Shown here: positions 1 to 42,799 of the stretch, in pieces | Layout of the letters: each line of letters begins with the position of its first letter | How positions within the stretch are numbered: position 1 is the first letter of the stretch | Virus record (IMG/VR): IMGVR_UViG_3300048575_000415 | Coordinates: 1-42,799 of that record | Direction: 5' to 3' (one strand) | DNA: 42,799 nt | Source of the DNA: a virus | Taxonomy: Duplodnaviria; Caudoviricetes | Notes under the pieces: model-generated | The model's input: only the letters and a program-made list of their open reading frames with translations | Database searches by the model: none | Told to the model about the DNA's origin: nothing | Translations under genes and position numbers: made by a program

Positions 1-1215
1 TCAGCGGCTGTTCCGGCGCGCCAAACGCAGCTCGGCAACCCGCGTGGATTTCTCCAATCCAGAGCGATCGTAATGCTTCGACGTCCGCAGCTGCGTGTGG
101 GTCGCAGACTTCATGACGTCCACCGGGGTCGCCCCGGCGTCGTAGGCTTCCGTCACCGCGCCGGCGCGGGAATCCATGTTCCACACGTCGTCGGGGATTC
201 CTGCGGCCCGCGCAATCAGCCGAAAGCGGTCGGCGAAGTGTCGGGTCGAATACGGACGCCCGGTTGATTCGTCCTTGATCACCGGCCCCACCATGTCGGC
301 ATCGGCCAGCTCGGCGACGACATCGGCGAACAGCGACAGGTCGTGCTCGGAGATCTCGTTGCCATTCGATTTGGACGTTGGCTTTCGCAGGACGAGATCC
401 CGCGACAGGTGCTCGCCCCAGAGCAGCCCCCACTGCCACCGCTTGCCGTGGTAGCTGATGCCACCGGCGACCGGCTTACCGTCCTCCCGGACCCACTCCC
501 CGATCACATCCTTCTGCCGCAACATCGCGGCGAACTGGATGGCGATCGCGCGAGCCATGCTCGGGAAGCCCAATTCGCGAGCCTTCGCCCGGAATGCCGT
601 CACCTGGCCGAAGCTCATGCGTTGCCGCCGCTTCGATGGATTCTCGAACTCCATATCCGACAGGATCTGCGTCAGCTGCAGGCACGCGTTGTCTCGCAAC
701 TCCCCGCCGAACTTCACCACGATGCGGAGCAGCTGGATGCAGCCGTAGGCCGTCCGCCCGTAATCAGGCCCTAGAGGCCCTTCCGGGTGGCGCCAGGCCT
801 TGTACCAGCGTCGGACGTCCCGCCCGTTCACCGCGTCGATACGGCGGTCTCCGACGGTCGCCTTCAGCTTCTTGAGGTAGCTGTCGTATGTGCGCCGAGT
901 AGCCTCGCGGACCTCACGGTACGGCGATTCCTCGTCGGTCTGGTACATGTCGACGAGCCAGGCCACCGTCCCCTGTGGGCTCAGCATCGGCCTAGCGTGG
1001 CCGCCGGCCGCCCAGTCGAGCATCTGCGCCTGAAGCCGGAGGCACTGCGCCACCATCTCGGCCCGATCGCTCTCCGTGTCGTCGTAGTGCAACCTCACTG
1101 TTTTCGGGGTGTACCCGCGTTTGACCATCGCGGGTGGCGCGACCCAGTAGTGGTCGACCCTCCCGCTCTTGCGCTTCAGGCTCTTAAGCCCGGGCGCGTC
1201 GCTTTGCTGTGGCAT
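1..1215 (-). CDS. int: Tyrosine recombinase / phage integrase
   Basis: Likely start ATG at 1215 (MPQQSDAPG). Catalytic-like residues LRQKD (R), TSKS (K), MDSR (HxxR position), ATH and HYDR (Y). Lies at the prophage edge. Confidence 0.9.
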   Translation of the reverse strand: MPQQSDAPGLKSLKRKSGRVDHYWVAPPAMVKRGYTPKTVRLHYDDTESDRAEMVAQCLRLQAQMLDWAAGGHARPMLSPQGTVAWLVDMYQTDEESPYREVREATRRTYDSYLKKLKATVGDRRIDAVNGRDVRRWYKAWRHPEGPLGPDYGRTAYGCIQLLRIVVKFGGELRDNACLQLTQILSDMEFENPSKRRQRMSFGQVTAFRAKARELGFPSMARAIAIQFAAMLRQKDVIGEWVREDGKPVAGGISYHGKRWQWGLLWGEHLSRDLVLRKPTSKSNGNEISEHDLSLFADVVAELADADMVGPVIKDESTGRPYSTRHFADRFRLIARAAGIPDDVWNMDSRAGAVTEAYDAGATPVDVMKSATHTQLRTSKHYDRSGLEKSTRVAELRLARRNSR

Positions 1216-1504
1216 TCCAATTCTCCTTTCCGTCGGCAATAGCCGGCACAGCAGAGTCGCGCAGGCCGGCGCGGCTGTCGAGCCACGCCCGCACCGCGGG
1301 CCAGTAGCGCCGGCCGACAAGAGGATCGGGTTGAGGGAGGCCATAGCGCGCCCACGTCACGGCAAGCGCGTTCCATTCGTTCAGCGCGCGCCGCCCTGGT
1401 CCCAAGACCGCCTCGGCGATCTGGGCCTCCTTCGGGTAGAGCGGCAGGGCTGCTGAACGAGCGGGAGCAACCGCGAACTGCGGTCCCACTACTTCATCAT
1501 TCAT
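1184..1504 (-). CDS. Excisionase-like small DNA-binding protein
   Basis: Overlaps the integrase start. GLPQPDPLVGRRYWPAVRAWLD segment resembles Xis-like winged-helix proteins. Start codon uncertain (1504 or 1525). Confidence 0.6.
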   Translation of the reverse strand: MNDEVVGPQFAVAPARSAALPLYPKEAQIAEAVLGPGRRALNEWNALAVTWARYGLPQPDPLVGRRYWPAVRAWLDSRAGLRDSAVPAIADGKENWNATAKRRARA

Positions 1505-1506
1505 TC

Positions 1507-1607
1507 TGGGATATTCCCCTGACACAGCGCCACCAGCTGGCGCCGATTTGCCGTGTCAGGATAGTGGGTAATTCCCCACTGTCAATATGATGTTGGGGTT
1601 TACCCCC
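1507..1607. promoter_or_regulatory. Left operator cluster (three operators) and leftward promoter PL
   Basis: TGGG-N6-CCCN at 1507-1520, 1565-1578 and 1594-1607. Minus-strand TTGACA (1585-1580), 16 bp, TATCCT (1563-1558), with an operator filling the spacer. Confidence 0.75.
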
Positions 1608-1611
1608 TTTG

Positions 1612-2349
1612 CTACCGAAGCCGGGACCATCGGCCGATCACCTGCCCAATGACGCGCACTCTGTCGTGAGGCCGACGGTATGGCGCCACAGATGGGTTCT
1701 CCGAGATGATCTCGATCTGAATAGGCTCCTCGTCGCGAACGACACGGAGGCGCTTCACAATTGGGCCGTCCCCCTCGTCGAGCATATAGATCTCGCCTGC
1801 CTTGATGGAGGTGGTCTGCGTGTCCACCATTACGCGGTCCCCCGGCGCGAGCGCTGGCAGCATCGAGGTGCCTCGCACGGGCAGAACAACGACCTGCTGA
1901 GGATCTGCACCCAACTCCGATTTGGGAATGACCCATTCCTGAGTTACGCGATGGCCGGAGACGATACCGCCTGAATGGATTGGCACCACGTCTCCGACCA
2001 CACCTTGCCCGGCCCCGGCTTCCGCATCGATCTCCGGCGCCGCGCCAGCAAGCCGCGGTCTGTAGTAGCCGCCACCCTCATAGGCCTGAAGGTCGACTGG
2101 CCCGGTCGTTACCCGCTCTGCATCCTCAATGGATATGACGCTCGGCTCGTCGCGCATGATCCATTCGACGCTTCGCCCGAAATGGTTGGCGATGCGCTGC
2201 ATTCGCTCACTGCTCGGCACCTGACCGCGCGAGAGAACGTCACGGAAGTAGGTTTCGTTGAATCCGACGGCGAGGCTGGCGGCTTTCTTGTTGCCGCTGT
2301 AGCGCTCGTCGATCAGGTGCTGAAGGCGCGTTTTCCAAGAGTTTGTCAT
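1612..2349 (-). CDS. CI-like phage repressor (HTH + S24 peptidase)
   Basis: N-terminal HTH (KKAASLAVGFNETYFRDVL). C-terminal VRGTSMLP...IVKRL Ser/Lys autoprotease motifs. Divergent from the Cro-like gene. Confidence 0.9.
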   Translation of the reverse strand: MTNSWKTRLQHLIDERYSGNKKAASLAVGFNETYFRDVLSRGQVPSSERMQRIANHFGRSVEWIMRDEPSVISIEDAERVTTGPVDLQAYEGGGYYRPRLAGAAPEIDAEAGAGQGVVGDVVPIHSGGIVSGHRVTQEWVIPKSELGADPQQVVVLPVRGTSMLPALAPGDRVMVDTQTTSIKAGEIYMLDEGDGPIVKRLRVVRDEEPIQIEIISENPSVAPYRRPHDRVRVIGQVIGRWSRLR

Positions 2350-2351
2350 GG

Positions 2352-2429
2352 TGGGATTTTGCCCATTGAAGGAGCAAAAGTCTTGTGGGTAATTCCCCAT
2401 TGACGCAAGGGGGTGTTCCCCATTATGTA
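2352..2429. promoter_or_regulatory. Right operator cluster (three operators) and rightward promoter PR
   Basis: (T/G)GGG-N6-CCCA at 2352-2365, 2386-2399 and 2409-2422. TTGACG at 2400-2405 and a -10-like TTATGTA at 2423-2429, just upstream of the cro ATG. Confidence 0.75.
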
Positions 2430-2435
2430 GTCCCC

Positions 2436-2648
2436 ATGACCAAGACCGACGCGCTCCTCACTCGCATCAAGCAGCACTGCCTGACCTGCGGCATCGCCGA
2501 AACGACGTTCGGCCGAATCGCCGTGAACGACGGCAAGCTCGTTCCGCGGCTTCGCGCGGGACGTTCGATCACGCTCGCCACCCTTGAGCGCGTCGAGACG
2601 TTCATCGCCGACCATCAGGTCGCGGACCAATCCAGCAGCGCAGGCTGA
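2436..2648 (+). CDS. Cro-like small HTH regulator
   Basis: 70 aa, divergent from CI. IAETTFGRIAVNDGKLVPRLRAGRSITLATLERV is typical of alphaproteobacterial phage Cro-like proteins. Confidence 0.75.
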   Translation: MTKTDALLTRIKQHCLTCGIAETTFGRIAVNDGKLVPRLRAGRSITLATLERVETFIADHQVADQSSSAG

Positions 2649-2658
2649 GAAAACCAAC

Positions 2659-3186
2659 ATGACCGAGTTCCGGACCAGCGGGGGCTGTCCGGCGCGGCAG
2701 GAGGGCGGGGCGCCTCCCGCCTCGCCCTCCATCGAACTGACCCTCCCGATCCCGCCGAGCGTGAACGCGATGTTCCGCAATGTGCGCGGCGTCGGACGGG
2801 TGAAGAGCAAGGCTTATCTCGACTGGCTCGGCCACGCTGGCTGGGTGCTGCGCTCGCAGCGACCTGGCGCGATCAAAGGGCGCGTCCTCGTCGTCGTGTC
2901 GGCGGAACAGGCCGGCACCGCGAGCGACATCGACAACCGGATCAAAGCGCTCTTCGACCTCTTGGTGAGCCAGGGCGTGATCGAGGACGACCGTTTCGTC
3001 GTCGGCTTCTGCGCCGCCTGGGCGCCGCCGGCGAACCGAATGGCGCGCGTCATGATCATCCCGGCCGCCTCGCTCGACTTCACTTTTCACCTGGCTGGCG
3101 ACGGCGCGCATGGCGGGTGGTTCCTCAAAACGCCGAACGAGGATTTCGATGATTTCCCTGTCCAACCTGAAGCGGATGTCGGCTGA
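2659..3186 (+). CDS. rusA: RusA-family Holliday junction resolvase
   Basis: LPIPPSVN, DIDNRIKALFDLL and IEDDRFV motifs. Confidence 0.85.
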   Translation: MTEFRTSGGCPARQEGGAPPASPSIELTLPIPPSVNAMFRNVRGVGRVKSKAYLDWLGHAGWVLRSQRPGAIKGRVLVVVSAEQAGTASDIDNRIKALFDLLVSQGVIEDDRFVVGFCAAWAPPANRMARVMIIPAASLDFTFHLAGDGAHGGWFLKTPNEDFDDFPVQPEADVG

Positions 3187-3964
3187 CCAGCCGCCCCGGA
3201 TCCTGGTCTACGGCTCTCCGGGCATCGGCAAGACGACTCTGGCGAGCGAGTTCCCCTCGCCGATCTTCCTGCAGATCGAGGACGGCACACCTGGCGACGT
3301 CGAGATCTCCGGCTGGGGTCGGTCGGACCTCGTCGGCTTCAATGACGTGATGGACGCGGTCGGTTCGCTCTACAGCGATGAGCACGAGTTCAAGACGATC
3401 GTGGTCGACAGCGTCACCGAACTGCAGCGCCTGGTGTTCGCCGAGACCTGTGCTCGCGGCGACGAGAAAGGCAACGCGAAGTCCAACATCGAGGATTTCG
3501 GCTACGGCAAGGGCTACGTCTACGCTCAGCGCGTCTGGCAGGAGTTCCTAGACGGCGTGAACGCCCTTCGCCGTGATCGCGGAATGGCGGTCGTGCTGAT
3601 CGCCCACTCGACCGTCGAACGCTTCGACGACCCGGAAACGGTGAGCTACGACCGCTACGAGCTCGACCTGCACAGCAAGTCCGTCGGCATGATCGAGCGC
3701 GACATGGATGCGATCCTGCTGCTCAAGAAGCCCGTCACCGTCCAGAAGGAAGACCAGGGCTTCAACAAAGAGCGGGCGCGCGCCGACGGCGGCAACAGCG
3801 TCTTCATCCACACCAGCGGCCGGCCGGCCTTCATCGCCAAGAACCGCTACGGGATGCCCGACAAGGTACTCTACCAGCGCGGCGCCGGGTATGCGGAGCT
3901 GGCAAAGTATCTGCCTTCCGGCGGCACGGCCGAACCCACCAAGAAGAATGCCAAGGCGGCGTGA
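3149..3964 (+). CDS. AAA_24 / Sak4-like ATPase (recombination)
   Basis: Walker A GSPGIGKT, Walker B IVVDS, LIAH and AKNRY motifs. Directly precedes an SSB-like gene. Confidence 0.85.
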   Translation: MISLSNLKRMSADQPPRILVYGSPGIGKTTLASEFPSPIFLQIEDGTPGDVEISGWGRSDLVGFNDVMDAVGSLYSDEHEFKTIVVDSVTELQRLVFAETCARGDEKGNAKSNIEDFGYGKGYVYAQRVWQEFLDGVNALRRDRGMAVVLIAHSTVERFDDPETVSYDRYELDLHSKSVGMIERDMDAILLLKKPVTVQKEDQGFNKERARADGGNSVFIHTSGRPAFIAKNRYGMPDKVLYQRGAGYAELAKYLPSGGTAEPTKKNAKAA

Positions 3965-3975
3965 GGGAGGCGAAA

Positions 3976-4515
3976 ATGGCTGATCTGGGATTTGACTACG
4001 ATGCACCGACCGAGGAGCCGGTCAGCAACTTCGATCCGCTGCCTGCGGGCGACTATGTCGCCCAGGTTATCGCGTCGGAGATCAAGGACACACGCAATCA
4101 CACCGGCAAGATCCTGGCGCTTACCTGGGAGGTTATCGACGGTCCGTTTGAGCGTCGCCAGTTCTGGCAGAACATCAACTACCTCAACGACAGTCCGAAG
4201 GCGCAGGAGATCGGGCGGAAACAGCTCGACGAAGTCGCCTATTCCACCGGTGTGACGCGTCTGACCGACACCGACGACCTGCACTTCAAGCCGTGTCTAG
4301 TGCGCCTGAAGGTGTCGCCGGCGCAGGGCGACTTCCCCTCGAAGAATGAGGTCGCGACGGTCAAGCGCATCGGCTCGACGAGCACACCGCGGCGGCAGGA
4401 GCCCCAGCGGCACGCGGAACCCGAGGCGCGTGCAGAGACGCCTCCGACGCGTTCGGCATCCAGCCAGCGGCCGGCAGCTTCCGGCGATAATCGACCCTGG
4501 ACGAAGCGAGCGTGA
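3976..4515 (+). CDS. DUF669-like single-stranded DNA-binding protein
   Basis: FDPLPAGDY...WEVIDGPFERRQFW...KNEV core and a low-complexity tail ending PW. Canonical position after the Sak4-like gene; GGAGG RBS. Confidence 0.75.
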   Translation: MADLGFDYDAPTEEPVSNFDPLPAGDYVAQVIASEIKDTRNHTGKILALTWEVIDGPFERRQFWQNINYLNDSPKAQEIGRKQLDEVAYSTGVTRLTDTDDLHFKPCLVRLKVSPAQGDFPSKNEVATVKRIGSTSTPRRQEPQRHAEPEARAETPPTRSASSQRPAASGDNRPWTKRA

Positions 4516-4583
4516 TCCCTCGGCCGGCGGACTGACGCCGGCCAGTTCCCCCTGTCTGTCCTGATGGACGTCGCACGAGGACC

Positions 4584-4826
4584 GTGACGATGATCGATAC
4601 CACCTTGCCCAAACGCTTCCGGCTGCAGTTCCTCGCAACCGGCGGGGCCATCATTCAGTACGACACCCACGGCACCGTATTTGCAGCCTTCACCACGCCC
4701 AGCGACATGCTGACCTACCTTGCCGATGCCTTCGGCCTGGAGCCGATGTACGGCGGATTCCGCAAGAAGTTCGTGCCGCCGGTAAACGCCCTCCCCTTGA
4801 TCGAGGAGGGCACCGTCAATGGCTGA
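4584..4826 (+). CDS. Hypothetical phage protein
   Basis: 80-aa ORF overlapping the next gene start, with phage-like codon usage. Confidence 0.55.
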   Translation: MTMIDTTLPKRFRLQFLATGGAIIQYDTHGTVFAAFTTPSDMLTYLADAFGLEPMYGGFRKKFVPPVNALPLIEEGTVNG

Positions 4827-5511
4827 GTTCATCTATCTCGATATCGAGACTCTGCCGACACAGGACGGCGCGATCCGCGAGAAGATCGCCGCCGGCGTTC
4901 AGCCGCCCGGCAACATCTCCAAGGCCGAGACCATCGCGAAGTGGGAAGCCGAAACGAAGCCCCTCGCGGTCAAGAAGGCGGTGGCTGAGACGTCGTTCGA
5001 CGGCGGGCTCGGGCACGTCTGCTGCATCGGCTGGGCGGTAGGCGAAGCCAACCCCGAGGCACTCATCATCGACAAGGTGCGGGATGAGGCCGCGATGATG
5101 CGCGGCGCGTTCGACGCCATCGCCAAGGCGCGCAGCCACTACGCCGCTCCGGTGATCGTCGGGCACAACGTCGCCGCCTTCGACATTCGGTTCCTCTGGC
5201 AACGGGCCTTCGCGCTCGGCGTCGTGATGCCGCCCTGGTTTCCGCGCGACCCGAAGCCTTGGTCGGAGGCCGTCCACGACACGATGGCGATGTGGGCCGG
5301 CGCGCGCGACAGCATCAGCATGGACCGGCTGTGCGCCGCGCTCGGCCTCGACGGCAAGGGAAACGGCATCAGCGGCGCCGAAGTGGCCGATCGCTGGGCC
5401 GCCGGAGAGTTCGAGAAGATCGCCCAGTACTGCGCTGACGACGTCGCCCGGACGCGCGCGATCCATCGGAAGATGCTGATCGCCATGGGCCAGATCGAGG
5501 TGGCGGCATGA
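4819..5511 (+). CDS. DEDD 3'-5' exonuclease (PolB-exo/RNase H-like)
   Basis: YLDIET, GHNVAAFDIRFL and YCADDV motifs (ExoI/II/III). Confidence 0.85.
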   Translation: MAEFIYLDIETLPTQDGAIREKIAAGVQPPGNISKAETIAKWEAETKPLAVKKAVAETSFDGGLGHVCCIGWAVGEANPEALIIDKVRDEAAMMRGAFDAIAKARSHYAAPVIVGHNVAAFDIRFLWQRAFALGVVMPPWFPRDPKPWSEAVHDTMAMWAGARDSISMDRLCAALGLDGKGNGISGAEVADRWAAGEFEKIAQYCADDVARTRAIHRKMLIAMGQIEVAA

Positions 5512-7148
5512 CCTCGCTTCGGCCCTATCAGCAGGACGCGATCAATGCCGTCTTCGACTTCTGGGGCTCCGGCGGAGGCAATCCCCTGGTCGAGATGGCG
5601 ACGGGCACCGGCAAGTCCGTCGTGATCGCCGATCTCGCGCGACAGGTCTGCCAGTACCCCAGCCTGCGGGTGTTGATGCTCGTCCACGTCCGCGAGCTCG
5701 TCGAACAGAACTACCTGGCGCTCCGGCGGGTGTGGCCGGACGCACCCGCCGGCATCTACTCGGCGGGTCTCGGCCGACGTGACGCTTACCACCGGATCAC
5801 GTTCGCCTCGATCCAGAGCGTCTACAAGAAGGCGGCCATGCTCGGGCCACGTCAGGTCGTCTTCGTCGACGAGGCGCACCTGATACCGCTGGCGGGCGGC
5901 GGCATGTATCGCGAGCTGCTCATGCGGCTGCGCGACATGGATCCGGAGATGCGCGTCGTCGGGTTCACCGCAACGCCCTATCGCCTCGACAGTGGCCGGC
6001 TCGATCAGGGCGACGGCGCGCTGTTCGACGAGACGGTCTATTCCTACGGCATCGGGCCAGCGATCAGCGACGGCTACCTCTCGCCGTTGATCAGCAAGGC
6101 ATCGGCGACCGAGATCGATGTTTCTGGCGTGGCTCGGCGTGGTGGCGAGTTCGTCGCCGGCGCGCTCGAGGCTGCCGCCGATCTTGACCACCTCACGCAA
6201 TCCGCAGCGCGCGAGATCACCGAGTTCGGCGCCGATCGCCGGTCGTGGCTGGTGTTCTGCACCGGCATCAAACACGCCTTCAACGTCCGCGATGCACTTC
6301 GTGGGCTCGGCGTCTCCGCCGAGACGATCACCGGTGAGACTCCCGCGCAGGAGCGGGCGGGCATAATCCGAGCGTTCAAGGAAGGGCGGATTCGTTGCCT
6401 GACGAACGCTCAGGTTCTCACGACTGGCTTCGATGCCCCCGCCGTCGACCTCGTCGCCATGCTGCGCCCGACGCTCTCGACTGGCCTCTATGTCCAGATT
6501 GTCGGACGCGGCACCCGCCTCGCCGTCGGGAAGGCCAACTGCCTGGTTCTCGATTTCGCCGGCAACGTCCGCCGGCACGGCCCCGTCGACACCATCGAGA
6601 TCAAGCCGAAGCGCGAGAAGGGTGAGGGCTCGAGCGAAGCCGAGGCCAAGGTCACAGTCGACAGCGAGCGGGCAAAAAAGTGCCCCTCCTGCGAAAGCTT
6701 GATCGCGGTGAACGCGCGGATCTGCCCCCACTGCGAGCACGTTTTCCCGGCGCCGTTGAAGCCCAAGCATCAGGCTCAGGCCGAGGCGATCCCGATCCTG
6801 TCGACCGAGAGGACCGCGGCGGAAGAGATCCCGGTGCTTTTGTGGTCCGCGCGCCGGCATACGAAGCCTGGAGCGCCCGACAGCTTGCGCGTCGAGTATA
6901 TGGCGGGCCTGCAGGCCATCCCGGAATGGGTGTTGCTCGAGCACGGCGGTTTCCCGGGCCAGAAGGCGCAGCGGTGGTGGTCGAAGCACGGCGGCATGAT
7001 GCCGGCACCGCGCACCGTGGCCGAGGCTCTCGCACGCTGGGACGAACTGACGCAGCCGCTCGCGATCACCGCTCGCCGATCAGGCCGGTGGTGGGAGATC
7101 CTCGGCTGCAAGATGCCGCCGGTGCGCACGCGGGAGGCCGCGGAATGA
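5508..7148 (+). CDS. SF2 DEAH helicase with C-terminal zinc ribbon (YejH/RadD-like)
   Basis: LRPYQ, ATGTGKS, DEAH, TATP, LTTGFD, QIVGRGTR and CPSC...CPHC motifs. Confidence 0.92.
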   Translation: MTSLRPYQQDAINAVFDFWGSGGGNPLVEMATGTGKSVVIADLARQVCQYPSLRVLMLVHVRELVEQNYLALRRVWPDAPAGIYSAGLGRRDAYHRITFASIQSVYKKAAMLGPRQVVFVDEAHLIPLAGGGMYRELLMRLRDMDPEMRVVGFTATPYRLDSGRLDQGDGALFDETVYSYGIGPAISDGYLSPLISKASATEIDVSGVARRGGEFVAGALEAAADLDHLTQSAAREITEFGADRRSWLVFCTGIKHAFNVRDALRGLGVSAETITGETPAQERAGIIRAFKEGRIRCLTNAQVLTTGFDAPAVDLVAMLRPTLSTGLYVQIVGRGTRLAVGKANCLVLDFAGNVRRHGPVDTIEIKPKREKGEGSSEAEAKVTVDSERAKKCPSCESLIAVNARICPHCEHVFPAPLKPKHQAQAEAIPILSTERTAAEEIPVLLWSARRHTKPGAPDSLRVEYMAGLQAIPEWVLLEHGGFPGQKAQRWWSKHGGMMPAPRTVAEALARWDELTQPLAITARRSGRWWEILGCKMPPVRTREAAE

Positions 7149-7152
7149 TCCG

Positions 7153-7491
7153 TCAGCCTTCCACCGCCCGTTTCAGCACCTCGCCCATTCGGGTCTGCCA
7201 GCCGTCGCCGGTCGCGCGCCACTTGGCGACAACGTCCGGTTCCAGCCTGAGCGCAACCTGGACCTTAACCGGTCGACGGCCTGGCCCTCGCTGGCCACGC
7301 GCTCGCCGCACCAGATCAGGAACGACTTCAGTCGCAGGGCGCATCGCCTTGAGCTGGGCGTCGGTCAGCGGGAGGTTGTCCGGATCGCTCGCCGCCGCCG
7401 CTGTGATGGCAGCGTCCTCGGCGGGTGTCATCGCCGCGAGCGCGGCCTTGGCACGGGCCCGTGCCTTGTCCCGTTCAGATAGCGTCGACAT
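7153..7491 (-). CDS. brnA: BrnA-family antitoxin
   Basis: C-terminal KVQVALRLEPDVVAKWRATGDGWQTRM ribbon-helix-helix motif. Overlaps the brnT stop. Confidence 0.85.
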   Translation of the reverse strand: MSTLSERDKARARAKAALAAMTPAEDAAITAAAASDPDNLPLTDAQLKAMRPATEVVPDLVRRARGQRGPGRRPVKVQVALRLEPDVVAKWRATGDGWQTRMGEVLKRAVEG

Positions 7492-7741
7492 AGCGCTTGA
7501 TCTCCCTCGCATTTGCCTTGCGCAGGCTGATGACGCGGACGTTGTCGCCGCGCTGTGTGTAGGTCACGGCGTGGATCCGTTCGCCGATGAAGCCCAAAGC
7601 GACGTAGCGGACTTCACCATAGTCGCGGCGGTCGTCGACGGAAATCAGAGCGGTCTCGAACTCGAAGCCGACGACTGCGGCGAAATCGACGCCGTGCTTG
7701 GCGCTGTTCGCCTGCCGTTTCGTCTCGTCCCACTCGAACAT
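7475..7741 (-). CDS. brnT: BrnT-family ribonuclease toxin
   Basis: MFEWDETKRQANSAKHGVDF...GEVRY...RVISLRKANAREIKRY signature. Confidence 0.9.
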   Translation of the reverse strand: MFEWDETKRQANSAKHGVDFAAVVGFEFETALISVDDRRDYGEVRYVALGFIGERIHAVTYTQRGDNVRVISLRKANAREIKRYVDAI

Positions 7742-7769
7742 CACCACACCCTGCGCTCTAGCGAGCGGA

Positions 7770-7809
7770 AATGTAGATGCAAAAAGATCATCAGTCAATC
7801 TTTTTGCAT
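7770..7809 (-). promoter_or_regulatory. brnTA promoter overlapped by a perfect 12-bp inverted repeat (probable autoregulatory operator)
   Basis: ATGCAAAAAGAT (7777-7788), 9 bp, ATCTTTTTGCAT (7798-7809). Minus-strand TTGACT (7798-7793), 17 bp, TACATT (7775-7770). Confidence 0.7.
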
Positions 7810-7872
7810 ATGCAAAGAAATGAAGCGCCACGCCCTGCCGGTCGGTAGCGGCTTCAAACTGGAGGCTGCCGA

Positions 7873-8310
7873 ATGACGCTCTGGCAGAGAATGACGGCCC
7901 GCGAACGTGCCAGCGCCGTGCGCTCCGGGGTGGCGGATGGTCTCAGCCACTCCGAGATCGGCGCGCTCTACGGCTGCTCTCGTAACGCCAGCATCGGCGT
8001 CGCGCATCGCAACGGCATTCGGTCGCTCCAAAGCTCCTCCTTGCCTGCTCCGCAGCCGAAACCACGAAGGGTGCCGAAGCCAGCCAAGGTGCAGTGGAAG
8101 GCACCGACCACCGTGATAGCCGTGGTGCCGCCGACACCGTCGGCGCAGGCCGAAAGCCTACGCATCCGCTTTGTCGATCGCGCCGGGACCTGCGCCTGGC
8201 TGGACGGTGAGCGTGGCGCCGACGGTCTCGCGACCTGCTGCGGGCACCCGGCTGAAGTCGGCTCCTGGTGTGGCAGGCACGCCCGCCTCGTCTATCGCGA
8301 GGCGTCGTGA
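7873..8310 (+). CDS. GcrA-family transcriptional regulator
   Basis: GLSHSEIGALYGCSRNASIGVAHRNGI N-terminal HTH and CAWLDG...CCGHP...WCGRHARLVY C-terminal Cys/His domain match the GcrA pattern. Confidence 0.75.
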   Translation: MTLWQRMTARERASAVRSGVADGLSHSEIGALYGCSRNASIGVAHRNGIRSLQSSSLPAPQPKPRRVPKPAKVQWKAPTTVIAVVPPTPSAQAESLRIRFVDRAGTCAWLDGERGADGLATCCGHPAEVGSWCGRHARLVYREAS

Positions 8311-8660
8311 TGCCGATCGACGTGTCGAACCAAGGGCTGTGCGCCATTTGCCGGCGCATCGACAAGGGCCTGGCCGTCCTCCGGTCTGGTCGCCTGCTCT
8401 GGGTCTGCGACGACCCGGAGTGCCTCGAAATCGCTGATAGGGCCGGCACCATGAAGCAGGACGAGTTCACCCGCCTTGAGGCCGAGGCCGCCATTCAGGG
8501 CTGCGGCAACGCAATGGGCCAGTTCCTCGACGAGGCCGGCTATGGCCATCTCTTCGCTGACGTGCCGGCGGATGTTTGGGCGCAGGCGCAGAAGGTCGGA
8601 ATTGCTGGATACCGGCGCGAATTGAAGCGCCTGGTCGACAGCAATGCCGCGCCGTTTTGA
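8310..8660 (+). CDS. Hypothetical phage protein with an N-terminal Cys cluster
   Basis: TGATG-coupled to the GcrA-like gene. CAIC...CDDPEC; ends APF just before the primase. Confidence 0.65.
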   Translation: MPIDVSNQGLCAICRRIDKGLAVLRSGRLLWVCDDPECLEIADRAGTMKQDEFTRLEAEAAIQGCGNAMGQFLDEAGYGHLFADVPADVWAQAQKVGIAGYRRELKRLVDSNAAPF

Positions 8661-8667
8661 GGATGCC

Positions 8668-10932
8668 ATGACGAACCTCGAAACAGCGCAATCGCTCGCC
8701 GCCTCCGGCATTCCGGTCTTCCCCTGCGAGCCTGCGGGCGAGGGGCGGAAGCGGCCGAAGCCTGGCGTGATGTGGGCGGCGCAGGCGAGCACCCTGCCGG
8801 CCGACGTCGCGCGCCTGTGGAGCCGCTTTCCCGACGCGGCGCCCGGCATCAAGATTGAGGCGACGCCGTTCCTGGTGGTCGATTGCGATCCGCCGCACGG
8901 TGCTGGTCAGCAGCACGGCATTGAGTGGTTCCGCTCGGCCTGCGTGGGGAACGACTTCGACATCGAGACGGTGCCGATCGTGCAGACCCCGTCCGGCGGT
9001 TGGCATGTCTATTTCCGCCGCCCCGCTGGAATGCGTCTTGGCAATGGGCGCGGCGCCCTGCCGCCGAAAGCGCAATGCGGGATCGATATCCGCGGCGCCG
9101 GCGGCTACGTCATCGGGCCTGGCGCTGAGATGGACGTCGGCCGATACGAGTTGCTCGAAGGGCCGGAGATCAGCGCGGCGCCGGAGATGCCGGGCTGGCT
9201 GGCCGAGATCCTGACCAGCAAACGCCCCGCTGACGTGGTCGCCCCGACGCTGCCAGCTGTTCAGCCCGGCGCGGTCACGGGCCGCGAGGAGGCGTATGCG
9301 CAGGCCGGGCTGGATGCCGAATGCAACGCCATCGCCGGCACTCCGCCCGGCGGTCGGAACAACGCGCTGAACGACGGCGCCTTCAAGCTTGGCACCATGG
9401 TTGGCGCTGGCTGGATCGGTCACACCGAGGTGCGCGCGGCGCTCGTCAACGCCGTCGCCGGTTGGAAGGACGCGCGGAAGACGCTCGGAACGCTCGATCG
9501 AGCGCTGCGCGATGGCATGGCACATCCTCGCGGGCCGTTGGAGCCCGAGGAGGGTGCAGAGGCGGCAGAGCGCCGCAACGCTCTCGCCGCCGATCTGGAG
9601 GCCATCGCCAACCGGGCCGACTCCGCGGCTGACGTCGAGCCAGCGGCACCGGCGACTGAGGCCGAGGAGTTTCCTGACGAGTGGCTTCATCCGCCCGGCC
9701 TGGTCGGCGAGATCGCCGATTGGATCATGGCTACATCCATGAAACCGGTGCGCCTGTTTGCCGTGGCGTCGGCGCTGACGACTGTCGGCGCGCTCGTCGC
9801 CCGGCAGGTCTACAGCGGCACGCCGCGCACCGGGACGCAGCTCTATATGCTCATGATCGCCGGCACCGGCGGCGGCAAGGATTGGCCCTTGCGGGCTGTC
9901 GGCCAGATCCTGGCGGCCGTGGACCGCAACCAGATGCGCAAGGCGTCGTTCTCGTCCTCGGCCGCGCTGACCATGCGCCTGGCCGAGTGCCCGGCCCACG
10001 TCCACATCATCGACGAGATCGCCGGCACCGTCCTGCGACGCCTGAACAACACAAGGTCGTCAAACGCCGAGAACTCGATCCTGGAGATCTACCGCGAGCT
10101 ATGGGGCATAGGCACGCGCGATTTCGTGCCGGAGTCGACCACCATGCGCACCGCGGATGCGATCACCCGTCCCTGGGTCTCGATCCTCGGCGCCACAAAC
10201 CCCGACGAGTTCCACGAGCAGCTCAAGAGCAAGGCGGTCTCGAACGGCTTCCTGAACCGCTTTCTGGTGTTGCCAAAGATCACCCGCGTTGGCCGCAATC
10301 CGTCGCCGGAACCTGCCGACGAGGTGCCGGCGGGTATTGTGGAGCGGTGCAAGGCGCTGACGAAGTTCGATGACGATCGGCATAAGTTCCCCCAGTCCGC
10401 CAATTACTCGTCGAACCAGACACCGCCCGAGCAGGTGGTGATCGACGCCGATACGGAGGCCACGGCGTTGCTGGAGCGCGTGGCAACTCGGCAGGACGAG
10501 ATCGAGATGGAGCTGGACGAGAACCCGCTGATGGCGGTGTGGGTGCGCTACGCCGAGATGGTACGTCGCGTCGCACTCGTCGTCGCGTGCGGCCGGCATC
10601 CGACGTCCATGGTGGCGTGCCGGATATCGGCGGGCGACGTTGAGTTTGCCGACCGTCTGGTGTCGTGGTCGATGAACGGCTTCGTTCGCGAGCTCGCGCA
10701 GAACATGGCGGACACTCAGCACCAGGCCGACATGCTCTTCGTTCTCGGAATAATCCGGAAAGCACGGACGGTCACTCGATCGGAACTCTACCGCCGATTG
10801 AATGGGCGGTTCAACAAGATGACGATGGAAAGTATCATTGATGCTCTCAAGACATCCGGCGCCCTAGAGGAGCAGAAAGCCGCATCCAGTGGCGGCCGGC
10901 AGGCGATTATCTATCAGTATATACGAGGCTAG
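8668..10932 (+). CDS. Bifunctional primase-polymerase with a C-terminal helicase-like (DUF3987-type) domain
   Basis: VFPC, LVVDCD, TPSGGWHVYF and IDIRGAGGYVIGP (Prim-Pol); GGRNNALN (PriCT-like); AGTGGGKD, IIDE and NGFLNRF (P-loop domain). Confidence 0.85.
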   Translation: MTNLETAQSLAASGIPVFPCEPAGEGRKRPKPGVMWAAQASTLPADVARLWSRFPDAAPGIKIEATPFLVVDCDPPHGAGQQHGIEWFRSACVGNDFDIETVPIVQTPSGGWHVYFRRPAGMRLGNGRGALPPKAQCGIDIRGAGGYVIGPGAEMDVGRYELLEGPEISAAPEMPGWLAEILTSKRPADVVAPTLPAVQPGAVTGREEAYAQAGLDAECNAIAGTPPGGRNNALNDGAFKLGTMVGAGWIGHTEVRAALVNAVAGWKDARKTLGTLDRALRDGMAHPRGPLEPEEGAEAAERRNALAADLEAIANRADSAADVEPAAPATEAEEFPDEWLHPPGLVGEIADWIMATSMKPVRLFAVASALTTVGALVARQVYSGTPRTGTQLYMLMIAGTGGGKDWPLRAVGQILAAVDRNQMRKASFSSSAALTMRLAECPAHVHIIDEIAGTVLRRLNNTRSSNAENSILEIYRELWGIGTRDFVPESTTMRTADAITRPWVSILGATNPDEFHEQLKSKAVSNGFLNRFLVLPKITRVGRNPSPEPADEVPAGIVERCKALTKFDDDRHKFPQSANYSSNQTPPEQVVIDADTEATALLERVATRQDEIEMELDENPLMAVWVRYAEMVRRVALVVACGRHPTSMVACRISAGDVEFADRLVSWSMNGFVRELAQNMADTQHQADMLFVLGIIRKARTVTRSELYRRLNGRFNKMTMESIIDALKTSGALEEQKAASSGGRQAIIYQYIRG

Positions 10933-10964
10933 ATACGGTGTGCCCCAGCCCTCCTGCGGATCGG

Positions 10965-12866
10965 TTACGCAGGATCCGAGCCCCACTCGATGTCCGCAGG
11001 ATCGAAGATATCGCTATTAGTCCTCACGCAATTTCTACCACTCGCCTTTGCAGCGTAGAGAGCTTGATCGGCCCTCGTGATCAACTGCTCAGACGACTGC
11101 GCGTTGTCTCCGTTGGGCCAGAATGTCGCCACGCCGATGCTGACGGTAACGACGCCGACGCGCCCATTCTGTTCATGCGGTATTGCGAGCGATTCAATCG
11201 CAGACCGCACATATTCGGCAATACTCTGAGCGGCAGCGCCGTCGGTATTGGGAAGTAATAGCACGAATTCTTCGCCTCCATATCGTGCAGCAAGATCAGA
11301 GGACCTCTTTGCAACCCGATTAAGTGTATCTGCTATAATCCTAATGCACTGATCACCGACTTGATGACCATAGGTATCATTGAATTCTTTGAAACGGTCT
11401 CCATCAACAAACAGAAGAGATACTGGCTTCCGGTCTCTCGCCGCTCGCATCCATTCTTGATCGAGACGCTCCGAGAACACCCGACGATTTGCCAAGCCGG
11501 TGAGGGAATCGGTGGCGGCGAGCGATTCGAGCTTTCGTTCGAGCAGATACCCTTCGGTGTCATCGCGGACGACAACTATCAAGTTGCTTTCTTGCTCCGT
11601 TTGGGCGAGGCGCACGCTTGCAGTGACGTGCTTTACGTCGCCGCCCTCTCCCGCGATAGCAAAGCTAACTCGGCCTTCGTTTGTCACTCCACTTGCGACA
11701 CCGTTGAGCACTTCCGCCAAGCGGGTGGCGTCGCCCGGCTCTGAGAGGTCAGCCAGAGGCATTCCCTGCAGGCTGGCAACTTCCCGAGACGTGATGCGCG
11801 CCGCAGCTGGCGAAGCGTAGAGGATCACCCCGTTCAGCCGCGTTCTGAAAACGGCATCGCCTGAGCCCTCCGCCAGAACGCGGAATTCCATCTCTCGCTT
11901 CAGGAGCATATCCGCAACTCTCTGGCGGCGCCTGATCTGCGATAGAATCGCGAAGCCAAGCAGTCCAACTGCTAAAGACGCGGCAATTCGAAATGCAATT
12001 CTGTATATTGCACTGTCTTTCCAGGCTTTTATTATATTCGCCTCTGGCTGCGTAACCACGATAGAAAGAGGAATGATCGCACTGCGCCGAATTGAGGCCA
12101 CAAGTATTTCACCACTTACGGTGCTCTGGAACTTGAATGAAAACGAATCTCGGGACCCGACTTCTTCTTCCGTTGCAGGAGGAAAGCGAAAGTTCGCACC
12201 AAGAGCGTCCGGCACGAATGGATAGCGTGACAGTAAGGTTCCACCCTTCCTGAATAAGCTAACAGCAATTCCTGCGCCGCCAGATGTTGATTTATAGAAC
12301 TCCGAAATCTGTTTGGCATCAACGTGCGCCAGCACAACACCACTGAACAATCCGTTCTTGCTGTCAGTGCGACGAGATATCGGTATCACCCATCTTCTTG
12401 AGTGATCGAGATATATAGGGCGCCCAATCTGCAAACCTCGATCGAGGTTGGCATTGTGGTATTGAAAGACAGGAGAATTAGCGATGCTCGACGGCATCTC
12501 TTCGCTATCGCTAAAGCCTGCCTGCCAAGCACCATCCTCGTCGAATATAGAGACTTCTCGAATACTCGATGCCATCTCGGCACTTTGCCGCATTCGCTCA
12601 ATCACCTCGAGCGCATGCGGCTTATCGCCAACAGATTCCAGCACATACCGAACGAATACGACGGCCAGATCTGCTGAATTAAACGTCTCTTCCGCGTCCT
12701 TTAGGAACAATCTGGAGAAATTACTAATATCATCTTCCGCCTTTATCTGTGCGGCGGTGTAAAGCTCTCTTTCCGGCTCGATCGCACTTAGTGCAATGCC
12801 GGCTGATGAGACGAAGATGAATGCCGCAAGACCGCGGTTCATCCATATTTGCGGCAAGGAAAACAA
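10965..12866 (-). CDS. Membrane sensor diguanylate cyclase (Cache-PAS-GGDEF)
   Basis: Two TM segments flanking a Cache-like domain, then PAS, TDSLTGLANRR, DRFKEFNDTYGHQVGD, RSSD I-site and GGEEF active site. Visibly lower GC and antisense to the backbone. Start may be 12842. Confidence 0.93.
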   Translation of the reverse strand: MFSLPQIWMNRGLAAFIFVSSAGIALSAIEPERELYTAAQIKAEDDISNFSRLFLKDAEETFNSADLAVVFVRYVLESVGDKPHALEVIERMRQSAEMASSIREVSIFDEDGAWQAGFSDSEEMPSSIANSPVFQYHNANLDRGLQIGRPIYLDHSRRWVIPISRRTDSKNGLFSGVVLAHVDAKQISEFYKSTSGGAGIAVSLFRKGGTLLSRYPFVPDALGANFRFPPATEEEVGSRDSFSFKFQSTVSGEILVASIRRSAIIPLSIVVTQPEANIIKAWKDSAIYRIAFRIAASLAVGLLGFAILSQIRRRQRVADMLLKREMEFRVLAEGSGDAVFRTRLNGVILYASPAAARITSREVASLQGMPLADLSEPGDATRLAEVLNGVASGVTNEGRVSFAIAGEGGDVKHVTASVRLAQTEQESNLIVVVRDDTEGYLLERKLESLAATDSLTGLANRRVFSERLDQEWMRAARDRKPVSLLFVDGDRFKEFNDTYGHQVGDQCIRIIADTLNRVAKRSSDLAARYGGEEFVLLLPNTDGAAAQSIAEYVRSAIESLAIPHEQNGRVGVVTVSIGVATFWPNGDNAQSSEQLITRADQALYAAKASGRNCVRTNSDIFDPADIEWGSDPA

Positions 12867-12952
12867 GGAGGCAGCTTTCGCTCAGAAACTGCTGCAGTAT
12901 CTCTCCCATTTCTGTAAAATTTTTCTTTATCCATAATCCCCTTATTGGGGGG

Positions 12953-13351
12953 CTATCCGGCCAATTGCGCCTGCAATGCAGCGACAATGAACGAGGAACG
13001 CGAGACGCCTCGCGACCTCGCCGCTCGGTCGACCTGGTTCAACAGTGTCTCGTCTATCCGGACGGTGATCCGTACCATGTGGGTGGGCGGGTCGATCGGC
13101 ACCAGAGCCAACGTCGCCCCCACCGCACCCTCCACAAACGCAGGATCGGCCGTCAGCTCCGCCTGGGAGCGCAGCAACGGCATGGGCTCACCGTCCTCGA
13201 CCATGCCCTCCACGTGGGAAGCCAGGGCAGCACGCCCCTGCGCCACGGCCTCATCTTGCGATCTGCCAGCAGCCACGCAGCCGGGAAAGTCAGGGAACGA
13301 GATCCCGAAGCTCCCATTGGCCTCGTGAATCAGCGCATAGACGTGTCTCAT
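12953..13351 (-). CDS. hicB: HicB-family antitoxin with C-terminal RHH domain (no adjacent hicA seen)
   Basis: FGISFPDFPGCVAAGRSQDEA...ALASHVEGM and RITVRIDETLLNQVDRAA...SRSSF. GAGG RBS. Confidence 0.88.
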   Translation of the reverse strand: MRHVYALIHEANGSFGISFPDFPGCVAAGRSQDEAVAQGRAALASHVEGMVEDGEPMPLLRSQAELTADPAFVEGAVGATLALVPIDPPTHMVRITVRIDETLLNQVDRAARSRGVSRSSFIVAALQAQLAG

Positions 13352-13394
13352 CGTTGCCTCTCGCCCCTCCTGCCGACCACCGAAATCGCGTCCA

Positions 13395-13632
13395 ACTTCT
13401 TACAGACTTCTTGCAGTCCACGCCTGCAAGAAGTCCCTGCAATGCCCCGACTTCTTGCACTTCTTACAGGCCGCAAAACTGCAAGAAGTTTCGCCTTAAA
13501 ATCCCATATTATCAATGGGATAATGGACTTCTTACTTTTTACATATACCCCCCTCCTTCTATGTGAAATGGAGGAGAACAAAATGAGATTTTTGCAAAGA
13601 GGACTTCACGCGTGAGGACCATGTAAGAAGTC
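13395..13632. repeat. Cluster of ACTTCTT(A/G)CA repeats in both orientations around an AT-rich stretch; putative replication origin
   Basis: Forward copies near 13395, 13406, 13450, 13459 and 13527; inverted copies near 13425, 13480 and 13622. Palindrome ATCCCAT-N7-ATGGGAT at 13501-13521. Confidence 0.7.
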
Positions 13633-13743
13633 CGGCCGGTGCAGTGGCATGGCCTTGACGGCTGCCGACCAAATCAGACACCGATCATGTGCCGCATCGG
13701 ATAGCCCCCATCCGCTGGTCCGCCTCAACGAGGTAGGACCGAC

Positions 13744-13998
13744 ATGCAGACCAAGACCGAGCCGCAGCAGCGGCCACTCCGAACCTTTGAAGACCTGCGG
13801 TCCGCGCTGGTAGCGCGCCGTCATGCCGTCGGCCTCACCCAGGTCGATATGGACGCCATCACCGGTCTGGCCGACGGACACGTCGCCAAGATCGAGAGTG
13901 GCGCGCGACGCCTTGGCCCCGTCTCTCTCCCCATCCTGCTCGAAGCGCTCCACTGCGACCTGGTGCTCGTGCCCCGTGCTGGTCGGGGGCGCTCGTGA
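13744..13998 (+). CDS. XRE-family HTH protein
   Basis: RRHAVGLTQVDMDAITGLADGHVAKIESG HTH pattern; AGGA RBS. Confidence 0.8.
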   Translation: MQTKTEPQQRPLRTFEDLRSALVARRHAVGLTQVDMDAITGLADGHVAKIESGARRLGPVSLPILLEALHCDLVLVPRAGRGRS

Positions 13999-14594
13999 GC
14001 GATCTGGAGCCCGTCGAGGGCGAGCAGCTGCCTGACAAGGCCGTCGGGCCGCTCGAACACATGCAGTGCCTTTCCCGGCGCCAGCGGGTTCTGGTCGAGC
14101 TCGCGGTGTGGGAGGGTCTGCCATTTCGCGAAGCTGCGAAAAAGGCCGGTCTTTCAGAGCGCCAGGGCTTTCGGCTGTTGCACGACGCTGACGTGTTGCG
14201 GGCGATCAAGGCTGAGAGGCAGGTGCTGCTCAATTCGGAGCGCGTCGCCAACATCCACGCCCTGCGCCGCGTCCGAGACGAGTCCAAGAACTCGCTGGCC
14301 GTCGTGCAGGCGGCGCGAGCCATCCAGGACCTTGCCGAGCGCGACGCGACGCCGGGCGCCGAGGCCGGGCAGGCGATCGGCTACGTGATCCACATCGTCG
14401 GCCAGGCGCCAGCGACAGGTCATCAGATCACAAGTCAGCCGGGTATCGCCGCTAGCCCATTGATCGAACACGAGCCTGTTCCGATCCCAGCCGGGTACGC
14501 CCCTTCCAGACCGGGTTTTGCCGCCCGTCGAGCCAACGCCGAGGACGCCGACGAGGTGCCCGACGACGACGGCCAGGCCGGGGGCGCCGAGTGA
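13995..14594 (+). CDS. Terminase small subunit (probable)
   Basis: N-terminal HTH (EAAKKAGLSERQGFRLL), helical middle, disordered tail. Upstream of TerL. Confidence 0.6.
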   Translation: MSDLEPVEGEQLPDKAVGPLEHMQCLSRRQRVLVELAVWEGLPFREAAKKAGLSERQGFRLLHDADVLRAIKAERQVLLNSERVANIHALRRVRDESKNSLAVVQAARAIQDLAERDATPGAEAGQAIGYVIHIVGQAPATGHQITSQPGIAASPLIEHEPVPIPAGYAPSRPGFAARRANAEDADEVPDDDGQAGGAE

Positions 14595-14756
14595 GCGGTG
14601 ACGGGGCGGGGGGCTCGCTTCTGCGTCGACCTGCAATCGGAGGGGTGGGGGGCAAAACCGGGTCGCCGTCGTCGAGCTCCAGCCTTGCACACGCGATTTC
14701 CGGCCGAAGCGCCGGGGTCCGCCCAGATTTTTGGATCCAGAACATTCGGGAAGCCA

Positions 14757-15005
14757 ATGGCCCGCACCACGACGAAAACCACGACCGTGCATCTGCGCTG
14801 CGACCGATGCGGCGCCGAGGCGGAGTTCGACCAAGACCGGCAGCGATCGGCGCTGTCGGAGTGGCCGGTGCTGCAGGTCAACGCGCGTCAGGTCGGCCCG
14901 CCCCTGCAGGATCTCGGCGTCAAGGGGCACCTGGTCGCCGATCTGTGCCCGTGGTGTGCGGCGCATTTGCTGGCGGACTTGCAGAAGGGACAGACCGGTG
15001 AGTGA
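14757..15005 (+). CDS. Small zinc-finger-like phage protein
   Basis: CDRC...DLCPWC motifs. Confidence 0.6.
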   Translation: MARTTTKTTTVHLRCDRCGAEAEFDQDRQRSALSEWPVLQVNARQVGPPLQDLGVKGHLVADLCPWCAAHLLADLQKGQTGE

Positions 15006-15276
15006 GGACAACTTTGCGGACGCGCCGCAGACGATAGGCGAGATCCGCTCCGACAAGAGCCGATCGGCCAGGGACTGGACGCCGCGCGACGCGCTGATTT
15101 CGCTGTTGCGCGAGATCGACCGAGGCGAGGCGAACCCCGACACCATCGCGATCTTCTATCGGGAGCGCACCCGACAGAAGACCGCCTTCGTGATCGCCGG
15201 CGCTGACCCCGACGCCACCGTCGGCGTCGCCTACGAGGGCATCCATCGCATCCTGCGGGCGCGGGAGGGCCGATGA
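14998..15276 (+). CDS. Hypothetical phage protein
   Basis: GTG start overlapping the upstream stop. WTPRDALISLLREID segment. Stop overlaps the TerL ATG. Confidence 0.6.
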   Translation: MSEDNFADAPQTIGEIRSDKSRSARDWTPRDALISLLREIDRGEANPDTIAIFYRERTRQKTAFVIAGADPDATVGVAYEGIHRILRAREGR

Positions 15277-16802
15277 GCACGAACGCTTCAGCGCCGCGGG
15301 TGAAGCGGTTGGCGGACGGCCGCCAGGTCTACGAGCCGGACGGGGAGGTGCTGAGCAACTTCCTGCTCGATCGCTCGCCGGTATCGGTGATCCAGGGGCC
15401 AGTGGGTTCGGGCAAGTCCAAGGGCTCGAACATGAAGGTCTACGCGATCTCGCACGAGCAGGCGCCAGGGCCGGATGGCGTTCGCCGGACGCGGTGGGCG
15501 GTGGTGCGCAACACCTATCCCGAGCTTAAGCAGACGACGATCCGGACTTGGCTCGACACCTTCCCGGAAAGCCTGTTCGGGCGGTTCCGGTGGAGCGTTC
15601 CCTATCGGCAGGTGATCTCGCTGCCAGGCGTCTGGATCGAGGTCGACTTCCTGGCGCTCGATAAGCCGGAGGACGTCAAGAAGCTGCGGTCGGGCGAGTA
15701 CACCGGCTTCTACGTCAACGAGCTCCAGTACATCCCGAAGGAGCTCTTCGACGAGATGACGTCGCGCGCCGGCCGCTACCCGGCGGTGAAGGACGGCGGC
15801 TGCACCTGGTCGGGCGTCATCGCCGACATGAACGCGCCGGAGGAGGACCACTGGACGGCGATCATGACCGGGCAGGTGGAGCTGCCGCAGGGTCTGACCG
15901 ACGAGGAGCTGCGGTCGATGCAGTGGCCGGAGGAGTGGAAGTTCTTCATGCAGCCGGCGGGGCTCCTGGAGATCGCCGGCCAGGAAGGCGACGTCCTGGG
16001 GTATGAGCCGAACCCCAAGGCCGAGAACGTGAAGTGGTTGAAGCCGAACTATTACATGGAGATGGTCCGCGGCAAGACGCGGTCCTGGGTCAGCTCGCGC
16101 ATCCTCAACGTCATCACGGTCGAGATCAGCGGCAACCCGGTTTGGCGGGCGTTCTCGGAGGAGCGGCATGTCGCCAAGCAGGTGCTCCGGCCCATCCCCG
16201 GCCATGACATCTATGTCGGCCTCGACTTCGGCCGGCAGCCGGCGATGGTCGCCGGCCAGCACATCAACGGCCGCGTTGTCGTGCTCGACGAGTTGCAGGG
16301 CCACGACGAGGGCGCGTCGGTGTTCGCGCCGAAGGTGAAGGCGCGGCTCGCCCAGAAATTCCCCGGCTACACCGTCCGCTTCTTTGGCGACCCGAAGGGC
16401 CAGGACAAGACGCAGTCCGACGAGCGGACGGCTTACGAGGTCTGGGCGTCGTTCGGAATGCGGGTGGCGCCGGCGCCGGTGAAGATGAACCAGATCAAGA
16501 CCCGGCTGGAGGCTGTCGAGTTCTGCCTGACGCAGTTGGTGGAGGGCGTGACCAAGTTCCTCCTGTCGCCGATGTGCCGCACGCTCAAGATGGCGATGAA
16601 GGGCAAATATCACTTCGGCAAGAACGACGAGAACAAGGTCGAGCCGGTGAAGGACCGGTGGTCGAACATCGCCGATGCCCTGCAGTACATGATCCTCGGC
16701 ATGGGCGAGGGGCGCGCGATGGTCGGGCTCACGCTCGCTTCCGGCTCGTCGTTGGTCGCCCGGGTGAACCGTAGCCGCGGCGCGCAGCGGAGGGTGCACT
16801 GA
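15273..16802 (+). CDS. terL: Terminase large subunit
   Basis: GPVGSGKS Walker A, VVRNTYPEL, YVNE Walker B; nuclease motifs GLDFG, GDPKG and SNIADALQY. Confidence 0.92.
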   Translation: MSTNASAPRVKRLADGRQVYEPDGEVLSNFLLDRSPVSVIQGPVGSGKSKGSNMKVYAISHEQAPGPDGVRRTRWAVVRNTYPELKQTTIRTWLDTFPESLFGRFRWSVPYRQVISLPGVWIEVDFLALDKPEDVKKLRSGEYTGFYVNELQYIPKELFDEMTSRAGRYPAVKDGGCTWSGVIADMNAPEEDHWTAIMTGQVELPQGLTDEELRSMQWPEEWKFFMQPAGLLEIAGQEGDVLGYEPNPKAENVKWLKPNYYMEMVRGKTRSWVSSRILNVITVEISGNPVWRAFSEERHVAKQVLRPIPGHDIYVGLDFGRQPAMVAGQHINGRVVVLDELQGHDEGASVFAPKVKARLAQKFPGYTVRFFGDPKGQDKTQSDERTAYEVWASFGMRVAPAPVKMNQIKTRLEAVEFCLTQLVEGVTKFLLSPMCRTLKMAMKGKYHFGKNDENKVEPVKDRWSNIADALQYMILGMGEGRAMVGLTLASGSSLVARVNRSRGAQRRVH

Positions 16803-17305
16803 TGGGGATCGCCGACGTCGTCTCGCACTTCGACCAGCCCTGGAAGTGGCTCGTCGTGTTCCATCGCGAGTGCGGCACGCCCTGGGTCAATGCCCTGGTG
16901 CCCGGCCGCTACAAGCATGTCTCGGCCGTTGGCTGGTCGGCGCGCACCGGCGTGTGGGTGTTCTATGACCCGGCCATCGCCAAGACCTCGATCCTGACCG
17001 CGCACGACGACGAGGAGGGCCTGACCATTCTGGCGAAGTGGATCGACGGCTGCAGCGTCGTGCAGATGCCGATCGGCGGCGGATCGATCTGGCGCTGGCG
17101 GCTGGGGTTCTGGTGCGTGCCGGCGGTGGCGCACCTGATCGGGGTCCGGTCCGGTGCAGTGCGCCCGGATCGCCTGTTCGTAGATTGCCTGGAGCAAGGC
17201 GGAAAGCTGATCCAGCGCGACGGACGACCCCAGCATGATGAAGGCCCCCAAGATCCAGCCGGACCCGGCGCTGGCAGCGATGGAAGCGCGCAGCCAGCAG
17301 ACTGA
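16802..17305 (+). CDS. Hypothetical protein between TerL and portal
   Basis: TGATG-coupled to TerL. YKHV and WCVPAVAHLIG segments could be the His/Cys motifs of a permuted papain-like fold (inference). Confidence 0.6.
   Translation: MGIADVVSHFDQPWKWLVVFHRECGTPWVNALVPGRYKHVSAVGWSARTGVWVFYDPAIAKTSILTAHDDEEGLTILAKWIDGCSVVQMPIGGGSIWRWRLGFWCVPAVAHLIGVRSGAVRPDRLFVDCLEQGGKLIQRDGRPQHDEGPQDPAGPGAGSDGSAQPAD
17152..17186 (+). promoter_or_regulatory. Putative late promoter (CGGTGCAGTG-N19-TAGATT)
   Basis: Same motif and spacing recur at 19153, 27656 and 39186. Lies upstream of the portal unit. Confidence 0.55.
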
Positions 17306-17420
17306 CCTGGCGGCGATCCAGAAGACGGTGACGGAGAACACCGACGACCTCGCGCGTCTGTACGGTTCCGCCGCGGCCATGGCCGGCACCAGCATGAAGG
17401 CGCCGATCCTTGGCTACTGA
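17235..17420 (+). CDS. Small virion-associated protein preceding the portal
   Basis: 61 aa, MKAPKIQPDP start. Position typical of podovirus head genes. Confidence 0.6.
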   Translation: MMKAPKIQPDPALAAMEARSQQTDLAAIQKTVTENTDDLARLYGSAAAMAGTSMKAPILGY

Positions 17421-19020
17421 ACCGGGGACCGTCGATCGGAAAGCCCTGACGGCCGACGCGCTGGAGCGCCTGGCCGAATGCCGCCTGCAGAAGACGGCGT
17501 TCGACCTCGACATCCGCGAAGCCTATTTCTTCATCGCGCCGAAGCGCGACCGCGAGATCTCCTCGTCGCTGACGCCGGGCAGGATCCGGCCGACCGACGC
17601 CGGCACGTTGCAGATCTCCATCGGCATGGAGGAAGCCGAGAACTTCGCCACCACCTTGATCACGTCGTTCATGCCCGAGGGCGTCGAGTGGGTCGACCTG
17701 GCGCCGGCGTCGTCGGTCCCCGAGGTGATGAAGGATCAGGTGGCGACGAAGATCGCGGCGCAAAAGGCGGCGACGTTCAAGCTGATCGGCGAATCCAACT
17801 TCCGCTCTGAACTGGCCTCGGCGCTGAACCCGAACGCCGCCATCGGCACCTTCGCGCTTTGGATCGACCAGACGACGCGGCTCGACGTGCCGCCGTCGGT
17901 GCGCGCCGTGCCGCTGAACGAGCTTGAGATCGACATCGGCCCCGACGGCGGCATCGATAACCGCTTCGTCGTGCGCCACACCTCCTATGCGAAGCTCCGC
18001 GCCGTGCTCGGCCGCACCATCAAGCTGCCGCCGTCGATCGAGGCGAAGCGCAAGCGCGAGCCGAGGGCCAAAGTCGAGGTGCGCTGGGGCTTCTGGCGGC
18101 TGTGGGACGAGGATGATGTCGTCTGGCAGCAGGTCATCCTGGTCGGCGAGACGCTGGTGCACGCCGAACGCCTGGTCGGACGCGGCGCCTGCCCGCTGAT
18201 CCCGATCACCTTCAACCGCGACTGCGCCTATGCCTACGGCGACGGCCCGGCGATCAAGGCGCTGCCGGAGCTGCGCATCCTCGACGACCTCGCCGCCGGC
18301 CTGGTCGAGAATGTCGACACGACACTCCGGCCGCCGATGACGTTCCCCGATGACAGCTTCGCCGGCATCGAGAACGGCGTTGAGAACGGCGCCTTCTATG
18401 CGGTGCGCCCCGGCACGGCCAACGACGTCAAGCCGATGTACGAGCCGGGCCGGCTCGACGCCGCCTATTTCGAGCAGACCGCGCGCGAGCACCGCGTGAA
18501 GCGGATGTTCTACAACGACTTCCCGCAGCAGCGCGGCGATACCCCGCCGACGGCGACGCAGTGGGTCGACGAGATGGCGATGGCGCAGCGCCGCATCGGC
18601 ACGCCCGGCGAACGGTTCTGGGCCGATGGCCCGGCCGAGATCTTCCTGCGCTTCTACTGGCTGGCCGAGCGGCGCGGCACGGTCTCGCCGATCATGAACG
18701 GCGAGAAGCTGATCAGCGTCGTTCCGAACAACCCGACGCGGCGGGCGCAGAACCAGCAGATGGTCGCCATGGCCTCGCGCGGCGCGCAGCTCGCCAGTGC
18801 GTTCTTCCCGGAGGAGTTCAAGGCCAAGGTCGACGGCGCCAAGGCGATCGACAACATCTTCCGCCTGCTCGACGTCGCCGACGTGTTCCCGGCGCGCGAG
18901 GCGGCGCAGGTCAGCCAGGCGGTGAACCTCATTCAGCAGCTCCAGGGCGGCGGCGGAGCACAGGGCCTGCCTGCCGGCGCGCCGGGTGCCGCGCCCGCAC
19001 CCATGGCGATAGGAGCGTGA
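17410..19020 (+). CDS. Portal / head-tail connector protein
   Basis: 536 aa. YGDGPAIKALPELRIL and TPPTATQW motifs resemble T7-like/Bbp21 connectors; position after TerL. Confidence 0.88.
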   Translation: MATEPGTVDRKALTADALERLAECRLQKTAFDLDIREAYFFIAPKRDREISSSLTPGRIRPTDAGTLQISIGMEEAENFATTLITSFMPEGVEWVDLAPASSVPEVMKDQVATKIAAQKAATFKLIGESNFRSELASALNPNAAIGTFALWIDQTTRLDVPPSVRAVPLNELEIDIGPDGGIDNRFVVRHTSYAKLRAVLGRTIKLPPSIEAKRKREPRAKVEVRWGFWRLWDEDDVVWQQVILVGETLVHAERLVGRGACPLIPITFNRDCAYAYGDGPAIKALPELRILDDLAAGLVENVDTTLRPPMTFPDDSFAGIENGVENGAFYAVRPGTANDVKPMYEPGRLDAAYFEQTAREHRVKRMFYNDFPQQRGDTPPTATQWVDEMAMAQRRIGTPGERFWADGPAEIFLRFYWLAERRGTVSPIMNGEKLISVVPNNPTRRAQNQQMVAMASRGAQLASAFFPEEFKAKVDGAKAIDNIFRLLDVADVFPAREAAQVSQAVNLIQQLQGGGGAQGLPAGAPGAAPAPMAIGA

Positions 19021-19024
19021 CCCC

Positions 19025-19330
19025 ATGGCGTACGTCACCAAGGAACAGATGGCCGCCGCCTGGGGCCGGCTCGGCAACACGCTCGACGGCCGGCTCGCCC
19101 GCGCGCATCTGCTCTCGCTCCTCATGGACGGCATCGCCTGCGGCCAGAATCCCGGTGCAGTGCATGAGGGTGTTGGCCGCCTTAGCCTCGCCCGCGAACT
19201 CATCAACTTGATGGACGCAGAGTGCGAGAATGCTGGTAACGCAGACGCCGTCTTCATCGTCCGCCCCGACGTCGCCAGTCCCGGCGTCCGCGGATCCCGC
19301 CGCCGTGTCGGCGAACGCATCGACGAGTGA
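19025..19330 (+). CDS. Hypothetical protein (Bbp19-like position)
   Basis: 101 aa between portal and scaffold; HEGVGRLSLARELI segment; AGGAG RBS. Confidence 0.6.
   Translation: MAYVTKEQMAAAWGRLGNTLDGRLARAHLLSLLMDGIACGQNPGAVHEGVGRLSLARELINLMDAECENAGNADAVFIVRPDVASPGVRGSRRRVGERIDE
19153..19188 (+). promoter_or_regulatory. Putative late promoter (CGGTGCAGTG-N20-TAGCCT)
   Basis: Recurring motif upstream of the scaffold and capsid genes. Confidence 0.55.
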
Positions 19331-20018
19331 GACGGGTGAAGGTAGCGGCGGGGCGCCGTCCGAGACCGGCGGCTCCGGCGACGCGCCGCAGACGCCCGCC
19401 CGACCTGGCTACGTCCCAGAGGCGTTCTGGGATGCCGAGGCGGGCAGCGTCCGGGAGACCGAGTTCGGCCAGCACCTCACCGACCTCGCTGCGCTGAAGG
19501 ACGCCGCCGACGCCCGCGCCGCTGCCATCCCCGCCGAGGCGACCGGCTACAAGCTCGAGCTGCCCGAGACGGTGAAGCTCCCCGAGGGCGCCGCGCTGAA
19601 CCTCGAAGATCCGCTGTTCGTCGCCGCGCAGTCGAAGGCGCACGAGTTGGGCCTGACGCAAGCCGAGTTCTCCAAGCTCGCCGGCCTCGTCGTGCAGGGT
19701 CAGATCCAGGAGCGCCAGCAGCTCGCCGACTTCAGGAAGACCGAGCGCGCGAAGTTGGGCTCCAATTCGGTGGCCCGCGTCGAGGCCGTCGAGACCGCGC
19801 TGAAGGGGCGCTTCGGCGACGACGCCCAGCACCTTATTCCCCTCCTCGTCTCCTCGCGCCAGGTCGTGCTGATGGAAAAGCTCCTGTCGTCCGGCACGGC
19901 GGCGCCCTTCACCCACGAAGGCCGCGAGGCCGAAGATCCCACCTCCATTCCCGGCTTCGCCACGATGACGTTCCAGCAGCGCATGGCCGCGCTGGACGCC
20001 CGCAACGCCGCCCGCTGA
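19230..20018 (+). CDS. Capsid scaffolding/assembly protein
   Basis: Low-complexity N-terminus, RPGYVPEAFWD, Y-x-L-x-L-P and AHELGLTQAEF motifs. Directly upstream of the capsid gene. Confidence 0.75.
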   Translation: MLVTQTPSSSSAPTSPVPASADPAAVSANASTSETGEGSGGAPSETGGSGDAPQTPARPGYVPEAFWDAEAGSVRETEFGQHLTDLAALKDAADARAAAIPAEATGYKLELPETVKLPEGAALNLEDPLFVAAQSKAHELGLTQAEFSKLAGLVVQGQIQERQQLADFRKTERAKLGSNSVARVEAVETALKGRFGDDAQHLIPLLVSSRQVVLMEKLLSSGTAAPFTHEGREAEDPTSIPGFATMTFQQRMAALDARNAAR

Positions 20019-20035
20019 CCTGAGGACCTGACCAC

Positions 20036-21016
20036 ATGGCTATCACCCCGATCACCCCCTCGGTCACCGTGCCGATCACCATGGGCGAATATGCGAAGAC
20101 GCTGCCGGAGACGTCGGCCGAGCGCACCTTCGTCGAGAACATGGTCAAGACGTCCGACGTGCTCGCTGCCTTCCCGATGCTCCCGGCCAACAACGGCAAG
20201 AAGGAGTTCCAGGAGATCGCGTCGCTGCCGTCGGTCGGCTTCCGCAACTTCAACGCCAACGGCAACGAGTCGACCGGTAGCTTCAGCCTGCGCGAGGAAG
20301 ACACCTTCCCGATCGACGAGTATGTGAAGGTCGACCGCGCCATGGTCGACCGGCTCGGCAACACGCACCGCTACAAACAGCAGGAGCTGAAGACCATCGC
20401 CCTGGCGCAGATGGCCTCGCAGGTCATCATCAAGGGCGACAACACGGCGTCGGGCGCCAAGCAGCCGGCCGGCCTGCAGTCGCGGTGCAACTCGCTCAAC
20501 ACCAACCTGATCCACAACTCCGTCGCCGCCGGCGGTGCCGCGCTGTCGCTCGGCAACCTCGACATCCTCTACTGGCTGGTCAACAAGCCGACGCACTGGA
20601 TCTTCCCGCGCGGCCTGATGCCGTTCCTCGACATCGCCGCGCGCAACCCGAACCTCACCGGCCAGTCGCTGGTCTACGACAACGGCGTCAACGAGTTCGG
20701 CCGCCGAGTCATGCGCTACAAGGGCCTGCCCATCCTCTACGGCTACGATCCGGACGACACGGCCGATCTCTTGCCGTTCTCCGAGGTCGGTACCGGCGGC
20801 GGCGCGGCGGTCACCGGCTCGATCTATTGCGTCGCGTTCGGTGACGGCAAGCTCTACGGCATCGAGCAGACGGCGCTGGCGGTGGAGGACGAGGGCCTGA
20901 TCAAGGGCACGCCGTTCCTCTCCACCCACATCAAATGGGACTGGGGCATCGCCCGCGAGCACCCGCGCTCGGCCGCCCGCCTCACCTCCATCACCGCCCA
21001 GACCATCGTCGCCTGA
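20036..21016 (+). CDS. Major capsid protein
   Basis: 326 aa with strongly biased codon usage. LPSVGFRNFN, VDRAMVD and IKWDWGIA...AARL resemble Bbp17-like capsid proteins; GAGGA RBS. Confidence 0.85.
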   Translation: MAITPITPSVTVPITMGEYAKTLPETSAERTFVENMVKTSDVLAAFPMLPANNGKKEFQEIASLPSVGFRNFNANGNESTGSFSLREEDTFPIDEYVKVDRAMVDRLGNTHRYKQQELKTIALAQMASQVIIKGDNTASGAKQPAGLQSRCNSLNTNLIHNSVAAGGAALSLGNLDILYWLVNKPTHWIFPRGLMPFLDIAARNPNLTGQSLVYDNGVNEFGRRVMRYKGLPILYGYDPDDTADLLPFSEVGTGGGAAVTGSIYCVAFGDGKLYGIEQTALAVEDEGLIKGTPFLSTHIKWDWGIAREHPRSAARLTSITAQTIVA

Positions 21017-21072
21017 TCGGCCGCGCCGGCACGCAACGCCGGCGCGCCATCACGCCCACTCGGAGCTTCATC

Positions 21073-21570
21073 ATGCCGCTGACCAACAACGCCCTGCCGA
21101 GCGTCCTGCCGACGCGTCCGGTGCCGTTCGACGTCGCCACCGCCTTCGCCAACGGCCAGACGTTGACCGCCACCGGCTTCGTCAACGCCATCCAGACGCA
21201 GATCGACCTCGGCCCCGGCCGGTTCGAGGGCTACCTGGTGCTCGACGTCTCCGGCCTCGACCTGTCGAGCGGCGACGAGACCTATCAGCTGCAGCTCCTG
21301 GCCTCGAACGACCCGGCCTTCGCCAACGGCAATGTCGAGATGCTCGCCGTCCGTGACTTCGCTGCCGCCGCGGCCGGCCGGCTGGTGCCGACGATCTGTC
21401 CGGCGTCCTATGCCGTGCCGATGCTCGGCAAGGCCGCCACCCGCTTCGAGATCCCGATCACCAACCAGATCGGCCCGTACATCCTGCGCTACGCCCAGCT
21501 CCGCGCTGCGCTCGCCGGCACCACGCCGTCCATCACGCTCGCCGCCTGGATCGCGCCCGAGCTCTGCTGA
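21073..21570 (+). CDS. Minor capsid / cement (decoration) protein
   Basis: 165-aa beta-rich protein after the capsid gene, with IDLG and LRYAQL motifs as in Bbp16-like proteins. Confidence 0.65.
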   Translation: MPLTNNALPSVLPTRPVPFDVATAFANGQTLTATGFVNAIQTQIDLGPGRFEGYLVLDVSGLDLSSGDETYQLQLLASNDPAFANGNVEMLAVRDFAAAAAGRLVPTICPASYAVPMLGKAATRFEIPITNQIGPYILRYAQLRAALAGTTPSITLAAWIAPELC

Positions 21571-21605
21571 CGCCGGCGCGCCGCAGCTGACACCGACACA
21601 CCCGA

Positions 21606-21715
21606 GGACCGACCATGTTCAAGACCATCTACCACGTCACCAACGGCCCCACCGTCATGTACGAGATCGACGCCCGGCACGCGCTCGCGAACTTCCCGGA
21701 GGAGTGGAAGGAGAC
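21606..21715 (+). repeat. Direct repeat copy 1 flanking the Hxs cassette
   Basis: GGACCGACCATGTTC...CATGTACGAGATCGACGCCCGGCACGCG...TTCCCGGAGGAGTGGAAGGAGAC matches 25149-25254. Confidence 0.85.
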
Positions 21716-21782
21716 AGAGCGGGACGTGGACAACACCACCGGTCAAGAGGCGGACTCGCCGTCTCGGCCTAAGTCAAAATAG
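21615..21782 (+). CDS. Small 55-aa phage protein (absent from the ORF track)
   Basis: GAGGA RBS, then MFKTIYHVTNGPTVMYEIDARHALANFPEEWKETERD...SK*. Backbone-like codon usage. A degenerate copy lies at 25158. Confidence 0.7.
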   Translation: MFKTIYHVTNGPTVMYEIDARHALANFPEEWKETERDVDNTTGQEADSPSRPKSK

Positions 21783-21936
21783 CCCCGACACCGCTCACTC
21801 GCGGCTTGCCTGCAATCATCACCGAGCCGCCGTGTCCACCTACGCATTACCACGGCTACGCCTTGAAACAAATTGCAACCCAGCACGTCTCGGGCGTACC
21901 ACACCGGAGTAGTTCAACTAGCGTTTGGGGGATAAG

Positions 21937-22200
21937 GTGGCGAATAGAGCTTTTCTCGGGCCGCTCGCTGTCGTTTTTGCGCTGCTGGACAGCCAGGCCA
22001 ATGCAACCCTTCCGGATGTCGCCGGCGCACCGGTAGAGCCGACAAGCGTGACTGCCGCTTCACCGCGCATCGCTGTTGGTGTGACGCTCGAGAGGTCGGA
22101 GACCTCAGATATCGTGTTGGCGGCTCACTCCAGCCACGCGAGCCACGCGAGCCACGCCAGTCACGCAAGCCATTGTTCCGGATATAGCAACTGCCGGTGA
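21937..22200 (+). CDS. hxsA: His-Xaa-Ser repeat precursor peptide (HxsA-like)
   Basis: GTG start after GGGGATAAG. Signal-peptide-like N-terminus (FLGPLAVVFALL...ANA). C-terminal HSS-HAS-HAS-HAS-HAS-HCS-GYSNCR, with the repeats at 22126-22179. Confidence 0.85.
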   Translation: MANRAFLGPLAVVFALLDSQANATLPDVAGAPVEPTSVTAASPRIAVGVTLERSETSDIVLAAHSSHASHASHASHASHCSGYSNCR

Positions 22201-22212
22201 TGGTGTCCGCAG

Positions 22213-22509
22213 ATGACCTGCGAAGTCCGGTTCGATCTGCGCGTATTTGCGCAGGATGCGATCAAGAAGGCCCTCTATCGCTTCAGCGACAGGATTACCT
22301 ATTCGCTTTCGATAGAGGGCCACGAACTTGCATGCGTGATTTCACTGCGCACCGATGCGCCAGCCGAGTCCGTGCTCGATGTTGTGATTGAGAAGCTTCG
22401 AGTTGAGGTTCTGGATCAGGATCTCCGAGAGCGGCTATTTGAGCAGACGGCGCCCTATCGCAACGCTGTGCTCGCATTGGCTTTCTCTCGGACAGGACTG
22501 CAGGGATGA
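22213..22509 (+). CDS. hxsD: His-Xaa-Ser system protein HxsD
   Basis: AIKKALYRFSD and EVLDQDLRERLFEQTAPYRNAVLALAFS match the HxsD pattern; lies between the precursor and the radical SAM genes. Confidence 0.85.
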   Translation: MTCEVRFDLRVFAQDAIKKALYRFSDRITYSLSIEGHELACVISLRTDAPAESVLDVVIEKLRVEVLDQDLRERLFEQTAPYRNAVLALAFSRTGLQG

Positions 22510-23966
22510 ACACGTTCCTGCCCAGGGAGCGCTTTGCACCGCCAAAGCAGGACTATTCGTTACTCCCATTTCGATTTCACCGACTACGAGATAATGCTGT
22601 CCTCGTTACGAGCCTGGCAGGCGATTATTGTGTCGTCTCCCGCAGCGATTTCGAGTCCTTTACGGGTGGAACGTTGAGCTCGACGACACGCGCCTACGCT
22701 GATCTCGAAGCTCATGGCATTCTACTGAGTGATCCTGACTCGATTCATACTGAGCTCTTGGCCATTCGCCTGAGAACAAAGCTCTCACCGCTTTCTCGCT
22801 TTACCTCACTGCACATGTTTGTCGTTACGCTGCGGTGTAACCATGCTTGCGCGTACTGCCAGGTTTCAAAGCGGGATGAGGCCGCTGGCAAATTTGACAT
22901 GTCGGTCGACACCGCTCGAAGAGCAGTCGATATAGCTCTCTCTTCGCCATCCGCGGACATCAAGATCGAATTCCAGGGTGGCGAGCCGTTGTTGAACTTC
23001 TCTACTGTTGATTTTATCACGCAGTACGCCAAACAAAGCGCTCGACGCCTCGGAAAGAGTGTCACGTTTGTTATGGCAACAAACTTAAGCAGGGCGACCG
23101 AAAGCGTTCTTGACTATTGTCGGCTGAACAATATCCAAATATCCACGTCGCTGGATGGCCCAAAAGACCTTCACAATCTCAATCGACCCATGACCGAGGG
23201 CGACAGCTTTGACAGTGTTGCATCCGGTATAGAGACCGCCCGAAAGGCACTTGGAAAGTATAATGTAAGCGCTTTGATGACGACAACCGAGCACAGTCTT
23301 GGGCGTGTACGAGAGATCATCGATACATATGTCGAGATGGGATTTCCTGGCATTTTCCTGCGCCCGCTCTCTCCATATGGCTTCGCCATAAAGACTAGAG
23401 CCTACCGAAAGTATGACACAAGGCGCTGGCTTGAGTTCTATGATGAGGGTCTTGACTATATTTTAGAGCTAAACAGAAAGGGGCTCGTCTTCAGTGAGTT
23501 CTATAGCAGCATCATCCTAAAGAAGATTTTGACGCCATTTTCCCCCGGATACGTAGACCTGATGAGCCCTTCAGGCATCGGAATATCCGGGGTTATCTAT
23601 AACCACGATGGTGGAGTGTATGCCTCAGATGAAGGTCGAATGCGCGCAGAGATGGGTGACAAGACCTTCTACCTAGGAGACGTCAACTCCAACAGTTATG
23701 CTCAGATCTTCACTTCTGATGCTCTGCTTGATCCGCTTGAACGTTCGTTTTCTGCGTCTGTTCCCATGTGCTCAGACTGCGCCCTCGAGCCGTTCTGTGG
23801 AGCCGAGCCGGTGTATCATCATGCGACACAGGGCGATTTTGTTGGCCTCAAGCCCACATCCGGATTCTGCGAGAGAAATACTCACGTTATCGAGCGCCTG
23901 ATCGGAATTCTTGAAGGGGGCGGAGAAGAGGCCCGCATTCTCCGTCAATGGAGCGTCATGTGTTAG
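22506..23966 (+). CDS. hxsB: His-Xaa-Ser system radical SAM/SPASM maturase HxsB
   Basis: LLPFRF N-terminus, CNHACAYCQVS, IKIEFQGGEPLLNF, STSLDGP, YASDEGRM and CSDCALEPFCGAEPV. Confidence 0.9.
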   Translation: MNTFLPRERFAPPKQDYSLLPFRFHRLRDNAVLVTSLAGDYCVVSRSDFESFTGGTLSSTTRAYADLEAHGILLSDPDSIHTELLAIRLRTKLSPLSRFTSLHMFVVTLRCNHACAYCQVSKRDEAAGKFDMSVDTARRAVDIALSSPSADIKIEFQGGEPLLNFSTVDFITQYAKQSARRLGKSVTFVMATNLSRATESVLDYCRLNNIQISTSLDGPKDLHNLNRPMTEGDSFDSVASGIETARKALGKYNVSALMTTTEHSLGRVREIIDTYVEMGFPGIFLRPLSPYGFAIKTRAYRKYDTRRWLEFYDEGLDYILELNRKGLVFSEFYSSIILKKILTPFSPGYVDLMSPSGIGISGVIYNHDGGVYASDEGRMRAEMGDKTFYLGDVNSNSYAQIFTSDALLDPLERSFSASVPMCSDCALEPFCGAEPVYHHATQGDFVGLKPTSGFCERNTHVIERLIGILEGGGEEARILRQWSVMC

Positions 23967-25114
23967 CTCTGCACGGACTGTGCGAAGTGTTGCAACGGTC
24001 GTCTTTGGACGGAACGCAGGTTTTTCGCCTTTCGGCTGATCGTGAGCGCCCCGGCAAGCACGCCGAGCGCGAGTGCTTTTTGTCGAACGACGGAGCCATA
24101 GCGGACCAGTTTTGCTGCGCCCTGATCAGAGGACCGGATCAGGGCCAGCCCAGGGCTCTCGCTGGTGGTGTCTATCGGTTGCCCGAAGACCTTTGTTACC
24201 TCTGCGACGGAGATATCGTTGCGATCCGCCCTTCGGGGGATATTCACGTATACTACCGTATCAACGCGCCAATTAACTTCTTTCTTATTACAGAGCGATG
24301 CAACAACCACTGCATAATGTGCTCTCAGCCACCAAAGCACATTGACGACAGCTATTTGCTCGTTGAAATCATGGAGGTAATCAGACGGATTCCTTTAGCG
24401 ACTAGAGCCATTGGCTTCACTGGCGGTGAACCGACGCTCTCCGGCCCAGGTTTTGTCGAAGTCCTTAAGGCTGCATCCGAAAATCTCCCGGATACCGAGA
24501 TCCTCGTACTCTCGAATGGGAGGACCTTCGCGGATGAAGAGGTTGTCAGCAGCCTGTCGTTGTTAAATCAGAAAAACATCACGTACTGCGTGCCGGTGCA
24601 CTCGATGTCGGCGGCCACGCATGATTATATTGCGCAGAGACGCGGGGCCTTTTCAGAGACCGTTGCCGGCCTCTTCTCGCTGCAGAAGCTGGGTGCGCGC
24701 ATCGAACTGCGCGTCGTAATTCATAGAGAAAACTATAAACACTTAACTGGAATAGCAGAGTTCATATTCAGAAATCTCACGTTCGTTGATCATATTGCGT
24801 TCATGGGGCTCGAACCCACCGGACTGGCGCGCGACAACATAGAACAGCTTTGGATCGATCCTTGGGAATATAGGGACCAGCTCGCAGACGCTGTACTTCG
24901 TCTTGCGGACTATAGGATGAACGTCTCGATCTTTAATACACCGCTGTGTCTGCTGCACGAGCAGTGCCACCCGTTCGCTCGCCAGTCGATCAGTGATTGG
25001 AAGAATGAGTTCGTTCCTCAATGTGGTGATTGCTCCAAAAGGACATCCTGTGCCGGCTTCTTCACGTCGGCTGACGTCGCGCGCAGCCGGCATATTGCGG
25101 CTCTTACCCTTTAG
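23960..25114 (+). CDS. hxsC: His-Xaa-Ser system radical SAM protein HxsC
   Basis: TERCNNHCIMCSQPP, FTGGEPTL, LSNGR and SISDWKNEF..CGDC....CAGFF. Start 23960 (GTG) or 23948. Confidence 0.9.
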   Translation: MLALHGLCEVLQRSSLDGTQVFRLSADRERPGKHAERECFLSNDGAIADQFCCALIRGPDQGQPRALAGGVYRLPEDLCYLCDGDIVAIRPSGDIHVYYRINAPINFFLITERCNNHCIMCSQPPKHIDDSYLLVEIMEVIRRIPLATRAIGFTGGEPTLSGPGFVEVLKAASENLPDTEILVLSNGRTFADEEVVSSLSLLNQKNITYCVPVHSMSAATHDYIAQRRGAFSETVAGLFSLQKLGARIELRVVIHRENYKHLTGIAEFIFRNLTFVDHIAFMGLEPTGLARDNIEQLWIDPWEYRDQLADAVLRLADYRMNVSIFNTPLCLLHEQCHPFARQSISDWKNEFVPQCGDCSKRTSCAGFFTSADVARSRHIAALTL

Positions 25115-25148
25115 GGCGCCGATGGCTTGCCGGAAGAGTACTTGAGGC

Positions 25149-25282
25149 GGACCGACCATGTTCGAGGCCGCACCCCCACGACTCCACCCGCCGCCATGTG
25201 CGAGATCGAAGCCCAGCACGCGCCGGCGAATTTCCCGGAGGAGTGGAGGGAGACTGAAGAGGCGGGGGTCGGCGCCGCCTAA
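25149..25282 (+). pseudogene. Frameshifted second copy of the 55-aa gene (direct repeat copy 2)
   Basis: First-to-second ATG distance is 38 nt versus 42 nt in the intact copy. The downstream frame reads MCEIEAQHAPANFPEEWRETE versus MYEIDARHALANFPEEWKETE. Confidence 0.75.
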
Positions 25283-25391
25283 GCTTCCCTGTCGACAGCG
25301 GCGGCGAGTCCGCCAGGAGGATGGAAGCCGTCAGCTTCGAAACGTGCTCTTCCCCGACGCCGGCCATCGAGTAACGCAACCTCGGTCGCGC

Positions 25392-27512
25392 TTATGGACG
25401 CAAATCACCGGCATTGTCATGTGGCTCAGTATCCCCAACCGCGGCGCTCAGGTGGCGATATATGAACTCAGACAGCTTGTGGCGCAGCCACTCAAGAGCT
25501 GTGCCGGCGCCCCTATACTTCAAAGTGTCTAGGGCGGAGATCAGGTTCACCCCTCCCAGCATATATTTAACAACGCTTTCAAATGCCGTTTTCGATGAAA
25601 GACCAGCCAAGTCGACTATTATCAGGACAGCGAAAGCCACTAGCAGTGCAATTCTTATGAAATTAACAATCCACGCAGACGCCTGATTAGAGCGCTTTCG
25701 CAGAAGTTCTTCGGTTTTGGTGCGCATTGAATGACGCTCGTCCGCGCGCCCTTTAGCTTCGCCGCGCGACAACTCTTCTGAAATTCGCCGAGCAGCCACC
25801 AGCTCTGCGCGTTTCAGTTCCTCTGCTTTGTCATGCTCAAACGAAGCAAGCTGCGCTGCACGTTCCTCTGAGGCGCGCCGCGATGCCCCCTCTTCGGCTT
25901 CAGCAGCCTGCCGAAATAGCTCAGCCACATTCAATTTTCTCAGCACAAGCGGCTGATTGAGCGACTCATCTCTGGCTACGTTTCTGGCCGTGTTGAGAAA
26001 TAGCATGGCATTGGCACGATCGGATACAAACTGGGGATTCTCCTCACTAAACCCTTTTAATACCTGAGCAAACTCATCGGCCCATGCCTCAGATGGTTGC
26101 ACTGCCGCATAACACGCGGCAAGAAGCTCCTTGCTCACCCTGTGCACTTCGAGTGTTTTCGTGGCCGTAATCCATGCCGCAGTCGTTATCTGACTCATCG
26201 TAAGGACTGGCGGCATCGAGCTGCTATCATACAAGTCAGTATGTTCCTTCACAAACTCTCGTGAGACGCGCTGCAACAACGAGTTTTTGGATACAAATAT
26301 ATGATGCGACTTTCCGATACTTGATTCTGCCCTTCCTCTTCTCAGCCTCACGACGAGTGCTACTACCTTGGCGTCATTGGTCGCGTTCTGCTCACTATAC
26401 CCGCGTTCGTTGACAAGTGCGGCAGACTTTAAGGCTTCGGCGAGCGCTCTCTCGTCGATCTGGAAGTAATCCTCGCTCTTCTTTTTACTGTACTGATACT
26501 CAAATAAGAATACGTTTAAAGATGCCAGACGCGATTCAAATGTTCCTGCTAGATCCTTGATTTGGCCTATGGAAATTTCTCCATGATGAAGTGCATCGGC
26601 CGTCTCCCCAAATATCTCTTTTCCACGAGTGTAGGCCCCCTCTAGGCTGTCGAGTATGCTTTGCACCTCTGACGCAGTCGGCGCGAAGTAGTAAGTTTTG
26701 CAGCCAAGGCTTTGTAGTGTTGAATTCATCTCTATAGTGGCAGCTCGGAGCAAAGATCCGGAAGTTCCGAGGAGCCGCAATAGAACTGATGTATCATAGT
26801 ATACAGAAAGTCCTTTGAAGGAGTCAGGACTTCCTACTTCCTGTATATTTGATATAAAGTCCTCGATTAGAACCCCCGAAAATACCTTTGTGATATCAGA
26901 AAACGTCTCAGGATCTTGCTTCTCGATAGTTTGTACAAACCTTGCAATCAGAAATATCTCTACCTCTGCAGGATTCCCCACCATTACGTCTCGGACGACA
27001 GTGGCGTTGACTGCCCGTATCGCTTCCCTTGCGCTTTCGGAACGAAGAAAGTTGATAAGGGCGTCACTCCAAGTTTGAGAAGCGGGGGGCTTTGCGACGC
27101 CATGTCGTCCCGCAAAGTCTGCCAGCTTTTCCTCAAGTGTATCAAAACTACTCGAAAGAGTAGGTAAATCGTAATCACCCTGCTGGCTTAAGGCCGTCGT
27201 GGGAAGTAGCGCCCGCGCAACACTGTTCCACTCTAGAAGACCGCGCCTCTGCATCCTTGAGAGGATCTGATCCACGGCATAAACAGGAACGCTCAGGCCA
27301 AGCCCAGCTAGCCCATCCGCAATTGCCCGGTGTTCCACTGGATGGACACCACCGTCACGGGCCACAACCGAGAGGACGAACGGTTGCAGACAGTCGAGGA
27401 GGTCGCTGACATCGTTTCGGACGTTGAGCGTCGCCGTCAAATACGCGTATGCCCTAACAGTCCGATCGGCTTCGCTATACCCGAGAAGTTGGTCGATTGC
27501 TTTACTCGCCAT
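25392..27512 (-). CDS. ~706-aa accessory protein: PIN-like domain, coiled coil, C-terminal TM helices
   Basis: ATG at 27512 after GGAGAG. YYDTSVLL, NDAKVV and FVSKN segments resemble PIN-domain motifs; E/R/A-rich coiled coil; hydrophobic IALLVAFAVLIIVDL. Lower GC and antisense. The ORF is solid; the fold is inferred. Confidence 0.7.
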   Translation of the reverse strand: MASKAIDQLLGYSEADRTVRAYAYLTATLNVRNDVSDLLDCLQPFVLSVVARDGGVHPVEHRAIADGLAGLGLSVPVYAVDQILSRMQRRGLLEWNSVARALLPTTALSQQGDYDLPTLSSSFDTLEEKLADFAGRHGVAKPPASQTWSDALINFLRSESAREAIRAVNATVVRDVMVGNPAEVEIFLIARFVQTIEKQDPETFSDITKVFSGVLIEDFISNIQEVGSPDSFKGLSVYYDTSVLLRLLGTSGSLLRAATIEMNSTLQSLGCKTYYFAPTASEVQSILDSLEGAYTRGKEIFGETADALHHGEISIGQIKDLAGTFESRLASLNVFLFEYQYSKKKSEDYFQIDERALAEALKSAALVNERGYSEQNATNDAKVVALVVRLRRGRAESSIGKSHHIFVSKNSLLQRVSREFVKEHTDLYDSSSMPPVLTMSQITTAAWITATKTLEVHRVSKELLAACYAAVQPSEAWADEFAQVLKGFSEENPQFVSDRANAMLFLNTARNVARDESLNQPLVLRKLNVAELFRQAAEAEEGASRRASEERAAQLASFEHDKAEELKRAELVAARRISEELSRGEAKGRADERHSMRTKTEELLRKRSNQASAWIVNFIRIALLVAFAVLIIVDLAGLSSKTAFESVVKYMLGGVNLISALDTLKYRGAGTALEWLRHKLSEFIYRHLSAAVGDTEPHDNAGDLRP

Positions 27513-27655
27513 AGCTCTCCCTCGACTCCCGATGCAACGCTGCTGCGCCAGCGTGGTAGTGGCGCACCCCAGTGTCAACGAGAACTTGTCCATAGGGGGC
27601 CGATACCTAGTATCCTCCCGGACAGGCCAGACCGAAATTTGCCTAAGGTTGCTGT

Positions 27656-27690
27656 CGGTGCAGTGCGTCGCTCACCGGCTCCCGTACCAT
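27656..27690 (+). promoter_or_regulatory. Putative late promoter (CGGTGCAGTG-N19-TACCAT), likely leaderless transcript
   Basis: The -10 box ends 6 nt before ATG 27697 and no Shine-Dalgarno is present. Confidence 0.6.
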
Positions 27691-27696
27691 CCCCGT

Positions 27697-28287
27697 ATGC
27701 CCCTCTACGACAAGCTGTCCGTCATCAACTCCGCGCTTACCCGCACCGGCGAGAACATCGTCGGCGTGGAGGGGGATGGCTCGCCAGAGTGGGTCACCAC
27801 CTCCGACGCCTACGAGACCGAACTGCCCCTGCTTATCGAGGCGCACGGCTGGGGCTTCGGTAAGACGACAGCGACGCTGGTGCGCACGGGCGCGTCGCCG
27901 ATCCCCGGCTTCTCCGACCGCTTCGCCAAGCCGGTCGGCTGTCTGCATGTGCTGCAGCTCTGGGTGAACGACCTACCCGTCGACTACGACCTCGCCGACA
28001 ACCAGATCCAGTGCTCGGCCGCCGGCGCGGCGCCAGTCGCTCTCTTCCTGCAGCGGCCCGCCGCGCCCGACCAATGGCCCGAAGGCTTCGTCGAGGTGCT
28101 GCGTCTCCGCGTGATGAGTTGGATCTATCGCGGCCTGAAGGAGGACCCGGCGACGGCTGAGCGCGTCTATGCGCAGTCGACCATGATGCTGAACGAGGCG
28201 CGGACGCGGGCGACGCAGGAGGTGCCGGCGAAGGCGCTGCGTGTGCAGCGGATGCGGATCGCCCGCAACACGCGGCGGGGGCTCTGA
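27697..28287 (+). CDS. Tail tubular protein A (adaptor)
   Basis: KLSVINSALTRTGE, HGWGF, KPVGCL and WPEGFVEVL motifs as in T7 gp11/P22 gp4-like adaptors. Confidence 0.8.
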   Translation: MPLYDKLSVINSALTRTGENIVGVEGDGSPEWVTTSDAYETELPLLIEAHGWGFGKTTATLVRTGASPIPGFSDRFAKPVGCLHVLQLWVNDLPVDYDLADNQIQCSAAGAAPVALFLQRPAAPDQWPEGFVEVLRLRVMSWIYRGLKEDPATAERVYAQSTMMLNEARTRATQEVPAKALRVQRMRIARNTRRGL

Positions 28288-30434
28288 TGCCCCAGTCGCA
28301 CATCGTCCGTCAGGTCGATTTTTCGGGCGGCGAACTGGACTCGACCGCCAAGCGCCGCGACGACACCGCGCAGGTCAGGGCCGGTGCGCGGCAGCTCTCC
28401 AACTGGCGCCTGCGCGCCGCCGGCGGCCCGACGCCGCGCCCCGGGCGGCAGGCGCTGTTCCCGTCCTCGGCTCGTCGCACCGAGACCATCCGTCTGCCCG
28501 GCGACCTGACCTTCAGCCTGACCTTCGGTGCGGGAACGCTGACCATCCGCGATGCCGCCGACGTGACCGTCGGAAGCCAAGCCGGCTATCCCTGGACGCT
28601 CGCCTCCGTCGCGCGGATCTCGTTCGCCGTCGTGAACCGCGACGTGCTGATGTGCTTCCCCGGCATGAAGCCCAAGCTCGCGCGGCGGGACACTTCCGGC
28701 GTCTGGAGTTTCTTCGACTTCGCCTTCGACACTGGCTACCAGAACGAGCTGCGCGCGCCGTTCTACCGCTTCCCCGAGACGCGCGGTATCACGCTGACGC
28801 CGTCGGCGCGGTCAGGCACGATCACGCTGACCGCCTCGGCCGCGGTGTTCCAGCCGGGCCATGTCGGCACGGTGTTCCGCTACAAGGGCTGCCAGATGAC
28901 GATCACGGCGGTGGCGAGCGCGACTGTCGCCTCGGCCACCGTCCTGCAGCAGCTTCCACCGGCGCAGACGCTGACGGTCGCCTCGACCGATGGCTTCTTC
29001 GTCGGCCAGGTCGTGACCGGCAACACCTCCGGCGCCACCGGCGAGGTCACGGCCGTCGGTTCGGGCACCGTCACCATTCAGCTCAAGTCCATCTACACCG
29101 GCTTCTCCAACGAGACGATTGTCTCGCCGACCAGCCGCACGACGGTGTCGGGCGTTGCCGCCGCAGCACTGCAGCCGTCGGTCGAGTGGGACGAGATCGC
29201 CGTCTCGGACTACCGCGGCTGGCCGGCGGCGTGCCTGTTCGACCGCTCGCGCATCACCTTCATGGACCTGCCGCAGATCCCCGAGGGCATCGTCTGGTCC
29301 GCCATCGCCTCCTACGGCGACTTCTATGTCGGGTCGGATGCCGACAAGGCCATCTTCGAGCTGGTGCCCGGTCGCGCCCGCGTCCTCGCCATGAGCGGCG
29401 GGCCGGACCAGTTCGTGTTCACGGATCAGGGCGTGTTCTTCGTGCCGATCTCGGACTCGTCGCCGCTGGCGCCGGGCTCGGTGCAGTTCGTCCGGATCAC
29501 GTCGGACGGCGCCGGTGCCGTGGCTCCGGTCGCGACCTCCGAAGGTATCCTCTACGTCAACGCGGCGCTCACCCGCGTCATTGCCATCGTCCAGACCGGC
29601 CAGCAGACTCGGCCCTATATCGCGCAGGACACGACCGAACTCTGCGCGCACCTGGTGAAGTCGCCGATCTGCCTGGCGTCGCTTGCCGGCGACCTCGGCT
29701 TCCCGGAGCGCTACGCCATCCTGGTCAACGCCGACGGCACCGTCGCGGTCGGACGGTTCGCCGATAGCGGCACGGGCAAGCGCTGGGTCGGCTGGGTGCC
29801 GTGGTCGGGCGCCGGCCTGGTGCGCTGGGTGTCGTCGCTGGCCGAGCGCACCCTGTTCAGCGTCGACTATGTTGGCGCCGCGACCGTATCCCTCGTCGAG
29901 CTGCTCGACGACAGCGAGGACATGGACGGCGTGGTCGCCTTGAACGCGGTGCCGACGCAGCTCGCCGGCGGCGCGGGCGTCGGGCCGCTGTGGATGTGGG
30001 CCGGACTCACCGTCGATCTCATCGACAACGGTCGCGACCTCGGCACGCGCCAGGTCGACGCCGCCGGCCATATCGTCAAGGTGCAGGGCGACGACTTTTC
30101 CGCCGCGACCATCCGTGTCGGTCAGGCGTTCCGGGCGGTGTTGGAGCCGTTCGTGCCGCATGTCGCCGAGGGTCAGGATCTCGGCCAGACCATGCGGCGC
30201 CGGAAGCTGAAGCGCGCGGCCGTTACCGTCGCGCACTCGACCGGCTTCCAGTGGGGCAATCGCTCGATCCCGGCCGTCGCGTGGGGTGAGGAAGGCGGCG
30301 TCGCGCCCATCCCGCGCGAGGAGACCTATCGCTTTCGCTCTCTCGGCAGCTCGTTCGATCCGCGCGACGCCCTCGTCGTCGACCGTCCCGGCTCCATCGA
30401 CATCCTTGAGGTCGGCCTGGAGGTCACCGTCTGA
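28287..30434 (+). CDS. Tail tubular protein B (nozzle)
   Basis: 715 aa, beta-rich. QVDFSGGEL, GGPTPRPG and GWPAACLFDRSR motifs; follows tube A. Confidence 0.8.
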   Translation: MPQSHIVRQVDFSGGELDSTAKRRDDTAQVRAGARQLSNWRLRAAGGPTPRPGRQALFPSSARRTETIRLPGDLTFSLTFGAGTLTIRDAADVTVGSQAGYPWTLASVARISFAVVNRDVLMCFPGMKPKLARRDTSGVWSFFDFAFDTGYQNELRAPFYRFPETRGITLTPSARSGTITLTASAAVFQPGHVGTVFRYKGCQMTITAVASATVASATVLQQLPPAQTLTVASTDGFFVGQVVTGNTSGATGEVTAVGSGTVTIQLKSIYTGFSNETIVSPTSRTTVSGVAAAALQPSVEWDEIAVSDYRGWPAACLFDRSRITFMDLPQIPEGIVWSAIASYGDFYVGSDADKAIFELVPGRARVLAMSGGPDQFVFTDQGVFFVPISDSSPLAPGSVQFVRITSDGAGAVAPVATSEGILYVNAALTRVIAIVQTGQQTRPYIAQDTTELCAHLVKSPICLASLAGDLGFPERYAILVNADGTVAVGRFADSGTGKRWVGWVPWSGAGLVRWVSSLAERTLFSVDYVGAATVSLVELLDDSEDMDGVVALNAVPTQLAGGAGVGPLWMWAGLTVDLIDNGRDLGTRQVDAAGHIVKVQGDDFSAATIRVGQAFRAVLEPFVPHVAEGQDLGQTMRRRKLKRAAVTVAHSTGFQWGNRSIPAVAWGEEGGVAPIPREETYRFRSLGSSFDPRDALVVDRPGSIDILEVGLEVTV

Positions 30435-30889
30435 TGCAGGCGCTCTCCATCGGCTCCCTGGCGCTCGGCGCGGCGTCGACCATGTCGCAGGCGAGCAGCA
30501 ACGCCGCCGGCGCCAAGCACTCGGCGCAGCAGGCCGTCTATTCGGCGCAGGCGTCGCGCATCAACGCCAACGAGACCGACGCCTATTACCGCGACGATCT
30601 CCGCAAGACGCTCGCCAACATCGACGCGATCCGCGCCAGTGCCGGCATGGTGGATTCGCCCACCTCCGCGGCAATCGCCGACGAGAACACCCGCGTGTCC
30701 GACGAACAGCGCGTCGCCAAGGTGACGAGCCTGCAGGCGCAGGCGCGGCAGAGCGACGCCGACGCCAAGTTCTACCAGTCGGCCGCCCGCTCCTACATGG
30801 CTAACGGCTTCCTCACGGCTGGGGCCGGTCTCGCCGGCGGCGCGGTCAAATCGCCCTACGTCTCCTCCTGGATCAAATCGTCGTTCTGA
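30434..30889 (+). CDS. Small internal virion (ejection) protein
   Basis: Ala/Gln-rich helical protein with hydrophobic ends; position after tail tube B. Confidence 0.65.
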   Translation: MQALSIGSLALGAASTMSQASSNAAGAKHSAQQAVYSAQASRINANETDAYYRDDLRKTLANIDAIRASAGMVDSPTSAAIADENTRVSDEQRVAKVTSLQAQARQSDADAKFYQSAARSYMANGFLTAGAGLAGGAVKSPYVSSWIKSSF

Positions 30890-30899
30890 GGCGCGCCCC

Positions 30900-33800
30900 A
30901 TGAAGCTCCCGCAGGTCTCTGCCGCTCCCGCTCTGGTGACGGCGCCGAAGTCGGCTGTTGGTGCTGGTGACTATCAGCGCCGGGGCGCGGCCACGGCCGG
31001 CACGCTCGGCGCCGTCAGCGATCTCCTCGACAGCGTGTCCGTGCCGATGGCGCAGGAACAGGCGCGGCGCGACGCCATGGCCGAGGCGGATATCACCCGC
31101 AGCGAGGACGGCTCGCTCACCGTCCAGCCGCGGCGTGACCCCATGCTGGTCGGCAAGGCCGCCGACGCCTATGCCCGCACGCACGAGGTTGCCTTCGAGA
31201 CGGCGCTGCGCAACACCGCCAACACCGCGCTGCAGGACCTCGCGAACAAGACCTGGCTGCCGGCCGATCAGGGCGGCGGCGACGGTGATCCCGACTGGTT
31301 CGAGAAGCAGGCCAACCAGTACGTCACCGGCATCGCCGAGAAGCAGCACGGCAACCAGCTCGCCGTGCAGGAGGAAGGCAACCGGATCGCCGGCGAATAC
31401 CTGCGCAATCTGCGCCAGAAGAAGGCGGCGATGGACGCGCAAGGCGCCAAGGCGACGCTCGACGAGCGCATGGCACGCCTGGAAGACGACCTCTCCAACC
31501 TCGCCTTCTCCGGCGTGCAGGGCGACGCCTTCACCGCCAAGCTGACCGAGCTGGAGACGCTGCGCCAGACCAAGGCGTCCGATCCGCGCATGGGCTACGC
31601 CGCCGAGGCGGCGAAGCGGGATTCCGAGCTGCTGAAGCGCGACCTCGGCGCCCAGGCGATCATCGGCGCGGCGCGGCGGGACTATCAGACCGACTGGAAC
31701 CTGCAGCGCGTGCAGCAGGACGCCGAGAAGAAGCTGACCGAGCTCGGCCTGCCCCCGCGCGAGATGCTGAAGTACATGGGCGAGGTCAACACGCACCTGC
31801 GCAGTACCGACGCGGCGATCCAGCAGCACCGCGCCGAGCTGACAGCGGAGGCGGATTCGCTCGTCGAGCGCATGAAGACGTCGCGCACGACCGACGATCG
31901 ATCGGTGAACGAGCTGCAGGATCGGCTGCGCTCGTCGCGGCTCTACGCCAAGGCGGCGCAGTTGGAGGCGCAGCGCGCGACGAACGCTCTATTGCCGGTG
32001 ATCAGCACCGGCCCGGCCAGCGCGGCGGCAGAAGCGCTTGGCCGCGTGCGCGGTGGGCAGCCGGTGACGTTGCCGGCAGGCTCCCTGATGGGACAGCCCT
32101 ACACCGGCTCTCCGCAGATGAGCGCGCAGCAGGTTCGCGACCTGGCGCAGCACGAGGTCGAGGTGCAGGGGCTGGTCGGCACTGTGCCGATCGACGGTCC
32201 GAAGTTCGGCATCAAGACCGGGTCGGCCGCCGAATGGGCCGCGTTCATGACGCGGATCTCGAACGCCGAGAGCAGCCACAACAACGGCGACACGTACGTC
32301 GAGAGCTTCAAGCACGACGGCAAGAATGTCGTCTCGCGCGGGCTCTACTCGCTCTCGGAGCACGACGCGCCTAACTACGGCCTCAACGAGGGCCAGTACT
32401 TCACGCCGCAGCAGCTCGCCAACCCGAACGTGAACACGGCGGCAGCGGTCGCCATCATCAAGAAGCTGGTCCAGGACGGCGGCACCATCCAGGGCAGCAT
32501 CGGGCGGTACTGGAGCACGGTGCGCGACGGAACCGTGCTGCGCAAGGGCCCCGGCGGCCAGACGACAACCGGACCCGGCCCGCGTAGGCAGCCGGAGCCG
32601 TTGCAGTCGACGCCATACTCCGACAACCCGGTGTTCAAGGCGACGGTCGCCGATCTGCAGAAGGAATATGACGCCCGCTTCAAGACGCTGTGGGGCAAGA
32701 TGGACAGCGCCTGGGGTGCCGGACGACAGCCGAGCCAGGCCGAGGTGAACGACCTCGCGACGCTGCTCCCGCTGGTCAGCGATCCCGACGTCCGCCGCAC
32801 CGTCGGCGAGCGCCTGGCGGTAGAGGGCGCTAAGGCGTCGTCGAACGGCCTCGACATGACCAGCCTCGGCGAAGCGGTGCGCGTCGGCGAAACCCGCGCC
32901 GCGACCGGCGAGGCGTCGCCGTTGGAACGTCAGATCGCCGACGGCCTCGCCGATCAGCAGAAGCGCCGCGCCGCGATCCTCGACGGCCACCCGGCGGATT
33001 ACAGCCAGGTCTATCTGGATCCGAAAGCGACGGGTGTTCGGCTGGGCGCGCTGCCGCTCGACACCGCCGAGACGTTCGCCGCCGGGCTGCAGGCGCGGCA
33101 GCAGGCCGTCGAGCTGGTGAAGCGGCAGGAGCCGACCGCCGGCGCCAATCCCTTGCGCGCCGGCGAAGCCACGAACTTGGCGAAGCTGTTGCCGAACGCC
33201 CCGGGCGGCCAGGCCGCAACCTATGTGCAGACGCTCGCCGAGACGCTGAAGCCGGAGCAGCTCGCCGCCGCCCTGATGGCCGAGAACAAGGCCCTCGCCG
33301 TCGCGGTCAAGGGCATGGCGATGTCGGGCGACCCGGTGAAGATGTCCGCCGCCTTCGCGTTGATGGACCGCGTCGACCGCGACAACCCCGATCGGCTCGT
33401 CAGCACCTTCGGCGAGGACAGCCAGAAGTCCCTCGACGTCTGGAACGCCAAGACCCAGTTCCGGGCCGCCGACGTGGTGGCGAAGGAGATGATGGCCCGC
33501 AACGAGCCGTCGGCCGTCGCGGCGCGCAAGGTGCTGGAGGAGGACGCGCACCGGCTGGTGTTCGGCAAGGATGGCTCGGGCGGCATGACCGCCGCCGATA
33601 TCGCCGGCCAGTTCGACACCTCGCTCGGCGGCGTCAAGCCGAACGCCTGGCTCCTGCCGGAGTCCATGACGCCGGCGTTGGAACAGGGCATGCTCCGGCA
33701 GGACTTTGCGCGCCAGTTCGCCGCCTATTACGCCGAGGTCGGCGACAAGGATCAGGCGGCGGCACTCGCCGCCAAGCGCATCGGACAGGTCTGGGGCGTC

Positions 33801-34280
33801 TCGCCGGCCAACGGCGGCCGCATCATGCGCTATCCGCCGGAGAGCCGGCTGAAGGACGTCAACGGCTCCAAGGACTATGTCCGCGAGCAGCTCTATGCCG
33901 ACATGACGCCCGTCCTGCAGGCCATGGGCACGAAGTTCCAGGCGTCGACCTATCGCGGCGTCGAGATGCCGTTCGGCAGCGCCGGATCGTCCCCGAGCTT
34001 CGTGCTGGTTGCCGACGACAAGACGAAGGCCGACATCGGCGCCGGCCGGGCACCATCCTATCAGGTCGTCGCCTTGCACGAGGGCGAACACGTCCTGGTG
34101 ACGAACGACAGGGGCGAGGCGCAGCGCTGGCGCCCGGATGAACAGGCCACGCTCGGCGCCGCGAATGCCAAGGCACTGGAGGTAAACGAGGTTCTTTCAC
34201 GTCGTCGGCAGTTCGATTCCATGTTCGGCCGTCATGGCGCGGGATCGCCCGCTTTCTACAATGCGCGAGGGGAACGCTGA
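30900..34280 (+). CDS. Internal virion protein with an embedded lytic transglycosylase-like domain
   Basis: 1126 aa, mostly helical. NAESSHN...SRGLYSLS...NPNVNTAAAVAII resembles SLT motifs I-III. Confidence 0.7.
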   Translation: MKLPQVSAAPALVTAPKSAVGAGDYQRRGAATAGTLGAVSDLLDSVSVPMAQEQARRDAMAEADITRSEDGSLTVQPRRDPMLVGKAADAYARTHEVAFETALRNTANTALQDLANKTWLPADQGGGDGDPDWFEKQANQYVTGIAEKQHGNQLAVQEEGNRIAGEYLRNLRQKKAAMDAQGAKATLDERMARLEDDLSNLAFSGVQGDAFTAKLTELETLRQTKASDPRMGYAAEAAKRDSELLKRDLGAQAIIGAARRDYQTDWNLQRVQQDAEKKLTELGLPPREMLKYMGEVNTHLRSTDAAIQQHRAELTAEADSLVERMKTSRTTDDRSVNELQDRLRSSRLYAKAAQLEAQRATNALLPVISTGPASAAAEALGRVRGGQPVTLPAGSLMGQPYTGSPQMSAQQVRDLAQHEVEVQGLVGTVPIDGPKFGIKTGSAAEWAAFMTRISNAESSHNNGDTYVESFKHDGKNVVSRGLYSLSEHDAPNYGLNEGQYFTPQQLANPNVNTAAAVAIIKKLVQDGGTIQGSIGRYWSTVRDGTVLRKGPGGQTTTGPGPRRQPEPLQSTPYSDNPVFKATVADLQKEYDARFKTLWGKMDSAWGAGRQPSQAEVNDLATLLPLVSDPDVRRTVGERLAVEGAKASSNGLDMTSLGEAVRVGETRAATGEASPLERQIADGLADQQKRRAAILDGHPADYSQVYLDPKATGVRLGALPLDTAETFAAGLQARQQAVELVKRQEPTAGANPLRAGEATNLAKLLPNAPGGQAATYVQTLAETLKPEQLAAALMAENKALAVAVKGMAMSGDPVKMSAAFALMDRVDRDNPDRLVSTFGEDSQKSLDVWNAKTQFRAADVVAKEMMARNEPSAVAARKVLEEDAHRLVFGKDGSGGMTAADIAGQFDTSLGGVKPNAWLLPESMTPALEQGMLRQDFARQFAAYYAEVGDKDQAAALAAKRIGQVWGVSPANGGRIMRYPPESRLKDVNGSKDYVREQLYADMTPVLQAMGTKFQASTYRGVEMPFGSAGSSPSFVLVADDKTKADIGAGRAPSYQVVALHEGEHVLVTNDRGEAQRWRPDEQATLGAANAKALEVNEVLSRRRQFDSMFGRHGAGSPAFYNARGER

Positions 34281-37200
34281 TGCCCGTCTTCACCGAGGGC
34301 AGCGACCCTCTCGACGCCGCTGGCCGCGACCTGGTCACCCCGATCGCCGCCGCCGATCCCAAGCCCAACTACGACCGGCCCGGCGATCCGTTCGAGGCGG
34401 CGTTCCGGCAGAGCAATCCGGTCGTCTCGGTCATCGAGGCGCTGCGGCGATCGAGCGGCGCCGCCTACGATCCCGACCACAATCCCATCGAGGCGATCCG
34501 CGGCACGCCCTACGCCAACGAGCCCGATCTGTTCGTCGGCTCTGGCAGCGAGGCGGAGACGCGGGCGATCATGGCGCGGATCGACCAACAGGAACGCGAC
34601 CGCGAGACCTTGGCGGCGAACGGCTTCGCAGGTACCGCGGCGTCGGTCGTGGCCGGCCTGCTCGACCCGACCATGTTCATCGCCGCCGGCGGCGTGGTGA
34701 AGGCTGCGCGCGGCGGCTATTCGATGCTGCGCAGCGGCGCCTCGGCCGCCGGTGCTGGCGTTTTGCAGGCCGGCGCATCTGAGCTGGCGCTGTCCCTGTC
34801 GCAGCCGGGCCGGCCGACGGACGACGTGCCCTGGGTGCTCGGCTCGTCGGCGCTGCTCGGTGGCCTGATCGGCGCCGGCGCCTCGGCTATTCTCAACCGT
34901 GTCGAGCGCGCGGGCATCGCCACGGCGCTCGATGTTGATCGCGCCGTGCTCTCGACCGATGCCGGCCTGCCGAAACCCGCCTCCGCCGGTGCCGCCGCGG
35001 CTGACGCCCGGACCATGGCGCCCACGTCGGTCGTCCCGGATGCTATCCGTAACCTGGTGCCGCCGTCGGTCCGCGACACCGCGGCGCGCTGGCTGATGAG
35101 CTGGTCGCCGACGCAGCGCACGTTCTTCGCCCGCGACTCCATCGAAGCCCGCAAGGCCATGGCCGAGCTGACCGAGCTCGCCTTCGACTTCGAGGATCAT
35201 GCTGCCGGCATCACGACGACGCGCGACGGCCTGGCGCCGGTCGGCACGCTCGCCAAGATGACGCAGACCCGGCACATGATCGACGCCGGCGACCAGCTCG
35301 AAAAGCAGTTCCTCACCTATCGCTACGGCGCCGGCGACAACGGCGCCGCGGCGGGCTCGATGACGCAGGCGCTGCGGGACGATCTCCTCGGCGGCGGCCC
35401 GGCGGCCAAGCTGTCGTTCAACGACTTCAAGGCCGAGGTGGCGAAGGCGCTGCGCGCCGGCGACACGCACGAGATCCCGCAAGTGCAGCAGGTGGCCCAG
35501 TACATGCGCGCCAGCATCTTCGATCCGCTGCAGAAGCGCCTGGTCGAGGCCGGCCTGATGAGCGCCGAGGACGCCGTGCCGCGCGGCGATAGGTCGTTCC
35601 TGACGCGGGCCTGGGATAAGCGCCAGGTCGCCGAGCGCCGGCCCGAGCTGCACCGCATCGTCACCGATTGGCTGCAGGGCGAGCAGGCGGCGAAGGCGGG
35701 CCAGAAGGAACGCATCGGCGCGGCAGTGAACGACCGTCGTGTGATCGAACAGCAGCTGCGTCGCGTCGAGCACAAGCTGGGTCTTCTGGAAGGCCGCAGC
35801 CGCGACACCGCCGCACAGATGAAGGAACGCGCCGTCGAGCTGAACGGGGCGGATGCGCGCGAGGCCGCTATGGCTGGCCGCGAGCAGGTCCACGCCGACA
35901 GCATCGCCGAGCTGCAGGACTTCATCGACACCATGCGCGAGACGGCGCGCGATCCCGACAGCAAGATGCGGCTGGATCAGCTCGAACAGGAGCTGGCCGT
36001 GCTGCGCGAGGCCGAGCGCCAGGCGCGACCCTCGCCGACCGCGCTCGACGGCGTCGACACCGAAGAGCGCGCCGCGACGCTGCAGGGCGACGTCAGAATT
36101 GCCGCCGAGGTATTCGCCGGCCGGCGCAACGCGCCGCAGGCGGAATCCTTCCTCACCTATCTCACCCGCAACGGCGGCGTCGCCGACGAGGACGCGCGCG
36201 CCGTCTTCCGCGACATCCGCCGGCCCGGCCTGGTCCGCAACACCCGCGACCACATGGGCCGTTCCGGAACAATCGTTCGCTCGATCGACGACTGGGGCGA
36301 GAAGCTGCACGAGGACTTCCCGGCGGCATTCCCCGAGCGTCCGGATAGGGCAACGGTGCTCGCCGTCATGCACGACACTGCGCAGGGCCGTGAGCCCTGG
36401 TTCATGCACGTCGGCCCGGACGGCTCGCCCTTGCCGCACGTCCGCGTCGGCGAGCTGGTCGACACGCTCTCCGATCTGTTCGACCGGCTCGGCCTGCCGC
36501 GCCCGCAGTCGGTCAAGGATGTCGTCCGGGCGCTGAACTCGGATCGACGGATCACGCTGCAGGATCTGCTGCGCGAGGCCGAGGAGATGGACGCCGCCGG
36601 CGCCGCGGTGCCGCCGCGTGCTGCGCTCGACGCTCAGGAGCGCCTGGTCGACGAAGCGCGCCAGGCGCGGGCCGAGGTGCGCCGTCTGCTCGACGACGCG
36701 ATCGCCAGCCGCCGCAGCGCCGAGCGCGAGCGCATGAAGGCCGGCATCCGCGCCGACGAGGCCCGGGTCGCCGTGACGCGATCGGAGAACCGTTTCGAGG
36801 CGCTGCAGGCGCGCCAGGAACGGCAGCAGATGATGCGCGACTTGCTCGAAGCCGCCCGCGACAACGCCAAGGCGGAACACCTGCGGCTCACCAAGGCGAT
36901 CGAGGACGAGGTGCGCCAGTGGAAGGGCCACTCCTCCGGCGAGGCGATTGCGGCTCTGGCGGCGCGCGACGAGGCCGAGCGCATCCGCGCGCTGAAGGAG
37001 GAGGCCGGCGTCTATCAGGGATCGGGCAAGAGGTTGGCGAGCGCCGACCGCGCCGTCGGCCGAGCGGTGAAGCGCATGCTCGCGTCCGACCAAGACCTCA
37101 TGCCTCAGGAGTTGGAAGCCCGCGCACAGGAGGTCATTGACCGGATCCTCGGCTCGCCCGACGGTCGCTTGCCCTACGACGCCGCCTCGAACGCCGCACA

Positions 37201-38794
37201 CATCGTCGCCCCGCAGACCGAGCGGCGCGGCTCGCTGATGGCGCGCGACTTTGCCATCCCGTCCAACCTGGTCGACGGCTTCCTCAACAACGATGTCGAT
37301 GAGGTGCTGCACCAGTATCTGCGGACGATCGTGCCGGATCTGCTCCTGCACGAGCGCTTCGGCGACGTCGAGATGACCAGCCAGTTCCGGGCTCTGAACG
37401 AGGAATACGCCGCGAAGGCCATGGCCGCAAAGACCGACCAGCAACGCGCCCGCGTCGAAGCCGACCGCCAGGCCGCGATCCGCGACCTCGCCGCCGTGCG
37501 CGACCGGGTGCGCAACATCTACGGCTGGCCGCAGCAACAGGCCATGCCGATCACGGCCTCGGTCGCCCGCGTCGCGCGCTCCTACAACACCGTCACCGAC
37601 CTCGGCACGTCCACGCTGAACTCGTTGCCCGACATGGCCGGCGCGGTGTTCCAGCACGGTCTGCAGGCGGTGATCGGCGACGGCTGGGCGCCGTTCTTCC
37701 GCGCCATGACGAACCGCTCCGGGCCGGTCAACGCCGCCATGAAGCGCCAGGCCAAGGACATGCTGATCGCGCTCGAGACGAAGCTGAACCTGCGCTCCCA
37801 CGCCGTCGCCGACATCGTCGAGAACCACAAGCCCGGCTCACGCTTCGAGCGTGTCCTGCGCTGGACGGCGGACAAATCACAGATCCTGAACTTCCAGGCG
37901 CCGTGGACGGACACGGTGAAGTCGGTGGCGGCGACCGTCGCGACGGCCGAACATATCCGGGCGATCGAGCGCACCGTCGCCGGCAACGGCACGGCCGCCG
38001 ATGCCGCCATGCTCGCCCGCTCCAACATCAACGAGGCCATGGCCGGCCGGATCTGGCAGGCATTCAAGGACGGCGGCGGCGAGGTCATCGACGGCACGCC
38101 CTTCGTCGACGTCGCCAAGTGGAAGGACCGCGACGCCGCTACGGCCTTCACCGCCGCGATGATGCGCGAGGCCGATATTGCCGTCGTGACGCCGGGCCTC
38201 GAAAAGCCCCTCGCCTTCTCCAATCCGGTGTTCGCCCTGCTCGGCCAGTTCAAGAGCTTCATCGGCGCCACGCACGAGCGCCTGATGATCCCGGCCCTGC
38301 AGCGCCGCGATGCCAAGACCCTCGCTGGGCTGTTCTCGTCGATCGGCGCCGGGATGCTCTCCTACAAGCTCTATAGTCTGGTCGCGGGCCGCGAGACGTC
38401 GGACCGGCCGCAGGATTGGATCAAGGAAGGGATCTCGCGCGGCGGCGTGCTCGGCTGGTTCGACGAGATCAACAACTCGGGCCTCTCGAAGCTCTCCTCC
38501 GGCCGGCTCGACATCTATCGCCTGATCGGTGCCGACCGACCCATGAGCCGGTTCGAGCAGCGCACCACGGCCGCCGCCCTCCTCGGGCCGACCTGGGGCA
38601 AGGTCGAAGGCCTCGTCGGCGCCAGCGGCGCGGCGTTCCGGGGCGAGTGGAGCCGCTCAGACACGACGCGCCTGCGCCGCATGGTGCCGCTGCAAAACCT
38701 GTTCTATCTGCGTCAGGCCATCGGCGAGGCCGAGGCGGGCGTCAACGATGCGCTCGGGATACCCGCGAGAGCTGCGCTTTTGATCACCCGGTAG
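34280..38794 (+). CDS. Large internal virion / DNA ejection protein
   Basis: 1504 aa, helical. C-terminal VTPG...LLGQFKSF...LRRMVPLQNLFY pattern of podovirus ejection proteins. Confidence 0.75.
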   Translation: MPVFTEGSDPLDAAGRDLVTPIAAADPKPNYDRPGDPFEAAFRQSNPVVSVIEALRRSSGAAYDPDHNPIEAIRGTPYANEPDLFVGSGSEAETRAIMARIDQQERDRETLAANGFAGTAASVVAGLLDPTMFIAAGGVVKAARGGYSMLRSGASAAGAGVLQAGASELALSLSQPGRPTDDVPWVLGSSALLGGLIGAGASAILNRVERAGIATALDVDRAVLSTDAGLPKPASAGAAAADARTMAPTSVVPDAIRNLVPPSVRDTAARWLMSWSPTQRTFFARDSIEARKAMAELTELAFDFEDHAAGITTTRDGLAPVGTLAKMTQTRHMIDAGDQLEKQFLTYRYGAGDNGAAAGSMTQALRDDLLGGGPAAKLSFNDFKAEVAKALRAGDTHEIPQVQQVAQYMRASIFDPLQKRLVEAGLMSAEDAVPRGDRSFLTRAWDKRQVAERRPELHRIVTDWLQGEQAAKAGQKERIGAAVNDRRVIEQQLRRVEHKLGLLEGRSRDTAAQMKERAVELNGADAREAAMAGREQVHADSIAELQDFIDTMRETARDPDSKMRLDQLEQELAVLREAERQARPSPTALDGVDTEERAATLQGDVRIAAEVFAGRRNAPQAESFLTYLTRNGGVADEDARAVFRDIRRPGLVRNTRDHMGRSGTIVRSIDDWGEKLHEDFPAAFPERPDRATVLAVMHDTAQGREPWFMHVGPDGSPLPHVRVGELVDTLSDLFDRLGLPRPQSVKDVVRALNSDRRITLQDLLREAEEMDAAGAAVPPRAALDAQERLVDEARQARAEVRRLLDDAIASRRSAERERMKAGIRADEARVAVTRSENRFEALQARQERQQMMRDLLEAARDNAKAEHLRLTKAIEDEVRQWKGHSSGEAIAALAARDEAERIRALKEEAGVYQGSGKRLASADRAVGRAVKRMLASDQDLMPQELEARAQEVIDRILGSPDGRLPYDAASNAAHIVAPQTERRGSLMARDFAIPSNLVDGFLNNDVDEVLHQYLRTIVPDLLLHERFGDVEMTSQFRALNEEYAAKAMAAKTDQQRARVEADRQAAIRDLAAVRDRVRNIYGWPQQQAMPITASVARVARSYNTVTDLGTSTLNSLPDMAGAVFQHGLQAVIGDGWAPFFRAMTNRSGPVNAAMKRQAKDMLIALETKLNLRSHAVADIVENHKPGSRFERVLRWTADKSQILNFQAPWTDTVKSVAATVATAEHIRAIERTVAGNGTAADAAMLARSNINEAMAGRIWQAFKDGGGEVIDGTPFVDVAKWKDRDAATAFTAAMMREADIAVVTPGLEKPLAFSNPVFALLGQFKSFIGATHERLMIPALQRRDAKTLAGLFSSIGAGMLSYKLYSLVAGRETSDRPQDWIKEGISRGGVLGWFDEINNSGLSKLSSGRLDIYRLIGADRPMSRFEQRTTAAALLGPTWGKVEGLVGASGAAFRGEWSRSDTTRLRRMVPLQNLFYLRQAIGEAEAGVNDALGIPARAALLITR

Positions 38795-39185
38795 GGATGA
38801 CTTCTGGCTAACCTCTCCTTCTTGACGGCCTCGGCAGGCTCGGCCGATAGTGGAGTGGGTGCAGTAAAGCACTCCAGCCAGGCCAATGATGGACCAGCCT
38901 AGCAACTATTGGAGAATATCGATGCATAGACCAAGACTTCCAGATCAGAATACAATAAGAGCCCTATGGCGAGCATCAATTAAGGTCGATGTCGACAACA
39001 TATGGAGGAACTGGAAGAACAGAAGCAAGAAGTAAGGTTTGTCTCTCTGCCGCTCTACAGCACATACTTACCATTTCTAACTCACCTATTATTATTTAGA
39101 ACCTTCGACAGCGACACAAGACGGAACTTTCGAAGGGGAGCGACTTGCCCCCCTTCCACCCAACAAGGCACGGACTGTTTCCCGT

Positions 39186-39221
39186 CGGTGCAGTGCGGCC
39201 GCTCTCCTCTACGGCCAGACT
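39186..39221 (+). promoter_or_regulatory. Putative late promoter (CGGTGCAGTG-N20-CAGACT), likely leaderless transcript
   Basis: The -10-like box ends 6 nt before ATG 39228 and no Shine-Dalgarno is present. Confidence 0.55.
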
Positions 39222-39227
39222 CCCGCC

Positions 39228-40346
39228 ATGGCCGCCACCCCGATCCCGCCGATCCTCGATCAGGACCGCTACGTCCGCTATGAGCCCGTCGCGCTGACGA
39301 CGGACTTCGATGTGCCGTTCCCGTACTTCGGCACAGATGCGTCCGAGCTTCTGGTGCTCGTCGACGGCGTGAAGGTCTCCGCCTTCACCGTGGTCTCGCG
39401 CTCGGCCGGCGCGCTCGCCAGCGCCGTGCTGCCGGTCGAGGATGCCGTCGTCCGGCTAGGTTCCAGCGTCTCCGGCGTCGCCGTCGAGATCTACGGCAGC
39501 ATCCGGCCGCGCCGCACCGTCCAGGCGACCGCCGCCTTCGGTACCCGCGACTTCAACTTCGTCTTCTCCTATGTCGTCGCGACCCTGCGCGAGATGTGGG
39601 CGCAGTTCACCCGCGCCATTCAGGTTCCGCCCGGCGAGGCCGCCGTGACCCTGCCCGTTTCCACCGAGCGCGCGGGCAAGGTGCTCGGCTTCGACCCCGC
39701 CGGCAACCCGGTTGCCATGACGCCGATGTCGGGCGGTGTCGTCGGGACGCAAAGCCTGCTCGACGCCGCCATCACCTCGCCCAAACTCGCCGACGGGGCT
39801 GTGACCCTCGCTAAGCTCGCCGACAGCCTCCTCGACGGTACCGCCGGTGCGCTGATCCGCTGGGCGGCCGGCGGGGCCTATCCCGCTGGTGGCGGCGCGA
39901 AGATCACCGGCGTGGTCGCCGCTTCGGTCGTGGCCGGCGCGACGGGGACAACTGCGGCCGCGGCAGACTCCTCGACCAAGCTCGCCACCACCGCACAGGT
40001 CCAAGCGGCTATCGCCGCGAGGTCCGTCTTCGCCAAGACGTTCGAGAGCGCCCCGCAGACCTTCACCGCCAGCGGCAGCCTCACCGTCGCCCACGGCCTT
40101 GGCGTCCTGCCCAAGCTCGTCACCGCCGAGGCACAGGTCACCACCGCCTTCGGCATCTACGCCGTCGGCGACCGCATCAGCATCGCCTCGCTCGACTGGT
40201 CGGCCAGCGGCAACGGCTCCTATGGCGCCATCCTCGGCTACGACGCCACCAACATCCGTGTCTCCTTCGGCAACCAGCCGGCCTTCGGGCCGGTCCCCAG
40301 CATGACCGCATCCAATGTCGTCATCATCCTGAGGGCGTTCGCATGA
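39228..40346 (+). CDS. Tail fibre protein
   Basis: N-terminal podovirus fibre anchor (DFDVPFPYF...RAGKVLGFD); ITSPKLADGAVTLAKLAD repeats; STKLATTAQV; VAHGLGVLP tip domain. Confidence 0.8.
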   Translation: MAATPIPPILDQDRYVRYEPVALTTDFDVPFPYFGTDASELLVLVDGVKVSAFTVVSRSAGALASAVLPVEDAVVRLGSSVSGVAVEIYGSIRPRRTVQATAAFGTRDFNFVFSYVVATLREMWAQFTRAIQVPPGEAAVTLPVSTERAGKVLGFDPAGNPVAMTPMSGGVVGTQSLLDAAITSPKLADGAVTLAKLADSLLDGTAGALIRWAAGGAYPAGGGAKITGVVAASVVAGATGTTAAAADSSTKLATTAQVQAAIAARSVFAKTFESAPQTFTASGSLTVAHGLGVLPKLVTAEAQVTTAFGIYAVGDRISIASLDWSASGNGSYGAILGYDATNIRVSFGNQPAFGPVPSMTASNVVIILRAFA

Positions 40347-40729
40347 CGAAGGCCTTCGTCGCGCCATCCGGCGTCTATCTCGGCAGTTTTGACGGCGACG
40401 TGCCGGCTCCCGACGGCGCCCTCGTCGTCGACAGTGCGCCCGCCGACGCCCGCCAGGTCTGGGACTTCGACCGCGCTGTTTGGCTGCCGGCACCCGCCGT
40501 CGTCCCCGCCCTCGTCACGCCGCGCCAGATCCGTCTGGCACTACTGCAACTCGGCCTGCTTCCAGCCGCCGCCACCTGGATCGAGGCAACCGACGAGGCG
40601 ACACGGATCGAGTGGGACTTCGCCATCGAGTTACGCCGCGACCACCCGATGTGGTCGGCCGCCGCCACCGCCCTCGGCAAGACCGAGGCCGACATCGACA
40701 ACCTGTTCGCGCTCGCCGCGACGCTCTGA
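40343..40729 (+). CDS. Tail fibre-associated/assembly protein
   Basis: Coupled to the fibre gene. VTPRQIRLAL...EWDFA...RRDHP...IDNLFALAATL pattern. Confidence 0.7.
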   Translation: MTKAFVAPSGVYLGSFDGDVPAPDGALVVDSAPADARQVWDFDRAVWLPAPAVVPALVTPRQIRLALLQLGLLPAAATWIEATDEATRIEWDFAIELRRDHPMWSAAATALGKTEADIDNLFALAATL

Positions 40730-40737
40730 GGTGAGAC

Positions 40738-41598
40738 ATGGCGAACTTTGACCGCTGTCATGCACGTACCCGGCAATGGGAGGGCGGCAACGACGACGAC
40801 CCGGACGATCCGGGTGGCCGGACGTCGCGCGGCATCACGCAGGCCGAGTATGATCGCTACCGCGATGCCAAGGGCCTCGCGCGCGCCGACGTCTGGCGGG
40901 CCAGCGAGGACGAGATCCGCGACATCTACCGCCTCAACTACTGGACCCGGATTCGTGGCGACGAGCTCGACGACGGCGTCGCCATGTGCCTGTTCGACGC
41001 CGCCGTGCTCAACGGGGTCGGCCAGACCGCGAAATGGGTGCAGCGCGCCCTGGGGCCGCTCTATTCCGGCGAGGTCGACGGCGACTTCGGGCCGCGCACG
41101 TTCCTGGCGCTGACCAAGGTCGCCGACAACGACCTGTTCATCGCCGACGTCTGCGCCAGGCGCGTCGAGATGATGCGCGGGCTCCGGCACGCCAAGAAGT
41201 ACATCAAGGGTTGGACGGCGCGGGTCAATGACATCAAGGCAGTCGCGCAGGCCTGGGCGACCGGCTCCGTCGGTCCCGATCCGCATCCGCTCGCCGGCGT
41301 GGTGCCGACGCCGAGGGCCAAGCCGGCCGACCTGAAGCCGCCGCCGGTGAGCGCCACCGTCGGCAACACCATCACCGCCGTGTCGGGCATCGGCACGGCG
41401 CTCGCCGGCGCGGCGGCGACGGTGTCGGACCTCGGCCAGACGGCGACACAGGCGGCGCAGCAGCTACAGCCGGTCGCGGCCATCAGTCCGACCGTGATGA
41501 AGATCTGCGCCGTGCTGACCGTGGTCGGCGTCATCGCCGGCCTGATCGCCTCCTGGGCGGCGCGCCGGCACGCCACGCTCGCAAGCGGCGGGGCCTGA
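40738..41598 (+). CDS. Endolysin, glycoside hydrolase family 108, with a hydrophobic C-terminal extension
   Basis: EGGNDDDPDDPGGRTSRGIT, IYRLNYW, FDAAVLNG, VDGDFGPRT and KGWTARV motifs. Confidence 0.9.
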   Translation: MANFDRCHARTRQWEGGNDDDPDDPGGRTSRGITQAEYDRYRDAKGLARADVWRASEDEIRDIYRLNYWTRIRGDELDDGVAMCLFDAAVLNGVGQTAKWVQRALGPLYSGEVDGDFGPRTFLALTKVADNDLFIADVCARRVEMMRGLRHAKKYIKGWTARVNDIKAVAQAWATGSVGPDPHPLAGVVPTPRAKPADLKPPPVSATVGNTITAVSGIGTALAGAAATVSDLGQTATQAAQQLQPVAAISPTVMKICAVLTVVGVIAGLIASWAARRHATLASGGA

Positions 41599-41601
41599 GC
41601 C

Positions 41602-41994
41602 ATGGGCGCGGCAATCCTCTCCGTCCTCGGCGGCGGCCTGCGGCAGTTCGATCTGCGCACGGTCGCGGCGATCGTCCTCGCCATCCTGTTGCCGCTCGGC
41701 GGCTACGCCTGGGGCCACCGCGACGCAGCGGAGGCCTGCCGCGCCCGCGCCTTCGCCGGCGCGCTCGCCAGCGCCGAGCAAAACATCGAAAGCCTCAACG
41801 CCGCCGCCGTCGACACGGCGACGCGCACCACCAAGCTCGAAGCCCTCAACGGCGATCTGCGCGCGAAGGTCACGGACTATGAGAAGCAACTGGCAAACCC
41901 CGTGGCGCCCGCTCCCGCTGTGTGCCGTCTCTCTGACGATGACGCTCGCCGCCTGCGCGAGCTTGGCCCCGGAGACGCCGCGCGCCGCCCCTGA
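41602..41994 (+). CDS. Rz-like inner-membrane spanin
   Basis: N-terminal TM helix, coiled coil and a C-terminal Cys; follows the endolysin. Confidence 0.65.
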   Translation: MGAAILSVLGGGLRQFDLRTVAAIVLAILLPLGGYAWGHRDAAEACRARAFAGALASAEQNIESLNAAAVDTATRTTKLEALNGDLRAKVTDYEKQLANPVAPAPAVCRLSDDDARRLRELGPGDAARRP

Positions 41995-42166
41995 GGCACT
42001 GCCGCCGGCGCCGGCGTTCATGGCGCCGGTAAGCGTGCCGGAGCCCGCCGCCGGCCAGGTGTGTCAGGCGGCGCTGGCCGACACCCGCGCCGGCCTGCTG
42101 CTCGGCAATGCGCGTCTGGTCGAGAGCCGCGGTTGGTATGAGAGACTGCGAGAGGGCAGGCCATGA
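41879..42166 (+). CDS. Rz1-like outer-membrane lipoprotein spanin
   Basis: Overlaps the Rz-like gene in another frame. Lipobox LAAC followed by a Pro-rich segment. Confidence 0.65.
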   Translation: MRSNWQTPWRPLPLCAVSLTMTLAACASLAPETPRAAPEALPPAPAFMAPVSVPEPAAGQVCQAALADTRAGLLLGNARLVESRGWYERLREGRP

Positions 42167-42420
42167 GCCTCGAGGCCGACATCGCCGCGATCAAAGTCCG
42201 GCTCGACTATCTCGACGCCTGGGCCAAGCAGATCAACGAGCGCCTCGAGGCCGGCGACAAGCGCTTCCATGATGCCGACGTCCGCGAGGCCGGCGAGGAG
42301 GCGACGCGCAAGCTCGCCACCCAGATCGGCCTCTGGGCACTGGGCGTCGCGAGTGCCATCGGCATGTGGGCGCTCGGGCACCTCGCTGAAGTCATCCGCT
42401 GGTGGGTTGCCAGCCGGTAG
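42163..42420 (+). CDS. Small membrane protein (coiled coil + C-terminal TM), possibly holin-like
   Basis: ATGA-coupled to the spanin gene. IGLWALGVASAIGMWALG TM segment. Confidence 0.55.
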   Translation: MSLEADIAAIKVRLDYLDAWAKQINERLEAGDKRFHDADVREAGEEATRKLATQIGLWALGVASAIGMWALGHLAEVIRWWVASR

Positions 42421-42583
42421 CACCGCGCCCCTCTTGGGTAACGACACCTCCCCCATTGCGAGCCCCTCTCGCAATGGAGCAGCCACCACCCGAACCCACG
42501 GCCGGGGAAAATTGGCGAAGTCAACACTATGAAAACGGGAGGAGACGTATAGGATCGTCAGGGCAGATGAGGAGACTGCAGAC

Positions 42584-42799
42584 ATGTCCAACCCTGGAGC
42601 AAAGAAACAGTCGCTAAGCCAACATGGAGCACGGACGCTAGCTTCGGAAGCAATTCCTTCGGTGTTCAAGGTGCAAATCAAGGGGGCGACACTTAAGGAT
42701 AGTGGTCCGACCCGCAAGATCTATGAGTGGTTTTCCGCACCAAAGTTGGGGGGCGCGCAGAATCATGACGCAAGGGATAAGTCTTTACACAAAGAATGA
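42584..42799 (+). CDS. Hypothetical protein (doubtful)
   Basis: 71-aa ORF with an upstream AGGAG, in lower-GC DNA after the lysis genes. No recognisable motif. Confidence 0.25.
   Translation: MSNPGAKKQSLSQHGARTLASEAIPSVFKVQIKGATLKDSGPTRKIYEWFSAPKLGGAQNHDARDKSLHKE

Follow-up and report, generated by a model that had tools for sequence, protein, structure and literature searches.

We report a complete and intact four-gene His-Xaa-Ser (HXS) operon in the genome of a likely temperate phage, where it occupies a variable accessory slot and encodes a compact form of the precursor peptide HxsA. An earlier note on this DNA knew of no settled biological role for the family and guessed at anti-phage defence, competition or metal handling. 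The role is no longer open, since HXS of Escherichia coli has been published as a system that blocks or delays phage DNA entry (Li et al. 2026, Nat Commun, PMC13128918), a function with which the first of these guesses agrees. The novelty here is therefore not the anti-phage role of the family but the compact HxsA form of a known system, for which we found no functional test in the literature. We propose, as a matter for experiment, that the cassette probably protects the lysogen by blocking DNA entry of other phages via this compact, enzyme-modified peptide.

All four genes are open on the plus strand, in the order A-D-B-C, of the window, by which we mean the entire virus record of 42,799 bases, which is without host flanks. 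The precursor gene hxsA (21937-22200) has a GTG start and encodes 87 amino acids; hxsD (22213-22509) encodes a small accessory protein of 98 amino acids; hxsB (22506-23966) a radical SAM/SPASM-type maturase of 486 amino acids with a predicted N-terminal RRE domain; and hxsC (23960-25114), with a GTG start and an alternative ATG at 23948, a second radical SAM enzyme of 384 amino acids. A 12-nt gap separates hxsA from hxsD, and the D/B and B/C pairs overlap by 4 and 7 nt, so the genes are coupled as had been described. The presumed promoter region is the 154-nt intergenic sequence on the same strand at 21783-21936; a sigma-70 scan of it gave no site, and a promoter/terminator scan stayed at chance level. 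The three maturation proteins exceed their NCBIfam cut-offs (HxsB, TIGR03978, 577 bits against 370; HxsC, TIGR03977, 370 against 268; HxsD, TIGR03976, 52.2 against 50), whereas HxsA falls under every one, so that the family search suggested by the earlier note succeeded for three of the four genes. No protease or transporter gene lies within the cassette, as had been noted; this is expected, since processing in E. coli depends on the remaining three genes and a Sec-type signal is predicted on HxsA itself. With PADLOC 2023, HxsB and HxsC gave weak viperin-model matches only.

Both enzymes retain the CxxxCxxC motif (C111/C115/C118 in HxsB, C114/C118/C121 in HxsC) and a C-terminal cysteine cluster (C422/C425/C431/C455 and C330/C355/C358/C364, respectively), and both clusters are invariant in three-way alignments with the Klebsiella and Leptospira-phage copies, which bears out the intact motifs first read from the sequence. 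HxsB shares only 34% identity with the Klebsiella type and falls in a different part of the HxsB tree, a quick tree with long branches. Its predicted model (pLDDT 85.4) begins with strands at 22-27, 31-36 and 41-45 followed by helices at 46-53, 62-69 and 80-92, and residues 20-471 superpose on residues 1-448 of the CteB chain 5WHY_B with Z 32.0 and rmsd 4.1 over 393 aligned positions, the N-terminal domain included. HxsB is thus predicted to carry a leader-binding RRE domain ahead of its radical SAM and SPASM domains. HxsD was considered as a stand-alone RRE and rejected on its beta-alpha-beta-beta-alpha topology (model pLDDT 92.8); fold searches with it reached at best Z 7.7 and E 0.01, short of a clear match. 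Its residues Y22, D68 and R72 align with residues mutated in E. coli, namely the Tyr of LYW and the Asp and Arg of LLNDYxLRE.

The core of HxsA (22126-22197) consists of six His-Xaa-Ser triplets, HSS-HAS-HAS-HAS-HAS-HCS (residues 64-81), and a 6-residue tail, with cysteines at Cys80 and Cys86; the six triplets were correctly recognized at the outset, but they do not form the exact end of the peptide. The run is not due to chance, since the rest of the window reaches no more than two consecutive HxS triplets, and none exceeded two in 100 of 100 base shuffles. The best model is HxsA2 (NF038296), the NCBIfam short-precursor model of 96 positions, with 39.3 bits against a cut-off of 48, and TIGR03979 gives 31.8 against 121.65. 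Precursors of the closest relatives (L050 and L051) are likewise under the HxsA and HxsA2 cut-offs, and those of L049 and L080 pass HxsA2. The phage HxsA shares its two-Cys tail with L050, L051 and L131, all Alphaproteobacteria, and this tail marks a small subgroup.

Upstream of the core, residues 1-23 (21937-22005) form a predicted signal peptide with a basic residue, a hydrophobic stretch and an A-N-A site; the basic/hydrophobic/AxA rule, a loose rule of thumb, is satisfied by HxsA and by 30 of 31 aligned short precursors. Residues 49-53 (22081-22095) form a conserved hydrophobic leader motif, the predicted recognition strand for the RRE. Among 56 dereplicated precursors, a hydrophobic triad lies 9-20 residues upstream of the first His in 47, against 7 for the next 10 residues upstream. 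This layout of signal, leader and repeats corresponds to the N-terminal third of long HxsA. The leader motif of the Klebsiella homologue occupies residues 42-47, which places it within the segment 23-47 essential in E. coli HxsA (PMC13128918), assuming the same numbering in both proteins. When profiles of the short precursors and of long HxsA were compared, the alignment was confined to 19 columns in the repeat region, so the equivalence of their leaders is based on position and not on alignment. There is no peptidoglycan-binding domain on HxsA, and the C-terminal domain of Klebsiella HxsA has no significant match anywhere in the window. The repeats contain no Arg or Lys, leaving His as the sole residue able to carry charge, while the Klebsiella core has three. 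Judged from sequence, these two absences are the truly unusual features of the phage HxsA relative to that of E. coli. In addition, the motif SHCSG has Gly where SHRSS has its terminal Ser; among 76 relatives this position is Ser in 62 and Gly in 7.

The base composition of the cassette is foreign to the phage: the hxs genes have a GC of 0.51-0.62 and a GC3 of 0.56-0.66, compared with 0.61-0.70 and 0.88-0.95 in five backbone genes, in line with the lower GC previously remarked upon. The cassette sits 3' of the major capsid gene (20036-21016) and 5' of the tail genes (27424 onward), the position originally assigned to it. Its left border is an intact backbone gene of 55 amino acids (21615-21782, plus strand), which has homologous ORFs behind the capsid genes of many related phages and is 95% identical over 124 nt to that of the closest phage (L001). 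The right border, recognized by its similarity to the left copy, is a decayed, frameshifted second copy of this gene (25149-25257, plus strand; 79% identity over 114 nt, E 1.8e-22, net loss of 4 nt), and the window holds no third copy. This duplication, the signal-like N-terminus of HxsA and the missing peptidoglycan-binding domain and basic repeat residues are all absent from the earlier note.

Comparison with related phages demonstrates that the site is a variable accessory slot with swappable cargo, as proposed when it was called a moron slot. The slot spans 6.7 kb here and is empty (gap of at most 1.2 kb) in 28 of the 42 loci having both landmarks, and hxs genes occur in none of 48 related capsid loci. 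In the closest phage (93% nucleotide identity) it holds a Sll1717-family ATPase of 46% GC that carries a cold-shock domain and weakly matches two anti-phage models, and in more distant phages it is filled by co-directional ORFs of higher GC; the slot is at most a candidate defence hotspot. A second low-GC passenger, a 733-aa ORF on the minus strand (25392-27593) with 55 homologues, lies outside the hxs system. It has no family or structure match, and a PIN-like reading by eye was unsupported by Pfam, PDB and Atlas. We considered it as a missing anchor or partner and ruled it out, given its opposite strand, its place beyond the decayed border gene and its absence from 84 hxsB loci (L049-L132; tblastn, no match). 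The record encodes a CI-like repressor and an integrase-like ORF, the latter judged by eye only, from which the carrier is likely a temperate phage; the repressor fits the prophage that had been claimed, while the prophage state itself is inferred. Three sequencing runs of one study, one of them possibly the source sample, hold pieces of the cassette with zero differences, and in a fourth run, belonging to a different study, the structural genes are covered and the slot hardly at all, which proves nothing.

Carriage of hxs by phages is not unusual. An alignment search of IMG/VR returned 56 loci, of which 35 were dropped as weak matches to other radical SAM genes, leaving 21 hxsB loci; a single-sequence HxsB search of viral contigs, unlike the alignment search, gave no match. 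Of 18 precursors from these loci 6 are short, and genes for virion, packaging or lysis functions lie no more than 6.5 kb from hxs in 8 of the 13 loci scanned. Compact precursors predominate among relatives of this HxsB (59 of 76). In 74 of 74 loci hxsA lies upstream, a count that reflects a search seeded with this phage's HxsB and is not a census. In the enrichment survey once suggested, short-HxsA genome loci are flanked by mobile or defence markers, in categories chosen after the hxs flanks had been viewed, in 13 of 20 cases, as are 4 of 16 control regions (p 0.02); a paired comparison gives 10 of 16 against 4 of 16 (p 0.07). Defence-type neighbors alone are not significantly enriched (4 of 16 against 1 of 16, p 0.33).

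In E. coli, HXS inhibited 110 of 113 coliphages and required all four genes; the processing and modification of HxsA depend on HxsB, HxsC and HxsD, and HxsA arrives in the periplasm; and 29 of 126 copies overlap prophages (PMC13128918). The published mechanism calls for anchoring to peptidoglycan and for repeats with basic residues, mutation of the peptidoglycan-binding domain abolished defence, and the terminal Ser of SHRSS was essential, 'terminal' being the fifth position as understood from the text (PMC13128918). For the phage cassette we envisage that the operon would be expressed in the lysogen and that HxsB would grip leader motif 49-53 through its predicted RRE domain. Modification of the His-Ser repeats and N-terminal trimming would follow, carried out by HxsC-HxsD together with HxsB. 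Directed by the signal-like N-terminus, a product of roughly 3.5-6.5 kDa would arrive in the periplasm or at the outer surface of the inner membrane, where the modified array, instead of Arg charge or a wall anchor, may obstruct the channel that delivers DNA. For a prophage such a block would have the merit of leaving its own induction unhindered. In favor of this reading stand the family membership of HxsB, HxsC and HxsD, the published function, the precursor layout, the predicted RRE, the variable slot, the recurrence of hxs in phages and the flanking markers. Against it, three features that are indispensable or central to E. coli HXS are missing from the phage peptide: the peptidoglycan-binding domain, the basic repeats and the terminal Ser. 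The distance of this HxsB from the Klebsiella type, the lack of a promoter consensus and the result for defence-type neighbors also weigh against it. More tentatively, and at somewhat less than an even chance, a peptide of about 35-65 residues, with neither wall anchor nor Arg, could block phage DNA entry after His-Ser modification, the modified array being the active unit of all HXS systems and temperate phages using this leader/RRE-guided RiPP as a broad superinfection defence.

Alternatively, the compact form may be exported as a modified peptide that serves some purpose other than defence, metal binding or competition for instance, with phage DNA blocked only by long, wall-anchored HxsA. 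The His-rich, Arg-free core with two Cys and no anchor fits such a peptide, as do the lack of Arg or Lys in the core of 51 of the 59 short precursors, the RiPP-type layout of leader and RRE, and the non-significant enrichment of defence neighbors. We nevertheless regard this as unlikely, for the four-gene machine and the repeat are identical in kind to the tested E. coli system, and neither metal-transport nor immunity genes recur among the 148 proteins encoded in the flanks of 20 loci. Moreover, at least four gains or losses of tails can be placed on the quick HxsB tree (two of the peptidoglycan-binding type and two of other tails), a pattern suggesting that the tail is an optional appendage on a common core.

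It is less probable still that the cassette acts against phages narrowly or at another step, either by superinfection exclusion of related short-tailed phages or at the membrane with a host or phage partner replacing the anchor. The carrier does encode internal virion proteins, the protein class in which T7 escape mutations from HXS arose (PMC13128918), and the anchor essential in E. coli is absent here; however, no conserved partner gene was seen adjoining short-HxsA operons, and many short forms lie outside prophage-like flanks. Silent or decaying cargo is the least credible reading: the missing sigma-70 consensus, the sub-threshold HxsA with Gly at the tested Ser and the decayed right-hand border gene are outweighed by four open, coupled frames, intact catalytic cysteines and a two-Cys tail kept in three other Alphaproteobacteria, one of which also has the Gly together with an intact clade-mate HxsB.

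An entry block by the compact peptide would have consequences for the family as a whole. Precursors that lack both anchor and basic repeats are a natural test of the published mechanism, and if the modified array is the active unit, the anchor-plus-electrostatics model becomes a special case. The E. coli modification is a shift of +8 Da (PMC13128918), in place of the -2 Da cross-link anticipated earlier; its chemistry was not reconstituted by the authors because full-length HxsA is insoluble (PMC13128918), and short HxsA should be an easier substrate for solving it. The predicted RRE and leader motif may also offer a reason for the essentiality of E. coli HxsA residues 23-47.

Among known systems, T4 Imm and Sp are phage-encoded, narrow-range blocks at DNA entry that need no enzymatic maturation (as described in PMC13128918), and they resemble the proposed action of the cassette in being phage-encoded and acting at entry, with no homology claimed. 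CteB/CteA (PDB 5WGG, 5WHY) is an RRE-radical SAM-SPASM RiPP pair in which the leader docks on the N-terminal domain of the maturase as a beta strand (PMC6231123); HxsB is 19% identical to CteB, which differs in making Cys thioether links on a Cys-rich peptide, whereas most HxsA have no Cys. Leptospira phage LnoZ_CZ214 (KF114877), whose genes are already annotated as Hxs, likewise shows the order hxsA-D-B-C in a phage record and a short precursor of 99 amino acids without a long tail, but its repeats contain Arg, it lies near an IS66 element and not in a capsid-tail slot, and its HxsB is 43-45% identical to the one described here. E. coli HXS differs in the length of HxsA (214 amino acids against 87), in its peptidoglycan-binding domain, in the Arg of its repeats, in SHRSS for SHCSG and in the order D-B-C-A (99.6% in PMC13128918) for A-D-B-C. 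The two nonetheless share all four genes, two radical SAM enzymes with both cysteine clusters, HxsD, a precursor with a signal-like N-terminus, leader and tandem HxS repeats, and, at times, carriage by a prophage.

The four hxs genes described in an earlier note (hxsA 21937-22200, hxsD 22213-22509, hxsB 22506-23966 and hxsC 23960-25114, all on the plus strand) were found at those coordinates with every reading frame open. Judged by the sequences of its enzymes, the cassette belongs to the His-Xaa-Ser system: in NCBIfam searches, HxsB (577 bits, cut-off 370), HxsC (370, cut-off 268) and HxsD (52.2, cut-off 50) scored above threshold. The 87-aa HxsA matches four HxsA models, all below cut-off (top HxsA2, 39.3 against 48 bits). 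Its six His-Xaa-Ser triplets are far above chance, as the longest other run in the window, and the longest run in each of 100 base shuffles, is at most two. The cysteine clusters claimed to be intact are indeed conserved, both in HxsB and both in HxsC, and phage HxsD retains the Tyr, Asp and Arg at positions mutated in an E. coli study. The lower GC noted for the cassette is likewise borne out: its GC3 is 0.56-0.66, while five backbone genes reach 0.88-0.95.

The cassette is bordered on the left by a 55-aa phage gene and on the right by a decayed, frameshifted second copy of the same gene (79% over 114 nt, E 1.8e-22), a duplication that may be a scar compatible with gain by recombination or duplication. 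No hxs genes occur in 48 related capsid loci, and the capsid-tail gap, 6.7 kb in the window, is at most 1.2 kb in 28 of the 42 related loci having both landmarks. In the closest related phage (L001), with 93% nucleotide identity across the capsid region, the same slot is filled by a different 46%-GC gene (4275-6200, minus strand) encoding an Sll1717-family P-loop ATPase (206 against 75 bits) fused to a cold-shock domain resembling that of the retron Se72 effector; with sub-cut-off matches to the DS-41 and retron Se72 models, it is a candidate defence gene. More distant phages hold co-directional ORFs of higher GC. By sequence comparison, slot contents vary among related phages, and one relative, L001, supports reading the slot as a possible defence hotspot. 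A 733-aa low-GC ORF (25392-27593, minus strand; probable start near residue 28) has 55 homologues but no match among families, the PDB or named Atlas entries. It shows conserved acidic residues and ends in a hydrophobic stretch; it is a second passenger of the slot and a candidate accessory or defence gene.

The carrier, a complete virus record of 42,799 bases that starts and stops exactly at ORF boundaries, encodes a terminase, head-tail connector, epsilon15-type capsid, tail, internal virion and lysis proteins and a CI-like repressor. That it is a prophage is inferred, as the record comes without host flanks. The left-end ORF (1-1344, minus strand) we take by eye to be tyrosine integrase-like; no Pfam or PHROG family matches it. 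The host is likely an alphaproteobacterium, because an Ancalomicrobiaceae bin (64%) and Rhodobacter capsulatus (61%) supply the nearest HxsB proteins, and a quick tree joins both with phage HxsB in a fully supported group. A further low-GC insertion (10965-12866, minus strand, GC 0.53), located where the primase region gives way to the packaging region, encodes a sensor diguanylate cyclase (Cache-like/PAS/GGDEF), a phage-borne c-di-GMP signalling gene.

In a predicted model of HxsB (pLDDT 85), the N-terminus forms three strands followed by three helices. The model aligns with CteB from CteB residue 1 (Z 32.0, rmsd 4.1, 393 aligned); anSME, which is without that N-terminal domain, ties with this score at Z 32.6. 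In CteB, the RRE domain holds the leader as an extra beta strand (PMC6231123); the HxsB N-terminus is predicted to be RRE-like, with putative leader binding. Of 56 dereplicated precursors, 47 have a hydrophobic triad 9-20 residues ahead of their first His, and 7 have one in the next 10 residues upstream, the two stretches compared being unequal in size. In Klebsiella HxsA the triad falls at residues 42-47, inside the E. coli-essential stretch 23-47 if numbering agrees, and the signal (1-22) and peptide (48-78) are consistent with this. The main text of PMC13128918 does not use 'leader', 'RRE' or 'RiPP', nor does that of two RRE/radical SAM surveys mention Hxs. HxsD is modelled as a small alpha/beta protein, for which fold searches gave no clear structural match.

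Decay as the source of the compact HxsA was rejected, short, Arg/Lys-free precursors being common among relatives. Among genome loci gathered with phage HxsB as seed, many of them Bradyrhizobium near-copies, a precursor is seen in 74 of 80 hxsB loci; short forms make up 59 of the 76 precursors, and 51 of these 59 have a core free of Arg and Lys. On a quick HxsB tree (49 rows, frameshifted and redundant ones excluded, tail labels partly by eye), the tail label switches four times, with peptidoglycan-binding tails at two places and unrelated tails at two. The two-Cys tail of phage HxsA also occurs in three other loci (L050, L051, L131). Two loci carry tandem short precursors before a single hxsD-B-C set (L054, 4983-5632; L056, 277-883). 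HxsA C-terminal domains seemingly unrelated to the peptidoglycan-binding type occur in Planctomycetota (L062-L064, L066, L081, L099, L105) and in Nocardia and Mycobacterium (L069, L070, L075-L079, L095), one type in each lineage.

Phage carriage of hxs genes is recurrent. An annotated Leptospira phage carries hxsA (99 aa)-D-B-C, and HxsB matches 2 of 50,697 phage records; 21 of 56 IMG/VR loci returned by search hold a true HxsB, 18 with a visible precursor (6 short, 12 long). In 8 of the 13 whose flanks were scanned, a gene for virion, packaging or lysis functions is found no more than 6.5 kb away. Plasmid records matching HxsB number 328, of which 304 are Klebsiella. In one viral contig (L135, 1-2200) hxsB-C immediately precedes a capsid gene whose PHROG family, phrog_212, is also that of the capsid gene in the window. 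Short precursors are not bound to the A-D-B-C order, because three others (L136, L137, L140) have a short HxsA behind hxsC (B-C-A).

Pfam scans covered 148 flank proteins from 20 short-HxsA loci (28 prepared) and 110 from 16 control stretches of the same genomes (20 requested, 4 nonexistent), all called by a rough script. Marker domains (integrase, resolvase, transposase, conjugation, terminase, anti-restriction, defence-nuclease), in categories picked after the hxs flanks were seen, adjoin 13 of the 20 loci and 4 of the 16 control stretches (p 0.02), or 10 of 16 against 4 of 16 when paired (p 0.07). Defence domains taken by themselves are beside 4 of 16 loci and 1 of 16 controls (p 0.33). The survey modestly backs mobility and gives a defence role only weak backing. 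In two alphaproteobacterial genomes the operon adjoins an integrase by radC-map-sfsA (L050, 4162-5454; L088, 3311-4549), which suggests a common integration site.

We favour, with some confidence, the reading that a lysogen makes an HxsA peptide that would be modified and exported and would obstruct the DNA of incoming phages, with the His-Ser array as its active element. By a loose rule, a signal-like N-terminus is present in 30 of 31 aligned short precursors. A secreted peptide with a non-defence role we consider unlikely, and a narrow or partner-dependent defence seems improbable; silent cargo is the least probable reading. Li et al. 2026 (PMC13128918) report that hxsD-B-C-A of E. coli acts on 110 of 113 coliphages, which it inhibits via delayed DNA entry, and that 29 of 126 E. 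coli copies overlap prophages.

A literature search on His-Xaa-Ser/HxsA-D, its scope mostly outside subscription journals, yielded PMC13128918 with its preprint, passing mentions as in PMC9062424, and no test of a short HxsA. PMC13128918 describes E. coli HxsA as a 214-aa protein that combines a Sec-type signal, known by prediction, with five basic HxS repeats and a peptidoglycan-binding domain, and reports that the signal, that domain, residues 23-47 and every repeat are needed, as is an SHRSS motif bearing +8 Da. By its sequence, phage HxsA is not an E. coli-type HXS effector, because it departs from that protein in three features tested there: it ends six residues past the repeats, with no peptidoglycan-binding match anywhere in the window, whereas E. 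coli HxsA continues into that domain; its repeats hold neither Arg nor Lys, whereas those of E. coli are basic; and it carries SHCSG at the site of the E. coli SHRSS.
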